Origin: Pseudomonadota bacterium
GTDB taxonomy: Bacteria; Pseudomonadota; Gammaproteobacteria; Arenicellales; Arenicellaceae
Reading direction: 5' to 3'
DNA: 64,000 nt
NCBI GenBank assembly: GCA_039110515.1
Contig: JBCCFY010000010.1
Span: 50,202 to 114,201, forward strand
A program made the position numbers and the translations under genes. Below the pieces are notes generated by a model that ran no database searches, was not told where the DNA came from, and saw only the letters and a list, made by a program, of their open reading frames with translations. Numbering within the stretch: position 1 is the stretch's first letter; the number at the start of each line of letters is the position of its first letter. Below, one piece after another: positions 1 to 64,000 of this stretch.

Positions 1-12
1 CAGAGAAAAAAA

Positions 13-732
13 TTAGCCTTCGCTGTCTCGCCGCGGTGATTCCTCAGAGTGCGTTGGTGGAATGGGTATTGCCACACCGTTTTGCACTGAGAATGAGCCG
101 CTTTTGCGGTTGTTTTCTGCTTCCTCCTCAGTCGGCAGGCTCCCTTCACTACGCAGACGCTCAATCAAGGCTTGTTCTGCCTCAAAATCACCCGATTGCC
201 GCACAGCTGCCATTTCCTCGCGCACGTATGGATCTATTTCCGGCGTTATCACAGATTCCCATTGGTAATGTCCATCTTCCAACTGTTCTTGCACCACGAT
301 GGCCTCGCCTGGAGCAAAGGTGCGTTGAATTTTTTGCCCGTTAGCGCCGACGATCGTAAGTTCAGCGGCGCTGTAATAAGTATCACTCGGCGCATCCCAT
401 TCCAGGTAACTGTCCTGGCTTTCACGAAAACTCACGCCTTCATCGCCCTGTTCGTCTTCGATATACGGATCATCAACGTCTTCTGAATCACTCACGCTGT
501 CGGCTGAATCTGCCACCTCGTTGTGCGCGTTATCGCCAGAGAAAGGATTTTCCTCTGAGTTCATTTTTGTGCCGCTACCTTCTGGTTTTACCGACGTAGC
601 AACAAAATCGTTAGCAGCCTTGGGACTTTCTACGTTTTGCGTGGTCACAGCTTCTTGTGTCTCTTCTTGCGAACAAGAAGACAACATAAAAATTGTACCC
701 AACAGAACTAGCGTTCCCTTATTAAATAGCAT
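13..732 (-). CDS. Acidic hypothetical lipoprotein
   Basis: 239-aa ORF with a short hydrophobic signal ending in lipobox-like LSSC, followed by a D/E-rich linker and a compact C-terminal domain. Confidence 0.7.
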   Translation of the reverse strand: MLFNKGTLVLLGTIFMLSSCSQEETQEAVTTQNVESPKAANDFVATSVKPEGSGTKMNSEENPFSGDNAHNEVADSADSVSDSEDVDDPYIEDEQGDEGVSFRESQDSYLEWDAPSDTYYSAAELTIVGANGQKIQRTFAPGEAIVVQEQLEDGHYQWESVITPEIDPYVREEMAAVRQSGDFEAEQALIERLRSEGSLPTEEEAENNRKSGSFSVQNGVAIPIPPTHSEESPRRDSEG

Positions 733-1148
733 TTTTACCCTTTAAAGTCCGTGACTCAACGTCAATGTCGGACAAGTGTACGCCAAAATTTGAGCTTTGT
801 CATTATAAAAATCATGGCCTTAGCGAAATTTTAAAGAATTTTAACAATTGCAAGTGCAGCATCTTCGTCCCCAGTAGGCTGGGTCAACCAGAGACTCAAA
901 TACTGAGACGGAGGTTTTCTTTGATGACTTCAAAATTCGCGCACTAGTTAAGAGTTTGCTGGTCATGAGCAGGCCAAATGGTGTTCGGCCTTCAGGTCGC
1001 TAGTACTCCTTGCTGAGGAGATTTCGCCTGGTTGTTTTCGCGGTTAACAGCAATAATCGCAGGTGGCGGTTGCCCGTATTACTTAAAGTGCTAGTATTCC
1101 GGCTTATAAAAGCTTTGCCGAGTGACAGCTCTATTTTGTACAAATCCG

Positions 1149-2069
1149 ATGCAAATCGTCTACATAAGTAATCGACCTGAAATCATGCTTGAGACCCTTA
1201 GGCATGTCGCAAATTTTATGCCGTTTGTAAATCGGGCGTTGGTTTGTGTACCGGTTGATTTAGCCAGCGCATTCGCGAAAAGTTCAACGGTGATACCGTT
1301 GCAAGTCGTGATTGAGAATGAAATTTTGGCGAAAGCGGAAATAGGCGAGCTCGCGAGTATGGACCATCAAAGCCGCAACTATTTACTGCGCAAAAACTTG
1401 ATAGCGAGCAGTCACGTGGATGCGCATTTCATCATGTCTGACGATGATGCTCGGCCGCTGAAAGTGATCGAAAAGAGTCGTTTCTTGGTAGATGAACAAT
1501 ATCGCAGTTACTTTTTTCATGACATGCAGAAGTGGTCGAACAATCAAACGGAATTTGATGCAGGCCAGATCGCCACCGGTGCAGTCCTGCAGTGTCTGAA
1601 TATTAGTACCCTGTCTTTTGCCAGCCATATGCCTCAGATCGTTGATCGAGCGTTGTTTCTTGAAGCCGCAGAATTCTTCAAAAACTATGCTACCCAATAC
1701 CCGCTTTGTGAATGGGGCAGCTATTTCAATTATGCGCTTAGTCGATATCCGGACAGATTTTTGCCTCCACAGCCCTATGCGACCCTGTGCTGGCCAGAAC
1801 ATCCATTGGCCTGGCGACCCGAGGTCACACCAAAGGAGTATTTATTCGAAAACTATACGCCAGCGCTCTATACAAGAGCTGGGGTTTTTTCAGAAGAGTC
1901 TGCCAGCCCTTTTGATCCTGATCAGTCTGTCTTCACTAGCGTGAGAAAAATCGTTCGTTGGCGACGATACGAAATAAGCTTGCGACACCCTGAGCAGGAA
2001 AAAAATCTACGTCGATTTTTGAATCCAAGAACCTGGATTAATAAGTTGTTCCGGCATCAACAACGCTAG
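1149..2069 (+). CDS. Putative GT-A-fold / DUF6492-like polysaccharide biosynthesis protein
   Basis: ORF open from 1122, ATG at 1149 preferred; FIMSDDD DxD-like motif; first gene ahead of a GT4 in the polysaccharide cluster. Family assignment from memory. Confidence 0.55.
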   Translation: MQIVYISNRPEIMLETLRHVANFMPFVNRALVCVPVDLASAFAKSSTVIPLQVVIENEILAKAEIGELASMDHQSRNYLLRKNLIASSHVDAHFIMSDDDARPLKVIEKSRFLVDEQYRSYFFHDMQKWSNNQTEFDAGQIATGAVLQCLNISTLSFASHMPQIVDRALFLEAAEFFKNYATQYPLCEWGSYFNYALSRYPDRFLPPQPYATLCWPEHPLAWRPEVTPKEYLFENYTPALYTRAGVFSEESASPFDPDQSVFTSVRKIVRWRRYEISLRHPEQEKNLRRFLNPRTWINKLFRHQQR

Positions 2070-2103
2070 CACGCAAAAACCTAGCTTAACTCGCTTTGAT
2101 ATC

Positions 2104-3300
2104 ATGAGGACTGTTTATTTTGATGTAGAAAATACTCTGAATGTGCCTTTTATCACGGGGATCCAACGTGTCGTCCGAAATTTTGCAAGTGTTGTACTCA
2201 ATCCTTCATTTGACGATCCAGAATTGGATTTCGTACCGATAATCTACGACCACCATGCGGCAAATTGGAGACGACTATCAGCCAAGGAACAAAATGAGTT
2301 AGTTTCATCATCACCTCGCAAAGCTGATTTTCTCAGCCGGGTTAAGCGCAAGCTGAGCAGGCTGGTACTTCGAGTCAAACCCCTGGTAATCAACAAACTC
2401 GATGAAACAGCCATTTTTTTTGACATCGAGAGCTCTTGGCATTCAAGGTTGTCGCGTAACGAGCTGCTGCCCGATCTGCAAAAACAAGGAGTTCAGATTG
2501 CTAAATTGCATTACGACATCATTCCAATACTCTTTCCGAAAACGACCCACCCCAATACACTAAAGGTTTTCTCCGAACATTTGTTTAGCCACCTCCTCTA
2601 TGCGGATGTTTTTTTCTGTATTAGTCATCAGACCAAGCAAGATTTGATCGACTTTTGTGAGGAGCATGCGTGGCGAATACCTGAATCAAGAGTTATTCGC
2701 TTGGGAACCAAGATCGACGCTTTGCAATGCGAACCCGATGATTCTGAAGGCCGATTCCATGAGCAAAAAAATCTCGGGCGCTATATTCTAACCGTTGGAA
2801 CTTTGGAGCCGCGAAAGAACCATGTTCTGTTGTTAGACGCCTTCAATACTATATCGCAGAAGACCAACCTGAATTTAGTTTTAGTTGGAAAGATCGGTTG
2901 GCAGGCCGAAGATATTCTGGCGACGATTAGGTCGCATCCTTTATTCAACCAAAGAGTGTTCTATCTTGGTGAAGTTTCGGATACACGATTACAGGGTTTG
3001 TATGAGAACGCCTGGTTAAATGTCATTCCCTCCCAGTACGAAGGCTTTGGTTTGCCAGTAACTGAAGCCCTGGCACGCGGGGTGCCGACTGTGTGTTCCG
3101 ATGCTGGCGCCTTAACCGAGGTTGGGGCTAATCATGCGAAGTTTTTTTCCGTGTCGTCAGCGGATGACCTGGCAGCTCAGGTGTTGGAGGTAGCTCAGAA
3201 CAAGGCCTCATATCAGACATTGCTACGTGCGGCGGAAGTGTTCCAACCGATAAGTTGGGAGCAGACGGTAGCAGATATCGTTGATGGCCTGAAAGGATAA
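2104..3300 (+). CDS. Glycosyltransferase family 4 (WbpX/WbdA-domain-like)
   Basis: TGIQRVVR N-terminus, VGTLEPRKNH, and EGFGLPVTEA (EX7E) motifs. Confidence 0.9.
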   Translation: MRTVYFDVENTLNVPFITGIQRVVRNFASVVLNPSFDDPELDFVPIIYDHHAANWRRLSAKEQNELVSSSPRKADFLSRVKRKLSRLVLRVKPLVINKLDETAIFFDIESSWHSRLSRNELLPDLQKQGVQIAKLHYDIIPILFPKTTHPNTLKVFSEHLFSHLLYADVFFCISHQTKQDLIDFCEEHAWRIPESRVIRLGTKIDALQCEPDDSEGRFHEQKNLGRYILTVGTLEPRKNHVLLLDAFNTISQKTNLNLVLVGKIGWQAEDILATIRSHPLFNQRVFYLGEVSDTRLQGLYENAWLNVIPSQYEGFGLPVTEALARGVPTVCSDAGALTEVGANHAKFFSVSSADDLAAQVLEVAQNKASYQTLLRAAEVFQPISWEQTVADIVDGLKG

Positions 3301-3552
3301 GAATTTTCTATGTTTGAAATAGCATGATCAAAGGGCAAGCCAGCGATAGTGTAGTAGATAAAATTTGCCCGGTTGATCTTTGTTTAAGTGCGCCTCGAGT
3401 CAAAGGAATCCTTAATGAAGAAGGTCTTGTTGCCCATGCATAAACCATTCTGGTAATGTGGAACTATAAAGAAGATGCACGCCTTGGACGATCAGAAAAA
3501 TTGAAGAATTTGAAGGCTGCGACATTGGCCAATTCTGAGCCTAAGACCAGCG

Positions 3553-3581
3553 TTTACGATCGTAGATCAGGGTGCTATGAT
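3553..3581 (+). promoter_or_regulatory. Candidate sigma70 promoter for the 3714-13076 operon
   Basis: TTTACG (3553-3558), 17-bp spacer, TATGAT (3576-3581) preceded by extended -10 TG. Confidence 0.4.
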
Positions 3582-3713
3582 CCTCACGCCTAGCAGATAT
3601 TCAAATTGTGCCAGGTGCACCGCTAGTACTATCAGAGTAGGATAACCTCAATTTGGTCTGGGGCAGCGGTACTCTAACGACTCCTGTTTCAATAATTTAG
3701 ATCGAGTAGATCG

Positions 3714-5804
3714 TTGCATCGTAGCGATCGCGAGAATCTTCTATTAAGACATTCCAACTTGCCAAAGAAAAATAACACAACCTGTATTATTGGCATGCAC
3801 CGATGTGGCACCTCTATGGTGGCCGGAATCCTGGCAAAATGTGGCTATGATTTTGGTTCTGCCAGTGAATTGTTGCCAGCAAATCAGAGTAATTCCCTTG
3901 GCTATTTTGAAAACGAAAAAATAGCCTATAGAGTCAATGATGCCATCTTCTCGCACTTTGGCGGTTCTTGGCATAACCCGCCAGAGCTACCGCCAGGCTG
4001 GCAAAGCAAACCGGAATTGGAACACTTGCGGAGTCGGGCAAAGGCTGTCGTCGACTCTTACGGAGGGCATCAAAATTGGGCCTGGAAAGATCCTCGGGCG
4101 AGCTTGCTGGTTCCATTTTGGGAACAGTTAGTGCCCGATATGACATACATTATTTGCGTCCGTAACCCAATCGATGTCGCTCGCTCACTGCAACAACGAG
4201 ATGGGTTGTCGATGCAAGAAGCAACCGGTCTCTGGCATCAATATGTATCCTCGGCTCTGGCACAAACGTCCGACAGCCGCAGAATCATTGTCTTTTATGA
4301 GGATTTTTTTGAGGCTCCCAGAGCAGCCTTGACCAAGTTGCTGGAGTTTCTCGATGTGCCTCACCAACCAAAGGAAACTGAACTGGAAAAATCTATCTTC
4401 CAACGTCTCCGACATCATCAAACTACGCTGGAAGAACTTGAGCTGAATGCCGAAATCAGTTTGGAATGTAAGCAGTTGTATATTAGTTTGAGAAAACAAT
4501 ACTCGATGGGTTTCCAGCTTACGGATGGGAAAAAATCTACCGATGAATCGAGAGGACTAGGACTCGATCAGTCATTGGAATCTAACCTCATACCCGCCTC
4601 CACTGCAGCGTTGACCGATGCGTTGATTTCCAAGACGGTAATGGTTTTTCCTAAGTACCAGAACCCATTGGTGAGCATTGTTATTCCAACTTATAACAAG
4701 CTAGAGGTGTTGATTTCATGCTTGAGAACGGTGTTGCAATTTACCGATGTCCCATATCAACTCATTGTCGTCAATGATGCCTCCACCGATGGCACAGCTG
4801 AATGCTTGGAGCAGCTTGAGAATGTCACGGTAGTCCACAATGAACAAAATTTGGACTTCTTGCGTAGCGCTAATATTGGTGTCGACCATGCACAGGGGAA
4901 GTATATTCTGTTCCTAAATAATGATGTCAGTGTACGCGCCAATTGGCTGCAGCCCCTCATTGACACATTTACAAACGTTGACAAATGCGGTGCAGTTGGC
5001 ACCAAATTGATCGGCATGGACGGTCGGCTGCAGGAAGCCGGAGCTGCGGTCTGGCAAGATGGCACGGTAAGCCTATATGGCGCTGGTGATAATCCATTTA
5101 AACCAGAGTATTCCTATCCACGAGAAACAGATTATTGCTCTGCAGCATGTTTATTAGTTAGAAGGGATTTGTTCGAGGAGCTTGGGAAGTTTGACGAACG
5201 GTTCATCCCTGCGTATTACGAAGACGTCGATTTCTGTCTGACCGTTTGGGCATCTGGTTATAAGGTTATTTATCAACCACAAGTTGCCGTGTTCCATCAT
5301 CATATGGCCAGCCGCACAATACAAAAAGTGAAATCAATGTTGGAAACCAATAGAGCAGTGTTCGTCGAAAAATGGCAGTCTACGTTGCAAGCTCGTAGTG
5401 TTGAGAAGAATAGTTTCTATGCGCGAAACAGATATCTGGGTAAGCGTATCGCAGTGATTGGGGGAGAGCAATTTGGTCAACTGATAGGGCGCTCCGGGAC
5501 TAATTGCTTTGCAGATTTACTGGCACTGGCCTCATCAGGCTACGCGTTGTCAGTATTGTGCAGTTCAGACTTGGAACTCGATGCTGAGCAAATAGACACA
5601 TTTCAAGACCACGGAATCGAGGTTTTTTATGACAGTAGCTTTGATTCTTCCCGCTTGCTGGAAGAACGCAATGGGCAATATGATTACTTTGTTTGCGACG
5701 AAAATCAGCATCCACATATAGGCATGTTGATCGAAACCTTATATCCTGATGCCACGCTATTGGAAATTTCTGAATTAGGAAAACTAAGTGTAGCGGGGGA
5801 ATGA
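3714..5804 (+). CDS. Sulfotransferase-GT2 glycosyltransferase fusion with a truncated C-terminal GT4-like half-domain
   Basis: GMHRCGTS (5'-PSB), WKDPR and RNPIDVARSL sulfotransferase motifs; then VSIVIPTYN, VVNDASTD, LFLNND, YYEDVDFC GT2 motifs; start codon uncertain (TTG 3714 or 3759). Confidence 0.88.
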   Translation: MHRSDRENLLLRHSNLPKKNNTTCIIGMHRCGTSMVAGILAKCGYDFGSASELLPANQSNSLGYFENEKIAYRVNDAIFSHFGGSWHNPPELPPGWQSKPELEHLRSRAKAVVDSYGGHQNWAWKDPRASLLVPFWEQLVPDMTYIICVRNPIDVARSLQQRDGLSMQEATGLWHQYVSSALAQTSDSRRIIVFYEDFFEAPRAALTKLLEFLDVPHQPKETELEKSIFQRLRHHQTTLEELELNAEISLECKQLYISLRKQYSMGFQLTDGKKSTDESRGLGLDQSLESNLIPASTAALTDALISKTVMVFPKYQNPLVSIVIPTYNKLEVLISCLRTVLQFTDVPYQLIVVNDASTDGTAECLEQLENVTVVHNEQNLDFLRSANIGVDHAQGKYILFLNNDVSVRANWLQPLIDTFTNVDKCGAVGTKLIGMDGRLQEAGAAVWQDGTVSLYGAGDNPFKPEYSYPRETDYCSAACLLVRRDLFEELGKFDERFIPAYYEDVDFCLTVWASGYKVIYQPQVAVFHHHMASRTIQKVKSMLETNRAVFVEKWQSTLQARSVEKNSFYARNRYLGKRIAVIGGEQFGQLIGRSGTNCFADLLALASSGYALSVLCSSDLELDAEQIDTFQDHGIEVFYDSSFDSSRLLEERNGQYDYFVCDENQHPHIGMLIETLYPDATLLEISELGKLSVAGE

Positions 5805-7027
5805 CTATGTCTGACGAACACAATGAAAATCAAGGTCATAAGTTGAGGAAAACTCGCAGTTCTCGATCCCGAACAAGCCTTTCTAAAAAGGAGTTGCTGT
5901 CCAGATATGAAAATTTGGAAGTTATTCTTGCGGACAAGGAAGTATTCATCGATAACCTCATTGATCGAGCGGGCAAGCTTGAATCTGATGTTCTGGAAAA
6001 AGATGAGTATGCAGAAAATCTGTCCAATACATTACAGCGGCATGAAGAGCATATTGGAAATCTCGATAAAGCGATTCAGCAACGAGATGATCACGTAGCG
6101 CGATTAGAGCAGGAGAATAGTCAAACAGTCGACTTGTTGCACAAAAATCAACGCGCCGAAGAACTGATTGTCGGTCTGAAATCAGAAGTACTGTCGTTGC
6201 AAGCTAATAGTGCCCAATTCGATGCCCAGCTGGAAAAACAAAACGCCATAATCGATGCGTTGCTGGGAAAACAAAATGCCAAAGTAGAATCGATGTTGGG
6301 CAAACAACAATCGGCTACCGGTCATTTAATGGCCCAGTCTGAGAGTGTGTCGCAGGATTTACGAAACTTAAAAGCCCAACTTGATCTGGTTGAGAAGAAC
6401 AGAAAAAAGGATGAGTCAGAGTTCAAAACCAAATGGGGAGACGAAGTTGTCAGAAGGCATCGGGCATTGCAGCAGGAAATAAATCGATTGCAAATGAAGT
6501 TAGAGGCGGCAAACCGGCAACGTCAAACGGTGGGCGAACTGAAGAATGAGATAAATGAGTTAAACAATGAAATCGAACGCCGCGATAATTGGGGAAATAA
6601 TGTGCAAGCACGTCTCGCTACGGTCGCCGCGGAGCTTTCCGCCATCAAGTCTTCAAGCTCATGGTTCATCACAAAACCTCTCCGACTGCTTGCAGAAAGC
6701 ATAAAGTTTTTACTCGCCAAACTACTTTGGCTGATCCTGCTGCCTTATCGACTATTGGTAAAGCTCGGCTGGTGGCTGGCGCCGAAGACGTTTCATCGTA
6801 TCTATCACTCGAACTTGGTCCGATCTTTGAGAAAGACTGAAAAAATGCCTCTCGTGGAAGCACCGCATAGTACGTTTGAGATAGCAGCAGCGACGCCTGC
6901 ACCGGAGGTAAGTCCCCCGGTTAAACCCATTCCGATGGAACCAAGTATTAATCAAGGTCCCGCGCAGAAATCCACACAAGGAGCGTGGCGATTAGGGAAA
7001 CGGTTGGACAAACCCGAAAGCAAATAA
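5801..7027 (+). CDS. Coiled-coil protein, WbdD-type chain-length ruler / membrane-anchor-like
   Basis: About 300 aa of heptad-rich sequence ending in SSSWFITKPLR plus an amphipathic/hydrophobic helix; ATGA overlap with the upstream gene. Confidence 0.7.
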   Translation: MTMSDEHNENQGHKLRKTRSSRSRTSLSKKELLSRYENLEVILADKEVFIDNLIDRAGKLESDVLEKDEYAENLSNTLQRHEEHIGNLDKAIQQRDDHVARLEQENSQTVDLLHKNQRAEELIVGLKSEVLSLQANSAQFDAQLEKQNAIIDALLGKQNAKVESMLGKQQSATGHLMAQSESVSQDLRNLKAQLDLVEKNRKKDESEFKTKWGDEVVRRHRALQQEINRLQMKLEAANRQRQTVGELKNEINELNNEIERRDNWGNNVQARLATVAAELSAIKSSSSWFITKPLRLLAESIKFLLAKLLWLILLPYRLLVKLGWWLAPKTFHRIYHSNLVRSLRKTEKMPLVEAPHSTFEIAAATPAPEVSPPVKPIPMEPSINQGPAQKSTQGAWRLGKRLDKPESK

Positions 7028-7030
7028 TTT

Positions 7031-10000
7031 ATGCGAATTGTTGTGGATTTACAGGCCTGTCAGGCCGAGGGGTACTATCAGCGTGGCATCGGTAACTACT
7101 CACTTGGGCTGGTTAAAGGCATGCAAGAGTTGTCTCCTGCGGGCAGCGTGTTTACATTGGGTTCTGGGGCGTTGCCTTATGAGCTGGATGATTCCGTTAT
7201 CAGGGCAGATAGACATATTCGGTTAAATGCTGATCTTCCCTGGAGTGCCGCAGGAGATTTCGAGGGCGGGAGTCTTGATTCAATCGGTGCCATTCACTAT
7301 GCGACTCAGTGCCAAGCACTGCAACCAGACGTCATTCACGTGTCGCACAATTTCCTGGATTGCAAAGACCGGGTGATGGTACCCGGAGCCACAAATGGAA
7401 TTCCGGGTCAATTAGTAACCACCACCCTGTACGACCTGATACCCTTGAGGTTCGCGGATCACTACCTGCGGGCGGACATTAGTAAGCGACGTTATCATTA
7501 TCAGCTAGAACGACTGCGGCGCTACGATCTTTTATTTGCCATTTCAGAATCGACCAGAGCTGATGCGATCGAGTTGCTGAACATCGAGCCCTGGCGTGTT
7601 GTCACTATACACGGAGGAGTGGAAGGCTTCTATGGCGTGCCCGATTCCAGGTCATCGATGCTTGAGCAACTGCATCAACGATTTCAGCTGAATGAAAAAA
7701 TTTTACTCTATACCGGTGGCGATGATTTTCGCAAAAACATTGATGGACTGATCCAGGGATTCGCCAGCATCGACGCACAACTGCGTGATCGAACAGTTCT
7801 GGTTATTGCCGGAAAGCTCAGCGATGGCAGCAAACAGAACTATCGCAATCTGGTTAAATCGCTGAAGATTCCGGACCAGCATGTTTTATTTACTGGCTTT
7901 ATCAGTGAAGCAGATTTGTCGGCGTTCTATGGCTGCTGTGATGCTTTTATCTTCCCATCTAAGTATGAGGGTCTGGGCTTGCCAGTTATTGAGGCAATGA
8001 AATGTGGTGCGCCGGTAATTGGCAGCGACAATTCAAGTATTAGGGAGTTGATTAAACGCGATGATGCGTTATTTGACGCCGATAACCATCAAGCTATGGC
8101 ACGCGTGATTGAACGTGCACTTAGCGATGATCAGTTTGCCCAAGAGCTCCGTGAACATGCGTTGCGGGAAGGCAGAAACTATTCTTGGCAGAAGTCCGCA
8201 GGCATGGCTTTAGCGGCGATGGATGAGGCATTAAAACAGCAACGCCAGGCAGGTGTGAGTGCGGCTGTGTCGGGATGGCTACCGCGAAAACATCTCGCGC
8301 TCCTCACCCCATTGCCACCTTGTCAGTCCGGCATTGCCGAATATGCGACTGACTTTCTGCCCTATTTGAGTCGCCACTTTGATATCGATATTTATCTCGA
8401 TGGCTATGCACCTAACAAGGCAGAAATTTCCGCAGTCTTTCGCATGTTTGATATCAGCGATTTTGAAGCGAATGCGGAAAACTACGATGCCATATTGTAT
8501 GAAATAGGAAACTCAGATTTCCACTCATACATGCTCCCCTACCTGTATCGATACCCTGGGGTTGTGACGCTTCATGACGCCTATATGAGTGGGATACTGG
8601 CACACCATGAATTCAGCCTGAATCAGCGCAATTCTTATCAGCACGAACTTCTATATTCCCACGGGCCACGGGGGCGGCGATACATCGCACCGAATACTGA
8701 TGACAGAGAGGCAATAGCAGAGGCAATCGATACTTTGCCAACTACCAAAAGGATACTGGATCGAGCCCTTGGTGTGATATCGCATTCCTCCTTTAATATC
8801 GATGTGGCCAATCAACACTTCCCCGAGGGGTGGTTAGCGCCTTACCGCATCGTCCCGCAGATTATGGCTTGCCGCAAACGAGACCCACGACGAACGGCTG
8901 AGTACCGTAATCAGTTAAAACTGCCGGAAGACGCTTTCGTGATCTGCACTTTTGGACATGTGGTGTGGACCAAATGCGGTGACCTATTGCTGCAGGCTTT
9001 TTGTGATTCAGAAATATTAAAAAAAGCCAATGCGCATTTAGTGTTTGTTGGCAAATTGGCAGAAGATGAGTTTGGTACGCGACTTAAAAACAGCATCAAG
9101 AAATTAGGTTCTAAGCGAAACATCCACATCACAGGGTTTGTCGATACTGCTCAGTACGAAGGGTACCTGCAATCTGCGGATGTGGCGGTGCAGCTACGAC
9201 AAAGTAGCCGTGGGGGAACACCTAGATCGGTTTTGGATTGTCTTGCCAATGAGTTACCGGTAGTTATTAACGATTACGCTAGTTTCCAGGACTATCCAGA
9301 CCAAGCGGTGCTTAAGGTTGCCGCTGAAGTTACCGTGGCGGAGGTCAGAGAAAAATTGGAACAGTTGTTTGAGAATCCTGAGATGCGATCAAACTTTGCT
9401 GACCAGGGGATGCACTATGTGCAGAGTCAGCACGACCCGGTCCAATGTGCAGCAGCTTATGCTGCATCCATCGATGAATTCACAAAACGCGCCGAGGCCA
9501 ACAGCAAGCATTATTATCGGCGGGCGCTGGCTCCTCATATAGATCCATCGGAAATGGCGCAACTCAGCGACAGCCTTCCATTCAATACAGGTGAGAGGAA
9601 ATTTCAGCGCAGGAAGCTCTTTGTTGATGTCAGTCATATTGCTCAGACGGATCATCAATCAGGCATTCAAAGAATCGTGCGTGATTTGGTTAGGGAGTTT
9701 TACTTTTTGCAGCAGCCGGGTATTGAACCGGTGGCAGTGGAGTTGGTCGACAAGCGCTTGGTGGTCGCAAAGAATTGGTTAGTGAGCCAAGATTTGTTGT
9801 CCAGCTGTGAGCAGGATCATCTCAGGGCCACGGAGGTTGAGTTTTCCGCAGGAGATGTTTTACTCATGCTGGATTCTTCCTGGGATCGATATTCCGATTT
9901 TTATTCGGTTTTTGAGCGAGCCAGAAACAAGCACGTTCCGATAGTTGGCGTAATCTATGATTTGTTGCCAATCCGCATCCCGGAGTGTTTCGTTGAAGGT

Positions 10001-10762
10001 GGGCCGAAATGGTTCGAGACCTGGCTGAAAAAAGCCATCGATCAGAGCGACGCGTTAATTTCCATTTCAGCGGCTACCGAAACCGATCTCGGTAACTATA
10101 TTCAGAAAAGCCACATCGAAAACCCACCGCTTTTGGGTCATTGGCATCACGGCTGCGATTTCGCTCCTAATAGTGAAGAGGAGAGTACACAGAGGATCAA
10201 AGCAATCCGGGCACACAATCTGGAGCCCAACCGCTACCTGCTCATGGTGGGCACCATTGAACCAAGAAAACTGCATGACGTCGCAGTTGCGGCCATGCGT
10301 CGTCTGTGGGAGAAGGATGTCAATCTTAAACTCTGCATTGCTGGTAAGCAGGGTTGGTTGGTTGAAGAGTTTATGGATGATTTGCGAGACAATAGCGGCA
10401 AACAGGAAAATCTGATTTTTATCGAAGCCCCTACCGATCCGGAGCTTTCACGCTTATACGAGTCTGCCGCAGGATTGCTATTTTTGAGTAAAGGCGAAGG
10501 CTTTGGTTTGCCCCTCATAGAAGCCGCTAGTTACGGGATACCTATTCTCTGTTCAGACATACCTTCTTTTCGCGAAGTAGCCCAAGGTCATGCCACTTTC
10601 ACCGCTGCTCGCAATGGTGAGGAGCTGGCTGACGACATTCACAGTTGGTTCGAACTCAAAACGACTGGAAAACTTCCCGATTCATCGAGCATGAAGGTAA
10701 ACTCTTGCGAGGAAAGTGCTAGCGCAATCGTGCACACCCTATTTACTGAATTAAACCTTTGA
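7031..10762 (+). CDS. Three-domain GT4 glycosyltransferase (WbdA-like polymerase)
   Basis: 1243 aa; EGLGLPVIEA in domain 1, PPCQSGIAEY in domain 2, and SGIQRIVR...EGFGLPLIEA in domain 3. Confidence 0.88.
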   Translation: MRIVVDLQACQAEGYYQRGIGNYSLGLVKGMQELSPAGSVFTLGSGALPYELDDSVIRADRHIRLNADLPWSAAGDFEGGSLDSIGAIHYATQCQALQPDVIHVSHNFLDCKDRVMVPGATNGIPGQLVTTTLYDLIPLRFADHYLRADISKRRYHYQLERLRRYDLLFAISESTRADAIELLNIEPWRVVTIHGGVEGFYGVPDSRSSMLEQLHQRFQLNEKILLYTGGDDFRKNIDGLIQGFASIDAQLRDRTVLVIAGKLSDGSKQNYRNLVKSLKIPDQHVLFTGFISEADLSAFYGCCDAFIFPSKYEGLGLPVIEAMKCGAPVIGSDNSSIRELIKRDDALFDADNHQAMARVIERALSDDQFAQELREHALREGRNYSWQKSAGMALAAMDEALKQQRQAGVSAAVSGWLPRKHLALLTPLPPCQSGIAEYATDFLPYLSRHFDIDIYLDGYAPNKAEISAVFRMFDISDFEANAENYDAILYEIGNSDFHSYMLPYLYRYPGVVTLHDAYMSGILAHHEFSLNQRNSYQHELLYSHGPRGRRYIAPNTDDREAIAEAIDTLPTTKRILDRALGVISHSSFNIDVANQHFPEGWLAPYRIVPQIMACRKRDPRRTAEYRNQLKLPEDAFVICTFGHVVWTKCGDLLLQAFCDSEILKKANAHLVFVGKLAEDEFGTRLKNSIKKLGSKRNIHITGFVDTAQYEGYLQSADVAVQLRQSSRGGTPRSVLDCLANELPVVINDYASFQDYPDQAVLKVAAEVTVAEVREKLEQLFENPEMRSNFADQGMHYVQSQHDPVQCAAAYAASIDEFTKRAEANSKHYYRRALAPHIDPSEMAQLSDSLPFNTGERKFQRRKLFVDVSHIAQTDHQSGIQRIVRDLVREFYFLQQPGIEPVAVELVDKRLVVAKNWLVSQDLLSSCEQDHLRATEVEFSAGDVLLMLDSSWDRYSDFYSVFERARNKHVPIVGVIYDLLPIRIPECFVEGGPKWFETWLKKAIDQSDALISISAATETDLGNYIQKSHIENPPLLGHWHHGCDFAPNSEEESTQRIKAIRAHNLEPNRYLLMVGTIEPRKLHDVAVAAMRRLWEKDVNLKLCIAGKQGWLVEEFMDDLRDNSGKQENLIFIEAPTDPELSRLYESAAGLLFLSKGEGFGLPLIEAASYGIPILCSDIPSFREVAQGHATFTAARNGEELADDIHSWFELKTTGKLPDSSSMKVNSCEESASAIVHTLFTELNL

Positions 10763-10772
10763 AGGAAAACGC

Positions 10773-12008
10773 ATGCGATATCGCGAAATCAACAACTGCC
10801 GAATCGGGAATAGTGATCATCTTATCTCAGTTTTGGATCTAGGCCACCAAGCGCTGACCGGCGTGTTTCCAAAATCGGTGGAAGAGGATGTGACGGTTGG
10901 ACCGCTGGAATTGGTCTGGTGTCCGGACAGTGGTCTCCTGCAACTTAAACATTCATACGATCCTGATGAAATGTATGGTGATAATTATGGCTACCGATCT
11001 GGGTTGAATCAGTCGATGGTCGATCACTTGGAACGCAAGGTAGCCTACCTCGAAAAAATGGCCGCACTGGAATCTGGAGACTTGGTCATCGATATCGGAA
11101 GCAATGATGCCACCACCTTGAAAGCCTATCAGACCAAAGGAATTACTCGCATCGGCATTGATCCGGTAGGGGCCAAATTCAGGGAGTTTTATCCTGCCGA
11201 TGTGTCTTTGATCGCAGATTTCTTTTCAGCTGACGTGCTCGCAAAATCTGCGCAAAGCAAGGCCAAGATTATCACCTCCATAGCGATGTTTTATGACCTG
11301 GAAAGCCCAATCAAGTTTGCTCAAGATATCGAGCAATCGCTAGCCGCTGATGGCATTTGGCATTTTGAACAAAGTTATATGCCCTCCATGCTGAGAACGA
11401 ATTCCTACGACACGATTTGTCACGAACATTTGGAATATTATTCATTGGCAAGTGTGCAATATATTCTCCGGCAAGCGAATTTAAAAATAGTCGATGTGGC
11501 GATGAACGACATAAATGGTGGTAGTTTTGCTGTTACTGCTGCCAAAAAGGCGAACACCAGCGTGACCGCAAACAATGCCGTAATTAATTGGCTGTTAGAA
11601 CAAGAATTGCGCATGGGCCTCGATACGGTAAAGCCGTTTAGAGACTTCGAAGAAAAGGTCTATCGGCATCGCAAGGATTTGCAAAATCTGGTGCGCTCGC
11701 TCACAGCAGACGGCAAAAAAGTGCTGGGTTACGGTGCTTCGACCAAAGGTAATGTGATGTTGCAGTTTTGCGGTTTTTCCGCTGCAGACATTCCCGCGAT
11801 AGCGGAGGTCAACCCGGACAAGTTTGGCCGAATCACCCCTGGAACCCACATTCCGATTGTTTCCGAGCAGGAAGCCCATGCCATGCGACCGGACTATTAT
11901 CTGGTGCTACCCTGGCATTTTAAAAATGGCATTCTACGGCGTGAACAGCAATTTCTACAGGAAGGCGGAAAGTTTATTTTTCCGTTTCCCGAAATTGAAA
12001 TAGTTTGA
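10773..12008 (+). CDS. NDP-sugar C-methyltransferase (class I SAM)
   Basis: DLGHQALTG, DIGSNDAT, CHEHLEYYS, GYGASTKGN and VLPWHF motifs typical of NDP-hexose 3-C-methyltransferases. Confidence 0.85.
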   Translation: MRYREINNCRIGNSDHLISVLDLGHQALTGVFPKSVEEDVTVGPLELVWCPDSGLLQLKHSYDPDEMYGDNYGYRSGLNQSMVDHLERKVAYLEKMAALESGDLVIDIGSNDATTLKAYQTKGITRIGIDPVGAKFREFYPADVSLIADFFSADVLAKSAQSKAKIITSIAMFYDLESPIKFAQDIEQSLAADGIWHFEQSYMPSMLRTNSYDTICHEHLEYYSLASVQYILRQANLKIVDVAMNDINGGSFAVTAAKKANTSVTANNAVINWLLEQELRMGLDTVKPFRDFEEKVYRHRKDLQNLVRSLTADGKKVLGYGASTKGNVMLQFCGFSAADIPAIAEVNPDKFGRITPGTHIPIVSEQEAHAMRPDYYLVLPWHFKNGILRREQQFLQEGGKFIFPFPEIEIV

Positions 12009-12047
12009 GGCTCGGCAACGGTCATCGATCAATCGTTAGCGTAACTC

Positions 12048-13076
12048 GTGGTTGAGCAAAGCAGATCGGCTCTGATTACCGGGATTTGTGGTCAGGATGG
12101 CGCCTATTTGGCGCAACATCTGCTGGCGAATGGTTACGAAGTAATCGGAACACATCGTAGTGGAGAACCGGATATCTGGCGATTGGAGAAGTTAGCAATA
12201 GCTGCACACCCAAAGCTAACTCTCAAGCAGCTGTGCTTAAGCGACACTACCGGGTTAAACAGCTTTATCACTCAGCAAAGGGTAGACGAAATCTATAATT
12301 TGGCGGCCGTGAGCACGCTTAAACAGGCCGAGGAAAACCCGCTGTTGACCAGCCAGGTGAATGGATTGGCGCCCGTTGCAATGTTGGAAGCGATTAGGCG
12401 AAGTGGGCGAAAAATTCGTTTTTTTCAAGCCTCTTCGGCGGAAATTTATGGTCGCAACAGGGCGCAGCCGCAAACTGAGAATACTCCATTGGCCCCTGAT
12501 AATGTTTATGCAGTCGCGAAAGCCTATGCACACCAAATGGTTGAATATTATCGGCGGCATCACCAAATTTTTGCTTGCAATGGCATTCTCTATAACCACG
12601 AGTCCCCCTTGCGTGGCAGCGAGTTCGTGACCAGGAAAATCTCCGACTCCATGCTCGGGATCGCGAATGGATCATTGTCTTGTCTGGAGATCGGAAATTT
12701 AGCCGCCCAGCGTGATTGGGGTTATGCAAAGGATTATGTGCAGGCAATGCACAAAATGCTCTCAGTCGACCAGCCTGACTCATATATTCTGAGCACGGGA
12801 AAACTGACGACCATCCGTGAGTTTGTCGAGTTAGCTGCGACTGGCGTGGGTATCCGTCTCGCCTGGGAAGGCGCCGGGATGGACGAAGTAGGAATCAATC
12901 AGGCCAACGGTAAAAAGATCGTTGTCATCAATCCTAAATATTACCGCAATGAAGATCATACGACTGCTACCGGTAACCCTTCGAAAGTTAAGGCACAACT
13001 GGCTTGGGCAGCCACTACGTCAGTTGCTGAGTTATGCAGATTTATGTTGGGCAGCACTACTTCGCAAACGCACTAG
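12048..13076 (+). CDS. gmd: GDP-mannose 4,6-dehydratase-like SDR (copy 1)
   Basis: ALITGICGQDG, FFQASSAEIYG, YAVAK, NHESPLRG and RDWGYA motifs. Confidence 0.85.
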   Translation: MVEQSRSALITGICGQDGAYLAQHLLANGYEVIGTHRSGEPDIWRLEKLAIAAHPKLTLKQLCLSDTTGLNSFITQQRVDEIYNLAAVSTLKQAEENPLLTSQVNGLAPVAMLEAIRRSGRKIRFFQASSAEIYGRNRAQPQTENTPLAPDNVYAVAKAYAHQMVEYYRRHHQIFACNGILYNHESPLRGSEFVTRKISDSMLGIANGSLSCLEIGNLAAQRDWGYAKDYVQAMHKMLSVDQPDSYILSTGKLTTIREFVELAATGVGIRLAWEGAGMDEVGINQANGKKIVVINPKYYRNEDHTTATGNPSKVKAQLAWAATTSVAELCRFMLGSTTSQTH

Positions 13077-13144
13077 TACCAGAGTTTTCCAATAAAGGCC
13101 TGAACTCGAAGATCTTACAGCCAAGAACCACTTTCTAGTTGTGG

Positions 13145-13906
13145 CTAATTGTGGCTCAGTACATCCAGATTCTGATGTTGCATGACTTCCTCAATGTCGC
13201 CAAAGGCGATGAGTTTACCGTGCTCGAGGTAGATCGCCTTATTGCATAGGTGACGAGCCACATCTGGGTGGTGGGTGGCGAAGACAAGAATGGATGAGGC
13301 AAAAACCATTCTGGACAGACGTTCCCGAGCTTTGACAATAAAGTCCGCATCTCCCGCACCAATCCATTCATCGAGTAACAAAATTTCGCTATTAACGCTG
13401 GTGCATATTGAAAATGCCAAGCGCAGAGTCATTCCTTGAGAATAGAGTCTGACTGGTAAATACAAGTAAGAACCGAGTTCGCTGAACTCAGCGATTTCCT
13501 CTACTTTCTGCAGAATCTCTTTGCGCTCTAAGCCATGCAACATGCCGCACAGCAGAATATTGTCGTAGCCACTCTGGTTTACATCCATGCCGGCCATTAA
13601 ATTCAATAATACTGATAGTTTTCCTTCTTTTTCGATGTGTCCCTTGGTCGGTTCATAAAAACCAGATAGTAGTTTGAGCAACGAGGTCTTACCTGCTCCA
13701 TTATTGCCTAACAAGGCCACCCGATCGCCATCGACAAAAGTTAGGTTTAGATTATCCAGCGCCAATATCGAAGACTTAGTGGAACCGTCATTTTTAATTT
13801 TCCCTCCGACCTGCATGCCACGCGTGAGGGAACGGGTGAACGAACGACTCACCGTGTCGTAAATGGGGTACTCGAGGCTGACGTTGCTGAGTTTAATAAA
13901 TGGCAT
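13145..13906 (-). CDS. wzt: Polysaccharide ABC exporter ATP-binding subunit without a C-terminal carbohydrate-binding domain
   Basis: Walker A GNNGAGKT, signature YSQGM, Walker B ILLLDE; only 253 aa. Confidence 0.92.
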   Translation of the reverse strand: MPFIKLSNVSLEYPIYDTVSRSFTRSLTRGMQVGGKIKNDGSTKSSILALDNLNLTFVDGDRVALLGNNGAGKTSLLKLLSGFYEPTKGHIEKEGKLSVLLNLMAGMDVNQSGYDNILLCGMLHGLERKEILQKVEEIAEFSELGSYLYLPVRLYSQGMTLRLAFSICTSVNSEILLLDEWIGAGDADFIVKARERLSRMVFASSILVFATHHPDVARHLCNKAIYLEHGKLIAFGDIEEVMQHQNLDVLSHN

Positions 13907-13924
13907 GCGCTGGTTGATCCGATG

Positions 13925-14731
13925 TCAAAGCCAAAAAGCGATCCGTGATCGGTATCGCGCAAAGAGTGCAAATGCCAAAATCCAGCCAGACACTGCCATC
14001 GCTGCTGTGATCTGCCAATGCACGAGGCTGATGTTGCCCTGCAGCAGCGGTTCTCGAAATAACTCAATGAGATGGAAGAACGGGTTTAACTGGGCGATTT
14101 GATTTAATTGTTCATTGGCATTTGGCATCCAGATAATTGGCGTCACGAAAAATACCAATCTAAATATATTGTTAAATAACTCAGAAAAGTCCCGGTAGCG
14201 CGCAGCTAATATACTCATGATGAGACCAATCCATAGCGCATTCAGCATAATCATTAGCAGCGCTAGCGGCACGACGGCCCATTCAACTGCTACTGGTTGT
14301 CGAAAAAACAATGCCAAGATAACAAACACCAACATTTGATAACACAGCACGACCGTGTTTCGCCAAACTACTCGGAACAACAGTGTGAAGTAACTTAACT
14401 GAAACGATGTCAGATAATGTGCTGATCCAATAAATTCCTTGCTGCATTCCAGGATAATGTTCGAAACAAAATTCCAAACAATGAAACCCAAAAGCAGGTG
14501 GATCATGTAGACGCGGGTTTCAACTGACATCAGGCTCGCGTAAATAGGACCCAAGGCACCAACGAAAATGAGAATGCTTAGGCTGGCCCAAAACACCCCA
14601 AGTTTGGATCGGTTATAGCGGTTATTGACATCATTCCAGCCTAAAGCCAGCCATACCGAGCGACTGTTGATTCCGTTTAGAAGATCCACTAAAGCATTAT
14701 TGAAATGCGTATTTCCAGCTGGCATGGTCAA
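13925..14731 (-). CDS. wzm: Polysaccharide ABC exporter permease
   Basis: RYNRSKLGVFW, multiple TM helices, FFVTPIIW and LNPFFHLIELFR motifs; adjacent to wzt. Confidence 0.92.
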   Translation of the reverse strand: MTMPAGNTHFNNALVDLLNGINSRSVWLALGWNDVNNRYNRSKLGVFWASLSILIFVGALGPIYASLMSVETRVYMIHLLLGFIVWNFVSNIILECSKEFIGSAHYLTSFQLSYFTLLFRVVWRNTVVLCYQMLVFVILALFFRQPVAVEWAVVPLALLMIMLNALWIGLIMSILAARYRDFSELFNNIFRLVFFVTPIIWMPNANEQLNQIAQLNPFFHLIELFREPLLQGNISLVHWQITAAMAVSGWILAFALFARYRSRIAFWL

Positions 14732-15057
14732 TAAATTATCCGATTTGATGCGGAGAATGGGCTAGGATGGTTTTCAGTTCTATCGTTTGCCAACAAACAC
14801 TACGAGGCGACTTACTATTATCTTGAATATCAAGCTATTGGGCATTTCAACTATTTGAAATTGGCCTGAACCTTACCGCAAGCAAAGTTAAATTTCTATA
14901 GAATTCACTCATGTGCGAGTTACGATTGACTCAGCCCCGAGCAAAATACTAGACTGCGGTCTTTATCCAGGCTGCAAAGCTCAAAACCAACGCAAAGTAT
15001 GTATCTTTACAAGAACGTATTGGATGCACAGGAACAGTAATAAATATTTAGGAAGTT

Positions 15058-15744
15058 ATGGCTGAAGACAATGACGCGCGCGTAGCAGACGCGCAGGAAG
15101 TAGAACAAATCTCTTGGTACCACTCCATTGACTTGGGGAATGGCATTGTCACCAATGGGCGGAAGGACTTTTCAACCTGTTTGGCAGAGGCGGATGTTGT
15201 TTTCGACCATGATGTAAGCGGCAAATCAGTATTGGATATAGGCGCCTGGTCTGGGTTTTTCTCGTTTGAGGCAGATCGTCGTGGCGCTGCTGAAGTACTG
15301 AGTACGGATAGTTTCGCATGGGAACAATTGGGTGGACGACCTGGTTTTGACTATGCACGAAGTGTACTTGCTCCGGGGATAAAAGATCAGTTCATTGATA
15401 TTATGGATCTCTCAAGCGAAAAAGTTGGTCAATTTGACGTCGTGTTGTTTCTTGGAGTGTTGTACCACATGCGACACCCCATGTTGGCATTGGAAATCGT
15501 CAGTGAAGTTTGCAAGGAGCACCTCGTGGTCGAGACACATATGGGATGTACCCATCTTGATTATCCAGCTGCGGAGTTTTACCCCACGGATGAACTGGGT
15601 TCTGATCCCAGTAACTGGTGGGGAATGAATGAACCAGCAATCATCGGCATGTTAAAGAGTAATGGCTTCGAAACAGTAGAGTATGTGCCTCACCCAATTG
15701 CAAATTGGGCTCCCACTCGTGGCTTTTTCCATGCTTTTAAATAA
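15058..15744 (+). CDS. Class I SAM methyltransferase (DUF1698/CmoB-like), probable polysaccharide O-methyltransferase
   Basis: WYHSIDLG, VLDIGAWSGFFSF and FDVVLFLGVLYH motifs; context within the polysaccharide cluster. Confidence 0.8.
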   Translation: MAEDNDARVADAQEVEQISWYHSIDLGNGIVTNGRKDFSTCLAEADVVFDHDVSGKSVLDIGAWSGFFSFEADRRGAAEVLSTDSFAWEQLGGRPGFDYARSVLAPGIKDQFIDIMDLSSEKVGQFDVVLFLGVLYHMRHPMLALEIVSEVCKEHLVVETHMGCTHLDYPAAEFYPTDELGSDPSNWWGMNEPAIIGMLKSNGFETVEYVPHPIANWAPTRGFFHAFK

Positions 15745-15842
15745 CAACCTGCTATGCATTTTTTGTTGGTTTATTTCGCCTAAATCGGATTAGTACTATA
15801 CTAATTCGCAGATTGATTATTGGGATAGGGTTACTTAATCTA

Positions 15843-16877
15843 GTGAAAACCGCGCTTATAACAGGAATTTCTGGCCAGGGAGGCGCCCATCTCGCCAAGA
15901 GTCTGTGTGGCGATGGCTATCATGTGGTTGGTACTACCAGAGATACCAAACAGGTGGACACGACCAACCTGCTAAATTTAGGGATTCTGGACGAAATTGC
16001 TTTGCGATCACTAGACCTCCAAGATGACAGTCTTGTGCTCGATCTAATTGACCAGCTCCGTCCGGATGAAATTTACCACCTAGCCGCTCCTTCATCGGTT
16101 GCAAGGTCATTCAAAGAACCCGCCGAGACCATTTATAGCATTGCCTTAACGACGGTTAATCTCTTGGAGGCTATCCGCAAGACGGATAAGACAATCCCTT
16201 GTTTTGTCGCTACCTCGACTGAAATGTTCGGTAACTGTGAGGTGCCGGCTAATAAGGATACGGCGCATGATCCTAAGAGCCCGTACGGCATTGGCAAAAG
16301 TTGTGCCCACTTCCAAGTGCGAAATTATCGTCAGGCTTACGGCTTATATGTCTGTAGTGGCATCCTGTCAAACTTTGAATCTCCTCTACGACCTCGCAAT
16401 TATGTCACCTCCAAGATTGTTAGCACGGCGTGTCAAATCGCGCTGGGTGAAGCTGAGAACATTGAGCTGGGGAATCTCAGTGTGAGAAGAGATTGGGGTT
16501 CAGCGGCTGAGTTTATGAACGGTGCAAGGCTCACGTTGCAGCAAGAGAAGCCCGATGATTATGTAATTGCCACCGGAGTAACTCACAGCCTTCGGGATTT
16601 TTTGCAAATGGCCTTTTCTTCTCTCGGGTTAGATTATCGCGATCACTTGTTGGTGCGAGATTCCCTTCTACGGCCGCTGGATATAAAACAAACACTGTGC
16701 GATCCTCAGGAAACGGAGAGCAAATTGGCATGGAAGGCAAGCACGCCGCTTAAGCAAGTGGTTTTTGACATGGTTCACACCGAGCTAAGCGCGCAAGTAG
16801 GAGCCACCAGAGCAGCAGCGCTGATGATACCAAGAGAGTCAAACGTGGTGACACTGAATAAAAATAACACGGGGTAA
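15843..16877 (+). CDS. gmd: Divergent GDP-mannose 4,6-dehydratase-like SDR (copy 2)
   Basis: GTG at 15843; ALITGISGQGG, TSTEMFG, SPYGIGK, NFESPLR and RRDWG motifs. Confidence 0.75.
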   Translation: MKTALITGISGQGGAHLAKSLCGDGYHVVGTTRDTKQVDTTNLLNLGILDEIALRSLDLQDDSLVLDLIDQLRPDEIYHLAAPSSVARSFKEPAETIYSIALTTVNLLEAIRKTDKTIPCFVATSTEMFGNCEVPANKDTAHDPKSPYGIGKSCAHFQVRNYRQAYGLYVCSGILSNFESPLRPRNYVTSKIVSTACQIALGEAENIELGNLSVRRDWGSAAEFMNGARLTLQQEKPDDYVIATGVTHSLRDFLQMAFSSLGLDYRDHLLVRDSLLRPLDIKQTLCDPQETESKLAWKASTPLKQVVFDMVHTELSAQVGATRAAALMIPRESNVVTLNKNNTG

Positions 16878-16901
16878 TCCCTGCAACATAATTAGGGTTT
16901 T

Positions 16902-18056
16902 ATGAGCAAACATGATTTTGCCAAACTCAAGAATATTGAAAAAGGAAAGGATGGTTCTGAGTCGAGCAAAGTACTGCATATCTGTAAGGTGTACCTGCCG
17001 GTTAAGGGAGGGGTACAACGTGTCGTCCAGCGAATTACCGCTCGTTTAGCGGATTTTACGCATCAGGTAATCACTACCGGTGAAGATGGTGCTGTTGATC
17101 GGCAACAACTGGATCGTGCCGATGTGATCCGTTGCCGATCCTATGGTCAACTTGCTTCAATGCCCATCGCACCCTCACTTCCCGGTCAGGTGATAAAGAT
17201 CGCCAGAAAACAGGATTTGATCGCATTGCACTACCCGTTCCCCTTGGCGGAACTCGCGCTCTGCTTTTTCTTCTCTAACACACCCATCGTCGTACACTGG
17301 CATTCCAATATCATTGCACAGAAAAAACTCAAGTGGTTGGTAGCTCCGTTGACGTTGGTGGTTCTGTGGCGCGCAAAGGCGATTGTAGCCACCTCAGGCA
17401 GGATGATTGAGAATTCTTTCTGGCTTAAACGGTTTCGCAATAAAGTGCGCACTATTCCCTATGGTATGGAGAGTGTGACGCCTTCCCAAACCTTACCACT
17501 TGCACCCAATGGTTATTTCGTCGTGATTGGCAGGCATGTTTCCTACAAAGGCATTGACGTAGCAATTAGATCTCTTGAGCACTCTGATCATCGTTTGATT
17601 ATCGTTGGTGATGGCCCCTTGTTTGAGCGCCACAAGCTGCTGGCGGAAGATCTCGGACTCAAGGCCCGGGTCAAGTTCGAGCAACAGGCGAATGATGAAA
17701 AGGTTAATGAAATACTGCAGAGCGCAATCGCTTTGGTGGTCTCGTCTAATAGAGAAAACGAAGCCTTCGCCTTGGTTCAACTGGAAGCCATGCGCCTGGG
17801 CAAGGCCGTAATAAACACCAATCTGAATTCTTCCGTACCCTGGGTTGCCCGCCATGAGAAGGAGGCGTTAACTGTGCCACCCGATGATGCCAAGGCCTTG
17901 GCGCAGGCAATGCAGACATTGAAAGCTGATCCAGAGCTGGCAAGCAGTCTCGGTGAACAAGGACTGCTTCGATACCAGGAGAAGTTTACCGCTGAACATT
18001 TCGCACAGGCCACCAGTGAACTCTACCGCGCGCACGCGAAGTCCCTGGCACAGTGA
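16902..18056 (+). CDS. GT4 glycosyltransferase, WbpZ/WbdC-like
   Basis: LHICKVYLP..GGVQRV, LHYPFP, GRHVSYKG and EAFALVQLEAM motifs. Confidence 0.82.
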   Translation: MSKHDFAKLKNIEKGKDGSESSKVLHICKVYLPVKGGVQRVVQRITARLADFTHQVITTGEDGAVDRQQLDRADVIRCRSYGQLASMPIAPSLPGQVIKIARKQDLIALHYPFPLAELALCFFFSNTPIVVHWHSNIIAQKKLKWLVAPLTLVVLWRAKAIVATSGRMIENSFWLKRFRNKVRTIPYGMESVTPSQTLPLAPNGYFVVIGRHVSYKGIDVAIRSLEHSDHRLIIVGDGPLFERHKLLAEDLGLKARVKFEQQANDEKVNEILQSAIALVVSSNRENEAFALVQLEAMRLGKAVINTNLNSSVPWVARHEKEALTVPPDDAKALAQAMQTLKADPELASSLGEQGLLRYQEKFTAEHFAQATSELYRAHAKSLAQ

Positions 18057-19210
18057 GGCAGGCCCTCTATAACCTGGAAAACATTCGACCGCCGCTGACC
18101 GGGATAGGTCGATATGCAGTGGAAATAGTCCGCGGTGGCCTGGATGCGGGATACCCACTGTCGGCGATGATAGGCAACCAGCTGTTGCAGGGAGATTCTC
18201 TCAGAGAAAAACTCGATCTGTTATTGACCAAAACGAGCGGCAACGGTAGTGACTTTCGAAAACTGATCGGTCATGTTCCAAAAAGCCGTGACTATTACCG
18301 ATGGGCAAACATCAAGCGTTTTGAGAAGTTGGCCAGAGCTGAACTCGACGCAGGGGCGGTGTACCATGATTTAAACTATGCTCCGCGAACCAATAGCAAT
18401 GGCAGTGTCACCACTGTTTATGATGTTTCTCACTACCTTTATCCGCAGACACACCCGAGACACCGAGTTCGGTACCTGGAGCGGCTATTCTCAATTCTTC
18501 AACAAGGAAATCAACCCATCATCACCATCAGCAACAGTGTCAAAGCCGAGCTTGAGGAGCATTACCAGATTCCAGCCGAACGCATTGTTGTCACCCCTCT
18601 GGCAGCGGATCCTTCATTCCGGCCGCGGCCAGAGGCAGAATTCAGTCAGCTGCCTGAACTCAAGCGGCTAAAGTACAAGCACTATGTTTTGTGTGTCGGT
18701 ACGCTGGAACCACGTAAGAATTTACACCGGGTACTCGACGCCTACCAGGCGTTGGACGACGACCTGCAGCAACAGTTCCCACTGGTTATTGCCGGCTCTA
18801 GCGGATGGAAGTCAGCACAACTTGAACGTCAGATTGCCAGCATGGAGCAACAGGGCAAGCTAATAAAATTCGGTTTTGTGAGTGATAGGCTACTGCCGAG
18901 TTTATACGCCGGTGCCAAAGCCTTTGTTTTCCCCTCTCTTTATGAAGGATTTGGCTTGCCGTTGCTCGAAGCAATGCAAAGTGGCTGCCCATGCATTACC
19001 TCAGGCTCAGGCGCGCTGGCAGAACTGTCTGCACACCACGCTTTGCAGGTAGACCCTATGCAAGCATCTGAGATCGAGACCGCGTTGAAAACCTTGCTTG
19101 AAAAAGACGGTACAGCGAGCGAATACGCCACGCTAGGACTACGGCGAGCCAGCGATTTCAGTTGGGAAAAAACCATCGAACAAACTCACGCTGTTTACCA
19201 AATGGTGTAG
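18053..19210 (+). CDS. GT4 glycosyltransferase, WbpY/WbdB-like
   Basis: PLTGIGRY, VGTLEPRKNL and SLYEGFGLPLLEAM motifs; GTGA overlap with the upstream gene. Confidence 0.85.
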   Translation: MRQALYNLENIRPPLTGIGRYAVEIVRGGLDAGYPLSAMIGNQLLQGDSLREKLDLLLTKTSGNGSDFRKLIGHVPKSRDYYRWANIKRFEKLARAELDAGAVYHDLNYAPRTNSNGSVTTVYDVSHYLYPQTHPRHRVRYLERLFSILQQGNQPIITISNSVKAELEEHYQIPAERIVVTPLAADPSFRPRPEAEFSQLPELKRLKYKHYVLCVGTLEPRKNLHRVLDAYQALDDDLQQQFPLVIAGSSGWKSAQLERQIASMEQQGKLIKFGFVSDRLLPSLYAGAKAFVFPSLYEGFGLPLLEAMQSGCPCITSGSGALAELSAHHALQVDPMQASEIETALKTLLEKDGTASEYATLGLRRASDFSWEKTIEQTHAVYQMV

Positions 19211-19577
19211 TTGGGTCGATACTGGCTTGGGGAACCTGCCAACAAAAATCAGATGAAACTTAAAAATTCCGGATTGATTTAGTGAAAGCACGCGGCTCGC
19301 TAATATCGGATACCGCGCGAACCAATCACGACTAAGTTACTGTTATAGCTGTAATATCAACGCAACATCTGTCCAATATAATTTGGTTTTCTGAGTGAAT
19401 TTGTTATATGCTCAGAGGACTATGGTAGGAACTCGTGGGTGAAATGCCGGGTTGCGTAGGGTTGCGTGAGTAAAATTTACTGTAAGGAAACAATAGCTGG
19501 ACGCCCACATAAACAAATAAACGGCGCATAAATGACGTCGGTTGGGTAGTGTCATAAAAGGCACAGGGGGGCATTAA

Positions 19578-22500
19578 ATGGCTAATTTTTCAAAGCCAGC
19601 TAATCTGCAAAGTTGGCTGATCAAATCAATCTCGCACGTATTCTTGTTGGTGATGTTCTGCGCGTATAGCGCCGCAGCCTCCGCCGCACCAACCTTCAGC
19701 AAAGCTTTTAGTCCCAGTACCATCGGTATTGGGGGCACTTCACGGCTAACCTTTACTATTACCAACGACGCGACACCGGTCAGCTCCATGGCGTTCGTCG
19801 ACAACTTGCCGGCAAGCGTGATCCTGGCAACGCCAGCTGATCCGAGTAATTCCTGCCAAGGTACGGTAACCGCCCCTAGTGGCGGCACGTCAATTAGCCT
19901 CATCGACGGTCGTTTGGCTGGCAATCAATCCTGTATGGTATCGGTCAACGTTACGAGCTCTACACCGGGCACCCACACAAATGTATCAGGGGACCTAACC
20001 TCATCCGATGGGAACAGCGGCAATGCAACCGCTGATTTAACCGTTGCAACAAACCGACCTGGATTTAGTAAGTCGTTTAGTCCTGCTGCGGTATCGCTCG
20101 GTGATCGCAGCAGCCTGGTCTTTGTCATTGATAACACTGCGAATGGCTCGGCTATTTTTAATGGCCAATTCTCCGACAGCCTGCCGGTGGGCATGGAGGT
20201 TGCGGATCCAAATAATGCATTTACGGATTGTACTGGTGGCATGATCTCGGCCAACCCTGGGAGCACTTCGGTAGTCTTTACACCAACTTTTAATATCGTT
20301 ATGTTGGGCGGGGGAGCAAGCTGCTCGGTGTCGTTAGATGTGGTAACTACCGGTAGCGGAGTATTAGCAAATACCAGTAGCAACTTCACCAGTACGTCAC
20401 TCGGGCCGATTAACGATAGCGGCTTTGGAGTCGCTGAGCTGGCCGTAGATGTCAGTACATTGCAACTGGTTAAGAATTTTCTTGATGACCCGGTAAGCCC
20501 TGGTGGCACAGTGGATTTGAACTTCACAATTACCAACCGTGATCGTCGTAACACTGCTACCAATATATCGTTTACCGATGATCTGGATGGCATTCTAAGT
20601 GGGCTGGTAGCAACCGGCTTGCCTGCGAATGATGTATGTGGAACCGGATCTACTGTCAGTGGCTCCGGCCTAATCACTCTCAGCGGTGGCACGGTTGCTG
20701 CTGGCGCCAGTTGTAGCTTTACGGTAACACTCCAAGTTCCAGGCAATGCTGCAGCCGGTGGTTATACCAACCTCACGAGTGCCGTCACAGGCGATGTGGG
20801 TGGCAGCCCAACTACGGGCAATATGGCCAGCGACACGTTGTTTGTTGATGTTGGTCCCAGTATCAGCAAAACCTTTCAGGAGAATCCAGTCGGAGCCGGT
20901 GATACCGTTACGATGGAATTCACTATTACCAACAATAGTGATACCCAGACCGCAACAGACATTACTTTTACCGATAATATTTCAAACTTTCTCAGTGGAT
21001 CCACGGCGGTTGGTTTACCACAATCGGATGTTTGCGGAGTCGGTTCCACACTTAATCTCTTTTCGCCTAACACTGAAGAGTTTGCTGTTACCCTGATAGG
21101 CGGCAGCCTGGGCTCCAGCGAGTCGTGTACCTTTACGGTAGATGTCGTGGTGCCAGTGGGCACAGGCGGCGGTGTTTACACCAATACTACCGACCAGGTG
21201 AGTGCGACCATCGATGGCACCACACGCTTGGGGAATGAGGCGTCAGCCTCACTGACGGTTGCTGAAACTCCCGAACTGAGGAAAGAATTCACCGATGATC
21301 CAGCCGCGGCGGGTGGTACGGTCACGCTAGAGTTCACTTTGTTTAATCCAGAGACAGCGACCGATGCGGCCAGCTCTATCGCCTTTACCGATGATCTTGA
21401 TGCCGTACTCAGCGGTTTGGTTGCCACTGGATTACCGCAATCGGATGTTTGTGGTGTGGGCTCTTCCATCAGTGGCACTTCAAACTTGAGTTTCACTGGC
21501 GGCAGTCTGGGAATTGGTGAGAGCTGTACCTTCAGCGTTACGCTAGACATACCTGCAGGAGCCACGCCAGGGAACTATAACAATCAAACCAGTGATGTTT
21601 CTGCAGTAGTTGGCGGGCTAAATGTAGTTGGATTAGGTGCAGCAGACACGCTGGTGGTTGCTGGTCTGGATATCAGCAAATCCTTCTCGCAAAGCCCGGT
21701 GATTCCGGGTGGTACGGTGACATTGGAATTCACGCTGACCAATACCAGTTCAACACTCGATGCCACGGGTATTTTCTTCCGTGACAATCTAAGTGGATTC
21801 ATACCCGGTACGACCGTGAGTACGACTCTGCCTCAGGCAGACGTGTGCGGTACCGGTTCCAATCTCAGCATTCCATTTGGTGCAACCTTGCAGCTCGACG
21901 GTGGAAACCTGTTAGCAGGACAATCCTGTACCTTCTCTGTTGACATCGCGACAGGGGCTGGTGCTGAAGACGGTCGTTACACCAATACGACTGAATCACA
22001 GCTTGCCAACTTTGGTAGCGGCAATGTCCCGCTTAATCCTGCGATAGCCGAACTCGAACTCAGCTCTGTATTGCTGGAATTGCAAAAAGCATTTGAAGGT
22101 GATGCCATCTCGTTGGGGACTACCAGTTCAATCGAGTTTACCGTAACAAACCTGAGCGAATCAGAAACGGTCACCGATATCGCCTTCAGTGATGACCTTG
22201 ATGCCAGCCTGGCGGGTATGACTGCGACTGGCCTGCCAGCAAGCGATGTTTGCGGAGTTGGCTCATCACTAGCGGGCAGCAGTGTGATCACGCTTACGGG
22301 TGGTTCATTGGCACCTGGAGGTTCCTGTACCTTCAGTGTCGATATCAGCCTGCCAGCTTCGGCGGAAGGTGTGAACAGCATCGACAATATCACCAGCGAC
22401 GTATCCGGAATGGTTGATGGACTGGCCGTGAGCGGTTCGCCAGCGACAGATAGCGCCATTGTGGTGAGCGTGGATTTCAGCAAAATGTTTGCTAATCCAG

Positions 22501-23966
22501 GCATTGCGGGCGACATGGGTTCGTTGACATTCACCATACAAAATAATGGTGGGGATACCCTGGATCGATTGTTCTTTACCGATGACCTGGAAGCCGTCCT
22601 GAGTGGCCTCGTTGCAACTAACCTGCCTGCCAGTGATGTTTGTGGAACCGGCTCATTGTTAACGGGTACTTCAATCCTCACCTTGACTGGTGGCGTATTA
22701 GGATCGGGCGACTCCTGTCAGTTTACCGTCGATATCGCAATACCTGCGGGCGCAGAAACGGGTGATTATGACAATATCACCAGTCCATTAGGGAACAATC
22801 CGATTTTGGTGGCACCACCAGCTGAAGCTACCTTGTCAGTGTTGGTGCGCTCTGCCGAATTCACCAAGTCATTTGATGGGCCGGTGGATGCAGGTGCATC
22901 GACTAACCTTAACTTCGAGATACAGAATAATGGCAGTGCCGATTTAACCGATCTGTCATTTTCAGATGATCTTGATGCGGTTCTTGCTGGCCTGGTAGCC
23001 AGTGGTTTACCCGCTGCGGATGTTTGCGGCACGGGTTCCAGCCTCGGTGGTACCTCTACCATTACGTTGACTGGTGGTAACCTGACGGCCGGCACTTCCT
23101 GCCAGTTCTCAGTGCAAGTGGACGTGCCGGCGGACAGTGCAGCGGGTGATTATGAAAATACCACCAGTTCCCTTGCTGAAGGCGATGGCTCGGTCGCGGA
23201 ACCTGCGACAGCAACGCTGACAGTAAATGAATCACTGGTTCGTGAAGCTAGCTTTGCAAAATCGTTTGACGCAGCAGTATTGGCCGGTGGCTCAACCAAT
23301 CTGAATTTCACCATTCAGAACACCGGAACAGCGGATCTAACTGACCTGGCATTTACCGATGACCTCGACGGCGCGCTCTCCGGCTTGATAGCCAGTGGTA
23401 CGCCCACCGCGAATGTCTGCGGTGTGGGTTCCAGCCTATCTGGATCCTCCGTGCTGTCACTCACTGGTGGTAACTTGCTAGCCGGTGCCAGCTGTAATTT
23501 CTCTGTGCAAGTGGACGTACCATCTGGTGCGGCAGCGGGTGATTATCAAAATGTCACCAGCGTGTTGACGGACGATGGTGATGCAGTAGCTGAGCCAGCC
23601 AGTGCCACCCTCACGGTCAATCGACCACCACGTGAGAAGGTGCTGATCTGTTTGAAACCAGGCTCTCGCTATCAGCGTGAGGTTTTGGTGCCGCGTCGCC
23701 TGGCCGACTTGTTGATCTATTTCCGGATTGCCATAGAAGGGCCTTGTCCTGAGCTCGACCGCAAGCGTGTGACCATGTGTTACTACTCAAAACGCCATGG
23801 CTACGTCACGATTAAGGTACGTCCTTATCAGGTACGTCGCTTGTTACGCCGTGGTGCGGAGTTAGGTGCTTGTGACGATAAAGGCTCGAAGGGTTCTAAA
23901 GGCTCTAAAGGGTCCAAAGGATCCAAAGGATCTAAAGGGTCAAGGGGTTCTAAAGGCTCTGATTAA
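19578..23966 (+). CDS. Large secreted repeat protein (ten ~130-aa Ig-like DUF11/DUF7933-type repeats), adhesin-like
   Basis: Signal peptide ending AAASA; ten units of the form xxKxF...GGTxxLxFTITN...FxDxL...xCG...SCxFxV; basic C-terminal domain and KGS tail. Confidence 0.85.
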   Translation: MANFSKPANLQSWLIKSISHVFLLVMFCAYSAAASAAPTFSKAFSPSTIGIGGTSRLTFTITNDATPVSSMAFVDNLPASVILATPADPSNSCQGTVTAPSGGTSISLIDGRLAGNQSCMVSVNVTSSTPGTHTNVSGDLTSSDGNSGNATADLTVATNRPGFSKSFSPAAVSLGDRSSLVFVIDNTANGSAIFNGQFSDSLPVGMEVADPNNAFTDCTGGMISANPGSTSVVFTPTFNIVMLGGGASCSVSLDVVTTGSGVLANTSSNFTSTSLGPINDSGFGVAELAVDVSTLQLVKNFLDDPVSPGGTVDLNFTITNRDRRNTATNISFTDDLDGILSGLVATGLPANDVCGTGSTVSGSGLITLSGGTVAAGASCSFTVTLQVPGNAAAGGYTNLTSAVTGDVGGSPTTGNMASDTLFVDVGPSISKTFQENPVGAGDTVTMEFTITNNSDTQTATDITFTDNISNFLSGSTAVGLPQSDVCGVGSTLNLFSPNTEEFAVTLIGGSLGSSESCTFTVDVVVPVGTGGGVYTNTTDQVSATIDGTTRLGNEASASLTVAETPELRKEFTDDPAAAGGTVTLEFTLFNPETATDAASSIAFTDDLDAVLSGLVATGLPQSDVCGVGSSISGTSNLSFTGGSLGIGESCTFSVTLDIPAGATPGNYNNQTSDVSAVVGGLNVVGLGAADTLVVAGLDISKSFSQSPVIPGGTVTLEFTLTNTSSTLDATGIFFRDNLSGFIPGTTVSTTLPQADVCGTGSNLSIPFGATLQLDGGNLLAGQSCTFSVDIATGAGAEDGRYTNTTESQLANFGSGNVPLNPAIAELELSSVLLELQKAFEGDAISLGTTSSIEFTVTNLSESETVTDIAFSDDLDASLAGMTATGLPASDVCGVGSSLAGSSVITLTGGSLAPGGSCTFSVDISLPASAEGVNSIDNITSDVSGMVDGLAVSGSPATDSAIVVSVDFSKMFANPGIAGDMGSLTFTIQNNGGDTLDRLFFTDDLEAVLSGLVATNLPASDVCGTGSLLTGTSILTLTGGVLGSGDSCQFTVDIAIPAGAETGDYDNITSPLGNNPILVAPPAEATLSVLVRSAEFTKSFDGPVDAGASTNLNFEIQNNGSADLTDLSFSDDLDAVLAGLVASGLPAADVCGTGSSLGGTSTITLTGGNLTAGTSCQFSVQVDVPADSAAGDYENTTSSLAEGDGSVAEPATATLTVNESLVREASFAKSFDAAVLAGGSTNLNFTIQNTGTADLTDLAFTDDLDGALSGLIASGTPTANVCGVGSSLSGSSVLSLTGGNLLAGASCNFSVQVDVPSGAAAGDYQNVTSVLTDDGDAVAEPASATLTVNRPPREKVLICLKPGSRYQREVLVPRRLADLLIYFRIAIEGPCPELDRKRVTMCYYSKRHGYVTIKVRPYQVRRLLRRGAELGACDDKGSKGSKGSKGSKGSKGSKGSRGSKGSD
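23880..23960 (+). repeat. Nine tandem 9-bp units encoding (KGS)7-RGS-KGS
   Basis: aaaggctcg aagggttct aaaggctct aaagggtcc aaaggatcc aaaggatct aaagggtca aggggttct aaaggctct, read directly. Confidence 0.97.
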
Positions 23967-24019
23967 TCGAGCCGGAACAAAGATAAGCGCCGAGCCAGGC
24001 GCAATAACCTGACAGACTA

Positions 24020-24051
24020 AACGGTCCTCTTTCGCGAGGGCCGTTTTTTTT
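24020..24051 (+). terminator. Rho-independent terminator after the repeat protein
   Basis: Stem AACGGTCCTC / GAGGGCCGTT (one G-U pair) with a 6-nt loop, followed by a T-run. Confidence 0.88.
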
Positions 24052-24057
24052 GGCCAT

Positions 24058-24066
24058 TGCTATAAT
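24058..24066 (+). promoter_or_regulatory. Extended -10 promoter element
   Basis: TG-C-TATAAT 57 nt upstream of the ATG at 24124. Confidence 0.55.
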
Positions 24067-24123
24067 GAAGCGCGCAATGTTTTAGCCTTCAAACTCATAA
24101 TAAATCTACATTAGGTCATCCTT

Positions 24124-25326
24124 ATGCAACATCGTGTTCAATTTGAAAACCGCAATCAGCACAAGTTATCTGGAATACTGCACACGCCTGATACCACCCA
24201 TACTGTGGCCTATGCTCTGTTTGCACACTGCTTTACTTGCACCAAGAGCATTCATGCTGCCGGCAATATTGTTGATACCTTGGCCAGCCGCGGCATAGCG
24301 ACACTGCGCTTTGATTTCACCGGGCTTGGCGGCAGCAAAGGCGCATTTGAGGACAGTAATTTCTCTACCAACATCGACGACCTGCTGGATGCAGCAAACT
24401 TCCTGGCTGAGGAATACCAGGCACCTCAGTTATTGGTGGGCCATTCCTTAGGCGGCACCGCGATGTTGGCAGCCGCACAGCATATTGACTCAGCCAAGGC
24501 GGTCGCCAGCATTGGGTCGCCAGCCAACCCTGAGCATATCTTGCACTTGTTAACCGAGCACCTAAAGGAGTTAGAAGTCAGCGGTTCCGCTGATGTTGAT
24601 CTAGCAGGTCGGAATTTCACTTTCAAGCAGGAGTTTGTCGACGATGCACGTGCGCATGAGATCGATTATCGCCGCCTGAATAAAGCCTTGATGGTGATGC
24701 ACTCGCCCATTGATGACACGGTATCCATTGACGAAGCGGGCAAGATTTTTGCCAATGCCATGCATCCAAAGAGTTTTGTCAGCCTGGATAAAGCAGATCA
24801 TTTACTTACCAATGCAGGCGACTCGAATTATGTGGGTGAGGTGTTGGCGAGTTGGGCGCAGCGCTATATAGAAGTAGCGCAGATGGCGGAAGACGAGCTG
24901 CCGGAAGGGGTATTGGTAAGCGCGAAAACACGCCAGGGGTTTCTCTGTACCGTGCAGGCCGGCACCCATAAATTGCTGGCGGATGAACCAAAAAGTTTTG
25001 GCGGCAGTGACCTCGGTCCTTCACCCTATGATTATCTCGCCAGCGCGCTTGGTACCTGTACCGCGATGACGTTAAATATGTACGCTCGGCACAAGAAAAT
25101 GCCACTGCAGAATGTTGATGTACTGGTTAAACATCGTCGTATTCATGCGGAAGATTGTGTCGATTGCGAAAAACAGTCTGGCCAGGTGGATGTGCTAAGT
25201 CGCGATATTTCGGTCGAGGGCGATATAACCGAAGAGCAGCGTCAGCGACTATTGCAAATTGCCGATCGTTGCCCGGTTCACAAAACCCTGGAGAATGAGA
25301 TCAGGATAGAATCGCAGCTGGTTTAG
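24124..25326 (+). CDS. Bifunctional alpha/beta-hydrolase / OsmC-family protein
   Basis: AHCFTC, RFDFTGLG and GHSLGG nucleophile elbow; C-terminal ADEP..GG.D.GP.PY and CPVHKTL OsmC motifs. Confidence 0.9.
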   Translation: MQHRVQFENRNQHKLSGILHTPDTTHTVAYALFAHCFTCTKSIHAAGNIVDTLASRGIATLRFDFTGLGGSKGAFEDSNFSTNIDDLLDAANFLAEEYQAPQLLVGHSLGGTAMLAAAQHIDSAKAVASIGSPANPEHILHLLTEHLKELEVSGSADVDLAGRNFTFKQEFVDDARAHEIDYRRLNKALMVMHSPIDDTVSIDEAGKIFANAMHPKSFVSLDKADHLLTNAGDSNYVGEVLASWAQRYIEVAQMAEDELPEGVLVSAKTRQGFLCTVQAGTHKLLADEPKSFGGSDLGPSPYDYLASALGTCTAMTLNMYARHKKMPLQNVDVLVKHRRIHAEDCVDCEKQSGQVDVLSRDISVEGDITEEQRQRLLQIADRCPVHKTLENEIRIESQLV

Positions 25327-25339
25327 CAGCCTTAGACAA

Positions 25340-26239
25340 TTAACCTGCGGGTGCGATAACTTTTGGCGTGACTAGCTTTTCCACCACCGCCCAATCGTAA
25401 AATCGTTCTATCCAGGAATCAGAGGGTAAATTCAATTTCCTCATACCAAAGCCATGACCGCCCTGTGAGTACATGTGCAAGCCCACCACTTTGCCCTTCG
25501 CCAGCCACTCGGAATACAGCTTGATGCTGGCGGGTGCCAGGTTTAATGAATCATCGGAGGCGCACACCACTAACATCGGAGGTGCATCGTCGGGTACCTC
25601 CTTGGTACCGAATACATCGGTCCAGGCATAAACCGGCACAATAAAGTCCGGTCGATTGTCGGCCGTGTAGTTATACGTGACTCCCATGGTTACCGTGCCG
25701 CCGGCGGAAAAACCCATAAAGCCAATCTTGTCAGTTGCGATGCCCCAACGGCTGGCGTTGGTACGAACATAGTCGACGGCCGCCAGGCCATCGCTAATCG
25801 ATAAAGGCAGCACCGGAGTGAGGCGTTCTTCGAGCCGGTATTTCTCGGGCTCTTGCATGGCGAGCGACGCTTCCTGGACTCCGTCTTCACCAGTCGGCAC
25901 TAATCTGTATTTAAGGACGAATGAAGTGATGCCCCTGGCAGCCAGCCATTTTGCGACGTCATAGCCTTCACTATTAATGCTATGCGCGAACAGCGCGCCG
26001 CCCGGTGCGATAATGACTGCCGTGCCGGTATTGGCCTCTTGTTCTGGTCTAAAAACCGTAAGCGTAGGCTCAGAGACATTGGTGACGACCTCGGTTGCCC
26101 AGATGTCCGAGTAATATTGCCTTTCTGCATTCGGCCAGGTTACCTCGGGGTTAGCAGTAAATTTCAACGGTACAACTTCCTGGGCGTGTGCTGCAAAGAT
26201 TGCGGCAAGGTAAATCACAAGTATAAGTATTAACTTCAT
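25340..26239 (-). CDS. Secreted alpha/beta hydrolase (esterase-like)
   Basis: Signal peptide; IIAPGG, GFSAGG and GGHGFG motifs. Confidence 0.85.
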   Translation of the reverse strand: MKLILILVIYLAAIFAAHAQEVVPLKFTANPEVTWPNAERQYYSDIWATEVVTNVSEPTLTVFRPEQEANTGTAVIIAPGGALFAHSINSEGYDVAKWLAARGITSFVLKYRLVPTGEDGVQEASLAMQEPEKYRLEERLTPVLPLSISDGLAAVDYVRTNASRWGIATDKIGFMGFSAGGTVTMGVTYNYTADNRPDFIVPVYAWTDVFGTKEVPDDAPPMLVVCASDDSLNLAPASIKLYSEWLAKGKVVGLHMYSQGGHGFGMRKLNLPSDSWIERFYDWAVVEKLVTPKVIAPAG

Positions 26240-26403
26240 AACTGGGTGTGGGCTGCTTGCTTGGGGCTATTCCGGAATCGTTGCAGAGGAGTATACGTCG
26301 AGATCGGTTTTATTTCCGTCAATCTGAATTGGTTGGGGTGAAGGCAAGCGTGGCTGGCTTTGTTATACTTTTGTCCAGCTAGGGAACAATGGTGAGCGGC
26401 AAC

Positions 26404-27024
26404 ATGAGCAAATTCAAATTGACGTACTTCGATATCCACGCTGGGCGCGGGGAGCCGATTCGAATGGCCGCGGCGCTGGGCGGTATCGATTATGAGGATG
26501 ATCGGATTTCATTTGAAGAGTTCGCCATCATGCGTGCGGTCACCCCCCTGAATGCGGTGCCGACGCTGGAAGTGGATGGCATTGTGTATACCCAATCCAT
26601 CGCCATGTATCGATGGGTGGGCAAACAGGCAGGTCTGTATCCCATGGATGATTGGGAGGCCTTTAAATGTGATGAGATTCTCAGCGCCGTTGACGATGCG
26701 TCGATCGCCACCGGCAAGACCTTTGGCCTGGAAGGAGAAGCCTTAAAAAGCGCTCGTGAGGCGTTGGTTACCGGGCCGTTCACGCGCACCCTGAGATTAT
26801 TGGGTTCACGGCTGCGAGCGTCTGGCGGTGAATATTTTGCTGATAACCGCCTCACAATTGCAGACCTGAAGGCATTCGTCTGGTTGCGCTCGGTTGGCTC
26901 TGGAATACTGGATCACGTTCCTCCCGACTTGATTAAGAATGTGTCGCCCGAACTTGTGGCTTACGCAAAGAATGTCGCTTCCAATCCGGGCGTGGCAGAC
27001 TATCTGAGCAAACTGGATCGTTAA
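26404..27024 (+). CDS. Glutathione S-transferase (sigma-like)
   Basis: LTYFDIHAGRGEPIR, PLNAVPTLEVDG, TQSIA and LTIADL motifs; ATG at 26404 preferred over GTG at 26389. Confidence 0.88.
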   Translation: MSKFKLTYFDIHAGRGEPIRMAAALGGIDYEDDRISFEEFAIMRAVTPLNAVPTLEVDGIVYTQSIAMYRWVGKQAGLYPMDDWEAFKCDEILSAVDDASIATGKTFGLEGEALKSAREALVTGPFTRTLRLLGSRLRASGGEYFADNRLTIADLKAFVWLRSVGSGILDHVPPDLIKNVSPELVAYAKNVASNPGVADYLSKLDR

Positions 27025-27154
27025 TCGATATTTCGGCGCTCGTGGCCACGCTTTACTGACAATTGACTATCAACAAGCAGACGGGCAGTATGGAGCGATA
27101 ACGGTAGCGGATAGCTGTATCTCTGTGCAATTGACTGTAAGAGGAGTGAGATAG

Positions 27155-29569
27155 ATGGAAAGAATAAAAGAGGGGAACACCCGACAACGCAAGGCAGCCA
27201 GTCTTTTCATATTGACCTGTGTTCTCATTCAAGGTACTTCCGCGGAGGAACTTGAGGAGATCACTGTACAAGCACAAAAACGGGATCAATTGGCGGCACA
27301 GGTGCCGATCAGTATGTCGGTGTTGGATAGTGACTACCTGGCGCGCAGTAATTTTGCCACGCTGGAATCGCTCAGTGCGAATCAGCCAGGCCTGGATTTA
27401 TCCAGAAACTCCTCATCCAGCAAAATCTTTATGCGCGGCGTGGGGTCGCAAGGCAATGCTGGCCTGGAACAATCGGTGTCGATTTATGTGGATGAGGTTT
27501 ATCACGGCCGCTCTCGCTCAATTAAGTCTGCGCTGGTGGATATCGAGCAAATCGACATTCTAAAAGGGCCGCAGGGTACCTTTTTTGGTCTTAACTCAAG
27601 CGCGGGGGCCATCGCCATCCGTACACGCGGTGCCGAGTTGAATGCGCAGCAAGGTTTTGCTCAGGCTGTGGTCGGAACAGATGGCGAACTCAGTGGCACC
27701 CTGGCTTACAACTTGCCTTTAAGCGATACCTTCGCCACCCGACTGGTGGCCAACCTTTCGTCTGCCGATGGTTTTTGGACCATGGTGGATCCAAACAGTG
27801 GTGAGAAAACCGGTGAGGGTGGCGGACACGATTCCAGTTTGCTACGGGTATCGTCACTCTGGCAACCATCAGAGACATTTTCCGCAAGTTTTAAAATAGA
27901 AGCGCAAGACATAGAGCGCGACAACCCCTACGCCTGGCAACCTCGTGGTTGTGATGACCTCTATGGCATGGGCTTGAGCACCCAGGCAGACCTGGATTCC
28001 TTCTGGGCGCAAACCGGCTCGCGGCAAAACAGCCCGTTAGCGATTCCGTTCAGTTGTCAAAACGAATTTGCAGATTCCGTGTTTGATGATCGCTCGCCCG
28101 CCAGCCCGTTTAACAGTTCCCAATACGATACCCTAGAAGGAAATCTGCGTCTGGAATGGGATCTAGGTGATTACGACGTGATTGCAACCACAGGCTACTA
28201 TCAAAACGACTTTATGTTTCAAGGCAATGACTTGACGCATGGCGGCCCGGCGCACCGCATCTTTTGGGTGGAGGACAATAGCGACCAGGTATCTCAAGAG
28301 GTACGTTTGAGTAATTACACCAGCGAATCCTTCGGGTGGATGATCGGCGCGTATTTCCACAACAACGAGGTGGACTACCAAACCGGCGATGCCGATGGCA
28401 GAAACCAGCGCAATCTGCAATTTATCCGCACCCAGGCCGAACAAGAAGAAGATACGTTCTCAGCTTATGCGGCCATTGATTGGGCATTGACGGATCAATG
28501 GACAGCGTCCGCAGGTCTGCGTTGGTCACGTACTGAGAAAACCTTCAGCGCCGTTGATGAACAGATTCGCAACAATACGCTGGCCATGTCTGATCGGCAG
28601 GCTTTTGGCCGACAGGTATTAGCAGACCAGGTCGCTGATCCAGCGGCATATGCCAGTTTTGGTCGCCGAACTCGCGGCGCATTTGACGACGAATCACGCA
28701 GCTATAACGAATTGATGCCGAGTGTTGGCTTGCAGTTCCAGCCTGCAGAAAACACCTTGTATTACTACAATTGGCGCCGCGGTTACAAAGCAGGGGGATT
28801 CAACTTCCGCCTTAATGGCCTGGACGACAGCACGCTCACCTATGATTCAGAAGAGGTCTCAGCCCACGAGTTGGGTGTAAAAACCAGCGTGCTGGACGAG
28901 AAGCTGCAGTTAAACGTGGCGGTGTTTGTATCGGACTATAAGGGCCTGCAACAGAACTCGAACCGTGGCGACGATGGCGTCATATCAGCCGCGGTGATTC
29001 GTAATGCGGCTGCGGCCAGCAGTGATGGCTTGGAGCTGGAGGCCATTTGGCAGATTAACGAACGTTGGCAACTTGATGTTTCCGGCGTTTGGTTGGACGC
29101 GAAGTTTGATGACTACCAGGGAGCTGATTGCAGCCGCTTCCAATCGGTGGTGTCACGCACGGATGTGGCCAGCCAGTTTGGCGCCACACGTAATGGCATG
29201 CGTTGTTCGCAAGACCTTAGCGGCAAACGTTTGACCAGCGCCCCGGAACTCACCAGCCGGATAGCACTGAGTCATAACACCAAGGTGGGTAATGATTATG
29301 GATTACGTACCACCGTGGAGTGGTTTTATTCGGATGAGTTTTTTACCTCACCCCACGCCGACGAGACCAGGAAGCAGGATGCTTTTAGTAAATACAACGT
29401 GGTAGTCGATTTGTTCCCCGGGGATCAAGGCTGGTTACTCAGCCTGGTAGGCAGCAACCTGGGTGATGAACTCACCGCGCGCCAACTTGGCCAGGATGGT
29501 GACGCAGCAGTATCAGGCCTGGTCGACGACCCGCGCAGGGTATCACTCCGCTACCAACTTAATTTCTGA
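27155..29569 (+). CDS. TonB-dependent receptor
   Basis: TonB-box-like LEEITVQAQKR, plug motifs FMRGVG and IDILKGPQGTFFG, YKAGGFN, C-terminal YQLNF. Confidence 0.92.
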   Translation: MERIKEGNTRQRKAASLFILTCVLIQGTSAEELEEITVQAQKRDQLAAQVPISMSVLDSDYLARSNFATLESLSANQPGLDLSRNSSSSKIFMRGVGSQGNAGLEQSVSIYVDEVYHGRSRSIKSALVDIEQIDILKGPQGTFFGLNSSAGAIAIRTRGAELNAQQGFAQAVVGTDGELSGTLAYNLPLSDTFATRLVANLSSADGFWTMVDPNSGEKTGEGGGHDSSLLRVSSLWQPSETFSASFKIEAQDIERDNPYAWQPRGCDDLYGMGLSTQADLDSFWAQTGSRQNSPLAIPFSCQNEFADSVFDDRSPASPFNSSQYDTLEGNLRLEWDLGDYDVIATTGYYQNDFMFQGNDLTHGGPAHRIFWVEDNSDQVSQEVRLSNYTSESFGWMIGAYFHNNEVDYQTGDADGRNQRNLQFIRTQAEQEEDTFSAYAAIDWALTDQWTASAGLRWSRTEKTFSAVDEQIRNNTLAMSDRQAFGRQVLADQVADPAAYASFGRRTRGAFDDESRSYNELMPSVGLQFQPAENTLYYYNWRRGYKAGGFNFRLNGLDDSTLTYDSEEVSAHELGVKTSVLDEKLQLNVAVFVSDYKGLQQNSNRGDDGVISAAVIRNAAAASSDGLELEAIWQINERWQLDVSGVWLDAKFDDYQGADCSRFQSVVSRTDVASQFGATRNGMRCSQDLSGKRLTSAPELTSRIALSHNTKVGNDYGLRTTVEWFYSDEFFTSPHADETRKQDAFSKYNVVVDLFPGDQGWLLSLVGSNLGDELTARQLGQDGDAAVSGLVDDPRRVSLRYQLNF

Positions 29570-29634
29570 TAGTTGAGCTATTCGAAGCCCAGTAGATCAG
29601 GCTATCGGGCTCTTTAATTTTAACTAAACCGGGA

Positions 29635-32232
29635 CTATTCCCCGTCTGCCGTGGGTGGCGGCACCAGCACAATGTTAAACATCTGCTTAAGAATTTCGCC
29701 ACTAGCCGGAGTTGCCGGCGAGGTTTTCTTTGGCAATGCACCTGGTGGTTGCGCGCTGACGCTGCTGCCTGCGGTTAGCAAGTAGTGAGCGTCTGCAACT
29801 CCGGATACTCCCGTTGTGGTCGCGGTGCTAACCAACGCGTAGGCATCGGCCGCATCGGTACTGCGATCGGTTTTAACCAGGAAGACATACTGCTGCTGCG
29901 CGGCGCGACTGGTGCTGCCGGTATTGATTGGACCAACTAATGCACTGTTTTTGTCACCCACAACCGGCCCGTTAAAACCGCCGCCGGTCTGGCCTAACTG
30001 CATGGAGCCGCGGCCACCCACGTCTGTCACCAGGATGTTTCCGCCAAAATTTGGCACGCTCTTGTTTTCGGAATCACCGGTAAATGGTTGTAAACGCCAT
30101 TGCGCGGCACCACCCAGATCCGAGGTGGTCAGGTTGTAGTACTTATTGTCGCCTTTGTACGCACTGCCGATAGAAATGTATTTGTTGGTGTCATTAGTCA
30201 GCTGCAGGTACACCGGCACGGACTGCGCGATGGCAGTAGCGGGTATGCTGCCCTCATCCTCGGTATCTGCCTTGGCCCCGTTTACGCCATCGAGCAGCAC
30301 AAAACTGAATGAGTAGCCGTTTTGCTGAGCGATCCCATGACAACCCTGACAACCACCCATATTGTTTTGGCCACCGCTATAAACGACATTGTCCGCGCCA
30401 CGATCAAAGTTGAGCCCACCGTTATCCATATTTGGGCCGACCAAGCGGGCCGCCTGAAGATCACAATAGTCACTATTACTGGCATCGGGTGCGCACCATT
30501 TATTCGGTTGCAGGCGCGATTGTGCCGGTGGCAGCCCCAAAAAGTGCTGCAGACCCTGGTTGGTTTCAATTAAGGTGTTGGCCAGAAAATGAGGTTGGCC
30601 CAAAGCCGACAAGGTTTTGTAGCGACACAGTGCCAACTGTTTCTCCTCGTAATCGGAGTCACCTTCGGTAAAAGCGCAATCATTCGGCGCAAACTGGGTG
30701 CCCACCAAACGATAATTGGCCCAAATCGAGTTAGCCGAGCTGAGCTTTTTCAAGGCCGCGGCATTAACCTGGCAAGTTTGCTCCGCGCTTAGCCCGCAGG
30801 TGGTTTGAGCAGATTTATCCCCGGCGGTAGGAATCATGCGCGACACCGTAATGGCGTTGTCCAGGGTCGGGTAAGGATCGCCTGCCGTGGGTGGGCCGAA
30901 CAGTGGGTTGGTCAACAGATTCACGTAGGTGTACTTTTGCGGATAGGCATAGCTCGAGTCCAGCACGCTGCGGTGTTCCATGGTAGCAAACACAAACGCC
31001 CCAGCGGGATTGGCTATGCCGCTTGTTTTCACCCGCTGTATGGCATGCAGACCAACCAAACCAAAGGTATCAACCGCGATACAAAGCTTGCCGGTTTCCT
31101 TGGGTGGGGTCTCATAGTAGAGCGCGGTGGTGGTGTGATAACGAATCGGGTTGGTGGCCAACTCGGTGTCTGTCAGCTGAATCCAGGCCGCTTTCATATG
31201 CACGGCGCCAGTCCGGCACGGCACATAGGCATTTGAGACCCCTGACTCAGCTTCGCCCTTGGTTGCGTCACAACTGCCATCACCATAACCGAATACGGCG
31301 TTCTGATTACTGGTGTTTCCGCTGGAAGCAGCGGATCGCCACGGCAGGCGAATATTATTCAGCATGGCATTGGTGGCCGAGACTTCATCGTCAATAAGAT
31401 TCGCATTGGCTGTTGGCAGGGCCATATCCGAAGGTGGGTTAACCACATAATCAAAGAAGTCGTAGTTCACCTTGACCTCGTAATAAATCGGTCGGCCGGT
31501 GGACGCATCGCCAGCCCATACGCGCGGCCCGACCACGCTCTCATTATTGATGTCGCAAGGAGCGCCACCATGGCCCATGCACAGCACATCGGTGGATTCC
31601 AGAGCTTGAGATTGAACCTCTGCAGTTTCATCCAGTTGGTTATGAAACTTATTGGCTGCAAATGGCCCACTGGATGCCGTTCCAGCCTTGGCTAGGTCTT
31701 CAGCGGAGCAATAGCCTTCGTATTTGCTCCAGATATTGTCTGGTGTCTTAAAGCGCTTAACCTCCTCACCATTTTCAATGTCATTCCAGTTGCGGCTGTA
31801 GTCATCCTGGAACAGCTCGCGTTTTTCTTTAAACGCTTCCCAAACCACTTCGTTGCCTGCGTCCTTGTAAGTGGAGTTACCGAGGAAGGATTGATCTGCC
31901 AACGGCAGGCCGCGTTTGCCTAGCGCGGTGTTAGATGGCCAGTTAAGCGCCGCAAAGGAGTTCCAGGCAAAAATGTCCCATATGCAGGCTTTATTGTCTG
32001 CACCAGCGCTAGCGCTCGGCGGCACCGGCAAGGCCGGATTATCAAGCTTTAAGTAAGTTGAGATATTGACTGCACAATCACTCTTTTCTGCATAGCCGGG
32101 CCCGACTATTTTGCTCCAATCCAGACTCTGTGCCTTGGTATCAGAGGCCTTCTCATCATTGGAATGGGTGATGGTTGAAATTGAGAACAAGCACAGCAAC
32201 AGCAGATGCATACGCAGGATGCGACTATTCAT
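29635..32232 (-). CDS. Large secreted monoheme (CxxCH) protein of unknown function
   Basis: ATG at 32232 with SD GAGGAGG; signal peptide; CIWDIFAWNSFAALNWP, HMKAAW and ANTLIET motifs; single CQGCH. Confidence 0.75.
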   Translation of the reverse strand: MNSRILRMHLLLLCLFSISTITHSNDEKASDTKAQSLDWSKIVGPGYAEKSDCAVNISTYLKLDNPALPVPPSASAGADNKACIWDIFAWNSFAALNWPSNTALGKRGLPLADQSFLGNSTYKDAGNEVVWEAFKEKRELFQDDYSRNWNDIENGEEVKRFKTPDNIWSKYEGYCSAEDLAKAGTASSGPFAANKFHNQLDETAEVQSQALESTDVLCMGHGGAPCDINNESVVGPRVWAGDASTGRPIYYEVKVNYDFFDYVVNPPSDMALPTANANLIDDEVSATNAMLNNIRLPWRSAASSGNTSNQNAVFGYGDGSCDATKGEAESGVSNAYVPCRTGAVHMKAAWIQLTDTELATNPIRYHTTTALYYETPPKETGKLCIAVDTFGLVGLHAIQRVKTSGIANPAGAFVFATMEHRSVLDSSYAYPQKYTYVNLLTNPLFGPPTAGDPYPTLDNAITVSRMIPTAGDKSAQTTCGLSAEQTCQVNAAALKKLSSANSIWANYRLVGTQFAPNDCAFTEGDSDYEEKQLALCRYKTLSALGQPHFLANTLIETNQGLQHFLGLPPAQSRLQPNKWCAPDASNSDYCDLQAARLVGPNMDNGGLNFDRGADNVVYSGGQNNMGGCQGCHGIAQQNGYSFSFVLLDGVNGAKADTEDEGSIPATAIAQSVPVYLQLTNDTNKYISIGSAYKGDNKYYNLTTSDLGGAAQWRLQPFTGDSENKSVPNFGGNILVTDVGGRGSMQLGQTGGGFNGPVVGDKNSALVGPINTGSTSRAAQQQYVFLVKTDRSTDAADAYALVSTATTTGVSGVADAHYLLTAGSSVSAQPPGALPKKTSPATPASGEILKQMFNIVLVPPPTADGE

Positions 32233-32599
32233 GGGAACCTCCTCGTTATTTCCATGGCGCCTGGCCATAGCGCCTCGCAATAAATCCAGGCGAGACTTTG
32301 TTAACTGATCTGCGGGGTCGAACCATGCGCGTTGTCTCTACTCAACGCACACGTGCCAACCCTGGCAGCGACTAACATCAGCGGATGGGAATTATCCTAA
32401 CCGTGTTTAAAAATAGTACCTTGGCGGAAAATTTGCAAACAAATGTCAAGAAAAATCACCCTCAGTACAGCCTCGGAAACGTAACCTTTGTTTACAAATT
32501 GACGCATAAAACCAGAGTATTCTAATGGCTGGAAAATGGACTTCTGAATTTGGTTAAACGGGAATGGTTGGGGGCTGCTAAGACAGTAAGGCAAATGGT

Positions 32600-32866
32600 A
32601 TGAAAGTAAGATTAAAGGATATTGCTGTAGATGATCTGGATCGCCAGTCAGCAATTCTGCTAAACAATTTCATCAAGACGGCAAAAATGCAGGAAGGGGT
32701 AGACATCGACCTGGATGATGAGCACCTAGTGCATCGAGTCTTCAATATGGGTAAGAATACCGAGAACACCAGTTTACGGATGGTGTTTTTGAGTTTTCGA
32801 CGGACTTTGCGGCGGTGTATGAAGGAACGCAGCAAACAAGATAGTGAAAGGATGCTACTTAACTAA
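32600..32866 (+). CDS. Small hypothetical protein
   Basis: 88-aa isolated ORF with protein-like composition and no competing long ORF. Confidence 0.55.
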   Translation: MKVRLKDIAVDDLDRQSAILLNNFIKTAKMQEGVDIDLDDEHLVHRVFNMGKNTENTSLRMVFLSFRRTLRRCMKERSKQDSERMLLN

Positions 32867-33121
32867 CAGCGGTTGAAGCAACATTAAGGATCAGCACTTC
32901 TTCTTAGGGATGTAAGTTCTTCATTAAACACGCATTACTTTTTCTTTACCCAGTAAAAATTAAATCAATTGCAGCTATTTAGTGATGCAGTGAGACTTGC
33001 ACTGTTCTCAGTTTCTGTGGTCACATTGATGGCTGTGAGACTGCTGTGTTGTTTTAACTTATATATAAGAAAAAGGCACGAAATCGCGCGTGACCTTTGC
33101 GTGTAAAACCGGGAGGCGATC

Positions 33122-35545
33122 ATTCAATCACATGCGCAAACCCTGATTATCGGTGGTGGCATAATGGGCGTGGGTCTGTTGTATCACCTGGCCGAAGAAG
33201 GATGTAAAGATCTCTTGCTAATCGAGAAGGGTGAGTTAACCTCCGGTTCCACCTGGCACGCTGCAGGGCAATGCCCCAGCCTGGTGGGCAACTACAACCT
33301 CGCTAAAATACAGGCCTACGGCAACGAGTTGTATCCACGCCTGGAAGACCTCACCGGGCAATACGTGAGCTGGCACGCCTCCGGCGGTATTCGCCTGGCG
33401 CGCGAGAAAGAGGACCTTGAATGGATGCGCTACCTCAAGGGTATCTCGCAAAGTGTCGGCTTTAATATGGAGATCATCAGCCCCAGCGAAATCAAATCCA
33501 TCGTCCCCTGGTTAGAAGTAGATGATGTCATCGCCGGCGCCTATACCACCGATGATGGTCATGCTGACCCATCGGGATTAACCAACGCCATGGCGCGTGG
33601 CGCGACCAATATGGGCGCCAAGATTCAAACCCATAACCGGGTGATTGATATCAAAAAATTGGCCACCGGCGAGTGGCTGGTAGATACCGAGAAAGGCCCG
33701 ATTACTGCTGAGGTGGTGGTAAACGCGGCCGGGTGCTTTGCTCGCCGGGTGTCGCAAATGATTGGCAGCGATATGCCGCTGGTGAATATGGAGCACCACT
33801 ATATAGTCACTGGCAACGTGCCCGAGTTTGAAGCGCGGGATGAAGAGATGCCGGTGATCCGCGATCCGCGCGCATCCTCATATATCCGGCAAGAACAAAA
33901 GTCCGGCCTGATCGGAATTTACGAAGGCGCGCAAATGACCGAAGCGTGGGCACCTAAGGGTTATCCTGAATGGTCATCCGATAGCGAGCTGTTCACCGAA
34001 GACCTGGATCGGCTGATGCCGTGGCTGGGATACGCTATGGAGCGCCTGCCAATCATCAGTGATGCTGGCATCAAACGAATCGTTAACGGCGCAATCCCGC
34101 ATCCGCCCGATGGCCCGCCTTATTTAGGCCCGGTTGCCGGGGTGAAAAATTTCTGGCTCTGTTGCGGTTCTTCCTTTGGTATTGCCCAGGGGGCAGGTTG
34201 TGGTAAATGCCTGGCGCAATGGATGGTGCACGGCGATTCCGAGATTAATATGACAGGCTTCGATCCACGCCGATTTGGCGTCTACGCCGATGAGAACTAT
34301 GCGCGGGATAAAGGTTTCCAGGATTTCCGCATGACCTACGCCACCCCGTTGCCGGGTGAAGAACTACCCGCCGCCCGCCCGCAACGCGTTAGCCCGTTGT
34401 ATGAAACCCTGAAATCCAAAGGCGGTGTGTTCACCGAAACCTTTGGTTGGGAGCGACCAAAATGGTATTCGCTGGATGGTCGCGAAGAAGAATACGACTA
34501 TCGCCGCAACAATGTGTTTGAGGTGGTGCGTGAAGAGTGCAAGGCGGTGCGGGAACGAGTGGGCATTCTCGATCTGAGTGGCTTCGCTAAATACGATGTC
34601 TCGGGCGCTGATGCAGAAAAGTTTTTAAACAGACTGTGCGCAAACCGCATGCCGAGCAAAGATGGCGGTATTGTGCTCGCGCATATCTTGTCTGAGAACG
34701 GCCGTATCCTGGGCGAAGTGACGATTACTCGTTTTGCTGCCGATCGTTTTTATCTTCTGTCTGCTGCTGGTGCAGAACTGCGCGACCTCGACCACCTGGT
34801 GCAGGGCTGCCTGGACGGCGAGGATGTATCGATCACCAACGTCACTGATGATCGTGGCGTATTGGTGTTAGCTGGACCAAAAGCACGCGACGTACTCGCC
34901 GAGTTAACTGATGCAGATTTAAGCAATGATTCATTCCGCTGGCTCACCGGACAGGAGATCAACGTGGCGGGTAAACCGGTGCGCGCATTGCGTGTGAATT
35001 ACGTTGGCGAGCTCGGCTGGGAGCTGCACCCCAATATGGCTGACCTACCAGCAATTTATGACGCTATCTGGCAGGCGGGCACACGGCATGGCATTGCCGA
35101 TTTTGGTTTGTATGCGGTGAACAGTCTGCGGCTGGAGAAAGGCTATCGCGGTTGGGGTGCAGAGCTCACCAACGAGGTCACCATGATCGATGCCGATATG
35201 GAACGCTTTATCAAACTGGATAAAGACGACTTCACCGGCAAGGCCGCCACGTTGGCGCAGGATGATGCTGAACGCACACTGCAGCTAATTTATTTTGAGG
35301 TGGATGCCAGCGATTCAGATGTGCGCGGTAATGAACCAATCTTTGCTGGCGACAAAGTTGTGGGGCTGACGACCTCGGGCGGCTACGGTCATCACTGCAA
35401 GAAATCGCTGGGCTTTGGTTATGTTACGCCTGACTTGGCCGCGCCCGGTAATACCTTGCAGGTGGGTTTGTTAGAAGAAATGCATCAACTCTCTATTCTC
35501 AAAGACCCGGTGCACGATCCAGCCAACCAACGACTGCGGGCATAA
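33122..35545 (+). CDS. GcvT-family FAD-dependent dehydrogenase (dimethylglycine dehydrogenase-like); probable ATT start
   Basis: Frame upstream of ATG 33164 reads IQSHAQTLIIGGG (FAD-binding beta1 and GxGxxG); GSTWHAAG, GWERP and LRLEKGY motifs; SD GGAGG at 33112-33116. Confidence 0.85.
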   Translation: MQSHAQTLIIGGGIMGVGLLYHLAEEGCKDLLLIEKGELTSGSTWHAAGQCPSLVGNYNLAKIQAYGNELYPRLEDLTGQYVSWHASGGIRLAREKEDLEWMRYLKGISQSVGFNMEIISPSEIKSIVPWLEVDDVIAGAYTTDDGHADPSGLTNAMARGATNMGAKIQTHNRVIDIKKLATGEWLVDTEKGPITAEVVVNAAGCFARRVSQMIGSDMPLVNMEHHYIVTGNVPEFEARDEEMPVIRDPRASSYIRQEQKSGLIGIYEGAQMTEAWAPKGYPEWSSDSELFTEDLDRLMPWLGYAMERLPIISDAGIKRIVNGAIPHPPDGPPYLGPVAGVKNFWLCCGSSFGIAQGAGCGKCLAQWMVHGDSEINMTGFDPRRFGVYADENYARDKGFQDFRMTYATPLPGEELPAARPQRVSPLYETLKSKGGVFTETFGWERPKWYSLDGREEEYDYRRNNVFEVVREECKAVRERVGILDLSGFAKYDVSGADAEKFLNRLCANRMPSKDGGIVLAHILSENGRILGEVTITRFAADRFYLLSAAGAELRDLDHLVQGCLDGEDVSITNVTDDRGVLVLAGPKARDVLAELTDADLSNDSFRWLTGQEINVAGKPVRALRVNYVGELGWELHPNMADLPAIYDAIWQAGTRHGIADFGLYAVNSLRLEKGYRGWGAELTNEVTMIDADMERFIKLDKDDFTGKAATLAQDDAERTLQLIYFEVDASDSDVRGNEPIFAGDKVVGLTTSGGYGHHCKKSLGFGYVTPDLAAPGNTLQVGLLEEMHQLSILKDPVHDPANQRLRA

Positions 35546-35548
35546 GCC

Positions 35549-37993
35549 ATGGCCGAACTACCGAAACAAGCGAATGTCGTCATCATCGGTGGCGGGGTAA
35601 TCGGTTGCTCTATCGCCTATCACCTGGCTAAACAGGGCTGGAGTGATGTGGTGTTGGTGGAGCGTCAGCAACTGACCAGTGGCACCACCTGGCATGCCGC
35701 CGGTTTGGTTGGGCAACTGCGTACCTCGATTAATATGACCAAGCTGGCCAAGTACACCAGCGAACTTTACCGAGGACTGGAAGCCGAGACCGGTCAGGCC
35801 ACTGGCTACCGCCAATGTGGCTCGATCTCGCTGGCTACCAACGAAGAACGTTTTGAAGAGCTCAAGCGCAGTGCCTCGATGGCCAAGGTGTTTGATCTGG
35901 AAGTCAACGTGATAGACGTCGACGAGATTGAACAACGCTACCCCATCGTGAACCGCGAGGGGATTTTGGGCGGCATTTATATTCCATCCGATGGTTATGC
36001 CAACGCAGTGGATATCAGCCAGGCGCTGGCCAAGGGTGCGCGAAATAATGGCGCGCAAATATTCCAGAATACAAAGGTGACCGCCATCAATCACGATGGC
36101 AACAAGGTGACGGGGGTATCCACAGAGAAAGGCGATATCGAGGCCAAGTACGTGGTGATCTGCGGTGGCATGTGGACCCGCGATTTAGCTGCTACCGTTG
36201 GTGTGAATGTGCCTTTGCATGCCTGCGAGCACTATTACATGCTATTTGAATCGGTAGCAGGGTTGGACCCAAGCCTGCCGGTGCTACGTGATTACGATGC
36301 CTGCACCTATTATAAGTACGATGCCGGAAAATTATTGGTGGGTGCGTTTGAGCCCACGGCCAAACCCTGGGGCATGGACGGTATTGCCGAAGACTTCTGT
36401 TTTGACGAGATAGCGGGCGATTTCGATCACTTCGAGCCGGTGCTGCACGATGCCATGAAACGCATCCCGGCCTTACAGGAAGCGGGTATTCAAAAATTCT
36501 TCTGTGGCCCTGAAAGCTTCACGCCGGATGTTCGTTATCACTTGGGTGAAGTGCCAGAACTGCAAAATTGTTACGTGTCTGCCGGGCTGAATTCCATCGG
36601 CCTGCAATCCGCTGGTGGTATTGGCAAGGTGATGGCGGAATGGATTCGCGATGGTCATCCACCGGTCGACCTGTGGGAAGTGGACGTGCGCCGTAATATG
36701 CGCTTCCAGGGTAATCGCAAATACCTGCGTGAGCGAGTCAGCGAAAGCCTGGGTTTGTTATACGCCACGCACTGGCCATTCAGGCAATACGAAACCGCGC
36801 GGGGTGTGCGCAAATCAGCCATTCATGATCGGCTTGTTGCTGAAGGTGCTTGCCATGGCGAGGCCTTTGGCTGGGAGCGACCAAACTGGTATGCGCCAGA
36901 AGGCGTAGAGCCAGTATACGAATACAGCTATGGCCGACAGAACTGGTTTGAGCATTCGGCCGCTGAGCATCGCGCGGTGCGCGAAGGCGTGGCGCTGTTT
37001 GATCAGTCTTCCTTCGCAAAGTTTCGCCTGGAAGGGCGGGATGCCATGGCCGTATTGAACCGTGTATGCGCCAACGATGTTGATCAAAAGCCAGGCCGAC
37101 TGATTTACACTCAGTGGTTGAACGAACGCGGCGGTATCGAGGCGGATCTTACGGTCACGCGATTAAGCGAGACCGCTTTTTTGATCGTGAGTGCGGCCGA
37201 AACCGAAACTCGTGACTTTGCCTGGTTAAAATCACATATCCCGGATGAGGCTCACTGCGTGCTGACCAAGGTCAGCTCGGGCATGGGGGTGATTTCCATC
37301 ATGGGGCCGAAAGCGCGTGACCTACTTCAATCGCTCACGCCTGCGGATATGTCACATGAAATGTTTCCCTTCGCCACCAGTCAGGAAATCGAGCTGGGCT
37401 TTGCCATTGTGCGGGCTTCACGCATCACTTTTGTGGGCGAGTTGGGCTGGGAGTTGTATATACCCACCGAGTTTATGGCTGGGGTGTATGATGAAATTGT
37501 TAAGGCCGGCGAAGAGTTCGGCCTGGTGCATGCTGGCTACCATGCCTTGAATTCGCTCCGCATGGAGAAAGGCTATCGGCACTGGAGCCACGATATTACT
37601 GATGAAGACACACCGCTCGAAGCAGGCCTGGGCTTTACCGTCAAGTTTGACAAGCCGGGCGGGTTTATCGGGCGCGAAGCTTTGCTCAAACAAAAAGAGC
37701 AGGGCTTACCCAAGCGACTGCTGCAATTTAAATTGTTGGAAGAGAAACCTCTGCTGTATCACAACGAACCCATTTGGCGTAATGATGAAATAGTCGGTCA
37801 CATCACTTCAGGGGCCTACGGGCACAGCCTGGGAGGCTGCATCGGGCTTGGTTACGTGGACACCAGTGGGGGTATAGCACCTGATGAGGTGTTGGAAGGG
37901 AGCTACGAGATTGAAGTGGCCGGCGAGCGCATCCCGGCTGAGGCCTCATTGCGGCCTATGTATGACCCGGACAATAAAAAGATCCGCTGCTAA
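35549..37993 (+). CDS. GcvT-family FAD-dependent dehydrogenase (sarcosine/dimethylglycine dehydrogenase-like)
   Basis: VVIIGGGVIG, GTTWHAAG, GPESFTPD, GWERPNW and LRMEKGY motifs. Confidence 0.92.
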   Translation: MAELPKQANVVIIGGGVIGCSIAYHLAKQGWSDVVLVERQQLTSGTTWHAAGLVGQLRTSINMTKLAKYTSELYRGLEAETGQATGYRQCGSISLATNEERFEELKRSASMAKVFDLEVNVIDVDEIEQRYPIVNREGILGGIYIPSDGYANAVDISQALAKGARNNGAQIFQNTKVTAINHDGNKVTGVSTEKGDIEAKYVVICGGMWTRDLAATVGVNVPLHACEHYYMLFESVAGLDPSLPVLRDYDACTYYKYDAGKLLVGAFEPTAKPWGMDGIAEDFCFDEIAGDFDHFEPVLHDAMKRIPALQEAGIQKFFCGPESFTPDVRYHLGEVPELQNCYVSAGLNSIGLQSAGGIGKVMAEWIRDGHPPVDLWEVDVRRNMRFQGNRKYLRERVSESLGLLYATHWPFRQYETARGVRKSAIHDRLVAEGACHGEAFGWERPNWYAPEGVEPVYEYSYGRQNWFEHSAAEHRAVREGVALFDQSSFAKFRLEGRDAMAVLNRVCANDVDQKPGRLIYTQWLNERGGIEADLTVTRLSETAFLIVSAAETETRDFAWLKSHIPDEAHCVLTKVSSGMGVISIMGPKARDLLQSLTPADMSHEMFPFATSQEIELGFAIVRASRITFVGELGWELYIPTEFMAGVYDEIVKAGEEFGLVHAGYHALNSLRMEKGYRHWSHDITDEDTPLEAGLGFTVKFDKPGGFIGREALLKQKEQGLPKRLLQFKLLEEKPLLYHNEPIWRNDEIVGHITSGAYGHSLGGCIGLGYVDTSGGIAPDEVLEGSYEIEVAGERIPAEASLRPMYDPDNKKIRC

Positions 37994-38011
37994 TTGCCGG
38001 CGGATCTTTTT
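37976..38011. terminator. Bidirectional intrinsic terminator between convergent genes
   Basis: AAAAAGATCCGC ... GCGGATCTTTTT inverted repeat with A/T tails on both sides. Confidence 0.8.
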
Positions 38012-38037
38012 ATTTTTAGTTTGGGTTAGATGGGTAA

Positions 38038-38736
38038 CTAGGCAGCAGCCTCGCGCCGCTCAGAAATGAGCTTGGTCGCGGTCTCCACTGCATTACCAGC
38101 ATCGCGGCAATAGGCGTCGGCCCCCACCGCCATAGCGAACTCTTCATTCAAGGGCGCGCCGCCTACAAGAACAATGTAGTCATCGCGAATGCCCATTTCC
38201 TGCAAGGCTTCGATCACCACGCCCATATACGGCATGGTGGTGGTGAGCAGGGCAGACATCCCCAGAATATCCGGGGTGTGTTCTTCCAGGGCTTCTAGAT
38301 ACTCTTCTTTAGTATTGTTAATACCGATATCGATCACCTCGAAACCAGCACCTTCCATCATCATGCCTACCAGGTTTTTACCGATGTCATGAATATCACC
38401 CTTGACCGTGCCAATCACCATTTTACCAATCGGTTTGGCATCGGTTTCGGCCAGTAAAGGGCGCAATACCGCCATGCCCGCTTTCATGGCGGTGGCGGAT
38501 TTCAGGACCTCTGGCACAAACAAAATGCCATCGCGAAAATCGATGCCGACAATGGTCATGCCGTCGACCAATGCTTCGTTCAGCACCTTGTCGGCCGACC
38601 AGCCGCGTTCCAATAGGATATTGGTGCCTTCGACTATTTCATCGCCCAGACCATCGTAAAGATCGTCGTGCATTTGTGGAATCAGCTCCTCGTCAGGGAG
38701 CGCCGCCAAGTCAATATCTTCGTATTCTTCGGTCAT
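38038..38736 (-). CDS. Corrinoid (B12-binding) protein, MttC/MtgC-like
   Basis: Cap domain GILFVPEVL and B12 motif VKGDIHDIGKNLV; ATG at 38736 lies 1 nt after the mttB stop. Confidence 0.92.
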   Translation of the reverse strand: MTEEYEDIDLAALPDEELIPQMHDDLYDGLGDEIVEGTNILLERGWSADKVLNEALVDGMTIVGIDFRDGILFVPEVLKSATAMKAGMAVLRPLLAETDAKPIGKMVIGTVKGDIHDIGKNLVGMMMEGAGFEVIDIGINNTKEEYLEALEEHTPDILGMSALLTTTMPYMGVVIEALQEMGIRDDYIVLVGGAPLNEEFAMAVGADAYCRDAGNAVETATKLISERREAAA

Positions 38737-38737
38737 G

Positions 38738-40282
38738 TCAGCCTCGCCCGATTGCTCCAAGGGATAAGTGAATGGGGAACTTCTCACGGATAGCCCGATC
38801 TATGTCATCGGAAATATGGTTGGGGAAATAGCTGGCGAGAATTTCATCGCGCTTTGCTATGGCCTTCTCCAGCAACACTGGTTTGCCTGCTTCTTCCCAG
38901 TCGTTAGGGCTGCTGCGATCACCAAACTCGGGGTAGATGTATTCGCTTTGCATTACAGCCAGCGTTTCATCCGATCCGAGATAGTGGCCAAGGCCGCCTT
39001 CGCACACTGCTTTGAGGTTCTCAAAGGCAAGCGTGCGTTCATTCACTTCAATACCCCGAGTAATGCGTGCGGTGGCACCCAACACGTCGTTATCGAGTAA
39101 TAGGCTTTCCGGGCTGGCACCCAGCAAGCTGGCGTACATGCCTGCAGACTCATAAACGATATTGGCACCGGAAAGTGCCGCGGGCAGAACCGTGTAGGCA
39201 CGCTCTGCGCCGCCCTGATAATCTGGAAACTTGGAATCGGTCATGCCGCAGGCGGTACCAAAAGGTAAATCAAAATGCAGACCCATCTGCGCGCAGGCTG
39301 AAGAGATCAACCCTTGCTCAGGTGACCCACCACTCATCGCGCCCGTACGCAGGTCGGATACAAACGGCCAGGCACCCAGGATGGCAGGAGCACCCGCTTC
39401 GATGGCATTCACGTAAGTCAGCCCACCCAAAATCTCGGCCCAGGCCTGGGATACGCCACCTGCCAAGCATGCTGGCGTGGTGGCACCAGCTTGACCGGCG
39501 GATAGTAGCAATACCGGCATCCCACCTTCAACCGCGTAGCGCAGGCAGTCAAGCGCATCCTCAGCAAACTTCATGGGCGGCACCACGAAGCAGTTCGACA
39601 TACTTACGAAGGGACGCGCACGCCAGGCTTCTTCGCTGCCGGCAATCATGTGCAACATCTCGAGCGAAGATTCCAGGTGGGTGTAATGAGTCCACGCTGA
39701 GCCGACATGTTTGGTGGTGCCCATCACTGAGCAATACAGCGTGTTGAGGTCCATCTCGTGATTGTCTTCAATATCGCGGATCACGCACATGCGCTGGAAC
39801 ATGTGAATATGTTCGCAGGTATCGGTGATCCTCGCCATGTTGTATAAATCCATCGACTCAGAATCGCGGTAGCTGTTGGCCTCCGCATCGGCCACCATTA
39901 CCGCCGCGCCGGCAGTGGAGAAATGCACTTTGGAACCACTTAAGTGCAGATCATGCTTTGGATCCTGGCCGTGTAGAGTCAGATCGCGTTGGCACTTTGC
40001 TAATGTGTCTTCGATTACTTTGCGAGGAAACCGCAAGCGACCGTCATCACCCATTATGGCGCCCACAGAGGTGCAGGCTTCAATGCAATGCGGCGTGGCA
40101 TCATTAAAGCCAACTTCTTCCAGGATGCGATAGATATTTGCTTCGATCTGCGCAATGCCGTCGTCGCTTAAAGGTTTATAGGCACCGCCCAGCTCGCCTG
40201 GGTGAACAGGCTTGATATCCTTCTCTAAGGGAGCACTGCGGAGCGCTTTTCGCGCTTGTCGACCACCCATTCTTCTGGCCAT
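38738..40282 (-). CDS. mttB: Trimethylamine methyltransferase family (MttB), non-pyrrolysine; MtgB-like
   Basis: AGATTPACLAG, DLRTGAMSGGSPE and MTDSK.PD.Q motifs; no in-frame amber codon. Confidence 0.9.
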   Translation of the reverse strand: MARRMGGRQARKALRSAPLEKDIKPVHPGELGGAYKPLSDDGIAQIEANIYRILEEVGFNDATPHCIEACTSVGAIMGDDGRLRFPRKVIEDTLAKCQRDLTLHGQDPKHDLHLSGSKVHFSTAGAAVMVADAEANSYRDSESMDLYNMARITDTCEHIHMFQRMCVIRDIEDNHEMDLNTLYCSVMGTTKHVGSAWTHYTHLESSLEMLHMIAGSEEAWRARPFVSMSNCFVVPPMKFAEDALDCLRYAVEGGMPVLLLSAGQAGATTPACLAGGVSQAWAEILGGLTYVNAIEAGAPAILGAWPFVSDLRTGAMSGGSPEQGLISSACAQMGLHFDLPFGTACGMTDSKFPDYQGGAERAYTVLPAALSGANIVYESAGMYASLLGASPESLLLDNDVLGATARITRGIEVNERTLAFENLKAVCEGGLGHYLGSDETLAVMQSEYIYPEFGDRSSPNDWEEAGKPVLLEKAIAKRDEILASYFPNHISDDIDRAIREKFPIHLSLGAIGRG

Positions 40283-40410
40283 ATTTCACTCCTCACTTGT
40301 CGTGTGTTTGACTTAGCTCCACCGCCTTCCATGCCAGTGATTAAGCGCCATCTGGGAGATATTCTCAACTCTCAAAGACTGCGCTTCAATTGAAAACTAT
40401 TGTACAATGG

Positions 40411-40425
40411 ATTAGTAATAGTAAT
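40411..40425. promoter_or_regulatory. LysR-type T-N11-A box (ATTA-N7-TAAT)
   Basis: attagtaatagtaat between the divergent mttB and lysR genes, immediately upstream of the lysR start. Confidence 0.6.
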
Positions 40426-40433
40426 GCGTAATA

Positions 40434-41342
40434 GTGACCACAATGCAACGCCTACTGCCCCCTTTAACCAGTTTGAAAACGTTCGAAGCGGCCGCCCGAC
40501 ACTTAAGTTTTACTAATGCAGCAACTGAGCTGTGTGTGACTCAGGCGGCCATCAGCCATCAGATCAAAGCGATTGAAGAATACCTGGGTGCGGCATTGTT
40601 TATTCGCCACCCTCGGAGGCTGGAACTAACTGCCACCGGAGAGAAACTTTTGCCGGTTGTGCGCGAATCATTGGATGCGATTAGCCGCACGGTAGCCGAC
40701 ATCCGCAACGAACGAGAATTCTCACCGCTGTGCATCGCCGTGGCGCCTTCGTTTGCAGTGCATTGGCTGATGCCGCGGCTGGAAGAATTGTTTGAAAAAC
40801 ACCCAGGCATCGAGCTATCACTCAAACACTGGAACGGGATGGTGGATTTCACCAAAGAGTCTTTCGACATCGCTATCAGTTATGGCCCAAACCAGTGGCG
40901 CGGCTTGCAGTCGCAGGCAGTGCTCAATATAGATTTTTTCCCGGTGTGCGCGCCGGAGCTGTTACAAGGCAAACACAAGTTGGAGACTGTGGACGACCTG
41001 CAGCACTTCAACTTGCTGCACGATGCTGATCATCAAACCTGGGCTAAATGGCTGCAACTGGCGGGCGCGAATCAAGTAGACCCGAATCGAGGCACCATCG
41101 TGGACGATACCAATGTGCTTATTAAGGCTGCACGCGATGGCCTGGGAGTGGCGATGTGCTCAATGCCGTTCGTGAAGGAGTTGCTGGCAACCGGAAAATT
41201 GGTGCAGCCCTTCGAATTGTCGTTGTCATCCGACAAGGCATACTACGCTGTTTGCCCCAAGGAGCATCTGTCCAGGAAAGAGGTAAGTACATTTTGGTCG
41301 TGGTTGACAGAGCAATCGCGTCGACAGGAAGAATCTCTCTAG
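40434..41342 (+). CDS. LysR-family regulator, GcvA-like
   Basis: LPPLTSLKTFEAAARHLSFT.AA.EL.VTQAAISHQIK HTH; WLMPRL; divergent from mttB. Confidence 0.93.
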   Translation: MTTMQRLLPPLTSLKTFEAAARHLSFTNAATELCVTQAAISHQIKAIEEYLGAALFIRHPRRLELTATGEKLLPVVRESLDAISRTVADIRNEREFSPLCIAVAPSFAVHWLMPRLEELFEKHPGIELSLKHWNGMVDFTKESFDIAISYGPNQWRGLQSQAVLNIDFFPVCAPELLQGKHKLETVDDLQHFNLLHDADHQTWAKWLQLAGANQVDPNRGTIVDDTNVLIKAARDGLGVAMCSMPFVKELLATGKLVQPFELSLSSDKAYYAVCPKEHLSRKEVSTFWSWLTEQSRRQEESL

Positions 41343-41889
41343 CAAAGAATGATAGGAGCTTGTGACCGGGGGGCGATACCTGAAGAACAATACAGTCGCC
41401 GATAGGAAATCGGATAATACCAATTCGTATCCTCAGCCAGGAAATCGACCCGCCCACGAGCCTGGGCATTGCAAAAACGAATCCTGAGTTCCGGACTGTT
41501 AAATTGGTCGGGTTGCGGGTCTACCCGATCAAACTTCATAGTCAACAGTCTCATCCTCACGTGCAATGAGTGCCCAGGAAGCTCCAAGCACGATACGCCC
41601 ACTACAATGTATCCAGGAGGAGCGCGCGTTTATATTTAAAATCAGCCTGAATTCTCGCTCGGTTCTATCATCCTGATTTTAAGTCCGTGACTGCCGTGAG
41701 ATGTAGATAAACGGCAATGCGATGAAATATTTGTTCCTAATCTCTTGTCGATTCACGAAAGTATGAAGGGTGACATCATTTGAGTGAGAGAATTCCACAA
41801 TCGCCGGCACTATCTTACTAATTGACAATTCTCCGGCCTAAGGCGACTAGCTATCGGGCCGAGATAATACAGTGCTTGGGGAGCAGGAT

Positions 41890-42447
41890 ATGAACGAGGA
41901 TAATTTTTGGAGTTCATGGATGGGGCCGTGGGTCGGCGCGATTACCGTGTTAATCGCCATCTTGCTGTTATGGGCTGCCCATAAGTTTGGTGAAGCCTAC
42001 AAAAATCAAATCACCTCCTTGGATAGCGCGACAATAGAATCGCTAAACCGCATCAATGCTATGAAAAAGTGCATTGAAACCTCCACGACTGCAGTGAAAG
42101 CCTATGTGGCGATCGATGATATTGCCTACTCCCGCGAGGACCTGGTGCTAAGGCGAGAGATAGAGGACCAACTACTCGCAGTAATTCAGACTGATGCATC
42201 TAGCGACCGTGCAGACACCAAAAAACAAGATGCCTATGTAAGAGAGTTGCAAGGGATCGAACAAAAACTGCAGAAATTGAAAAGTGCAATGGATTTGGCC
42301 GACAGCCCCACGAACTCTGATAACAAAGGCGGTTCGAGCGAGATAGCCGAATTTTTTCCACGGCAGACGATCAAACAGCGATTAAAAACGGGAATTGAAA
42401 CCTGTATTAGAGCAGCAAATCCAGAACCGCAGGAGAAGAAATCATGA
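41890..42447 (+). CDS. Hypothetical protein with a single N-terminal TM anchor and helical body
   Basis: ATG at 41890 with SD AGGA (ORF open from 41872); one hydrophobic helix; ATGA overlap with the next gene. Confidence 0.7.
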   Translation: MNEDNFWSSWMGPWVGAITVLIAILLLWAAHKFGEAYKNQITSLDSATIESLNRINAMKKCIETSTTAVKAYVAIDDIAYSREDLVLRREIEDQLLAVIQTDASSDRADTKKQDAYVRELQGIEQKLQKLKSAMDLADSPTNSDNKGGSSEIAEFFPRQTIKQRLKTGIETCIRAANPEPQEKKS

Positions 42448-44282
42448 AACCAGTATCAAGCATGATTAAAAAAACTTTGATGTTCGCAACGGCGGTTGTG
42501 CTCTCGGCGTGTGCTGGTAAAGATATAATTCACCAGCCCGACCAGGCAGAAAGAACAGGTGTACCTTACAGGCTGCCAAAAACGTTTATTGACATAGAGC
42601 TAGGGCACAAAACACTTGGCTCGCAGTCACATATCGTTCTCAAGAGCTCGACCAGGCATGTGCCGGACCATTCGGAGCTCTATCTACTTGATCCGACATC
42701 AGAAAGTTGGTTAACAACTACCGACCATCATTTTGTGGTGGATCAAGGATTGATCAAAAGCGTTAATACCACGGACATTGCTGAAGGCGGCGCTGTATTA
42801 GAAAACGTGACAACCAGCTTAATCAATCTGGGTAAGAGCGCCACCTTCGTTGCACAGAGTGCCAAGTCCAAGGCTTTTAACACCGTACAGAGCTTTCCTA
42901 CCCCAGAAGAGTTACTTCAGATTAGCCAGATGCTTACGCTCTCGGGTACCAGTATAACGATTGATCCTAATGCCGTGCCTACAGTTCGGGTACCAGTCCC
43001 CGCTACTAATGGAATCTTGTACTTAACTTTTAATGAATCGTATTCACCGCCAGCTTCGGTTCCATACACTCCTTTGCCAGCCTGGCCTGTCGTCAATAAC
43101 CTTGATACCTCGAAGATTGAAACCCAATGTGATGCCGCAGGCGAAATTAATGCGAGTCGTGAGTTGGCTCTTTTTCCAAGTGCGATAATCGCGCTTGATC
43201 ACTCCCATTTAGGCGGTCGACCGCCCGTGAGCAGTTCATCTGCGCCTGCGGGTAAGCTTGCGAGCTCGAACAATACAGTTTACGGCTTGTTTACAAAAGC
43301 ATTGCGCGAATTTGACCTAACGCTGCACCTCTATGTGGATTTGTGGAAACTGAGGGAGTACAGAATTGAGAGAATGGTTCAAGACTTCGAACGTAAGGTA
43401 CAGGATTTACATGAGGCCTTGGACAGTAAGGATAATAGTAATATCGAGCGTCGCGGATCCCAGGCATGTCGATCAAATCAGGCGGAGCATGCCCAACTAA
43501 ATCAACAAGTGGCCGCATTGACTAATATGGCACTGTTGGGCGGCGATAGGCTCAATAAGGAGTTTATTGACGCCAGGCTAAAAATATTGAGAGCAGATTT
43601 AGCTCGCTTGGATAATGACGTAAATTCGTGTGAAAACCGAAAACAAAATGTCTGGAAAAACATCGCATCTATCAGGGACCAGTGCAGGAGAGTAGCAGCG
43701 CAATCGAGAAATATTCTGCAAACAATCGAATGGCGTCCGCAACAGGATTATCTGATGGCGCGAAATGATCAGATTTTGCAGGTAGCTGGCGACGAGGTCG
43801 TTTCGGTGCCATTGACGCGCGCCACCATGGGTAAGACCACTAACGATCTAAAATTTGTCAGCGGGTTTCTAACCGATTTTCACCAGGTTAAACCATCCGA
43901 AGGTAAGGTGTTGACGGAATCCATTGTGAATTCCACCACCAGCCTGTATGACGCTCTTGTGGCCATTGCACAGATACCAGCAGAGGCGCTGGGACTAAAA
44001 CTAGATGAAATCAATGCGCAGCAATCATTGACCGACGGGCAAATAATCCTTAACAACAAACGGGATCTCTTGCAGGGAAAAAGGCATGAAATTCAGAGCA
44101 TTTTACTGGATGCGCATCTTGAGGCGGTACGAGCAGATCCAGCCGCGCACCTGGAGTTGCTGAACAATATTGGGCTAGATATCGTTCAGTCTGGTGCTGA
44201 CAGCGAAGAAGCAGCAGATGCCGGCGGCGATAGCGAAGCTACGGAAACGTCGACAGAAGATACCCCTACTGAGGGAGAGTAG
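42444..44282 (+). CDS. Hypothetical lipoprotein (DUF4831-like motifs, central coiled coil, acidic tail)
   Basis: Lipobox LSAC; GVPYRLPKT and LxFxSGxLT...KPSE motifs; family assignment from memory. Confidence 0.7.
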   Translation: MKPVSSMIKKTLMFATAVVLSACAGKDIIHQPDQAERTGVPYRLPKTFIDIELGHKTLGSQSHIVLKSSTRHVPDHSELYLLDPTSESWLTTTDHHFVVDQGLIKSVNTTDIAEGGAVLENVTTSLINLGKSATFVAQSAKSKAFNTVQSFPTPEELLQISQMLTLSGTSITIDPNAVPTVRVPVPATNGILYLTFNESYSPPASVPYTPLPAWPVVNNLDTSKIETQCDAAGEINASRELALFPSAIIALDHSHLGGRPPVSSSSAPAGKLASSNNTVYGLFTKALREFDLTLHLYVDLWKLREYRIERMVQDFERKVQDLHEALDSKDNSNIERRGSQACRSNQAEHAQLNQQVAALTNMALLGGDRLNKEFIDARLKILRADLARLDNDVNSCENRKQNVWKNIASIRDQCRRVAAQSRNILQTIEWRPQQDYLMARNDQILQVAGDEVVSVPLTRATMGKTTNDLKFVSGFLTDFHQVKPSEGKVLTESIVNSTTSLYDALVAIAQIPAEALGLKLDEINAQQSLTDGQIILNNKRDLLQGKRHEIQSILLDAHLEAVRADPAAHLELLNNIGLDIVQSGADSEEAADAGGDSEATETSTEDTPTEGE

Positions 44283-44285
44283 CTT

Positions 44286-45050
44286 GTGAACCCAAAAATT
44301 AAGATCACCGCAGGCCCAATGTTGTGCAAAAGAGCCGAACCAAGCGTGCATTTTGGAGGTCCGCCGAACGGGCTTGTTCGCAAGGAGCGACCTGTACGAC
44401 CGGGCAACAGTATAAGTATAGCCGGTGGCGAGGCCGGGACCGCTACCGTGATGGTAAAGCAACTAGGTGCAAATGATGGAGCAACCTATTTACTCAGTTG
44501 TGAGCACGTACTGAAACCAAATAACCAAGAGGCGGCATCGATTCTGCAGCCAGCCTTGCAGGATGCAACCGGCACTGGGAATTTGAATCGAATTGGTAAC
44601 AAAGTCACGGTTGCTGGTTTGAGCGAATTCAAGAGCAATCAGATTGATGCCGCAATTGTTCAACTAAATAGTGGTATTAAGGGGCAAAACCTCACATCGG
44701 AAGGCAACTGGCCAATATTTTCAGTTGACCGAAATTATGATGATGGCATGCCGGTGACTATGGTTGGGCGCAGTTCTGGTCAAGTAGAGGGCATGATTGT
44801 CAATGCCTCAGTAGATCAGGAAATGGACTACAGCGAACTCGGATGGCTGAAGCCAATATACTTTTCTGGCATCGCTCAGTGCGACTATCCATGTCAGCCA
44901 GGTGACAGTGGAGCCCCAGTCTTGAATTCAGCGACGGGTAGTTTGGTTGGTATTCATATGGCAGGCGGGTCCGATGAGGTTGGTAACTCCTTTGGATTTT
45001 TTTGCCCGGCGTGGCAGGTGTTTGACCAGTTGCATCTACAACTAATATAG
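44286..45050 (+). CDS. Trypsin-like serine protease (Nal1-like), no signal peptide
   Basis: Catalytic triad motifs LSCEHVL (H), IDAAIV (D) and QPGDSGAPV (S). Confidence 0.85.
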   Translation: MNPKIKITAGPMLCKRAEPSVHFGGPPNGLVRKERPVRPGNSISIAGGEAGTATVMVKQLGANDGATYLLSCEHVLKPNNQEAASILQPALQDATGTGNLNRIGNKVTVAGLSEFKSNQIDAAIVQLNSGIKGQNLTSEGNWPIFSVDRNYDDGMPVTMVGRSSGQVEGMIVNASVDQEMDYSELGWLKPIYFSGIAQCDYPCQPGDSGAPVLNSATGSLVGIHMAGGSDEVGNSFGFFCPAWQVFDQLHLQLI

Positions 45051-45067
45051 CTCAGGAGAACTTTATT

Positions 45068-45790
45068 ATGGAATTAGAAACTATTTCTGCGGCGCTGAAC
45101 CAAAATGCTGGCGCCTATGTTGAGTTCTTGATCAAGAGCCTGGCTGGTATTGCCTTGGTAGGCACGCTGTCAATGGCATTAGTTCAAGCCTTCAAGGGCA
45201 TCCCCTTTCTTCCTTTTAGAGAAAAGTTCTTTCAACAACGAACGGAAAAATTTCTGAGAGATCTTTCCAAGGATAATAGTTGGCACGAGATTGAAGAAGT
45301 TATATACCGTTATGGAGCCGGATCTAAAAAAGCCTTTTATAAACAGTCTTTGGAAGAAATCGCCCAAGGCATGGTGGCAGCAAAAAACATAGCTCTAGCT
45401 CGACCCTCTAAAGCAGAGCTAACCAACTTTTTAAGGTTTTTTGAAGATGTTGGTCGGCCCAAATATAACTCGGAGGAGTGCAGCTTAGTGACTGCGCTAC
45501 TGGAACTAATCGCTATTTCAGAGCCAAGCCATGAACAAAAAGAGAACATCAAGTCAATAAACTCCTACTTGAGTTTAATGATTGGCGGTTATATAGACGG
45601 TTTTAAAGTGACTGTTAATCAGCGATGGACATTTTGGCAGCAGTTTGCAGCTATTGTCTTAAGTGTTTGTTTTGTTCTTATGTGGGTTCCCATTGAAGAG
45701 CCCTTATTTCAGTTAATCTACGGTATTCTAGGCGGCATGCTTGCACCATTTGTGCATGATTTAATCAAAAAACTGAAACCGCTCATCTGA
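45068..45790 (+). CDS. Hypothetical three-TM membrane protein
   Basis: SD AGGAG; one N-terminal TM, a soluble middle region, and two C-terminal TMs ending GGMLAPFVHDL. Confidence 0.75.
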   Translation: MELETISAALNQNAGAYVEFLIKSLAGIALVGTLSMALVQAFKGIPFLPFREKFFQQRTEKFLRDLSKDNSWHEIEEVIYRYGAGSKKAFYKQSLEEIAQGMVAAKNIALARPSKAELTNFLRFFEDVGRPKYNSEECSLVTALLELIAISEPSHEQKENIKSINSYLSLMIGGYIDGFKVTVNQRWTFWQQFAAIVLSVCFVLMWVPIEEPLFQLIYGILGGMLAPFVHDLIKKLKPLI

Positions 45791-45983
45791 TTGATCATTA
45801 GCAAATATTTCGATAACAATAGTAGAATGGCACCTGTTGTCATTCTTAAGGAGCTTGAAAGACTAAATTCCATTCAAGACAAACGCTCCCCAGAAACCAC
45901 GTTAAAAAAGATCAATTATCGACAACGCCCAGATAAGTCTGTTGAGGCACTATCAGGTTTGTAAATTATTACAGTAAAATTCC

Positions 45984-47000
45984 GTGCATATGACTGCACG
46001 TAATACCAGAGAATCCAACCGCTCACGTTGGCACTTTCATCCAGATGTAGACAGTCGCATGGCGCCCTATTACGATTGGCCGCCCAATTTGCGCGCTACC
46101 ACAAAAAGATTGATTAGAGGCTGGAGTGTGTTCGATGTGCGTATTTATGTGCTCCTGCTAGCTATTGCCTCTTGGTTGGTTCTTGGCTTCCCTGAAACTG
46201 AAACCAGCGAATTCTCGATAGGCTGGATCACGCAAATCTGGATGCGCTGGTTTATCACCATCAGTCTGGTAGCAGGTGGGCTGCACCTGTATTTCTATAC
46301 ATTCAGAAATCAGGGTGATATCGAGCGATACGAGCTCAAGGATTTAGCACACGATTCAGGCAAGTTCCATTTCAGAAACCAGGTTTGGGACAATATGTTT
46401 TGGGTGTTAACTGGCACCGTTGGGTTTCTCACCTTTTATGAGGTCATCATCATATGGGCTTATGCAAATGGAGTTGCCCCGCAGATATCATTTAGTGAAA
46501 ACCCTATATTGTTTGTTGCCCTTATACTGATTACTCCAGGCTGGACAGCCTTCCATTTTTACTGGCAGCACCGCGCGTTTCATATTCCGGCCTTGTATCG
46601 CCTGGGACATGATTGGCACCATAAAAACGTTACCGTGGGGCCGTGGTCCGGCGCTGCGGTGCATCCGGTAGAAAACCTGGTTTGGTTCAGCGCTGTTTTA
46701 ATTCTACTTATCGTCCCATCACACCCAATCCATGCACTCTTTTTAATGCACTTGCAGGTGATTACCGCCATCACCACGCATGTGGGTTATGACAGTTTAA
46801 AGCTGAGAAAACAACATCAATTTCAGCTGGGCGACTTTTTCCATCAGCTGCACCACCGGTACTACGATTGTAACTACGGCACCTCTTCTGGGCCCTGGGA
46901 CAGGTGGTTTGGCACCTATCATGATGGAACAGAGGAAGGGAATCGACGCATACAAAAGCATCGCGAACGAATCAGAGGCAAGCACCAACACTCAGAATGA
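45984..47000 (+). CDS. Sterol desaturase / fatty acid hydroxylase family protein
   Basis: His boxes QHRAFH, HDWHH and HQLHH, plus DCNYG and WDRWFGT motifs. Confidence 0.88.
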   Translation: MHMTARNTRESNRSRWHFHPDVDSRMAPYYDWPPNLRATTKRLIRGWSVFDVRIYVLLLAIASWLVLGFPETETSEFSIGWITQIWMRWFITISLVAGGLHLYFYTFRNQGDIERYELKDLAHDSGKFHFRNQVWDNMFWVLTGTVGFLTFYEVIIIWAYANGVAPQISFSENPILFVALILITPGWTAFHFYWQHRAFHIPALYRLGHDWHHKNVTVGPWSGAAVHPVENLVWFSAVLILLIVPSHPIHALFLMHLQVITAITTHVGYDSLKLRKQHQFQLGDFFHQLHHRYYDCNYGTSSGPWDRWFGTYHDGTEEGNRRIQKHRERIRGKHQHSE

Positions 47001-47010
47001 GTGATCGGCG

Positions 47011-48420
47011 ATGGTGTACTATAAAGCCATGAGAGGTCGCCGTTTATCACTACTCGTTTTGATGCTGAGTTTGCTCTGCGCTCCTGCTGCGCAGGCGGGG
47101 CTACTATCGGCACTCACCAAGGCGGTTAAAAAAGTAGAGGCGCCAGATGGAAGCCTGGCCGCAATCCCCGATATCAAATGGCAGGCTCTTGGTGTAAACG
47201 CCATCGATGGAGTGCCACCAACGGTAGTGCGCGGCAAATTGAACGCAGACAATCAGTGGGTGTTGCAGGACAGTGCGGGTAAAGTGGTCGATGATATCGC
47301 GTCAGTGAGCAACCCCGCTATCGTGATAGACCAGGCGTATCTGCCGACACGACTCTCTGAGTTGAACCGCCTGCCAACGGATGCGCCCATATTGCTGCGC
47401 TCGGATGAAGCGCTGTTTCGCTTGGAGAACAACAACGGTTGGGTATTGAAGTCTGGCCAGGCTGGCATTCGAGTGACCACGGCTCCCGATACAAAAACTG
47501 CACTGCATCATTTCTCTAGACCCTGGTCTAATGGCCCGGTTCGCATTGTTGGCCTGAAAGATCAGGCTGCAACATCAATGAGCCTAAGGCGCGGCGTTGA
47601 TGTGAAAACCATCATGGAAATGCCATCGCAACTGCGTGGACAGACCCTGGCGCTGGCAGGGCCAATAAAAAACAATCGGATCTCAGTGGCGGGCAAGCAA
47701 GTTTCAATCTCCGATCTACGCCGGATCGCCGACGAAAATGACATCAGCCTGGTGATTATGGAAAGCCAGCGCAAAGTGTCACCCAAAGCGCTCCTGAAAC
47801 GGCTGGATGACAACATGGTGGATGGCGTGCCACAAAACACCGGGCAGTTTCTCGCTCGCCTGAATCAACCAGGCGCGGAATCGAGTTTCACCATCAGCCC
47901 AACCTCAAAGAATCAGGTTGTGATTCGCCGCCAAGCGCAGGCCAGCAATGACGCGGCAACAGAGGCGAGCCAACAAACCTCCACCAAGATGGAAACAGTT
48001 ATTGGCGTGCATACCGCCATACGCATAATGCTATATCGACCCGGTGAGGAGCGCCAACAAGAACTTGAAGACCTGGTATTTGGGTGGCTACCAAGCTGGG
48101 TGTTAGGTTACATGGTGGTGTCCCTTGTGGCTGGAGCGGTGTTTGCTGGTACTACATCAGGTGTGTTTTATAAATATTGGCCAACTAGTGGCACTCAGAA
48201 TCGCTGGTTGCGAGGTACTGAGATCGGGTTCAGCGTGGTGGTATTTTTCATATTCCTTTTGTTTCTAGGCTTGCCAGTGGCGATTGCTAAGGTTATTTGG
48301 ATGATATTGAAGGGAATATGGTGGGTGTTGGCTGGAGTAGTGGTTATAGTTATGGGATTGGGTGCGATGATTTCGAAGTTGTTTCGTCGGGGTGACGCTG
48401 CTGATGAGCGAGTGCATTGA
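47011..48420 (+). CDS. Hypothetical exported protein with C-terminal TM helices
   Basis: 469-aa ORF; signal peptide (probable ATG at 47029, ending AQA); about three C-terminal hydrophobic helices. Confidence 0.7.
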   Translation: MVYYKAMRGRRLSLLVLMLSLLCAPAAQAGLLSALTKAVKKVEAPDGSLAAIPDIKWQALGVNAIDGVPPTVVRGKLNADNQWVLQDSAGKVVDDIASVSNPAIVIDQAYLPTRLSELNRLPTDAPILLRSDEALFRLENNNGWVLKSGQAGIRVTTAPDTKTALHHFSRPWSNGPVRIVGLKDQAATSMSLRRGVDVKTIMEMPSQLRGQTLALAGPIKNNRISVAGKQVSISDLRRIADENDISLVIMESQRKVSPKALLKRLDDNMVDGVPQNTGQFLARLNQPGAESSFTISPTSKNQVVIRRQAQASNDAATEASQQTSTKMETVIGVHTAIRIMLYRPGEERQQELEDLVFGWLPSWVLGYMVVSLVAGAVFAGTTSGVFYKYWPTSGTQNRWLRGTEIGFSVVVFFIFLLFLGLPVAIAKVIWMILKGIWWVLAGVVVIVMGLGAMISKLFRRGDAADERVH

Positions 48421-48549
48421 GGTGTGCTTTTTTACCGCGGTCTAGGCGTAATATTTAAAGTTGGTCTGCATGCTTTGTAAAACAAGAATAATCTGTGTAT
48501 CTTAAACGCAAGTTATCAGAGGGTAGACTAAACGACAAGCGTCAAGGGG

Positions 48550-48753
48550 ATGACACCACCCACGGACATACTAGAGACTGCTAGCAGGCTTGAAATTGAG
48601 AGCAAGCTTGTGGAGGCAGGGTGGGTAATACAAGATAAAAGAACCATTAACCGTATCGAACGTCGGCAAAGCTCGCTTACAGTAGTCGTACGCGATATGG
48701 ACACCTCCACTGGCTGCCTAGACTATGCCGCGTCTGATCAAGGAAAGGCCTGA
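48550..48753 (+). pseudogene. hsdR: N-terminal fragment of a type I restriction enzyme R subunit
   Basis: MTP...SRLEIESKLVEAGWVIQD...VRDMDTSTGCLDY matches the EcoKI/EcoEI-type HsdR N-terminus but stops after 67 aa, before the E-x-K nuclease motif. Confidence 0.7.
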
Positions 48754-48765
48754 TAGGAAAGTAAA

Positions 48766-49605
48766 TTGTTTACTCCTGGGTTAAGAATCAAACGATCTGT
48801 CATCCATGATAAGTACGGAGGGAGTCGACGAAGTGGGATCAGCCCATCGGCAAAATTCCCCTACATCTTTATTTTTACAGGTGCATCAGGCTCGACATAT
48901 GGATACGAAGATCAATGGCTGACTAAGGATGTATTCCAATATACTGGCGAGGGCCAAAATGGAGACATGGAGTTCGTCCGAGGGAATCTCGCTATTCGAA
49001 ATCACATTAAAGGCCAAAAGCAGGTTTTTTTGTTTGAATCAGCGGATAAAGGCCATGTGCATTTTGTAGCTGAAGTAACGGTCTTTGATGTAGACTATTT
49101 TGAGGGTGTTGATGTAAATGGCCGGAGCCGGCGAGGCATCAAGTTTTTCTTCTCAAGGGCGGATCAGCGAGTAAGCCATGTTGATCCCGCAATGGATTAT
49201 TTCACCGCAGAGATCAAAGACCCAAGAAAGCCTACACAAACTGAAAGAAGTGGATTAGTAACATCGCGCGTAGGTCAAGGCGCCTATCGAAAAAGCCTAA
49301 TCTACCGTTGGGGAAATAGATGTGCGGTCACCAGGTATGAAAATCAAAAGGTGTTGATAGCATCTCATATTGTGCCGTGGAAAGAAGCGTCAGATACAGA
49401 GCGCCTCGATGTGAATAATGGTCTACTACTCTCACCAACTTACGATGCTCTGTTTGATAAAAATTTGATTAGTTTCGGTGATGAAGGTGAGATTCTACTT
49501 TCACAAGAAATTCGTTTGTCTTCACACCACAGAATTGGAGTAACAGGGCAGGAGCAGATAGTGGGGCTATCCGCTTCCAAATTAAAATATTTATCAAGGC
49601 ACTGA
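48766..49605 (+). CDS. SRA/PUA-like domain plus HNH endonuclease (modification-dependent, type IV restriction-like)
   Basis: N-terminal IHDKYGG...SGIS...YGYED.W...YTGEGQ.GDM; C-terminal RVGQGAYR...CAVT...ASHIVPW...NGLLL...DALFD. Confidence 0.85.
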   Translation: MFTPGLRIKRSVIHDKYGGSRRSGISPSAKFPYIFIFTGASGSTYGYEDQWLTKDVFQYTGEGQNGDMEFVRGNLAIRNHIKGQKQVFLFESADKGHVHFVAEVTVFDVDYFEGVDVNGRSRRGIKFFFSRADQRVSHVDPAMDYFTAEIKDPRKPTQTERSGLVTSRVGQGAYRKSLIYRWGNRCAVTRYENQKVLIASHIVPWKEASDTERLDVNNGLLLSPTYDALFDKNLISFGDEGEILLSQEIRLSSHHRIGVTGQEQIVGLSASKLKYLSRH

Positions 49606-49672
49606 AAATTAGGCGGATTTTAGAAAGTGAGCCGAGATTATAATATATTTACCTGAACGACCTTAAAGGGAT

Positions 49673-50446
49673 ATGTCTAACATCCAATATCACGGAGATG
49701 GCAGAACAACTCAGTCCTGTATTGATGCCGTTCAGCGAATACTTCAGTTTGGCGGTTATATTAGTCTCGCACGGCTTCTAACTTGTAAAAACCGTCATGC
49801 TTTTTTTCTAACAATCGACGAATATCAAAATATTATTATTCAAGCTGGGTTTGCTTCTGGTTATGGCGGAGAAGCCCCAAAGGGCTTAGCAAGAGTTATA
49901 CAGCTAATTAGGTTTCACGGAGTGAAGTTAGAAGAGATAGATGTACCTCAAAAAGTTTTTAGGCGTATAGACTGCTGCAAGCTAAGAGATAAGGACCTAA
50001 AACAGATCGAGGAAACTCCATTTAAGCGCCCGGTATCTTTATACGATTACGTGTTGGAAGTTGGAGAACTAGCAGATACGGACCTCATGAGTTACTACAA
50101 ATGTGCAATCCCTTAGTCAACATTAGATACAAGGCTTTACGATTTGGCTTTGCAGCTAGATAGAGGTGATTCCAGTGTGGTACTTACCGCTTTCAATAGA
50201 CTTGAGACAATTTTGAAGGAAAGAACCGGCGGCGACGCTAAATCGCTTCGGTCTGCGGCAAGCGTCTTATTCTCAAGCGGTGGAGTAAATGGGCGAATTT
50301 CAACAACGGAGAAGTTGGTTACCTCTATATTTACCTTGTATAGAAATCCTCGGGCTCATGAAGAGCTTGGGCCGAATAGAGAGACTGATATCCGTTGTTT
50401 TGTGTTGATAAACGAACTGTTTCTACTAGAAAGAGATCAGGAGTGA
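49673..50446 (+). pseudogene. TIGR02391/Ymh-like protein (HEPN-type RxxxxH) split by one in-frame TAG
   Basis: The 49673-50116 and 50144-50446 ORFs share a frame: ...CAIP-TAG(50114-50116)-STLDTRLYDLALQ...YRNPRAH. Confidence 0.75.
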
Positions 50447-50820
50447 TTGCTATTTCCTTCAAGCATTGAACAATGCTTGAAGGCATATTCATATGAATCA
50501 TCATGCACAGAAACGTGTGACGCCTTCAGCGAGAGACACAGAGATAGGGTACTTGCACGTTTGGGGCATATCCTTTTCTCCGAAGGAGTACGATTAGAGC
50601 GACTAGTTTGCAGTTTTGCATTTACATGAAAATGATGTAAATATTGGTTGTGGTTAACGAGCTAGTGCGAAAGAGCTTGATAATATAACGCAGCTACAAT
50701 CAAGCAGGGATTTTCCAGATGGAGAGATATTCTAGTGGATTTGAATACAGGTCAAGTGATTTTCTTGGGAGCCTCGAGCTGAGTTCAATTTTGTGAATAT
50801 CAGAATTTAAAGAGGAGGGT

Positions 50821-51681
50821 ATGGATCGAAAAATATCAACCGTCAGTGATGCGCTAAAAATAGTAAATGAACTGCATAATCAACGACCGGCTCCTTCGGG
50901 TGTTCTTTACCGGGGTGTGGGTAGTTACAAATATAATTTAGAGCCTTCACTGTCGCGGTATCTCGCGCCCTCAAAACCGCTTCGGAACATGCGAGGCGAC
51001 TCGTTCAAGGAAGAGAGAATAAAATGGAAGGAGGTGTTCTCTAAAACTGAAAAAGGTCTTATTGAGGATTTTAAAAAATTGGCATGGCAGATGTTGTCCT
51101 ATAAACCAAAGAATGACTGGGAATGGATAGCAGTTGCTCAACATCATGGTGTGCCAACTAGACTCTTGGACTGGACAACCAATTTGTTGATAGGACTTTG
51201 GTTTGCCACAGATAGTTCGGGGGTGCATGCAAATATTGATGGTGGGTTATGGGTCTATACGCCTTTTGGGAGTCGTGATGGAGATACAGAGGACATCGGT
51301 GATACTGAGTGGCTTCTTGATCAAATGACCTCCGATCCAACGCATGAGCAATATATTGGGCCAACAGAGGTGAATCGCACACGCATCTACGTTCCAAATA
51401 ATCTCGATCCACGAATACAAATGCAATCTGGTGTATTCACGGCACACCAACTAATGCCGAACGATGGTTTTTTCGACCTGGTACCGCTAAACAAAAATGG
51501 CAGAGAACGCTTAAAGGTAAGCCGTATTCGAGTACCCAAGCGGGCTAAGGCCCAGATAAGGACCCAACTCGCGCGTGATTTTGGCTTGGACTTAACGAAG
51601 GTTTTCCCAGACGTTGATGGCGTTGCGCTCTCACTTAAGGCGGCTTGGGAGCCTACGGTCAAGAAAATTAAGAAAAAATAA
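50821..51681 (+). CDS. FRG-domain protein 1
   Basis: LYRG, AQHHGVPTRLLDWT, RIQMQSGVFT and VFPDVDG motifs; SD GAGGAGG. Confidence 0.9.
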   Translation: MDRKISTVSDALKIVNELHNQRPAPSGVLYRGVGSYKYNLEPSLSRYLAPSKPLRNMRGDSFKEERIKWKEVFSKTEKGLIEDFKKLAWQMLSYKPKNDWEWIAVAQHHGVPTRLLDWTTNLLIGLWFATDSSGVHANIDGGLWVYTPFGSRDGDTEDIGDTEWLLDQMTSDPTHEQYIGPTEVNRTRIYVPNNLDPRIQMQSGVFTAHQLMPNDGFFDLVPLNKNGRERLKVSRIRVPKRAKAQIRTQLARDFGLDLTKVFPDVDGVALSLKAAWEPTVKKIKKK

Positions 51682-51781
51682 GACAATCAAATTTTATGCA
51701 TGCATGACGGCCTCTCCAATTTGGAGATCAACCTCAGGAAGACGCATTAACTCATGAGTATTTACAATCGGGGAGTCAGGT

Positions 51782-52549
51782 ATGGCTAGTGTAGATAAAG
51801 AAAAAAGCTTCCAAGAAATAGAAGTTTCAACTTTTGACGAGCTGAGAGATCTTTTAGAAAACAAAATCCCAGAAATAGAGGACTTCGTCTTCCGTGGTCA
51901 AACAGATAAGAATTGGGATCTCAGTTCTACCCTCGATAGATTAATAAGACACGCGAGGGAAACCGGCGCCAAAACCGCATCAATGGAATCATTTGTGCAC
52001 AGCCACCTGGAAAGTTTCAAATTAGAGATTCGGGGTCGACGTGGTGATAACCCAAGTCAGTTAGAAGAAAATGAATTGTGGGCGTTAGGGCAGCACTATG
52101 GCCTCGCTACCCCACTACTTGATTGGTCATTATCACCCTATATTTCTGCTTTTTTTGCTTTGAGTAGTATCACTGCGGACGATGAAGGTGGAAGAGCCCT
52201 ATGGTGCCTTAATCGTAAAAAAGTAAATCAAATAAATTCTGGATTATCAGATACGCACCGATTGGAGCTTATTGTTCCGGATTCAGATGACAATAAGCGA
52301 TTACTGGGCCAGTCAGGGTTGTTCTCAAAAGGCCCGGTATTAGTGTCCGTGAATGAATGGGTTGATGATAAGACAGGTCCGTCGGCTTCACTAACTTTGA
52401 TAAAAATTGTATTTCCAAACCACCCGGAATTTCGTAAAGCAGCTCTTAAGAAACTGAATCTTATGAATATAAATCACTCAACGTTGTTTCCTGATTTAGA
52501 AGGCGCCAGCCTCCATTGCAATATTGTCGCGGAAGATTATGGCGTATAA
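51782..52549 (+). CDS. FRG-domain protein 2
   Basis: VFRGQ, GQHYGLATPLLDWS, RLLGQSGLF and LFPDLEG motifs. Confidence 0.9.
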   Translation: MASVDKEKSFQEIEVSTFDELRDLLENKIPEIEDFVFRGQTDKNWDLSSTLDRLIRHARETGAKTASMESFVHSHLESFKLEIRGRRGDNPSQLEENELWALGQHYGLATPLLDWSLSPYISAFFALSSITADDEGGRALWCLNRKKVNQINSGLSDTHRLELIVPDSDDNKRLLGQSGLFSKGPVLVSVNEWVDDKTGPSASLTLIKIVFPNHPEFRKAALKKLNLMNINHSTLFPDLEGASLHCNIVAEDYGV

Positions 52550-52728
52550 GAAAAAACATGCCAACGTTCGGTTTGTCCGAAAACCTTAATGTTGAGGTAT
52601 AAATTTGAGTAGGACTAACTGAGGATCATCTTCTCAACTACTGGGTGTGCCCGATTTGTTCCAAAACCAGATACACAAATTTGGTGAAATTCACCTTTGT
52701 GTAACACGATGATTAAAATTGGGGAAAA

Positions 52729-52774
52729 TGGTGGCCAGGGACAGAATCGAACTGCCGACACGGGGATTTTCAGT
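52729..52774 (-). mobile_element. att core: 3' half of tRNA-Phe(GAA)
   Basis: Reverse complement ACTGAAAATCCCCGTGTCGGCAGTTCGATTCTGTCCCTGGCCACCA covers the anticodon loop to CCA; the 5' anticodon-stem strand and D-arm are absent; about 150 bp from an integrase. Confidence 0.92.
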
Positions 52775-52894
52775 AAAAGTGGTGATGCATTTATTTGAAT
52801 GCAGTTTTATGTCTAATTTTGTGCGCTGAAATATAATCAAGGGTTTATAACAGGTTTGGGAATGCATACGGGTGTATCTATATGCACTAAAAAA

Positions 52895-52913
52895 GCTACC
52901 CATACGCTACCCA
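52895..52913 (+). repeat. Direct repeat GCTACCCA x2 (11-bp period), candidate integrase arm-type site
   Basis: gctaccca-tac-gctaccca between the att core and the integrase start. Confidence 0.5.
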
Positions 52914-52923
52914 GATAATCCGT

Positions 52924-54213
52924 TTGATGAGAGCCGGTCGGAATAGAGTTAAGTTTGTTGCAGAAAGAGTAAATAAGTTTTGCTGTCCTCCCGACAGAGT
53001 AGATGCTCTACTTTGGGATGCAGACGAGAAATCCTTATGTATCAGAGCTCGTAAGGGAGGATCTAGAGCTTACTATTTCCAGAGCCGATATAACGGCAAG
53101 GTTGTGAAGATTAAGATAGGTAACCTATCTGATAAAGCAGTTACCATTAATTTCGCCAGGAAAAAGGCAAGAAAATATCAATCACAAATCGATGAAGGCT
53201 TTGATCCGAGACAGGTGATAGCTCGGCGTGTCAAGGAAGCGAAAGTCGCGAGGGAAAAATCGAACTTGGCAGCAGTGAAGTTTGGAACTTTGTGGGATGA
53301 GTACGTTGATGCAAATAAAGTTCATTGGAGCGATTCTTATGCGCACGATCATGAAAAGGCTATGCGTGCGGGAGGGCGAAAGCGAAAGCGTTCATCTAGG
53401 TTGACTGTCCCTGGTGTTCTTTTTTCACTCAGAAACATCAAGATATCCGATCTCGATTCTGAACTTGTGATTGAATGGGCTCGTACTGAGGTCGTCCATA
53501 GGCCAACTGTCACAGCTAATGGCTATCGAATTTTCAGAGCTGCTCTCAATTGGGCAGCTGGCACACGTAAGTATAAATCTACGGTCAGGCCGGATGAAAT
53601 TTTCAAGAACCGCGAATTAAGAAGACTAATTCATAAGCCTAAGCCACGCAGAGATGTGTTGCTCCAGCAACACTTACCTACATGGTTTAGATCGGTACGA
53701 GAAAGTTGTGACCCGATAGTAGCTTGTTATCTGCAGGGCCTGTTGATAACTGGCGCGCGCCGAGAAGAAATGGCACAACTAAAGTGGGATGATGTCGACC
53801 TAGAATGGGACTCATTGGAAATCAGAGATAAAGTCGACGGGTCTCGGCAAATTCCGCTTACACCTTATTTTAAATTTTTATTGAGTGAGTTACCTCGCTA
53901 CAATGAGTGGGTATTTTATAGCCATTCGTCGCGCAGCGGGCGCATTGTCGACCCGTATCGAGCCCACAAGAGAGCATTAGACGATACGAATCTTCCTCAC
54001 ATCACGCTACATGGATTACGAAGAAGTTTTGGGACTCTTAGTGAATGGGTTGAGTGCCCTGTTGGGGTCGTGGCCCAGATACAAGGACACAAACCAAGCG
54101 CCATTGCGGAGAAACATTACCGTGTAAGGCCGCTCGACCTGTTGTCAGTTTGGCATCGAAAAATTGAAGAGAAAATCCTTGAGTTTGCGAAGATTGATTT
54201 TCCCTCTACCTGA
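52924..54213 (+). CDS. int: Tyrosine recombinase/integrase with an N-terminal arm-binding domain
   Basis: LLWD...L.IR...Y.FQ.R arm domain; catalytic TGARREE, HGLRR, QGH and KHY motifs. Confidence 0.93.
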   Translation: MMRAGRNRVKFVAERVNKFCCPPDRVDALLWDADEKSLCIRARKGGSRAYYFQSRYNGKVVKIKIGNLSDKAVTINFARKKARKYQSQIDEGFDPRQVIARRVKEAKVAREKSNLAAVKFGTLWDEYVDANKVHWSDSYAHDHEKAMRAGGRKRKRSSRLTVPGVLFSLRNIKISDLDSELVIEWARTEVVHRPTVTANGYRIFRAALNWAAGTRKYKSTVRPDEIFKNRELRRLIHKPKPRRDVLLQQHLPTWFRSVRESCDPIVACYLQGLLITGARREEMAQLKWDDVDLEWDSLEIRDKVDGSRQIPLTPYFKFLLSELPRYNEWVFYSHSSRSGRIVDPYRAHKRALDDTNLPHITLHGLRRSFGTLSEWVECPVGVVAQIQGHKPSAIAEKHYRVRPLDLLSVWHRKIEEKILEFAKIDFPST

Positions 54214-55322
54214 TGCCTGTTGTAACTTTCCAGCAACAATGTAACCAGGTTCTTGCTGAAATCCGCAAGGAGGCTTCTGCCAGGCGACTATGTAATTCGA
54301 AAAGCAAATCTACTAGATATGGTCGCCCATGGTGGAGTTTTTTGATCGAGTTAGACCTCTTGGGGGGGACTACAGGCCAAGATCAGACTACTAGAAAAAG
54401 AACCTATGACTTTATTAGACATGAATGTCAGTTCAACTGCGACAAGGCCTATGCCAAGCTATTGCACTTATGCCGGCAAGAGTTTAAGAATTCACCATTA
54501 GCTTACCTCACAAATCAACCCAATCACTTAGAGATAGGGTCTGACCTTCTTCGAGAAATTTGCTTGATTGTTGAAAAATTTACACCAGCACGAACCAGAG
54601 AGAAGTTCGTTGGTGTGAATGAAGATGTTTTTGTATTCAAGGCCCTTAATGATGGGGCGATAGTCGAGGAGCGTCTCAAGTTGAACTTCCAGACCAAGTC
54701 TCCAAGCTCTTTGCAGCGGATCGACAATAGTTTCTGTTTACTCTGTCACCGGCCGAAATCTGAAGAACGACGCTATTGTAATTTCCATTCGGGAAAAAAT
54801 GGGCGTACAACAAGGGATGCTCAAGCAAGATCTGATTACAGACGGCGCATTCGAATGATAGATCGAGTGTATCTCAATAGTGTTCTGGGAGAGAAAGGTG
54901 CGGCAGGATCCGTTACAGCATCGACGGATGAAAACCTCGTGGTGAAAGTTGCAAATGTAAAGCGAATCATGGCTCTATCGGGGCATCAGAGGTTGGTGCT
55001 TACTGAGATTTCAAGAATAAAGCTACCGGCCGATGTTCGGATAGATGATATGAATTGGCCGGATAAGCTATTGCCAATATTCAATACTCTTTACTTGATT
55101 CTGAGAAAATACCATTTTGGAAAACATGCAATATTGAGTCCAAGAATTCTGGATTTAAAATCAGGTTGGCAGCTTCCAAAATTGCTCTTGAAGGAATTGG
55201 ATCTTTTCAAAGAAGACTTTGAAACTGATCCTATTGTTCATTTTACTCCCAGTCTAGCGTTTCAAATAATACTTCGATTCTCGTACTTTCAATTTCTCAG
55301 AAAGCTAGAGAAAAAGGAATAA
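54213..55322 (+). CDS. Hypothetical protein with a CxxC...CxxH zinc-finger-like motif
   Basis: 369 aa; FCLLCHRP...YCNFH; TGATG 1-nt overlap with the int stop. Confidence 0.7.
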   Translation: MPVVTFQQQCNQVLAEIRKEASARRLCNSKSKSTRYGRPWWSFLIELDLLGGTTGQDQTTRKRTYDFIRHECQFNCDKAYAKLLHLCRQEFKNSPLAYLTNQPNHLEIGSDLLREICLIVEKFTPARTREKFVGVNEDVFVFKALNDGAIVEERLKLNFQTKSPSSLQRIDNSFCLLCHRPKSEERRYCNFHSGKNGRTTRDAQARSDYRRRIRMIDRVYLNSVLGEKGAAGSVTASTDENLVVKVANVKRIMALSGHQRLVLTEISRIKLPADVRIDDMNWPDKLLPIFNTLYLILRKYHFGKHAILSPRILDLKSGWQLPKLLLKELDLFKEDFETDPIVHFTPSLAFQIILRFSYFQFLRKLEKKE

Positions 55323-55403
55323 ATGTCACTAAATTGTTTTGCGATTCAGAAGGCCTTTCTCAGAATCCTTCCTATAAAAATACATTTAATTGAATCTAGC
55401 AAA

Positions 55404-55613
55404 ATGCCTATGAACACTAATAATCCTCAGAATCACACATGCACAACCGAACAACTCGCCAGTTATATGCTTGTTAAACCTGGAACTATCCGAGCACGAT
55501 ATTGTTCTGATGGCCATTACTATGGGTCGGTTCCAACCAAGCTTCCAAATGGCCGGCTGGCTTGGCCAATACCGCAACACGTACTAAAGGGGAATAAGGA
55601 ACACCAAAAATAG
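55404..55613 (+). CDS. Small DNA-binding protein, excisionase/AlpA-like
   Basis: TTEQLASYMLVKPGTIR...PTKLPNGRLAWP MerR-like HTH; ORF open from 55323, start uncertain. Confidence 0.7.
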   Translation: MPMNTNNPQNHTCTTEQLASYMLVKPGTIRARYCSDGHYYGSVPTKLPNGRLAWPIPQHVLKGNKEHQK

Positions 55614-55630
55614 CACAATCTACTGAATCC

Positions 55631-56425
55631 GTGGAGCCGCCTAAGCCGAAGTGTAGTCACACTTTGATGTTGATCCCAATTTTTGCTCTAAGCAAGAATC
55701 CAGATTTCGAAGTGTTCTCTTGGAACGATCTCGATTCGAAAGTAGAAGTTACACCTAGTAGTTCTGGCAGAGCTACCATTTGGGACAAAGACATTCTCCT
55801 ATTTTGTATGTCGAAGATCGTCAATGATTTGAATGATGGGGTTGTTCCTAGTCGAGTACTCTCTGTAAAAGGATCTGAGATTCTCCGATTCTGTAGTCGT
55901 GGAAGTGGTGGTCAAGATTATAAAAACCTCAGTGATGCACTGGATAGGTTGAGGGGCACATCAATAAAAACAGACATCAAGTCCCGAGACGTAGAATTTT
56001 CTGACGATTTTACGCTTCTCTCACGCGTGTCAAAGATGAAGATTGTTGGTAATGAAAAATCGACAAGAATACGAATAGAGCTTTCTGAGTGGATTTTCAC
56101 GCAAATGCTCGACCAGCACTATGTACTGACTTATGACCCCGGTTATTTCAAAATGACTAGCGCTATACACCGTCGGCTCTACGAAATCTTTAGAAAGCAC
56201 TGCGGTGAGCAACCAAAATTTCTAATTAGGCTTCGTAAGCTCTTTTTTAAAATTGGTAGTAAGGGATCACTGAATGATTTCAAAAAGGTATTGCGAAAAT
56301 CAGCAGACTACTATGACGAAATAAAAGGATTTCATTCTGGAATGGTGGGTCCTTATGAATACCGGTACCATGAAAGCAGGGAGATTATCGAGGTGAGGTT
56401 TCGTAGATGTCTAAGAGGTGAATAA
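55631..56425 (+). CDS. repA: Plasmid replication initiator RepA (RPA family)
   Basis: PIFALSK, GRATIWDKDILLF, GGQDYKNL.DALDRL.GT.I.T and RRLYEI.RKHCG motifs; followed directly by iterons. Confidence 0.88.
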   Translation: MEPPKPKCSHTLMLIPIFALSKNPDFEVFSWNDLDSKVEVTPSSSGRATIWDKDILLFCMSKIVNDLNDGVVPSRVLSVKGSEILRFCSRGSGGQDYKNLSDALDRLRGTSIKTDIKSRDVEFSDDFTLLSRVSKMKIVGNEKSTRIRIELSEWIFTQMLDQHYVLTYDPGYFKMTSAIHRRLYEIFRKHCGEQPKFLIRLRKLFFKIGSKGSLNDFKKVLRKSADYYDEIKGFHSGMVGPYEYRYHESREIIEVRFRRCLRGE

Positions 56426-56449
56426 CCTGTGGAAATGCTAGAAATCTGA

Positions 56450-56550
56450 CGGTATATCAACCCCGATATATTCGGTGTATCAACCCTGAACAACGGTATT
56501 TCGTCCCAAATGAGCGGTATATCAATCTCAAATTTCGGTATATCAACCCT
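56450..56550 (+). repeat. Five iterons, consensus CGGTATATCAACCC
   Basis: Copies start at 56450, 56473, 56494, 56515 and 56536 (spacing 23, 21, 21, 21). Confidence 0.93.
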
Positions 56551-56656
56551 ACTTGCATTGATATCTGATTGATTTTATTGCGTTTACGAAATGTATAACT
56601 GTTTAACCTAATAAATTAATAAAATTGTTATTAACTCATGTGGATAGTGTGGATAA
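56551..56656. promoter_or_regulatory. oriV AT-rich segment with tandem DnaA boxes
   Basis: AT-rich stretch (taataaattaataaaatt), then TGTGGATAG (56639-56647, one mismatch) and TGTGGATAA (56648-56656, perfect reverse complement of TTATCCACA). Confidence 0.82.
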
Positions 56657-56824
56657 GTCACTGGAACTGGAGATTTATAAGTGGTGGCTAATGGTCACCC
56701 TCAAGGTTAGAACTCTTAAGATCAGGTGGTGGCTGGAGCTCACTCAGAAGGCCTCATAATCGAATTGGAATCGTTATATTCATGGAGAATATGAATTTTG
56801 CCTCTAAATTAGAATCGATGAACT

Positions 56825-56833
56825 TGGTATAAT
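56825..56833 (+). promoter_or_regulatory. Extended -10 promoter element for ietAS
   Basis: TG-G-TATAAT 33 nt upstream of the TTG at 56867. Confidence 0.55.
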
Positions 56834-56866
56834 TTGATTTACAAACTAGGATATTTGGAAATCGTC

Positions 56867-57859
56867 TTGGCTAATACTAGAAACATTTTGGCAATGATCC
56901 GTAGTCGAGCCATTGGTGACGATGAGCAATTCTTCTCAATTGCTCTTCAGGTTGCTGCATCCGAGGCCAGGATGGGGCATCGAAGGATAGCTGAAGATAT
57001 TCGTACTGCTGTTGCTGAAGCTAGATCAACACGTCCTCAAAAAGCCTCTGTACCCGTCTCTTTTGCGAAACCGCGGGGGAATCTTGATGGTTTGTTGGAA
57101 CTTCGCGAAGCAAGATTTAGATTACAAGATGTAATTCTTTCAGAAGGACTAAAGAAGAAAATAGACGATCTCGTAAAACAACAAACCAGGCGAGACTGGT
57201 TAAGAGAGCACGGAAAAACACCAAACAAATCTGCCCTTTTAGTCGGACCACCTGGGTCAGGTAAAACTATGTCGGCGGAAGCCATCGCTAATAGACTGAA
57301 GCTCCCATTTTTTGTAATTAGATTAGAGTCTCTCATTACAAAGTTTATGGGAGAAACGGCGGCGCAGCTGCGGTTGGTCTTTGACGAAGTGGAATCTAAG
57401 AGAGGCGTTTACTTGTTCGATGAATTCGATGCTTTGGGAAGTAGACGCGACTCCAACAACGATGTTGCTGAGATGCGAAGAGTTCTCAATTCATTTCTTC
57501 AGTTTATGGAAACATCAAATACTACAGATAGCCTTGTTATTGCAGCGACAAACTTCCCCAACTTACTCGACAACGCATTGTTACGGCGATTTGATTTAGT
57601 CTTAAAGTTTAGTTACCCGAGTGATGAGCAGATCCGACAAATAATTAAGGACAATTTGCGCCCACTTAAGTATCCAAGGCTTGGTTGGAAGCAAATAATT
57701 AAAGACGCCAAGGATTTGAGCCAGTCAGAAATTGCACGTGCAGCGGAAGATGCAGTGAAGATGGCAATTTTAGATGAAAGGGATACACTTAAGACAAATG
57801 ATATCACTAACAGGCTGATAGAAAGAAAAGAGATGAAAGATGCTTTTACTGGAGTTTGA
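56867..57859 (+). CDS. ietA: AAA+ ATPase, IetA-like
   Basis: TTG start giving MANTRN...DDEQFFSIALQVAASEAR; Walker A GPPGSGKT, Walker B LFDEFD, AATN and ALLRRFD motifs. Confidence 0.88.
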   Translation: MANTRNILAMIRSRAIGDDEQFFSIALQVAASEARMGHRRIAEDIRTAVAEARSTRPQKASVPVSFAKPRGNLDGLLELREARFRLQDVILSEGLKKKIDDLVKQQTRRDWLREHGKTPNKSALLVGPPGSGKTMSAEAIANRLKLPFFVIRLESLITKFMGETAAQLRLVFDEVESKRGVYLFDEFDALGSRRDSNNDVAEMRRVLNSFLQFMETSNTTDSLVIAATNFPNLLDNALLRRFDLVLKFSYPSDEQIRQIIKDNLRPLKYPRLGWKQIIKDAKDLSQSEIARAAEDAVKMAILDERDTLKTNDITNRLIERKEMKDAFTGV

Positions 57860-57874
57860 AAATAGGGAATTATT

Positions 57875-60358
57875 ATGGCGGAGTTTGAACTGCCTCACCT
57901 CAATATAAGTAACAGAGTAGTTCCGAGAGCTTATCAGGCCCCGCGCCAGAATTTTGGGGGAAACGAGACAGTAAGAATTCCTGCAGAACATGGAAGTCTA
58001 TTGCGTTCTCAGCTTGAAAGAGCGTTTGCAGAAAGTGATCAACTACGGCCGACCCAAGTAGATTTACCAGAGCAGCAGGGAAGTTTTTTAGAAGTTCAAG
58101 TTGCCAGAGGGAAACGAGGCGAGGATCTGGAAAGGAAAAAGATAGGGATACACCCTGGTGCCAGTAAACTTGATGAAAACGATATCTGTCACATTGTCCT
58201 TTATGTTCCCACAGAATCTCGAGAGGCGTTTTATTCGATTCTCGATGATTATCGTACTCACACTCCGACCGAAGATCACCCAAATCCTCCGAGAAAAGGT
58301 CTTGTAGAATCTATCGATGAGATTAGGAGGGCTCAACTGGAATCATTTTGGACTGATGATCCGGAAGCTTTACCCACCGATGCAGATCTAGAAATCTGGT
58401 GGGAGCTTTGGTGTTTTCCAAGCGCTGTAGATGAAGTAATTACGTTAGCTAGACAGCTTGGTGCCTTTGTCTCAGATTCGGAGTCATGGATGAGATTTCC
58501 AGAGTCCACCGTGGTGCAGGTGCTAGCAAAACGCCCTACTATAGAGTTGCTGCTATATGCTCCCTTTGGGCTTCTCGAATTAAGAAGAGCTAGTATTTCC
58601 CCATCTCTTTTTATGGATGGTAGTGGTCAAGATCAACGCGATTGGTCAGTTTCGTTAGCAGAACGAACTATCTGGCCCGATTCTACGGTACCAGCTGTTT
58701 GTCTTCTAGACACCGGCGTAAATAGAGGACACGTACTTATTGAGCCGGCATTGAGTGCTGGTGATCAACTTACTATTAAGCAAGAGTGGAATGTTGAAGA
58801 TGATCACGGCCATGGCACTCAGATGGCGGGTTTAGCACTACACGGAGACCTGACGACAAAACTATCGGATGAATATACACACCAGATGATTCATCGACTG
58901 GAGTCAGTCAAACTCCTCCCTCCGAATGGGTTTGAAGCGACAGATCCTCGTAGTTATGGTTGGGTTACTCAGGCTGCAGTTTCTCTAGGTGAGATAAATG
59001 AGGTTAGTCGCCAGCGAGTATTTTGTTGCGCAATAACGAACGAGGATGTCTCTGGATCAAGGCCGAGCAGTTGGAGTGCAGCAATTGATCAATGTGCTGC
59101 CGGTGTGATGCCAGCTGACGAAGATAATGCCCCGCGTAGACTTTTTATTCTTTCTTGCGGCAACATAGCTCCCGAGGTTGATCCAAGAATCCTAAGAGAT
59201 CAGAGTGAGTATCCTGTAGAGGATCCCTCTCAAGCCTGGAACGCCTTGACTGTAGGAGGGTTCACTAATAAATCGCACATTGATGAGGAAGGATATGAAG
59301 CTTGGAGACCATATGCGCAATCTGGGGATGTGAGCCCTTACTCAAGAACTTCTCAATTATGGCCTGCTGGGAAATCTCCATTTAAACCAGATATTGTAAT
59401 GGAGGCGGGAAACCGAGGCATTTCTCCAACGGAGACTGAACTACTGGGGTTTGATTCCTTGAGTCTGCTGACTACTAACAGAGATGTTGATCGGCAACCG
59501 TTAACGACATTTTGGGCGACAAGCGCTGCAACCGCTTTGGCTTCGCGTTTGGCTGCCAGAATCCTCGCAGATAATCCCGACTATTGGCCAGAAACAGTAA
59601 GAGCGCTAATAGTGCATAGCGCTCAATGGACTCCAACAATGTTGGATCAGCTTAATGAATCGCATATAAAAAAGGATCGTCATGCTTTGCTTCGCAGATT
59701 TGGTTATGGTGTTCCCTCATATGAGCGTGCGCACGCCTCTTCTCAGAATAACCTAGCTCTTGTGGCACAGAATGAAATTCAACCGTACAAAAACGATGGT
59801 GGTAGAAAATTTGGAGACTGTCATATTTATGACCTCCCGTGGCCGAGGGATATACTAGAACAACTTGGAGATTCTGAGGTCACTCTCAAAGTTACACTGT
59901 CTTATTTCATTGAACCAAATCCCGGGTACAGTGGTTCTGTAAATCCTCAGAGATATCAGTCCTATGGACTAAGATTTGATTTAAAGAGGGGAAACGAGAC
60001 CAGGGAAGATTTTATTGAGCGAGTCAACGCCCTCGAACGCGATGACCCATTGGCCGCTCATCAACAAGGCGTTGCTGATGACGGTTGGACATTCGGTCAG
60101 AGGAGTGTTGCTGCAGGCTCGCTGCACTGTGATGAGTGGTCCGGAACTGCGGTGAAACTAGCCAACCGTGATCTATTGTGTATTAAGCCCGTTGGGGGAT
60201 GGTGGAGGGATCGAGCCTCATTGGATATTTGTCAGAAGATGGCGCGTTACGCTTTAGTGTTAACGATATCCACACCCAGAGAAGACATAAACCTTTACAC
60301 AGAAATTTCAAACATTGTAGATGCAATGATTGAACTTCCGGTATCTATAGAGACCTAG
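57875..60358 (+). CDS. ietS: S8 subtilase, IetS-like
   Basis: VCLLDTGVN (D), HGHGTQMAG (H), ATSAA (S), WPETVRALIVHSA and GYGVP motifs; 15 nt after the ATPase. Confidence 0.9.
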   Translation: MAEFELPHLNISNRVVPRAYQAPRQNFGGNETVRIPAEHGSLLRSQLERAFAESDQLRPTQVDLPEQQGSFLEVQVARGKRGEDLERKKIGIHPGASKLDENDICHIVLYVPTESREAFYSILDDYRTHTPTEDHPNPPRKGLVESIDEIRRAQLESFWTDDPEALPTDADLEIWWELWCFPSAVDEVITLARQLGAFVSDSESWMRFPESTVVQVLAKRPTIELLLYAPFGLLELRRASISPSLFMDGSGQDQRDWSVSLAERTIWPDSTVPAVCLLDTGVNRGHVLIEPALSAGDQLTIKQEWNVEDDHGHGTQMAGLALHGDLTTKLSDEYTHQMIHRLESVKLLPPNGFEATDPRSYGWVTQAAVSLGEINEVSRQRVFCCAITNEDVSGSRPSSWSAAIDQCAAGVMPADEDNAPRRLFILSCGNIAPEVDPRILRDQSEYPVEDPSQAWNALTVGGFTNKSHIDEEGYEAWRPYAQSGDVSPYSRTSQLWPAGKSPFKPDIVMEAGNRGISPTETELLGFDSLSLLTTNRDVDRQPLTTFWATSAATALASRLAARILADNPDYWPETVRALIVHSAQWTPTMLDQLNESHIKKDRHALLRRFGYGVPSYERAHASSQNNLALVAQNEIQPYKNDGGRKFGDCHIYDLPWPRDILEQLGDSEVTLKVTLSYFIEPNPGYSGSVNPQRYQSYGLRFDLKRGNETREDFIERVNALERDDPLAAHQQGVADDGWTFGQRSVAAGSLHCDEWSGTAVKLANRDLLCIKPVGGWWRDRASLDICQKMARYALVLTISTPREDINLYTEISNIVDAMIELPVSIET

Positions 60359-60644
60359 AATCCTTTTTTTTGCCAAATCCAGATATTCCTTTGTATCCAA
60401 TGACTCTAGCGGTGCGCTGCATTTTTTGACGAACTTTTCTATCTCTCAGTAACTGCTTTGGGTCTTTACGGATGGCCCCAGAGTTACTGATAACAATTTT
60501 GCCGGAGCATATGAGTTTGTCGGCACCATTTGTTACAAGAGTTTCCTTCTCCACAGACCTCTCAGAATCAAAACTCTTAGCGCAATAAAAATAGTTGCGT
60601 ATGCGTTTGGTTAGTTTTGCGCAAGAGACGAACATAAGAGTCAT
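60345..60644 (-). CDS. Possible small basic hypothetical protein
   Basis: 99-aa ORF filling the intergenic gap, convergent on and overlapping the ietS stop. Confidence 0.3.
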   Translation of the reverse strand: MTLMFVSCAKLTKRIRNYFYCAKSFDSERSVEKETLVTNGADKLICSGKIVISNSGAIRKDPKQLLRDRKVRQKMQRTARVIGYKGISGFGKKKDSRSL

Positions 60645-60990
60645 TAGAGATCGATCCTGATCATCCTCAGTATTCCACAGTTCATGTATTACGAGTAGTC
60701 ATCTTCGTCTTTACATAAATTGTTAGGCCTGAATCAATCTATCAGCACGCGCGAGATTCGGATCAAGATTTTGGGATCGTTTGATAAATCGCCCTAGCAG
60801 ACTGCGCTAACAGCATGCTAGGACTTCTCCAACAAACCTGGAATGAGGTTATATGAAGCGTCGATATTATTATGAAAATTATGTTAAGAGTGAAGCTGGA
60901 GTTGTTGTCAAACTGCCGAATATCGCTGACTTCGATGATCGAGCTGGCTACGTTCAGGCCTTTCGAACGGCCACTAAGGAGGTGAAACCA

Positions 60991-61455
60991 ATGGATTTCA
61001 ATGCCATCGAGGGACTTATGCTTCAACGGGCATCACGTATCAAACCATTAACCAAAATGACGAATCGGCTCATAAAAGCACAGCAACGGAGCAGGATTAT
61101 TAGAATTATGGTGCTAGTAGCGATCTTCTTTGGATTGACCGCATGTGGCGGTGGTGGTAGTTCAAGTGGAGGAGGGCAACAAGAGTCCCTATCTGTTAAT
61201 GGGAACACTGCTGAGAACGCAAGGGCTGATCAATGTCTGACATTCGAAAATACACCAGCGGGTGATCGCCGTTATACAAATATTTGTTCGTTTACAATTC
61301 GTACCGCCTCGTTTAACTCCGATGGTAGTGTGGGCCGAGGAATAGCCCAACCAGGGACAACATTCTTAGTAACACAAGGACAAGCAATTCCCGTGGCCTG
61401 CGAAGAACCTTTCAATCCTCAGCAGAGTTCAAGCGGCGTCATATGCAGAATTTAG
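60991..61455 (+). CDS. Cys-containing lipoprotein with a long N-region (frame open from ATG 60853)
   Basis: SD TAAGGAGGTGA before ATG 60991; h-region followed by LTAC-GGGGSSSGGG; four further Cys. Confidence 0.7.
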   Translation: MDFNAIEGLMLQRASRIKPLTKMTNRLIKAQQRSRIIRIMVLVAIFFGLTACGGGGSSSGGGQQESLSVNGNTAENARADQCLTFENTPAGDRRYTNICSFTIRTASFNSDGSVGRGIAQPGTTFLVTQGQAIPVACEEPFNPQQSSSGVICRI

Positions 61456-63143
61456 TTGATATCTAGCGTACAAGGGCTGGTCGCCAGATTGTCGCACCGA
61501 ATTCGATTCCAACAGAGCACAGTGTCACCTGTGATTGAATTCTTGCACTGCCATGTCTGTATCCGATCCACGTTACTGCTAGATGTGAAAGCAGGCTGAT
61601 CATTGTCCCCAGAGTTGCACAAATTTGGATCCGAAAGTGAAAAAGGCGTAACGGAAGATGGATTGCCAACAAATCTTTCTTGGCCGTGATTGGATCCACA
61701 TGAAGGGGGCGTGCTGTCACCATCACCCGAACAGTTTTTGGTGCCGATAGATCCGCGCCGATTGCCGTTGCTAGCTAAACCTTCACATCGGGTTTGAGTA
61801 AATGACACCCCTGAACAGACAGTGCTAGGATCTGGAGCCCATGGTTCTACACATGTTGTTGAACAATTTCTGGTTCCTGGTCTCTCTTCAGTAGTCCCGC
61901 AGTTGTCACGCCAAGTTACTGTGTCTGTTGTACATACCGAGGCTGGGTTTAAGTCTGGTACCATCCCGGTTGACAATACTTGGTAGTTAACTACTCGACT
62001 TAGGTTTTTCCCTAGACATTCATCGCAAAGAGGAAAATTCGAACCCTTTGTGTCAAAAGAACAACCACAAGTTTGTAAGATCGTGTGATTACCACAAGAG
62101 GTCTGTCTGGGTTCACTATCTGCGCAGTCTACTGCCGTGACTGCGTAGTCTGTATCGAGGCAAAAATGGACCTTGTCGCTCGATTTGGGATTGTTCAGTA
62201 AGGAGTTTTTAGCTTTCGCCTTAAGGAAATCAACAAAGTCGTCTCTGCCTGCAAGTTTTTTTGTGAAAACAGGAATCTGGGCATTGCTATCAAGATTGTT
62301 TGCAGTAACTACAACAGGGTGATACTCCACTGAGCCTTCGCGCGTATCAACCAAACGGCGGTGTTCAATTTTAGCTGACGCCGAGGTAGGTTCTCCATGT
62401 GCGGCTACAATCTCAGGTGAGCTTAATCTAGCTATGTAGTCATCATGGGGAAAGTCTCCAACGTTGTTGGCAATCAGATCAGTTCGATTCTCAATGCAGG
62501 TCTCTATGTTTCCAGTACCAGTGGCATCTCTTACCGCGCCACAGAGATTAGTTTGTTGGAACTGGATACCTGAACAAACAGTATTTTCAGCCGGGGCAAA
62601 CAAACCGGCCTCACAGCATTTGGTTCCAGTTGCCTGTCTAGTACCTCTGCATTGGTTAGTTTGAGTAAAAGATTCTCCAGAACAAACAGTCCCTGGATCG
62701 GGCAACCATTGATCTATACAGCAATTTTTTGTGCCAGTTTTTTGTCGCGTGTACCCGCAGTTAGATGTCTGAGTAAACGTCTCTCCAGCGCAGATCGTGT
62801 TGGGTGCTGGGTTCCATGTCCAACCTTCATTCTTACTGTAGACATCGCGGCATCTCGTCGTGTTTAGTAGCGTTCCGCATTGCGTAACTTTATGGTTCTT
62901 ACACACTTTGACTGTATTGAGGTTCTCGTTGGTCCAAGTAACAGCACCACACATCAACGGATGATCCTTTTGGCCTAACAGTTGTCCGCGGTATTTGCCG
63001 CAATTGTCATATCTGGGAATGGAGGTGCCAACACAGTAACGGGTGGCAATGCTTGGTAGCCAACCATGATTCGGGCCACATAAATTGGCCTCTGCAATTG
63101 GAGTGAGAACGGAAAAAATTAGGATCAGAGTGATGATCTTCAT
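61452..63143 (-). CDS. Secreted Cys-rich repeat protein (38 Cys)
   Basis: The minus strand reads MKIITLILIFSVLTPIAEA from ATG 63143; five WxPxPxTVCSGxxFTQTxxCGxTRxxxGTKxC-like repeats. Confidence 0.85.
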   Translation of the reverse strand: MKIITLILIFSVLTPIAEANLCGPNHGWLPSIATRYCVGTSIPRYDNCGKYRGQLLGQKDHPLMCGAVTWTNENLNTVKVCKNHKVTQCGTLLNTTRCRDVYSKNEGWTWNPAPNTICAGETFTQTSNCGYTRQKTGTKNCCIDQWLPDPGTVCSGESFTQTNQCRGTRQATGTKCCEAGLFAPAENTVCSGIQFQQTNLCGAVRDATGTGNIETCIENRTDLIANNVGDFPHDDYIARLSSPEIVAAHGEPTSASAKIEHRRLVDTREGSVEYHPVVVTANNLDSNAQIPVFTKKLAGRDDFVDFLKAKAKNSLLNNPKSSDKVHFCLDTDYAVTAVDCADSEPRQTSCGNHTILQTCGCSFDTKGSNFPLCDECLGKNLSRVVNYQVLSTGMVPDLNPASVCTTDTVTWRDNCGTTEERPGTRNCSTTCVEPWAPDPSTVCSGVSFTQTRCEGLASNGNRRGSIGTKNCSGDGDSTPPSCGSNHGQERFVGNPSSVTPFSLSDPNLCNSGDNDQPAFTSSSNVDRIQTWQCKNSITGDTVLCWNRIRCDNLATSPCTLDIN

Positions 63144-63236
63144 TGTGCAGCTATCGTTTTTAAATTTGACAAATAGTCTGTAACACAATGCTCTAATCTG
63201 AAGAATCAGTGAAAACTAAATTGTTGATGGGACAAT

Positions 63237-63569
63237 TTAATCTGTACGTCTTTTGAAGCTCTCACATATGAATACGGCGTCAATGATTTGGTGCATTTCC
63301 AGGCAATATGCCTGAACTGTCGACTTTCCGGTCGTCGAGAGTGGACTGGAGAGTCCGCATCTCAAACGAGCTTTGCTGCAATCGACGCATAGAAACTTCG
63401 TTTCGTCGGATAGCATGGACAGTATTTGTCTGTACTGACTTGCGTTGATCCCAGAATCGGAGGAGGTCAATTGATCTAGCGTAGCATCGAAGTGAGTTTG
63501 TAAGATTCTGAATTCGGAGCGTAAGCTGTCGAGTGATTCGCCCAATGATTCCAATACGTGATCTTCCAT
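63237..63569 (-). CDS. Small helical protein overlapping the relaxase C-terminus (MbeB/MobB-like position)
   Basis: SD GAGG before ATG 63569; 110 aa in a different frame from the relaxase. Confidence 0.6.
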   Translation of the reverse strand: MEDHVLESLGESLDSLRSEFRILQTHFDATLDQLTSSDSGINASQYRQILSMLSDETKFLCVDCSKARLRCGLSSPLSTTGKSTVQAYCLEMHQIIDAVFICESFKRRTD

Positions 63570-64000
63570 TTAAAGCCTCTGTTGATGTGGTTAGTGGTTT
63601 ATGTATCTTGATGGGTGATGCAGGCTCGCTATTCACTGAGCAGGCATATCGCTTCTCATTGAGAATTTTTTTTCGTTCAAATGCGACTTTCAGTTGTGCT
63701 GCTGCAGTCTTCTCCCTATCAATCCTTTGGCTTGCAAATATCAAAGATTGTTTAGCTATCTCGCTCTCCGTTAGCTGGCCATTCCAAGATTCCAAGTAAA
63801 CGGCCCCCGTCAACCTAATGTTACGTTTGCTGGTATTCGTTCTTATGCTAATCGAGGACTTTGTTGTTCGGGCTACATTTATGCCTAGCCGCTCTAGCTC
63901 TTTAACAATATCGTCACGGGTTTCAATTTCTCCAGCAGCTATGCAAGCCTCTACGTGTGCATGTAGCTTTTGCCTAAGTCTCTCTACATCTTGGGGTAAA
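63280..64000 (-). CDS. MobA/MbeA-type relaxase, 5'-truncated by the window edge
   Basis: Frame open from 63999: LPQDVERLRQKLHAHVEACIAAGEIETRDDIVKELERLGINVARTTKSSISIR...NIRLTGAVY, characteristic of the post-catalytic region of ColE1-type relaxases. Confidence 0.75.
   Translation of the reverse strand, partial: LPQDVERLRQKLHAHVEACIAAGEIETRDDIVKELERLGINVARTTKSSISIRTNTSKRNIRLTGAVYLESWNGQLTESEIAKQSLIFASQRIDREKTAAAQLKVAFERKKILNEKRYACSVNSEPASPIKIHKPLTTSTEALNGRSRIGIIGRITRQLTLRIQNLTNSLRCYARSIDLLRFWDQRKSVQTNTVHAIRRNEVSMRRLQQSSFEMRTLQSTLDDRKVDSSGILPGNAPNH

What the first reader, a model, noticed from the sequence alone, without database searches (positions are those of the whole stretch)
61452..63143. 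Disulfide-rich secreted repeat protein carried as cargo downstream of the mob genes
Seen: 563 aa with 38 Cys; five ~35-aa repeats such as WNPAPNTICAGETFTQTSNCGYTRQKTGTKNC (three tandem, then a Cys-free ~115-aa charged insert, then two more), and a terminal CGSNHG...PNLC...WQC...C module. From memory, the last module resembles repeats in surface and pilin-associated proteins of Patescibacteria, and such Cys density is more typical of eukaryotic extracellular proteins. It is co-oriented with mobA/mobB. Inference: an adhesin or ligand mimic that promotes cell contact for an element with no mating apparatus visible in this window.
Basis: partly seen in the sequence, partly recalled or inferred. 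Interest (0 to 1): 0.62.

Follow-up and report, generated by a model that had tools for sequence, protein, structure and literature searches.

The report
Cysteine-rich secreted protein with partner lipoprotein
A rare, undescribed secreted protein with 38 cysteines is always encoded tail-to-tail with a small lipoprotein that changes together with its swappable C-terminal end; this two-gene cassette sits on small plasmids, genomic islands and pilus operons and probably mediates specific killing or recognition of neighbouring cells.

Summary
Window 61452-63143 (-) encodes a 563-aa protein with a signal peptide and 38 Cys. It has five significant ~35-aa repeats (three, then a 111-aa Cys-free stretch, then two) and a Cys-rich C-terminal module. 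It lies just downstream of a MobC/MbeA-like relaxase pair, on a 13.6-kb element integrated at tRNA-Phe.

The protein and its repeat match no Pfam, NCBIfam or PDB entry. A link to thrombospondin type 1 (TSP1) repeats is only indirect.

A small lipoprotein gene (60992/61057-61455, +) converges on the gene, and their stop codons overlap. The same pairing is present in all 14 homologous loci I could inspect.

The proteins are mosaics. The last ~100 residues and the lipoprotein change together (Mantel rho 0.68, p 2e-4) and independently of the rest of the protein.

Seven of the 14 loci are on mobile elements, including two tiny circular plasmids and two type IV pilus-like operons. The rest are chromosomal or on contigs too short to tell. 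Lipoprotein genes without a large partner also occur.

Best reading (about 0.4): an effector plus a cognate neutralising lipoprotein, like a bacteriocin and its immunity protein. The function has not been tested.

The parts
61452..63143 (-). Gene for the 563-aa secreted cysteine-rich modular protein (P0001)
   Evidence: about a dozen full-length homologue clusters among 1.84e9 representative proteins
63087..63143 (-). Signal peptide (aa 1-19, MKIITLILIFSVLTPIAEA)
   Evidence: Read from the sequence. All homologues have an equivalent hydrophobic N-terminus followed by a conserved CGP motif.
62823..63086 (-). Conserved N-terminal Cys module (aa 20-107), made of two degenerate repeat copies; the best-conserved part of the family
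   Evidence: The same module is fused to TSP3, discoidin and Excalibur domains in P0012, P0079 and P0082.
62496..62822 (-). Three tandem ~35-aa repeats, W.P...TVC.G..FTQT..CG.TR...GTK.C (aa 108-216)
   Evidence: HMM domain E 2.7e-19, 3.7e-18 and 4.4e-15. AF2 gives a beta-hairpin per repeat, pLDDT 73-89.
61968..62495 (-). Central domain 'type A' (aa 217-392): a Cys-free beta-rich part (GDFPHD..IARL..PVFT..FLNAKA) followed by the Cys motif CG.HT..Q.C.C.FDT.G...PLCDEC
   Evidence: No Pfam, PDB or Foldseek match. An alternative 'type B' domain sits at the same position in P0011, P0073, P0074 and P0081.
61731..61967 (-). Two further repeats (aa 393-471)
   Evidence: HMM domain E 1.6e-7 and 6.1e-11
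61452..61730 (-). Gly/Pro-rich linker plus variable C-terminal module, class i (aa 472-563, 7 Cys), and the stop codon
   Evidence: Related only to the C-termini of P0073 and P0011, although the rest of P0001 is closest to class-ii proteins. AF2 pLDDT is below 35 here.
60992..61455 (+). Convergent partner lipoprotein, class S. Lipobox GLTAC (Cys codon at 61144-61146), then a GGGGSSSGGG tether and a ~90-aa beta-sandwich with 4 Cys. The start is ATG 60992 (preceded by AAGGAGG) or ATG 61057. The stop codon overlaps that of the Cys-rich gene (TTAG at 61452-61455).
   Evidence: AF2 pLDDT is above 90 for residues 45-132 of the 132-aa form. A convergent lipoprotein is present in 14 of 14 homologous loci.
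63280..64000 (-). C-terminal part of the MbeA-like relaxase gene, which continues past the window end. MobC lies upstream of it, outside the window.
   Evidence: NCBIfam relax_MbeA_E1 E 4e-17. Pfam Relaxase and MobC match the full genes in L008. The proteins are 37-39% identical to the relaxase and MobC of plasmid L007, which carries the same cassette in the same order.
52725..52774 (.). Left att site: an exact 50-bp copy of the 3' end of tRNA-Phe. The other copy, inside the tRNA gene, lies 13,625 bp to the right (contig C10 116551-116600), beyond the window end.
52924..54213 (+). Tyrosine integrase of the element
   Evidence: Pfam Phage_integrase plus Arm-DNA-bind_3
55631..56425 (+). Replication initiator (RPA family)
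   Evidence: Pfam PF10134, E 3.8e-58
56834..60358 (+). IetA/IetS (AAA ATPase plus S8 peptidase) defence pair, the other cargo of the element
   Evidence: PADLOC IetA E 6e-71, IetS E 6e-35; NCBIfam IteA/IteS

Best explanation
The gene and the convergent lipoprotein gene form one two-gene cassette that is selfish cargo of a 13.6-kb integrative mobilisable element.

Shown by the sequence and comparisons:
- The large protein is Sec-exported and built for an oxidising compartment (38 Cys).
- It is modular: a conserved N-terminal module, hairpin repeats, a central domain, a Gly/Pro-rich linker and an exchangeable ~90-aa C-terminal module.
- The C-terminal module and the lipoprotein are always adjacent and are swapped together between lineages.

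Inferred:
- The lipoprotein, tethered to a membrane by a lipid and a Gly/Ser linker, binds that C-terminal module specifically.
- The most likely mechanism is an effector/immunity pair of the modular-bacteriocin or polymorphic-toxin kind. The conserved N-terminal parts would bind and enter the envelope of neighbouring cells. The disulfide-rich C-terminal module would act in the periplasm or outer membrane. The producer would be protected because its cognate lipoprotein captures that module on its way out.
- The cassette would thereby favour cells that carry the plasmid or island.
For: 1. The pairing is invariant. A convergent lipoprotein gene lies directly downstream in 14 of 14 loci, in unrelated surroundings. 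The stop codons often overlap (L003 and L009).
2. There are two lipoprotein classes and they follow the C-terminal class. Class i/iii goes with S in 5 loci and class ii goes with L in 9 loci, whichever central-domain type (A or B) is present.
3. The proteins are mosaics. The N-part of P0001 is closest to class-ii proteins (360-407 bits), but its last 100 aa match only P0073 and P0011.
4. The C-terminal similarity matrix tracks the mature-lipoprotein matrix (rho 0.68, Mantel p 2e-4), whereas the N-part does not (rho 0.15, p 0.11). Nearest neighbours agree in 11 of 12 loci.
5. S-class lipoprotein genes also occur without the large gene: a tandem pair in L020, one on contig C47 of the window's own genome, and one on contig C81 of G014.
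6. Two tiny circular plasmids (L007, 5.46 kb; L014, 4.73 kb) carry essentially only rep/mob genes plus this pair, the layout of colicin plasmids. The relaxase here is of the ColE1 MbeA type.
7. Modular bacteriocins have a C-terminal toxin module, an immunity gene downstream on the same or the opposite strand, and orphan immunity genes (PMC5358913).
8. The lipoprotein folds confidently as a small disulfide-bonded beta-sandwich. One of its best, though non-significant, PDB matches is the tight-binding inhibitor tendamistat.
Against: - No toxin fold or catalytic motif is recognisable. The invariant residues are almost all Cys, Gly, Pro or Trp.
- The C-terminal module is small and could not be modelled.
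- Among the family members retrieved, the scaffold is fused to adhesion-type domains (TSP3, discoidin, PKD, DUF11, LRR, type IV pilin) and not to a recognised toxin domain; the one enzyme-family hit was Exo_endo_phos in P0034.
- In two loci the gene is the last, co-oriented gene of a type IV pilus-like operon, which suits an adhesin better.
- Only 2-3 C-terminal classes were seen, far less diversity than in classical polymorphic toxins.
- Physical adjacency alone could explain why the C-terminus and the lipoprotein are inherited together.
- No release or lysis gene was found, and the route across the outer membrane is unknown.
Confidence: 0.4

Rival explanations
1. Contact adhesin with a cognate lipoprotein; this is the first reader's idea, extended. 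The disulfide-stapled repeat stalk is displayed on the cell or at a type IV pilus tip. The variable C-terminal module is the partner-binding tip, as the variable C-terminus of PilV is on IncI thin pili. The cognate lipoprotein either docks the protein on the producer or acts as an exclusion factor that masks the tip towards cells already carrying the element, by analogy with TraN and TraT. On a mobilisable element this would raise the chance of being co-transferred by a helper.
For: - In L016 and L006 the gene is the last, co-oriented gene of operons encoding a PilB/GspE ATPase, a PilC-like platform, pilin-like proteins and a VirB1/SLT transglycosylase. In L016 the gap to the preceding gene is 13 bp.
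- L005 lies beside Dot/Icm-type T4SS genes.
- Five or six of the 191 retrieved family members carry a type IV pilin N-terminus (P0037, P0106, P0131, P0154, P0177).
- Partner domains elsewhere are adhesive or Ca-binding.
- The order mobC-relaxase-gene is conserved between the window and plasmid L007.
- TraN is a plasmid outer-membrane protein with isotypes that set recipient specificity, and TraT is a specificity-bearing exclusion lipoprotein (PMC11733297).
- The host has T2SS/T4P ATPases that could export or display the protein.
Against: - A convergent orientation with overlapping stops in every locus is unusual for two subunits of one complex.
- Lipoprotein genes without the large gene lie among housekeeping genes.
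- At least three families of loci are plainly chromosomal, with no transfer genes nearby.
- P0001 has a Sec signal peptide, not a prepilin leader.
- There is no Pfam TraN or PilV match, and no VirB4 or VirD4 helper in this genome.
- The variable part is the lipoprotein-linked end, so an extra assumption (exclusion) is needed.
Confidence: 0.3
2. Eukaryote-like (TSP1-like) surface or secreted protein used to bind a host or an extracellular matrix ('ligand mimic'). The lipoprotein would be a simple surface anchor, and presence on the mobile element would be incidental.
For: - The repeat is homologous (hhalign 96.9%, E 1.4e-10) to an 88-aa repeat whose core passes Pfam's TSP1_2 cut-off.
- Properdin, a TSP1 protein, is the third Foldseek hit.
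- Relatives carry TSP3 and discoidin domains.
- Several homologues come from marine MAGs.
Against: - The window's repeat has no direct Pfam or PDB match.
- The properdin hit is not significant (E 0.36, probability 0.23).
- Each repeat has 2-4 Cys and one Trp, not the 6 Cys and W..W/R.R layers of TSP1.
- Nothing links the host genus to a eukaryotic host.
- An anchor role does not explain the exchangeable C-terminus/lipoprotein classes or the lipoprotein genes that occur alone.
Confidence: 0.1
3. Envelope-level exclusion or defence module of the element. The secreted protein and lipoprotein would modify or block a surface structure (pilus, receptor) used by phages or competing plasmids, fitting its position next to IetAS.
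For: The cassette shares the island with the IetAS defence pair. L012 carries it next to PIN and DUF2971 genes, and L001 next to HipAB. Mobile elements often carry surface-exclusion lipoproteins (established knowledge; TraT in PMC11733297).
Against: No PADLOC match. There is no precedent for a 563-aa secreted disulfide-rich defence protein. The association with defence genes is seen in only a few loci.
Confidence: 0.07

Closest known systems
Modular bacteriocins with linked immunity genes (colicins on ColE1-type plasmids, S- and M-type pyocins)
   Same: Multi-domain secreted protein with the specificity or effector module at the C-terminus. A small cognate gene lies directly downstream, and in some families on the opposite strand. 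Orphan copies of the small gene occur. Carried by small Mob(MbeA-type) plasmids (PMC5358913).
   Different: No sequence or fold relation to any colicin or pyocin domain. It has a Sec signal peptide and 38 Cys, whereas colicins have neither. The partner is a lipoprotein of an unknown family. No lysis gene is present. Toxicity has not been shown.
Polymorphic toxin systems (CdiA-CT/CdiI, Rhs-CT/RhsI)
   Same: Conserved N-terminal body, sharp switch to alternative C-terminal modules after a linker, cognate downstream gene, and recombinational exchange of the C-terminus and partner as a unit.
   Different: Only 2-3 C-terminal classes. The C-terminal modules are small, Cys-rich and without a known toxin fold. 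The partner gene is convergent rather than co-directional. No dedicated secretion partner (CdiB, T6SS) is present.
TraN / TraT of F-like plasmids (mating-pair stabilisation and surface exclusion)
   Same: A Cys-rich exported protein of about 600 aa and a specificity-bearing lipoprotein, both encoded by a transfer-related element (PMC11733297).
   Different: No Pfam TraN or TraT match. TraT is an alpha-helical-barrel decamer, not a ~90-aa beta-sandwich. TraN and TraT are not known to bind each other. There is no T4SS here.
PilV adhesin of IncI1 thin pili, and secreted type IVb pilus partners (TcpF, CofJ)
   Same: The last gene of a type IV pilus operon on a transfer element in L006 and L016. 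Variable C-terminal end. Some family members are true pilin fusions.
   Different: P0001 has a Sec leader and no pilin helix. The window has no pilus operon. No sequence similarity was detected. The PilV, TcpF and CofJ properties are from my own knowledge and were not checked here.
Thrombospondin type 1 repeat (Pfam TSP1_2 PF23260 / TSP_1)
   Same: A short disulfide-bonded extracellular repeat with a W..P/W strand followed by a hairpin carrying Q, R and Cys. Longer relatives of the repeat pass the TSP1_2 cut-off on the homologous segment.
   Different: The window's compact 35-aa repeat gives no direct hit to any TSP1 model or PDB chain. It has one Trp and 2-4 Cys instead of the W..W..W/R.R.R layers and 6 Cys.

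Membership tests
Thrombospondin type 1 repeat (TSP1) | Match to a curated TSP1 profile (Pfam TSP_1 / TSP1_2 and relatives) | tested here: not met
   P0001 and 50 isolated repeat units give no Pfam hit even at E<=10. Only the 88-aa long-form relatives P0042 and P0085 pass TSP1_2 (40 and 61 bits against a cut-off of 27). They are linked to the window's repeat by hhalign (96.9%, E 1.4e-10).
Thrombospondin type 1 repeat (TSP1) | Three-stranded fold with stacked Trp/Arg layers and three disulfides (6 Cys) per repeat | tested here: inconclusive
   The AF2 model gives one extended W.P segment plus a beta-hairpin per repeat. There is one Trp, one conserved Arg and 2-4 Cys per repeat. Foldseek finds properdin at rank 3 but E 0.36, probability 0.23.
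Polymorphic toxin / modular bacteriocin with immunity protein | Conserved N-terminal body with alternative, unrelated C-terminal modules | tested here: met
   Bit-score matrices of the N-part and of the last 100 aa disagree. Classes i, ii and iii are combined with central types A and B.
Polymorphic toxin / modular bacteriocin with immunity protein | Adjacent small gene that co-varies with the C-terminal module | tested here: met
   14 of 14 loci. The lipoprotein class follows the C-terminal class. Mantel rho 0.68, p 2e-4, against 0.15 for the N-part.
Polymorphic toxin / modular bacteriocin with immunity protein | C-terminal module is a toxin (recognisable toxin fold or demonstrated toxicity), neutralised by the partner | not testable with these tools
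   No Pfam, NCBIfam, PADLOC or PDB hit. The C-terminal module is modelled at pLDDT below 35. No complex prediction tool was available. Toxicity needs an experiment.
Polymorphic toxin / modular bacteriocin with immunity protein | Orphan immunity genes in genomes that lack the toxin | tested here: met
   S-class lipoprotein genes without a large partner: L020 (a tandem pair beside the ATP synthase operon), G000 C47:13475-13831 and G014 C81. This is compatible with the family but not specific to it.
TraN (F-type mating-pair stabilisation protein) | Match to the TraN family profile and location in a T4SS transfer operon | tested here: not met
   No Pfam hit of any kind for P0001. No VirB4 or VirD4 was found in the genome. 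Only the Cys richness and size are alike.
Type IV pilin / PilV-like minor pilin | N-terminal prepilin leader with G|(F/M)TLxE and a hydrophobic helix | tested here: not met
   P0001 starts with a Sec-type signal peptide. The motif is present only in distant repeat-bearing relatives.
Bacterial lipoprotein (the partner gene) | Signal peptide ending in a lipobox [LVI][ASTVI][GAS]C | tested here: met
   FFGLTAC followed by GGGGSSSGGG, conserved in all partners. Read from the sequence only; lipidation was not shown.
Integrative mobilisable element (the carrier) | att direct repeats at a tRNA gene, an integrase, a relaxase with accessory protein, and no own mating-pore genes | tested here: met
   An exact 50-bp repeat of the tRNA-Phe 3' end, 13,625 bp apart. 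Integrase and RPA Rep. Relaxase and MobC. No T4SS gene lies between the repeats.

The most novel reading that the evidence does not exclude
The cassette is a portable ligand-receptor pair for partner choice. A disulfide-stapled, TSP1-like stalk protein presents an exchangeable tip. The cognate lipoprotein, a relative of chromosomal lipoproteins found in the same genus, is its receptor or decoy. Plasmids, islands and pilus-bearing conjugative elements would then carry their own self/non-self recognition and exclusion code for cell contact. This would be a new class of mating or kin-recognition determinant, independent of the T4SS.
Probability: 0.2. Interest if true: 0.8.

Novelty: new variant of a known kind. 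Interest (0 to 1): 0.58.

Why it matters
Neither protein belongs to a described family, and the full architecture is very rare: about a dozen clusters among 1.84 billion representative proteins. The comparative signal is nevertheless unusually clean. The pairing is invariant, the C-terminus and the lipoprotein change together, and the proteins are mosaics.

If the pair is an effector/immunity system, it adds a Sec-dependent, disulfide-rich class of bacteriocin-like weapons that act in the envelope and are carried by marine plasmids and islands. If it is an adhesin/exclusion pair, it would show that mobilisable elements without a mating apparatus can still encode their own cell-contact specificity.

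Either way it gives a first functional handle on a widespread prokaryotic Cys-rich repeat (437 clusters) that is also fused to pilins and lectin-like domains. It also offers a tractable two-protein interaction to test.

Tried and rejected
- Pfam, NCBIfam, PADLOC and PDB-sequence searches of the protein, of 50 isolated repeats and of close and distant homologues found no family for the window's protein.
- Foldseek of the full AF2 model against PDB and BFVD gave nothing significant, only elongated beta proteins and tail fibres with TM below 0.15.
- Foldseek of the lipoprotein model had a best E of 0.03 (cupin HppE, tendamistat), which is not significant.
- A word-based search with the central domain alone found only the query itself.
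- tblastn against PLSDB plasmids found no match.
- A pattern scan for promoters and terminators around the pair found nothing above the shuffled expectation.
- I considered that the large protein is itself a lipoprotein and rejected it. The residues before the first Cys are not a consistent lipobox across homologues.
- I considered that the 'charged insert' is a disordered linker and rejected it. It is conserved and confidently folded.
- I considered that the 13,635-bp public contig carrying P0001 is the excised circle and rejected it. Its length equals the island interior (13,575 bp) plus 30 bp at each end, which is what a k=31 assembler yields at a 50-bp repeat.
- A first related-loci run failed for lack of conserved columns and was repeated with a narrower alignment.
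Full report
**Observation.** The minus-strand ORF 61452-63143 translates to 563 aa with 38 Cys. A TTG 45 nt upstream is possible, but all homologues begin at the MK... position. The N-terminus (MKIITLILIFSVLTPIAEA|NLCGP) reads as a Sec signal peptide. I built a repeat HMM from 46 repeat units of other proteins, leaving out the window's own copies. It finds five significant copies at residues 108-142, 145-177, 182-212, 400-427 and 435-471 (domain E 2.7e-19 to 1.6e-7). It also finds two weak degenerate copies inside the N-terminal module. The best of 500 shuffles scored 9.3 bits. The Cys-free stretch is C216-C328. The one correction is that the 'insert' is a conserved, confidently folded domain (pLDDT 75-88 in the AF2 model), not a charged linker.

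**Carrier element.** The gene lies 136 bp downstream of, and co-oriented with, an MbeA-like relaxase (NCBIfam E 4e-17) and a MobC/NikA-like protein. I laid out the whole contig. A tRNA-Phe gene lies 2.35 kb beyond the window end. An exact 50-bp copy of its 3' end sits at window 52725-52774, 13,625 bp from the copy inside the tRNA gene. Between the repeats, in order, lie:
- a tyrosine integrase;
- a 369-aa unknown protein and a small 96-aa ORF;
- an RPA-family replication initiator;
- an IetA/IetS defence pair (PADLOC E 6e-71 and 6e-35);
- the lipoprotein and the Cys-rich gene;
- the relaxase, MobC and two unknown ORFs.

No mating-pore gene is present in the element, and the genome (96% complete) gave no VirB4 or VirD4 match. 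'Cargo of a mobilisable element' is correct. The genome belongs to the same genus as a MAG titled 'uncultured Arenicella sp.'. Only 4 of 25 genomes of that genus have a homologue, at 45-48% identity, so the gene is accessory.

**What the protein is.** Pfam, NCBIfam, PADLOC and PDB sequences give nothing. A profile search of 1.84 billion representative proteins finds only 437 relatives (51 at E<=1e-30). The full architecture is present in about a dozen clusters. The alignment shows a fixed plan:
- a signal peptide;
- a strongly conserved Cys module (CGP.N.G.LP...YC..V.RY.YCG...G.L.G.KDHPLMC);
- a variable number of 35-aa repeats (W.P...TVC.G..FTQT..CG.TR...GTK.C);
- a central domain;
- one to three more repeats;
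- a Pro/Gly-rich linker;
- a ~90-aa C-terminal module.

AF2 models each repeat as an extended W.P segment plus a beta-hairpin. Foldseek of the whole model finds nothing significant in PDB or BFVD.

The repeat alone occurs in many other architectures: with TSP3 repeats, discoidin, Excalibur, PKD, DUF11, LRR and cadherin-like domains. Five or six of the 191 retrieved proteins have a type IV pilin N-terminus.

**TSP1 question.** The compact repeat gives no Pfam or PDB hit, even unit by unit at E<=10. It is, however, homologous (hhalign 96.9%, E 1.4e-10) to the first 24 columns of an 88-aa long-form repeat in P0042 and P0085. That same segment (Y.C..W.P...T...G..FTQ.R.C.Q.Q.R.R) passes Pfam's TSP1_2 cut-off (40 and 61 bits against 27). 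In 'type B' relatives the motif after the central domain reads WS.W....CG.H.Y...R.C.....PC..CPNG, which also resembles TSP1. The link is plausible but transitive. The Cys and Trp counts do not fit canonical TSP1, so I do not file the repeat as TSP1.

**The missed partner.** A small gene converges on the 3' end of the Cys-rich gene. It runs from 60992 (ATG after AAGGAGG) or 61057 to 61455, on the plus strand. The two stop codons overlap (TTAG at 61452-61455). It encodes a lipoprotein: lipobox GLTAC, a GGGGSSSGGG tether and a ~90-aa domain with four Cys. An AF2 model built on 23 homologues is confident (pLDDT above 90 for residues 45-132) and shows an eight-strand beta-sandwich. Its best PDB matches are not significant: cupin HppE and tendamistat at E 0.03, with TM 0.55 over 67 columns for tendamistat.

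A convergent lipoprotein gene with the same lipobox and tether follows the homologue in every locus I could inspect, 14 of 14: the window, L001/L017, L003, L005, L006, L007, L009, L010, L011, L012, L014, L016, L018 (partial) and L025. In L006 one gene intervenes. Repeat-only proteins from 75 further metagenome loci have no such neighbour.

**Co-variation and mosaicism.**
- The lipoproteins fall into two unrelated classes. Class S is short, with 4 Cys (C..N.C.F.VNVR.F..AC.AP..P...C). Class L is longer, with 2 Cys (Y.G.Y...Y.G.I.V...TG.PC...). BLAST shows no cross-hits between them.
- The C-terminal modules fall into class i (window, P0011, P0073), class iii (P0007, P0009, P0075) and class ii (all the others).
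- Class i/iii always goes with S (5 loci) and class ii always with L (9 loci). This holds whether the central domain is type A or type B.
- The body of P0001 is closest to class-ii proteins (360-407 bits). Its last 100 residues match only P0073 and P0011, whose bodies are closest to the class-ii proteins P0074 and P0081.
- Across 12 loci, the similarity matrix of the last 100 aa correlates with that of the mature lipoprotein (Spearman 0.68, Mantel p 2e-4). The body does not (0.15, p 0.11). Nearest neighbours of C-terminus and lipoprotein agree in 11 of 12 loci.

The C-terminal module and the lipoprotein therefore move as one unit. Because they abut in the DNA, linkage alone could cause this. 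What argues for function is that the adjacency itself is invariant across plasmids, islands, operons and chromosomes.

**Contexts.**
- Mobile (7 of 14):
  - the window's element;
  - L012, with AlpA, an RPA Rep 30% identical to the window's, and a PIN gene;
  - L007, a circular 5.46-kb plasmid with a 30-bp terminal overlap, whose MobC and relaxase are 37-39% identical to the window's and stand in the same order;
  - L014, a circular 4.73-kb plasmid;
  - L005, beside Dot/Icm-type T4SS genes;
  - L006 and L016, where the gene closes a type IV pilus-like operon with a PilB/GspE ATPase, a PilC-like platform, pilin-like proteins and a VirB1-like transglycosylase; L016 also has an integrase nearby.
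- Chromosomal: L001/L017 (an Arenicella chromosome), L003 (between SAM synthetase, an aminotransferase and the L31 gene) and L018/L019.
- Undetermined (short contigs): L009, L010, L011 and L025.
- S-class lipoprotein genes also occur without the large gene. There is a tandem pair beside the ATP synthase operon (L020), one next to a thiolase gene on contig C47 of the window's own genome, and one in G014. About 30 S-class clusters scored E<1e-5, against six class-i/iii large-protein clusters.

**Interpretation.** Four things are shown: a Sec-exported, disulfide-rich modular protein; an obligatory neighbour lipoprotein; joint exchange of the C-terminus and the lipoprotein; and frequent carriage on small mobile elements. 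That the two proteins bind is inferred.

Two mechanisms fit.
- (A) Effector plus immunity. This reading has all the comparative hallmarks of modular bacteriocins and polymorphic toxins: a C-terminal module that defines specificity, a downstream cognate gene that may be on the opposite strand, and orphan immunity genes (PMC5358913). It also has the colicin-plasmid layout. A periplasmic or outer-membrane lipoprotein is the expected kind of immunity for a disulfide-rich effector that acts outside the cytoplasm.
- (B) Adhesin plus dock or exclusion factor. This is favoured by the pilus-operon and pilin-fusion members, by the adhesion-type partner domains, and by the lack of any recognisable toxin fold or catalytic residue. 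The TraN/TraT precedent is described in PMC11733297.

I put A at about 0.4 and B at about 0.3. A TSP1-like host-binding protein gets 0.1, an envelope defence or exclusion module 0.07, and the remainder is unknown.

**Novelty and verdict.** The family, its central domain, both lipoprotein classes and the cassette are undescribed. The logic (a modular exported protein with a swappable end and a cognate partner) is known, so I rate it a new variant of a known kind.

Noticed in passing
window 56834-60358 (+): An IetA (AAA ATPase) / IetS (S8 peptidase) defence pair is the other cargo of the same 13.6-kb element (PADLOC E 6e-71 and 6e-35).
   Followed up: partly
window 52725-52774, and contig C10 116551-116600 (2.35 kb beyond the window end): An exact 50-bp direct repeat of the tRNA-Phe 3' end bounds the element (13,625 bp between copies). 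The only public contig carrying P0001 is 13,635 bp long. That equals the island interior plus 30 bp at each end, which is an assembly break at the repeat and not evidence of an excised circle.
   Followed up: partly
own genome, contig C47:13475-13831 (-): A second S-class lipoprotein (118 aa, same lipobox/tether and ACRAPS.P motif) lies beside a thiolase gene with no Cys-rich partner. A similar one is in a genome of the same genus (G014 C81; L105 1480-1791).
   Followed up: partly
L007 (5,489 bp) and L014 (4,804 bp): Both contigs have terminal direct overlaps (30 and 78 bp), so they are circular plasmids of about 5.46 and 4.73 kb. Their only cargo beyond rep/mob genes is the Cys-rich gene plus lipoprotein pair.
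   Followed up: yes
L006 9401-9862 (-) and L016 8074-8628 (-): A further small secreted protein (ending ...GEW....F.V..C) is conserved next to the cassette in the two pilus-operon loci (BLAST E 3e-12). Its function is unknown.
   Followed up: no
proteins P0012, P0016, P0082 (relatives with TSP3 repeats): They share a conserved extreme C-terminal tail, D.DG.PD..DAYP.Q..T.CS[AD]. This might be a sorting or anchoring signal.
   Followed up: no
window 63237-63569 (-): A 110-aa ORF overlaps the relaxase C-terminus in another frame, as mbeB/mbeD do in ColE1. No family match was found, so the 'mobB' label is unverified.
   Followed up: partly
window 60992 versus 61057: The lipoprotein gene has an upstream in-frame ATG preceded by AAGGAGG, which gives an unusually long N-region. 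Similarly long N-regions occur in the L001 and L010 partners.
   Followed up: no
own genome, contigs C17, C8, C4, C26: Three GspE/PilB-class and three PilT-class ATPases are present, so T2SS and type IV pilus machinery that could export or display the protein exists in the host.
   Followed up: no
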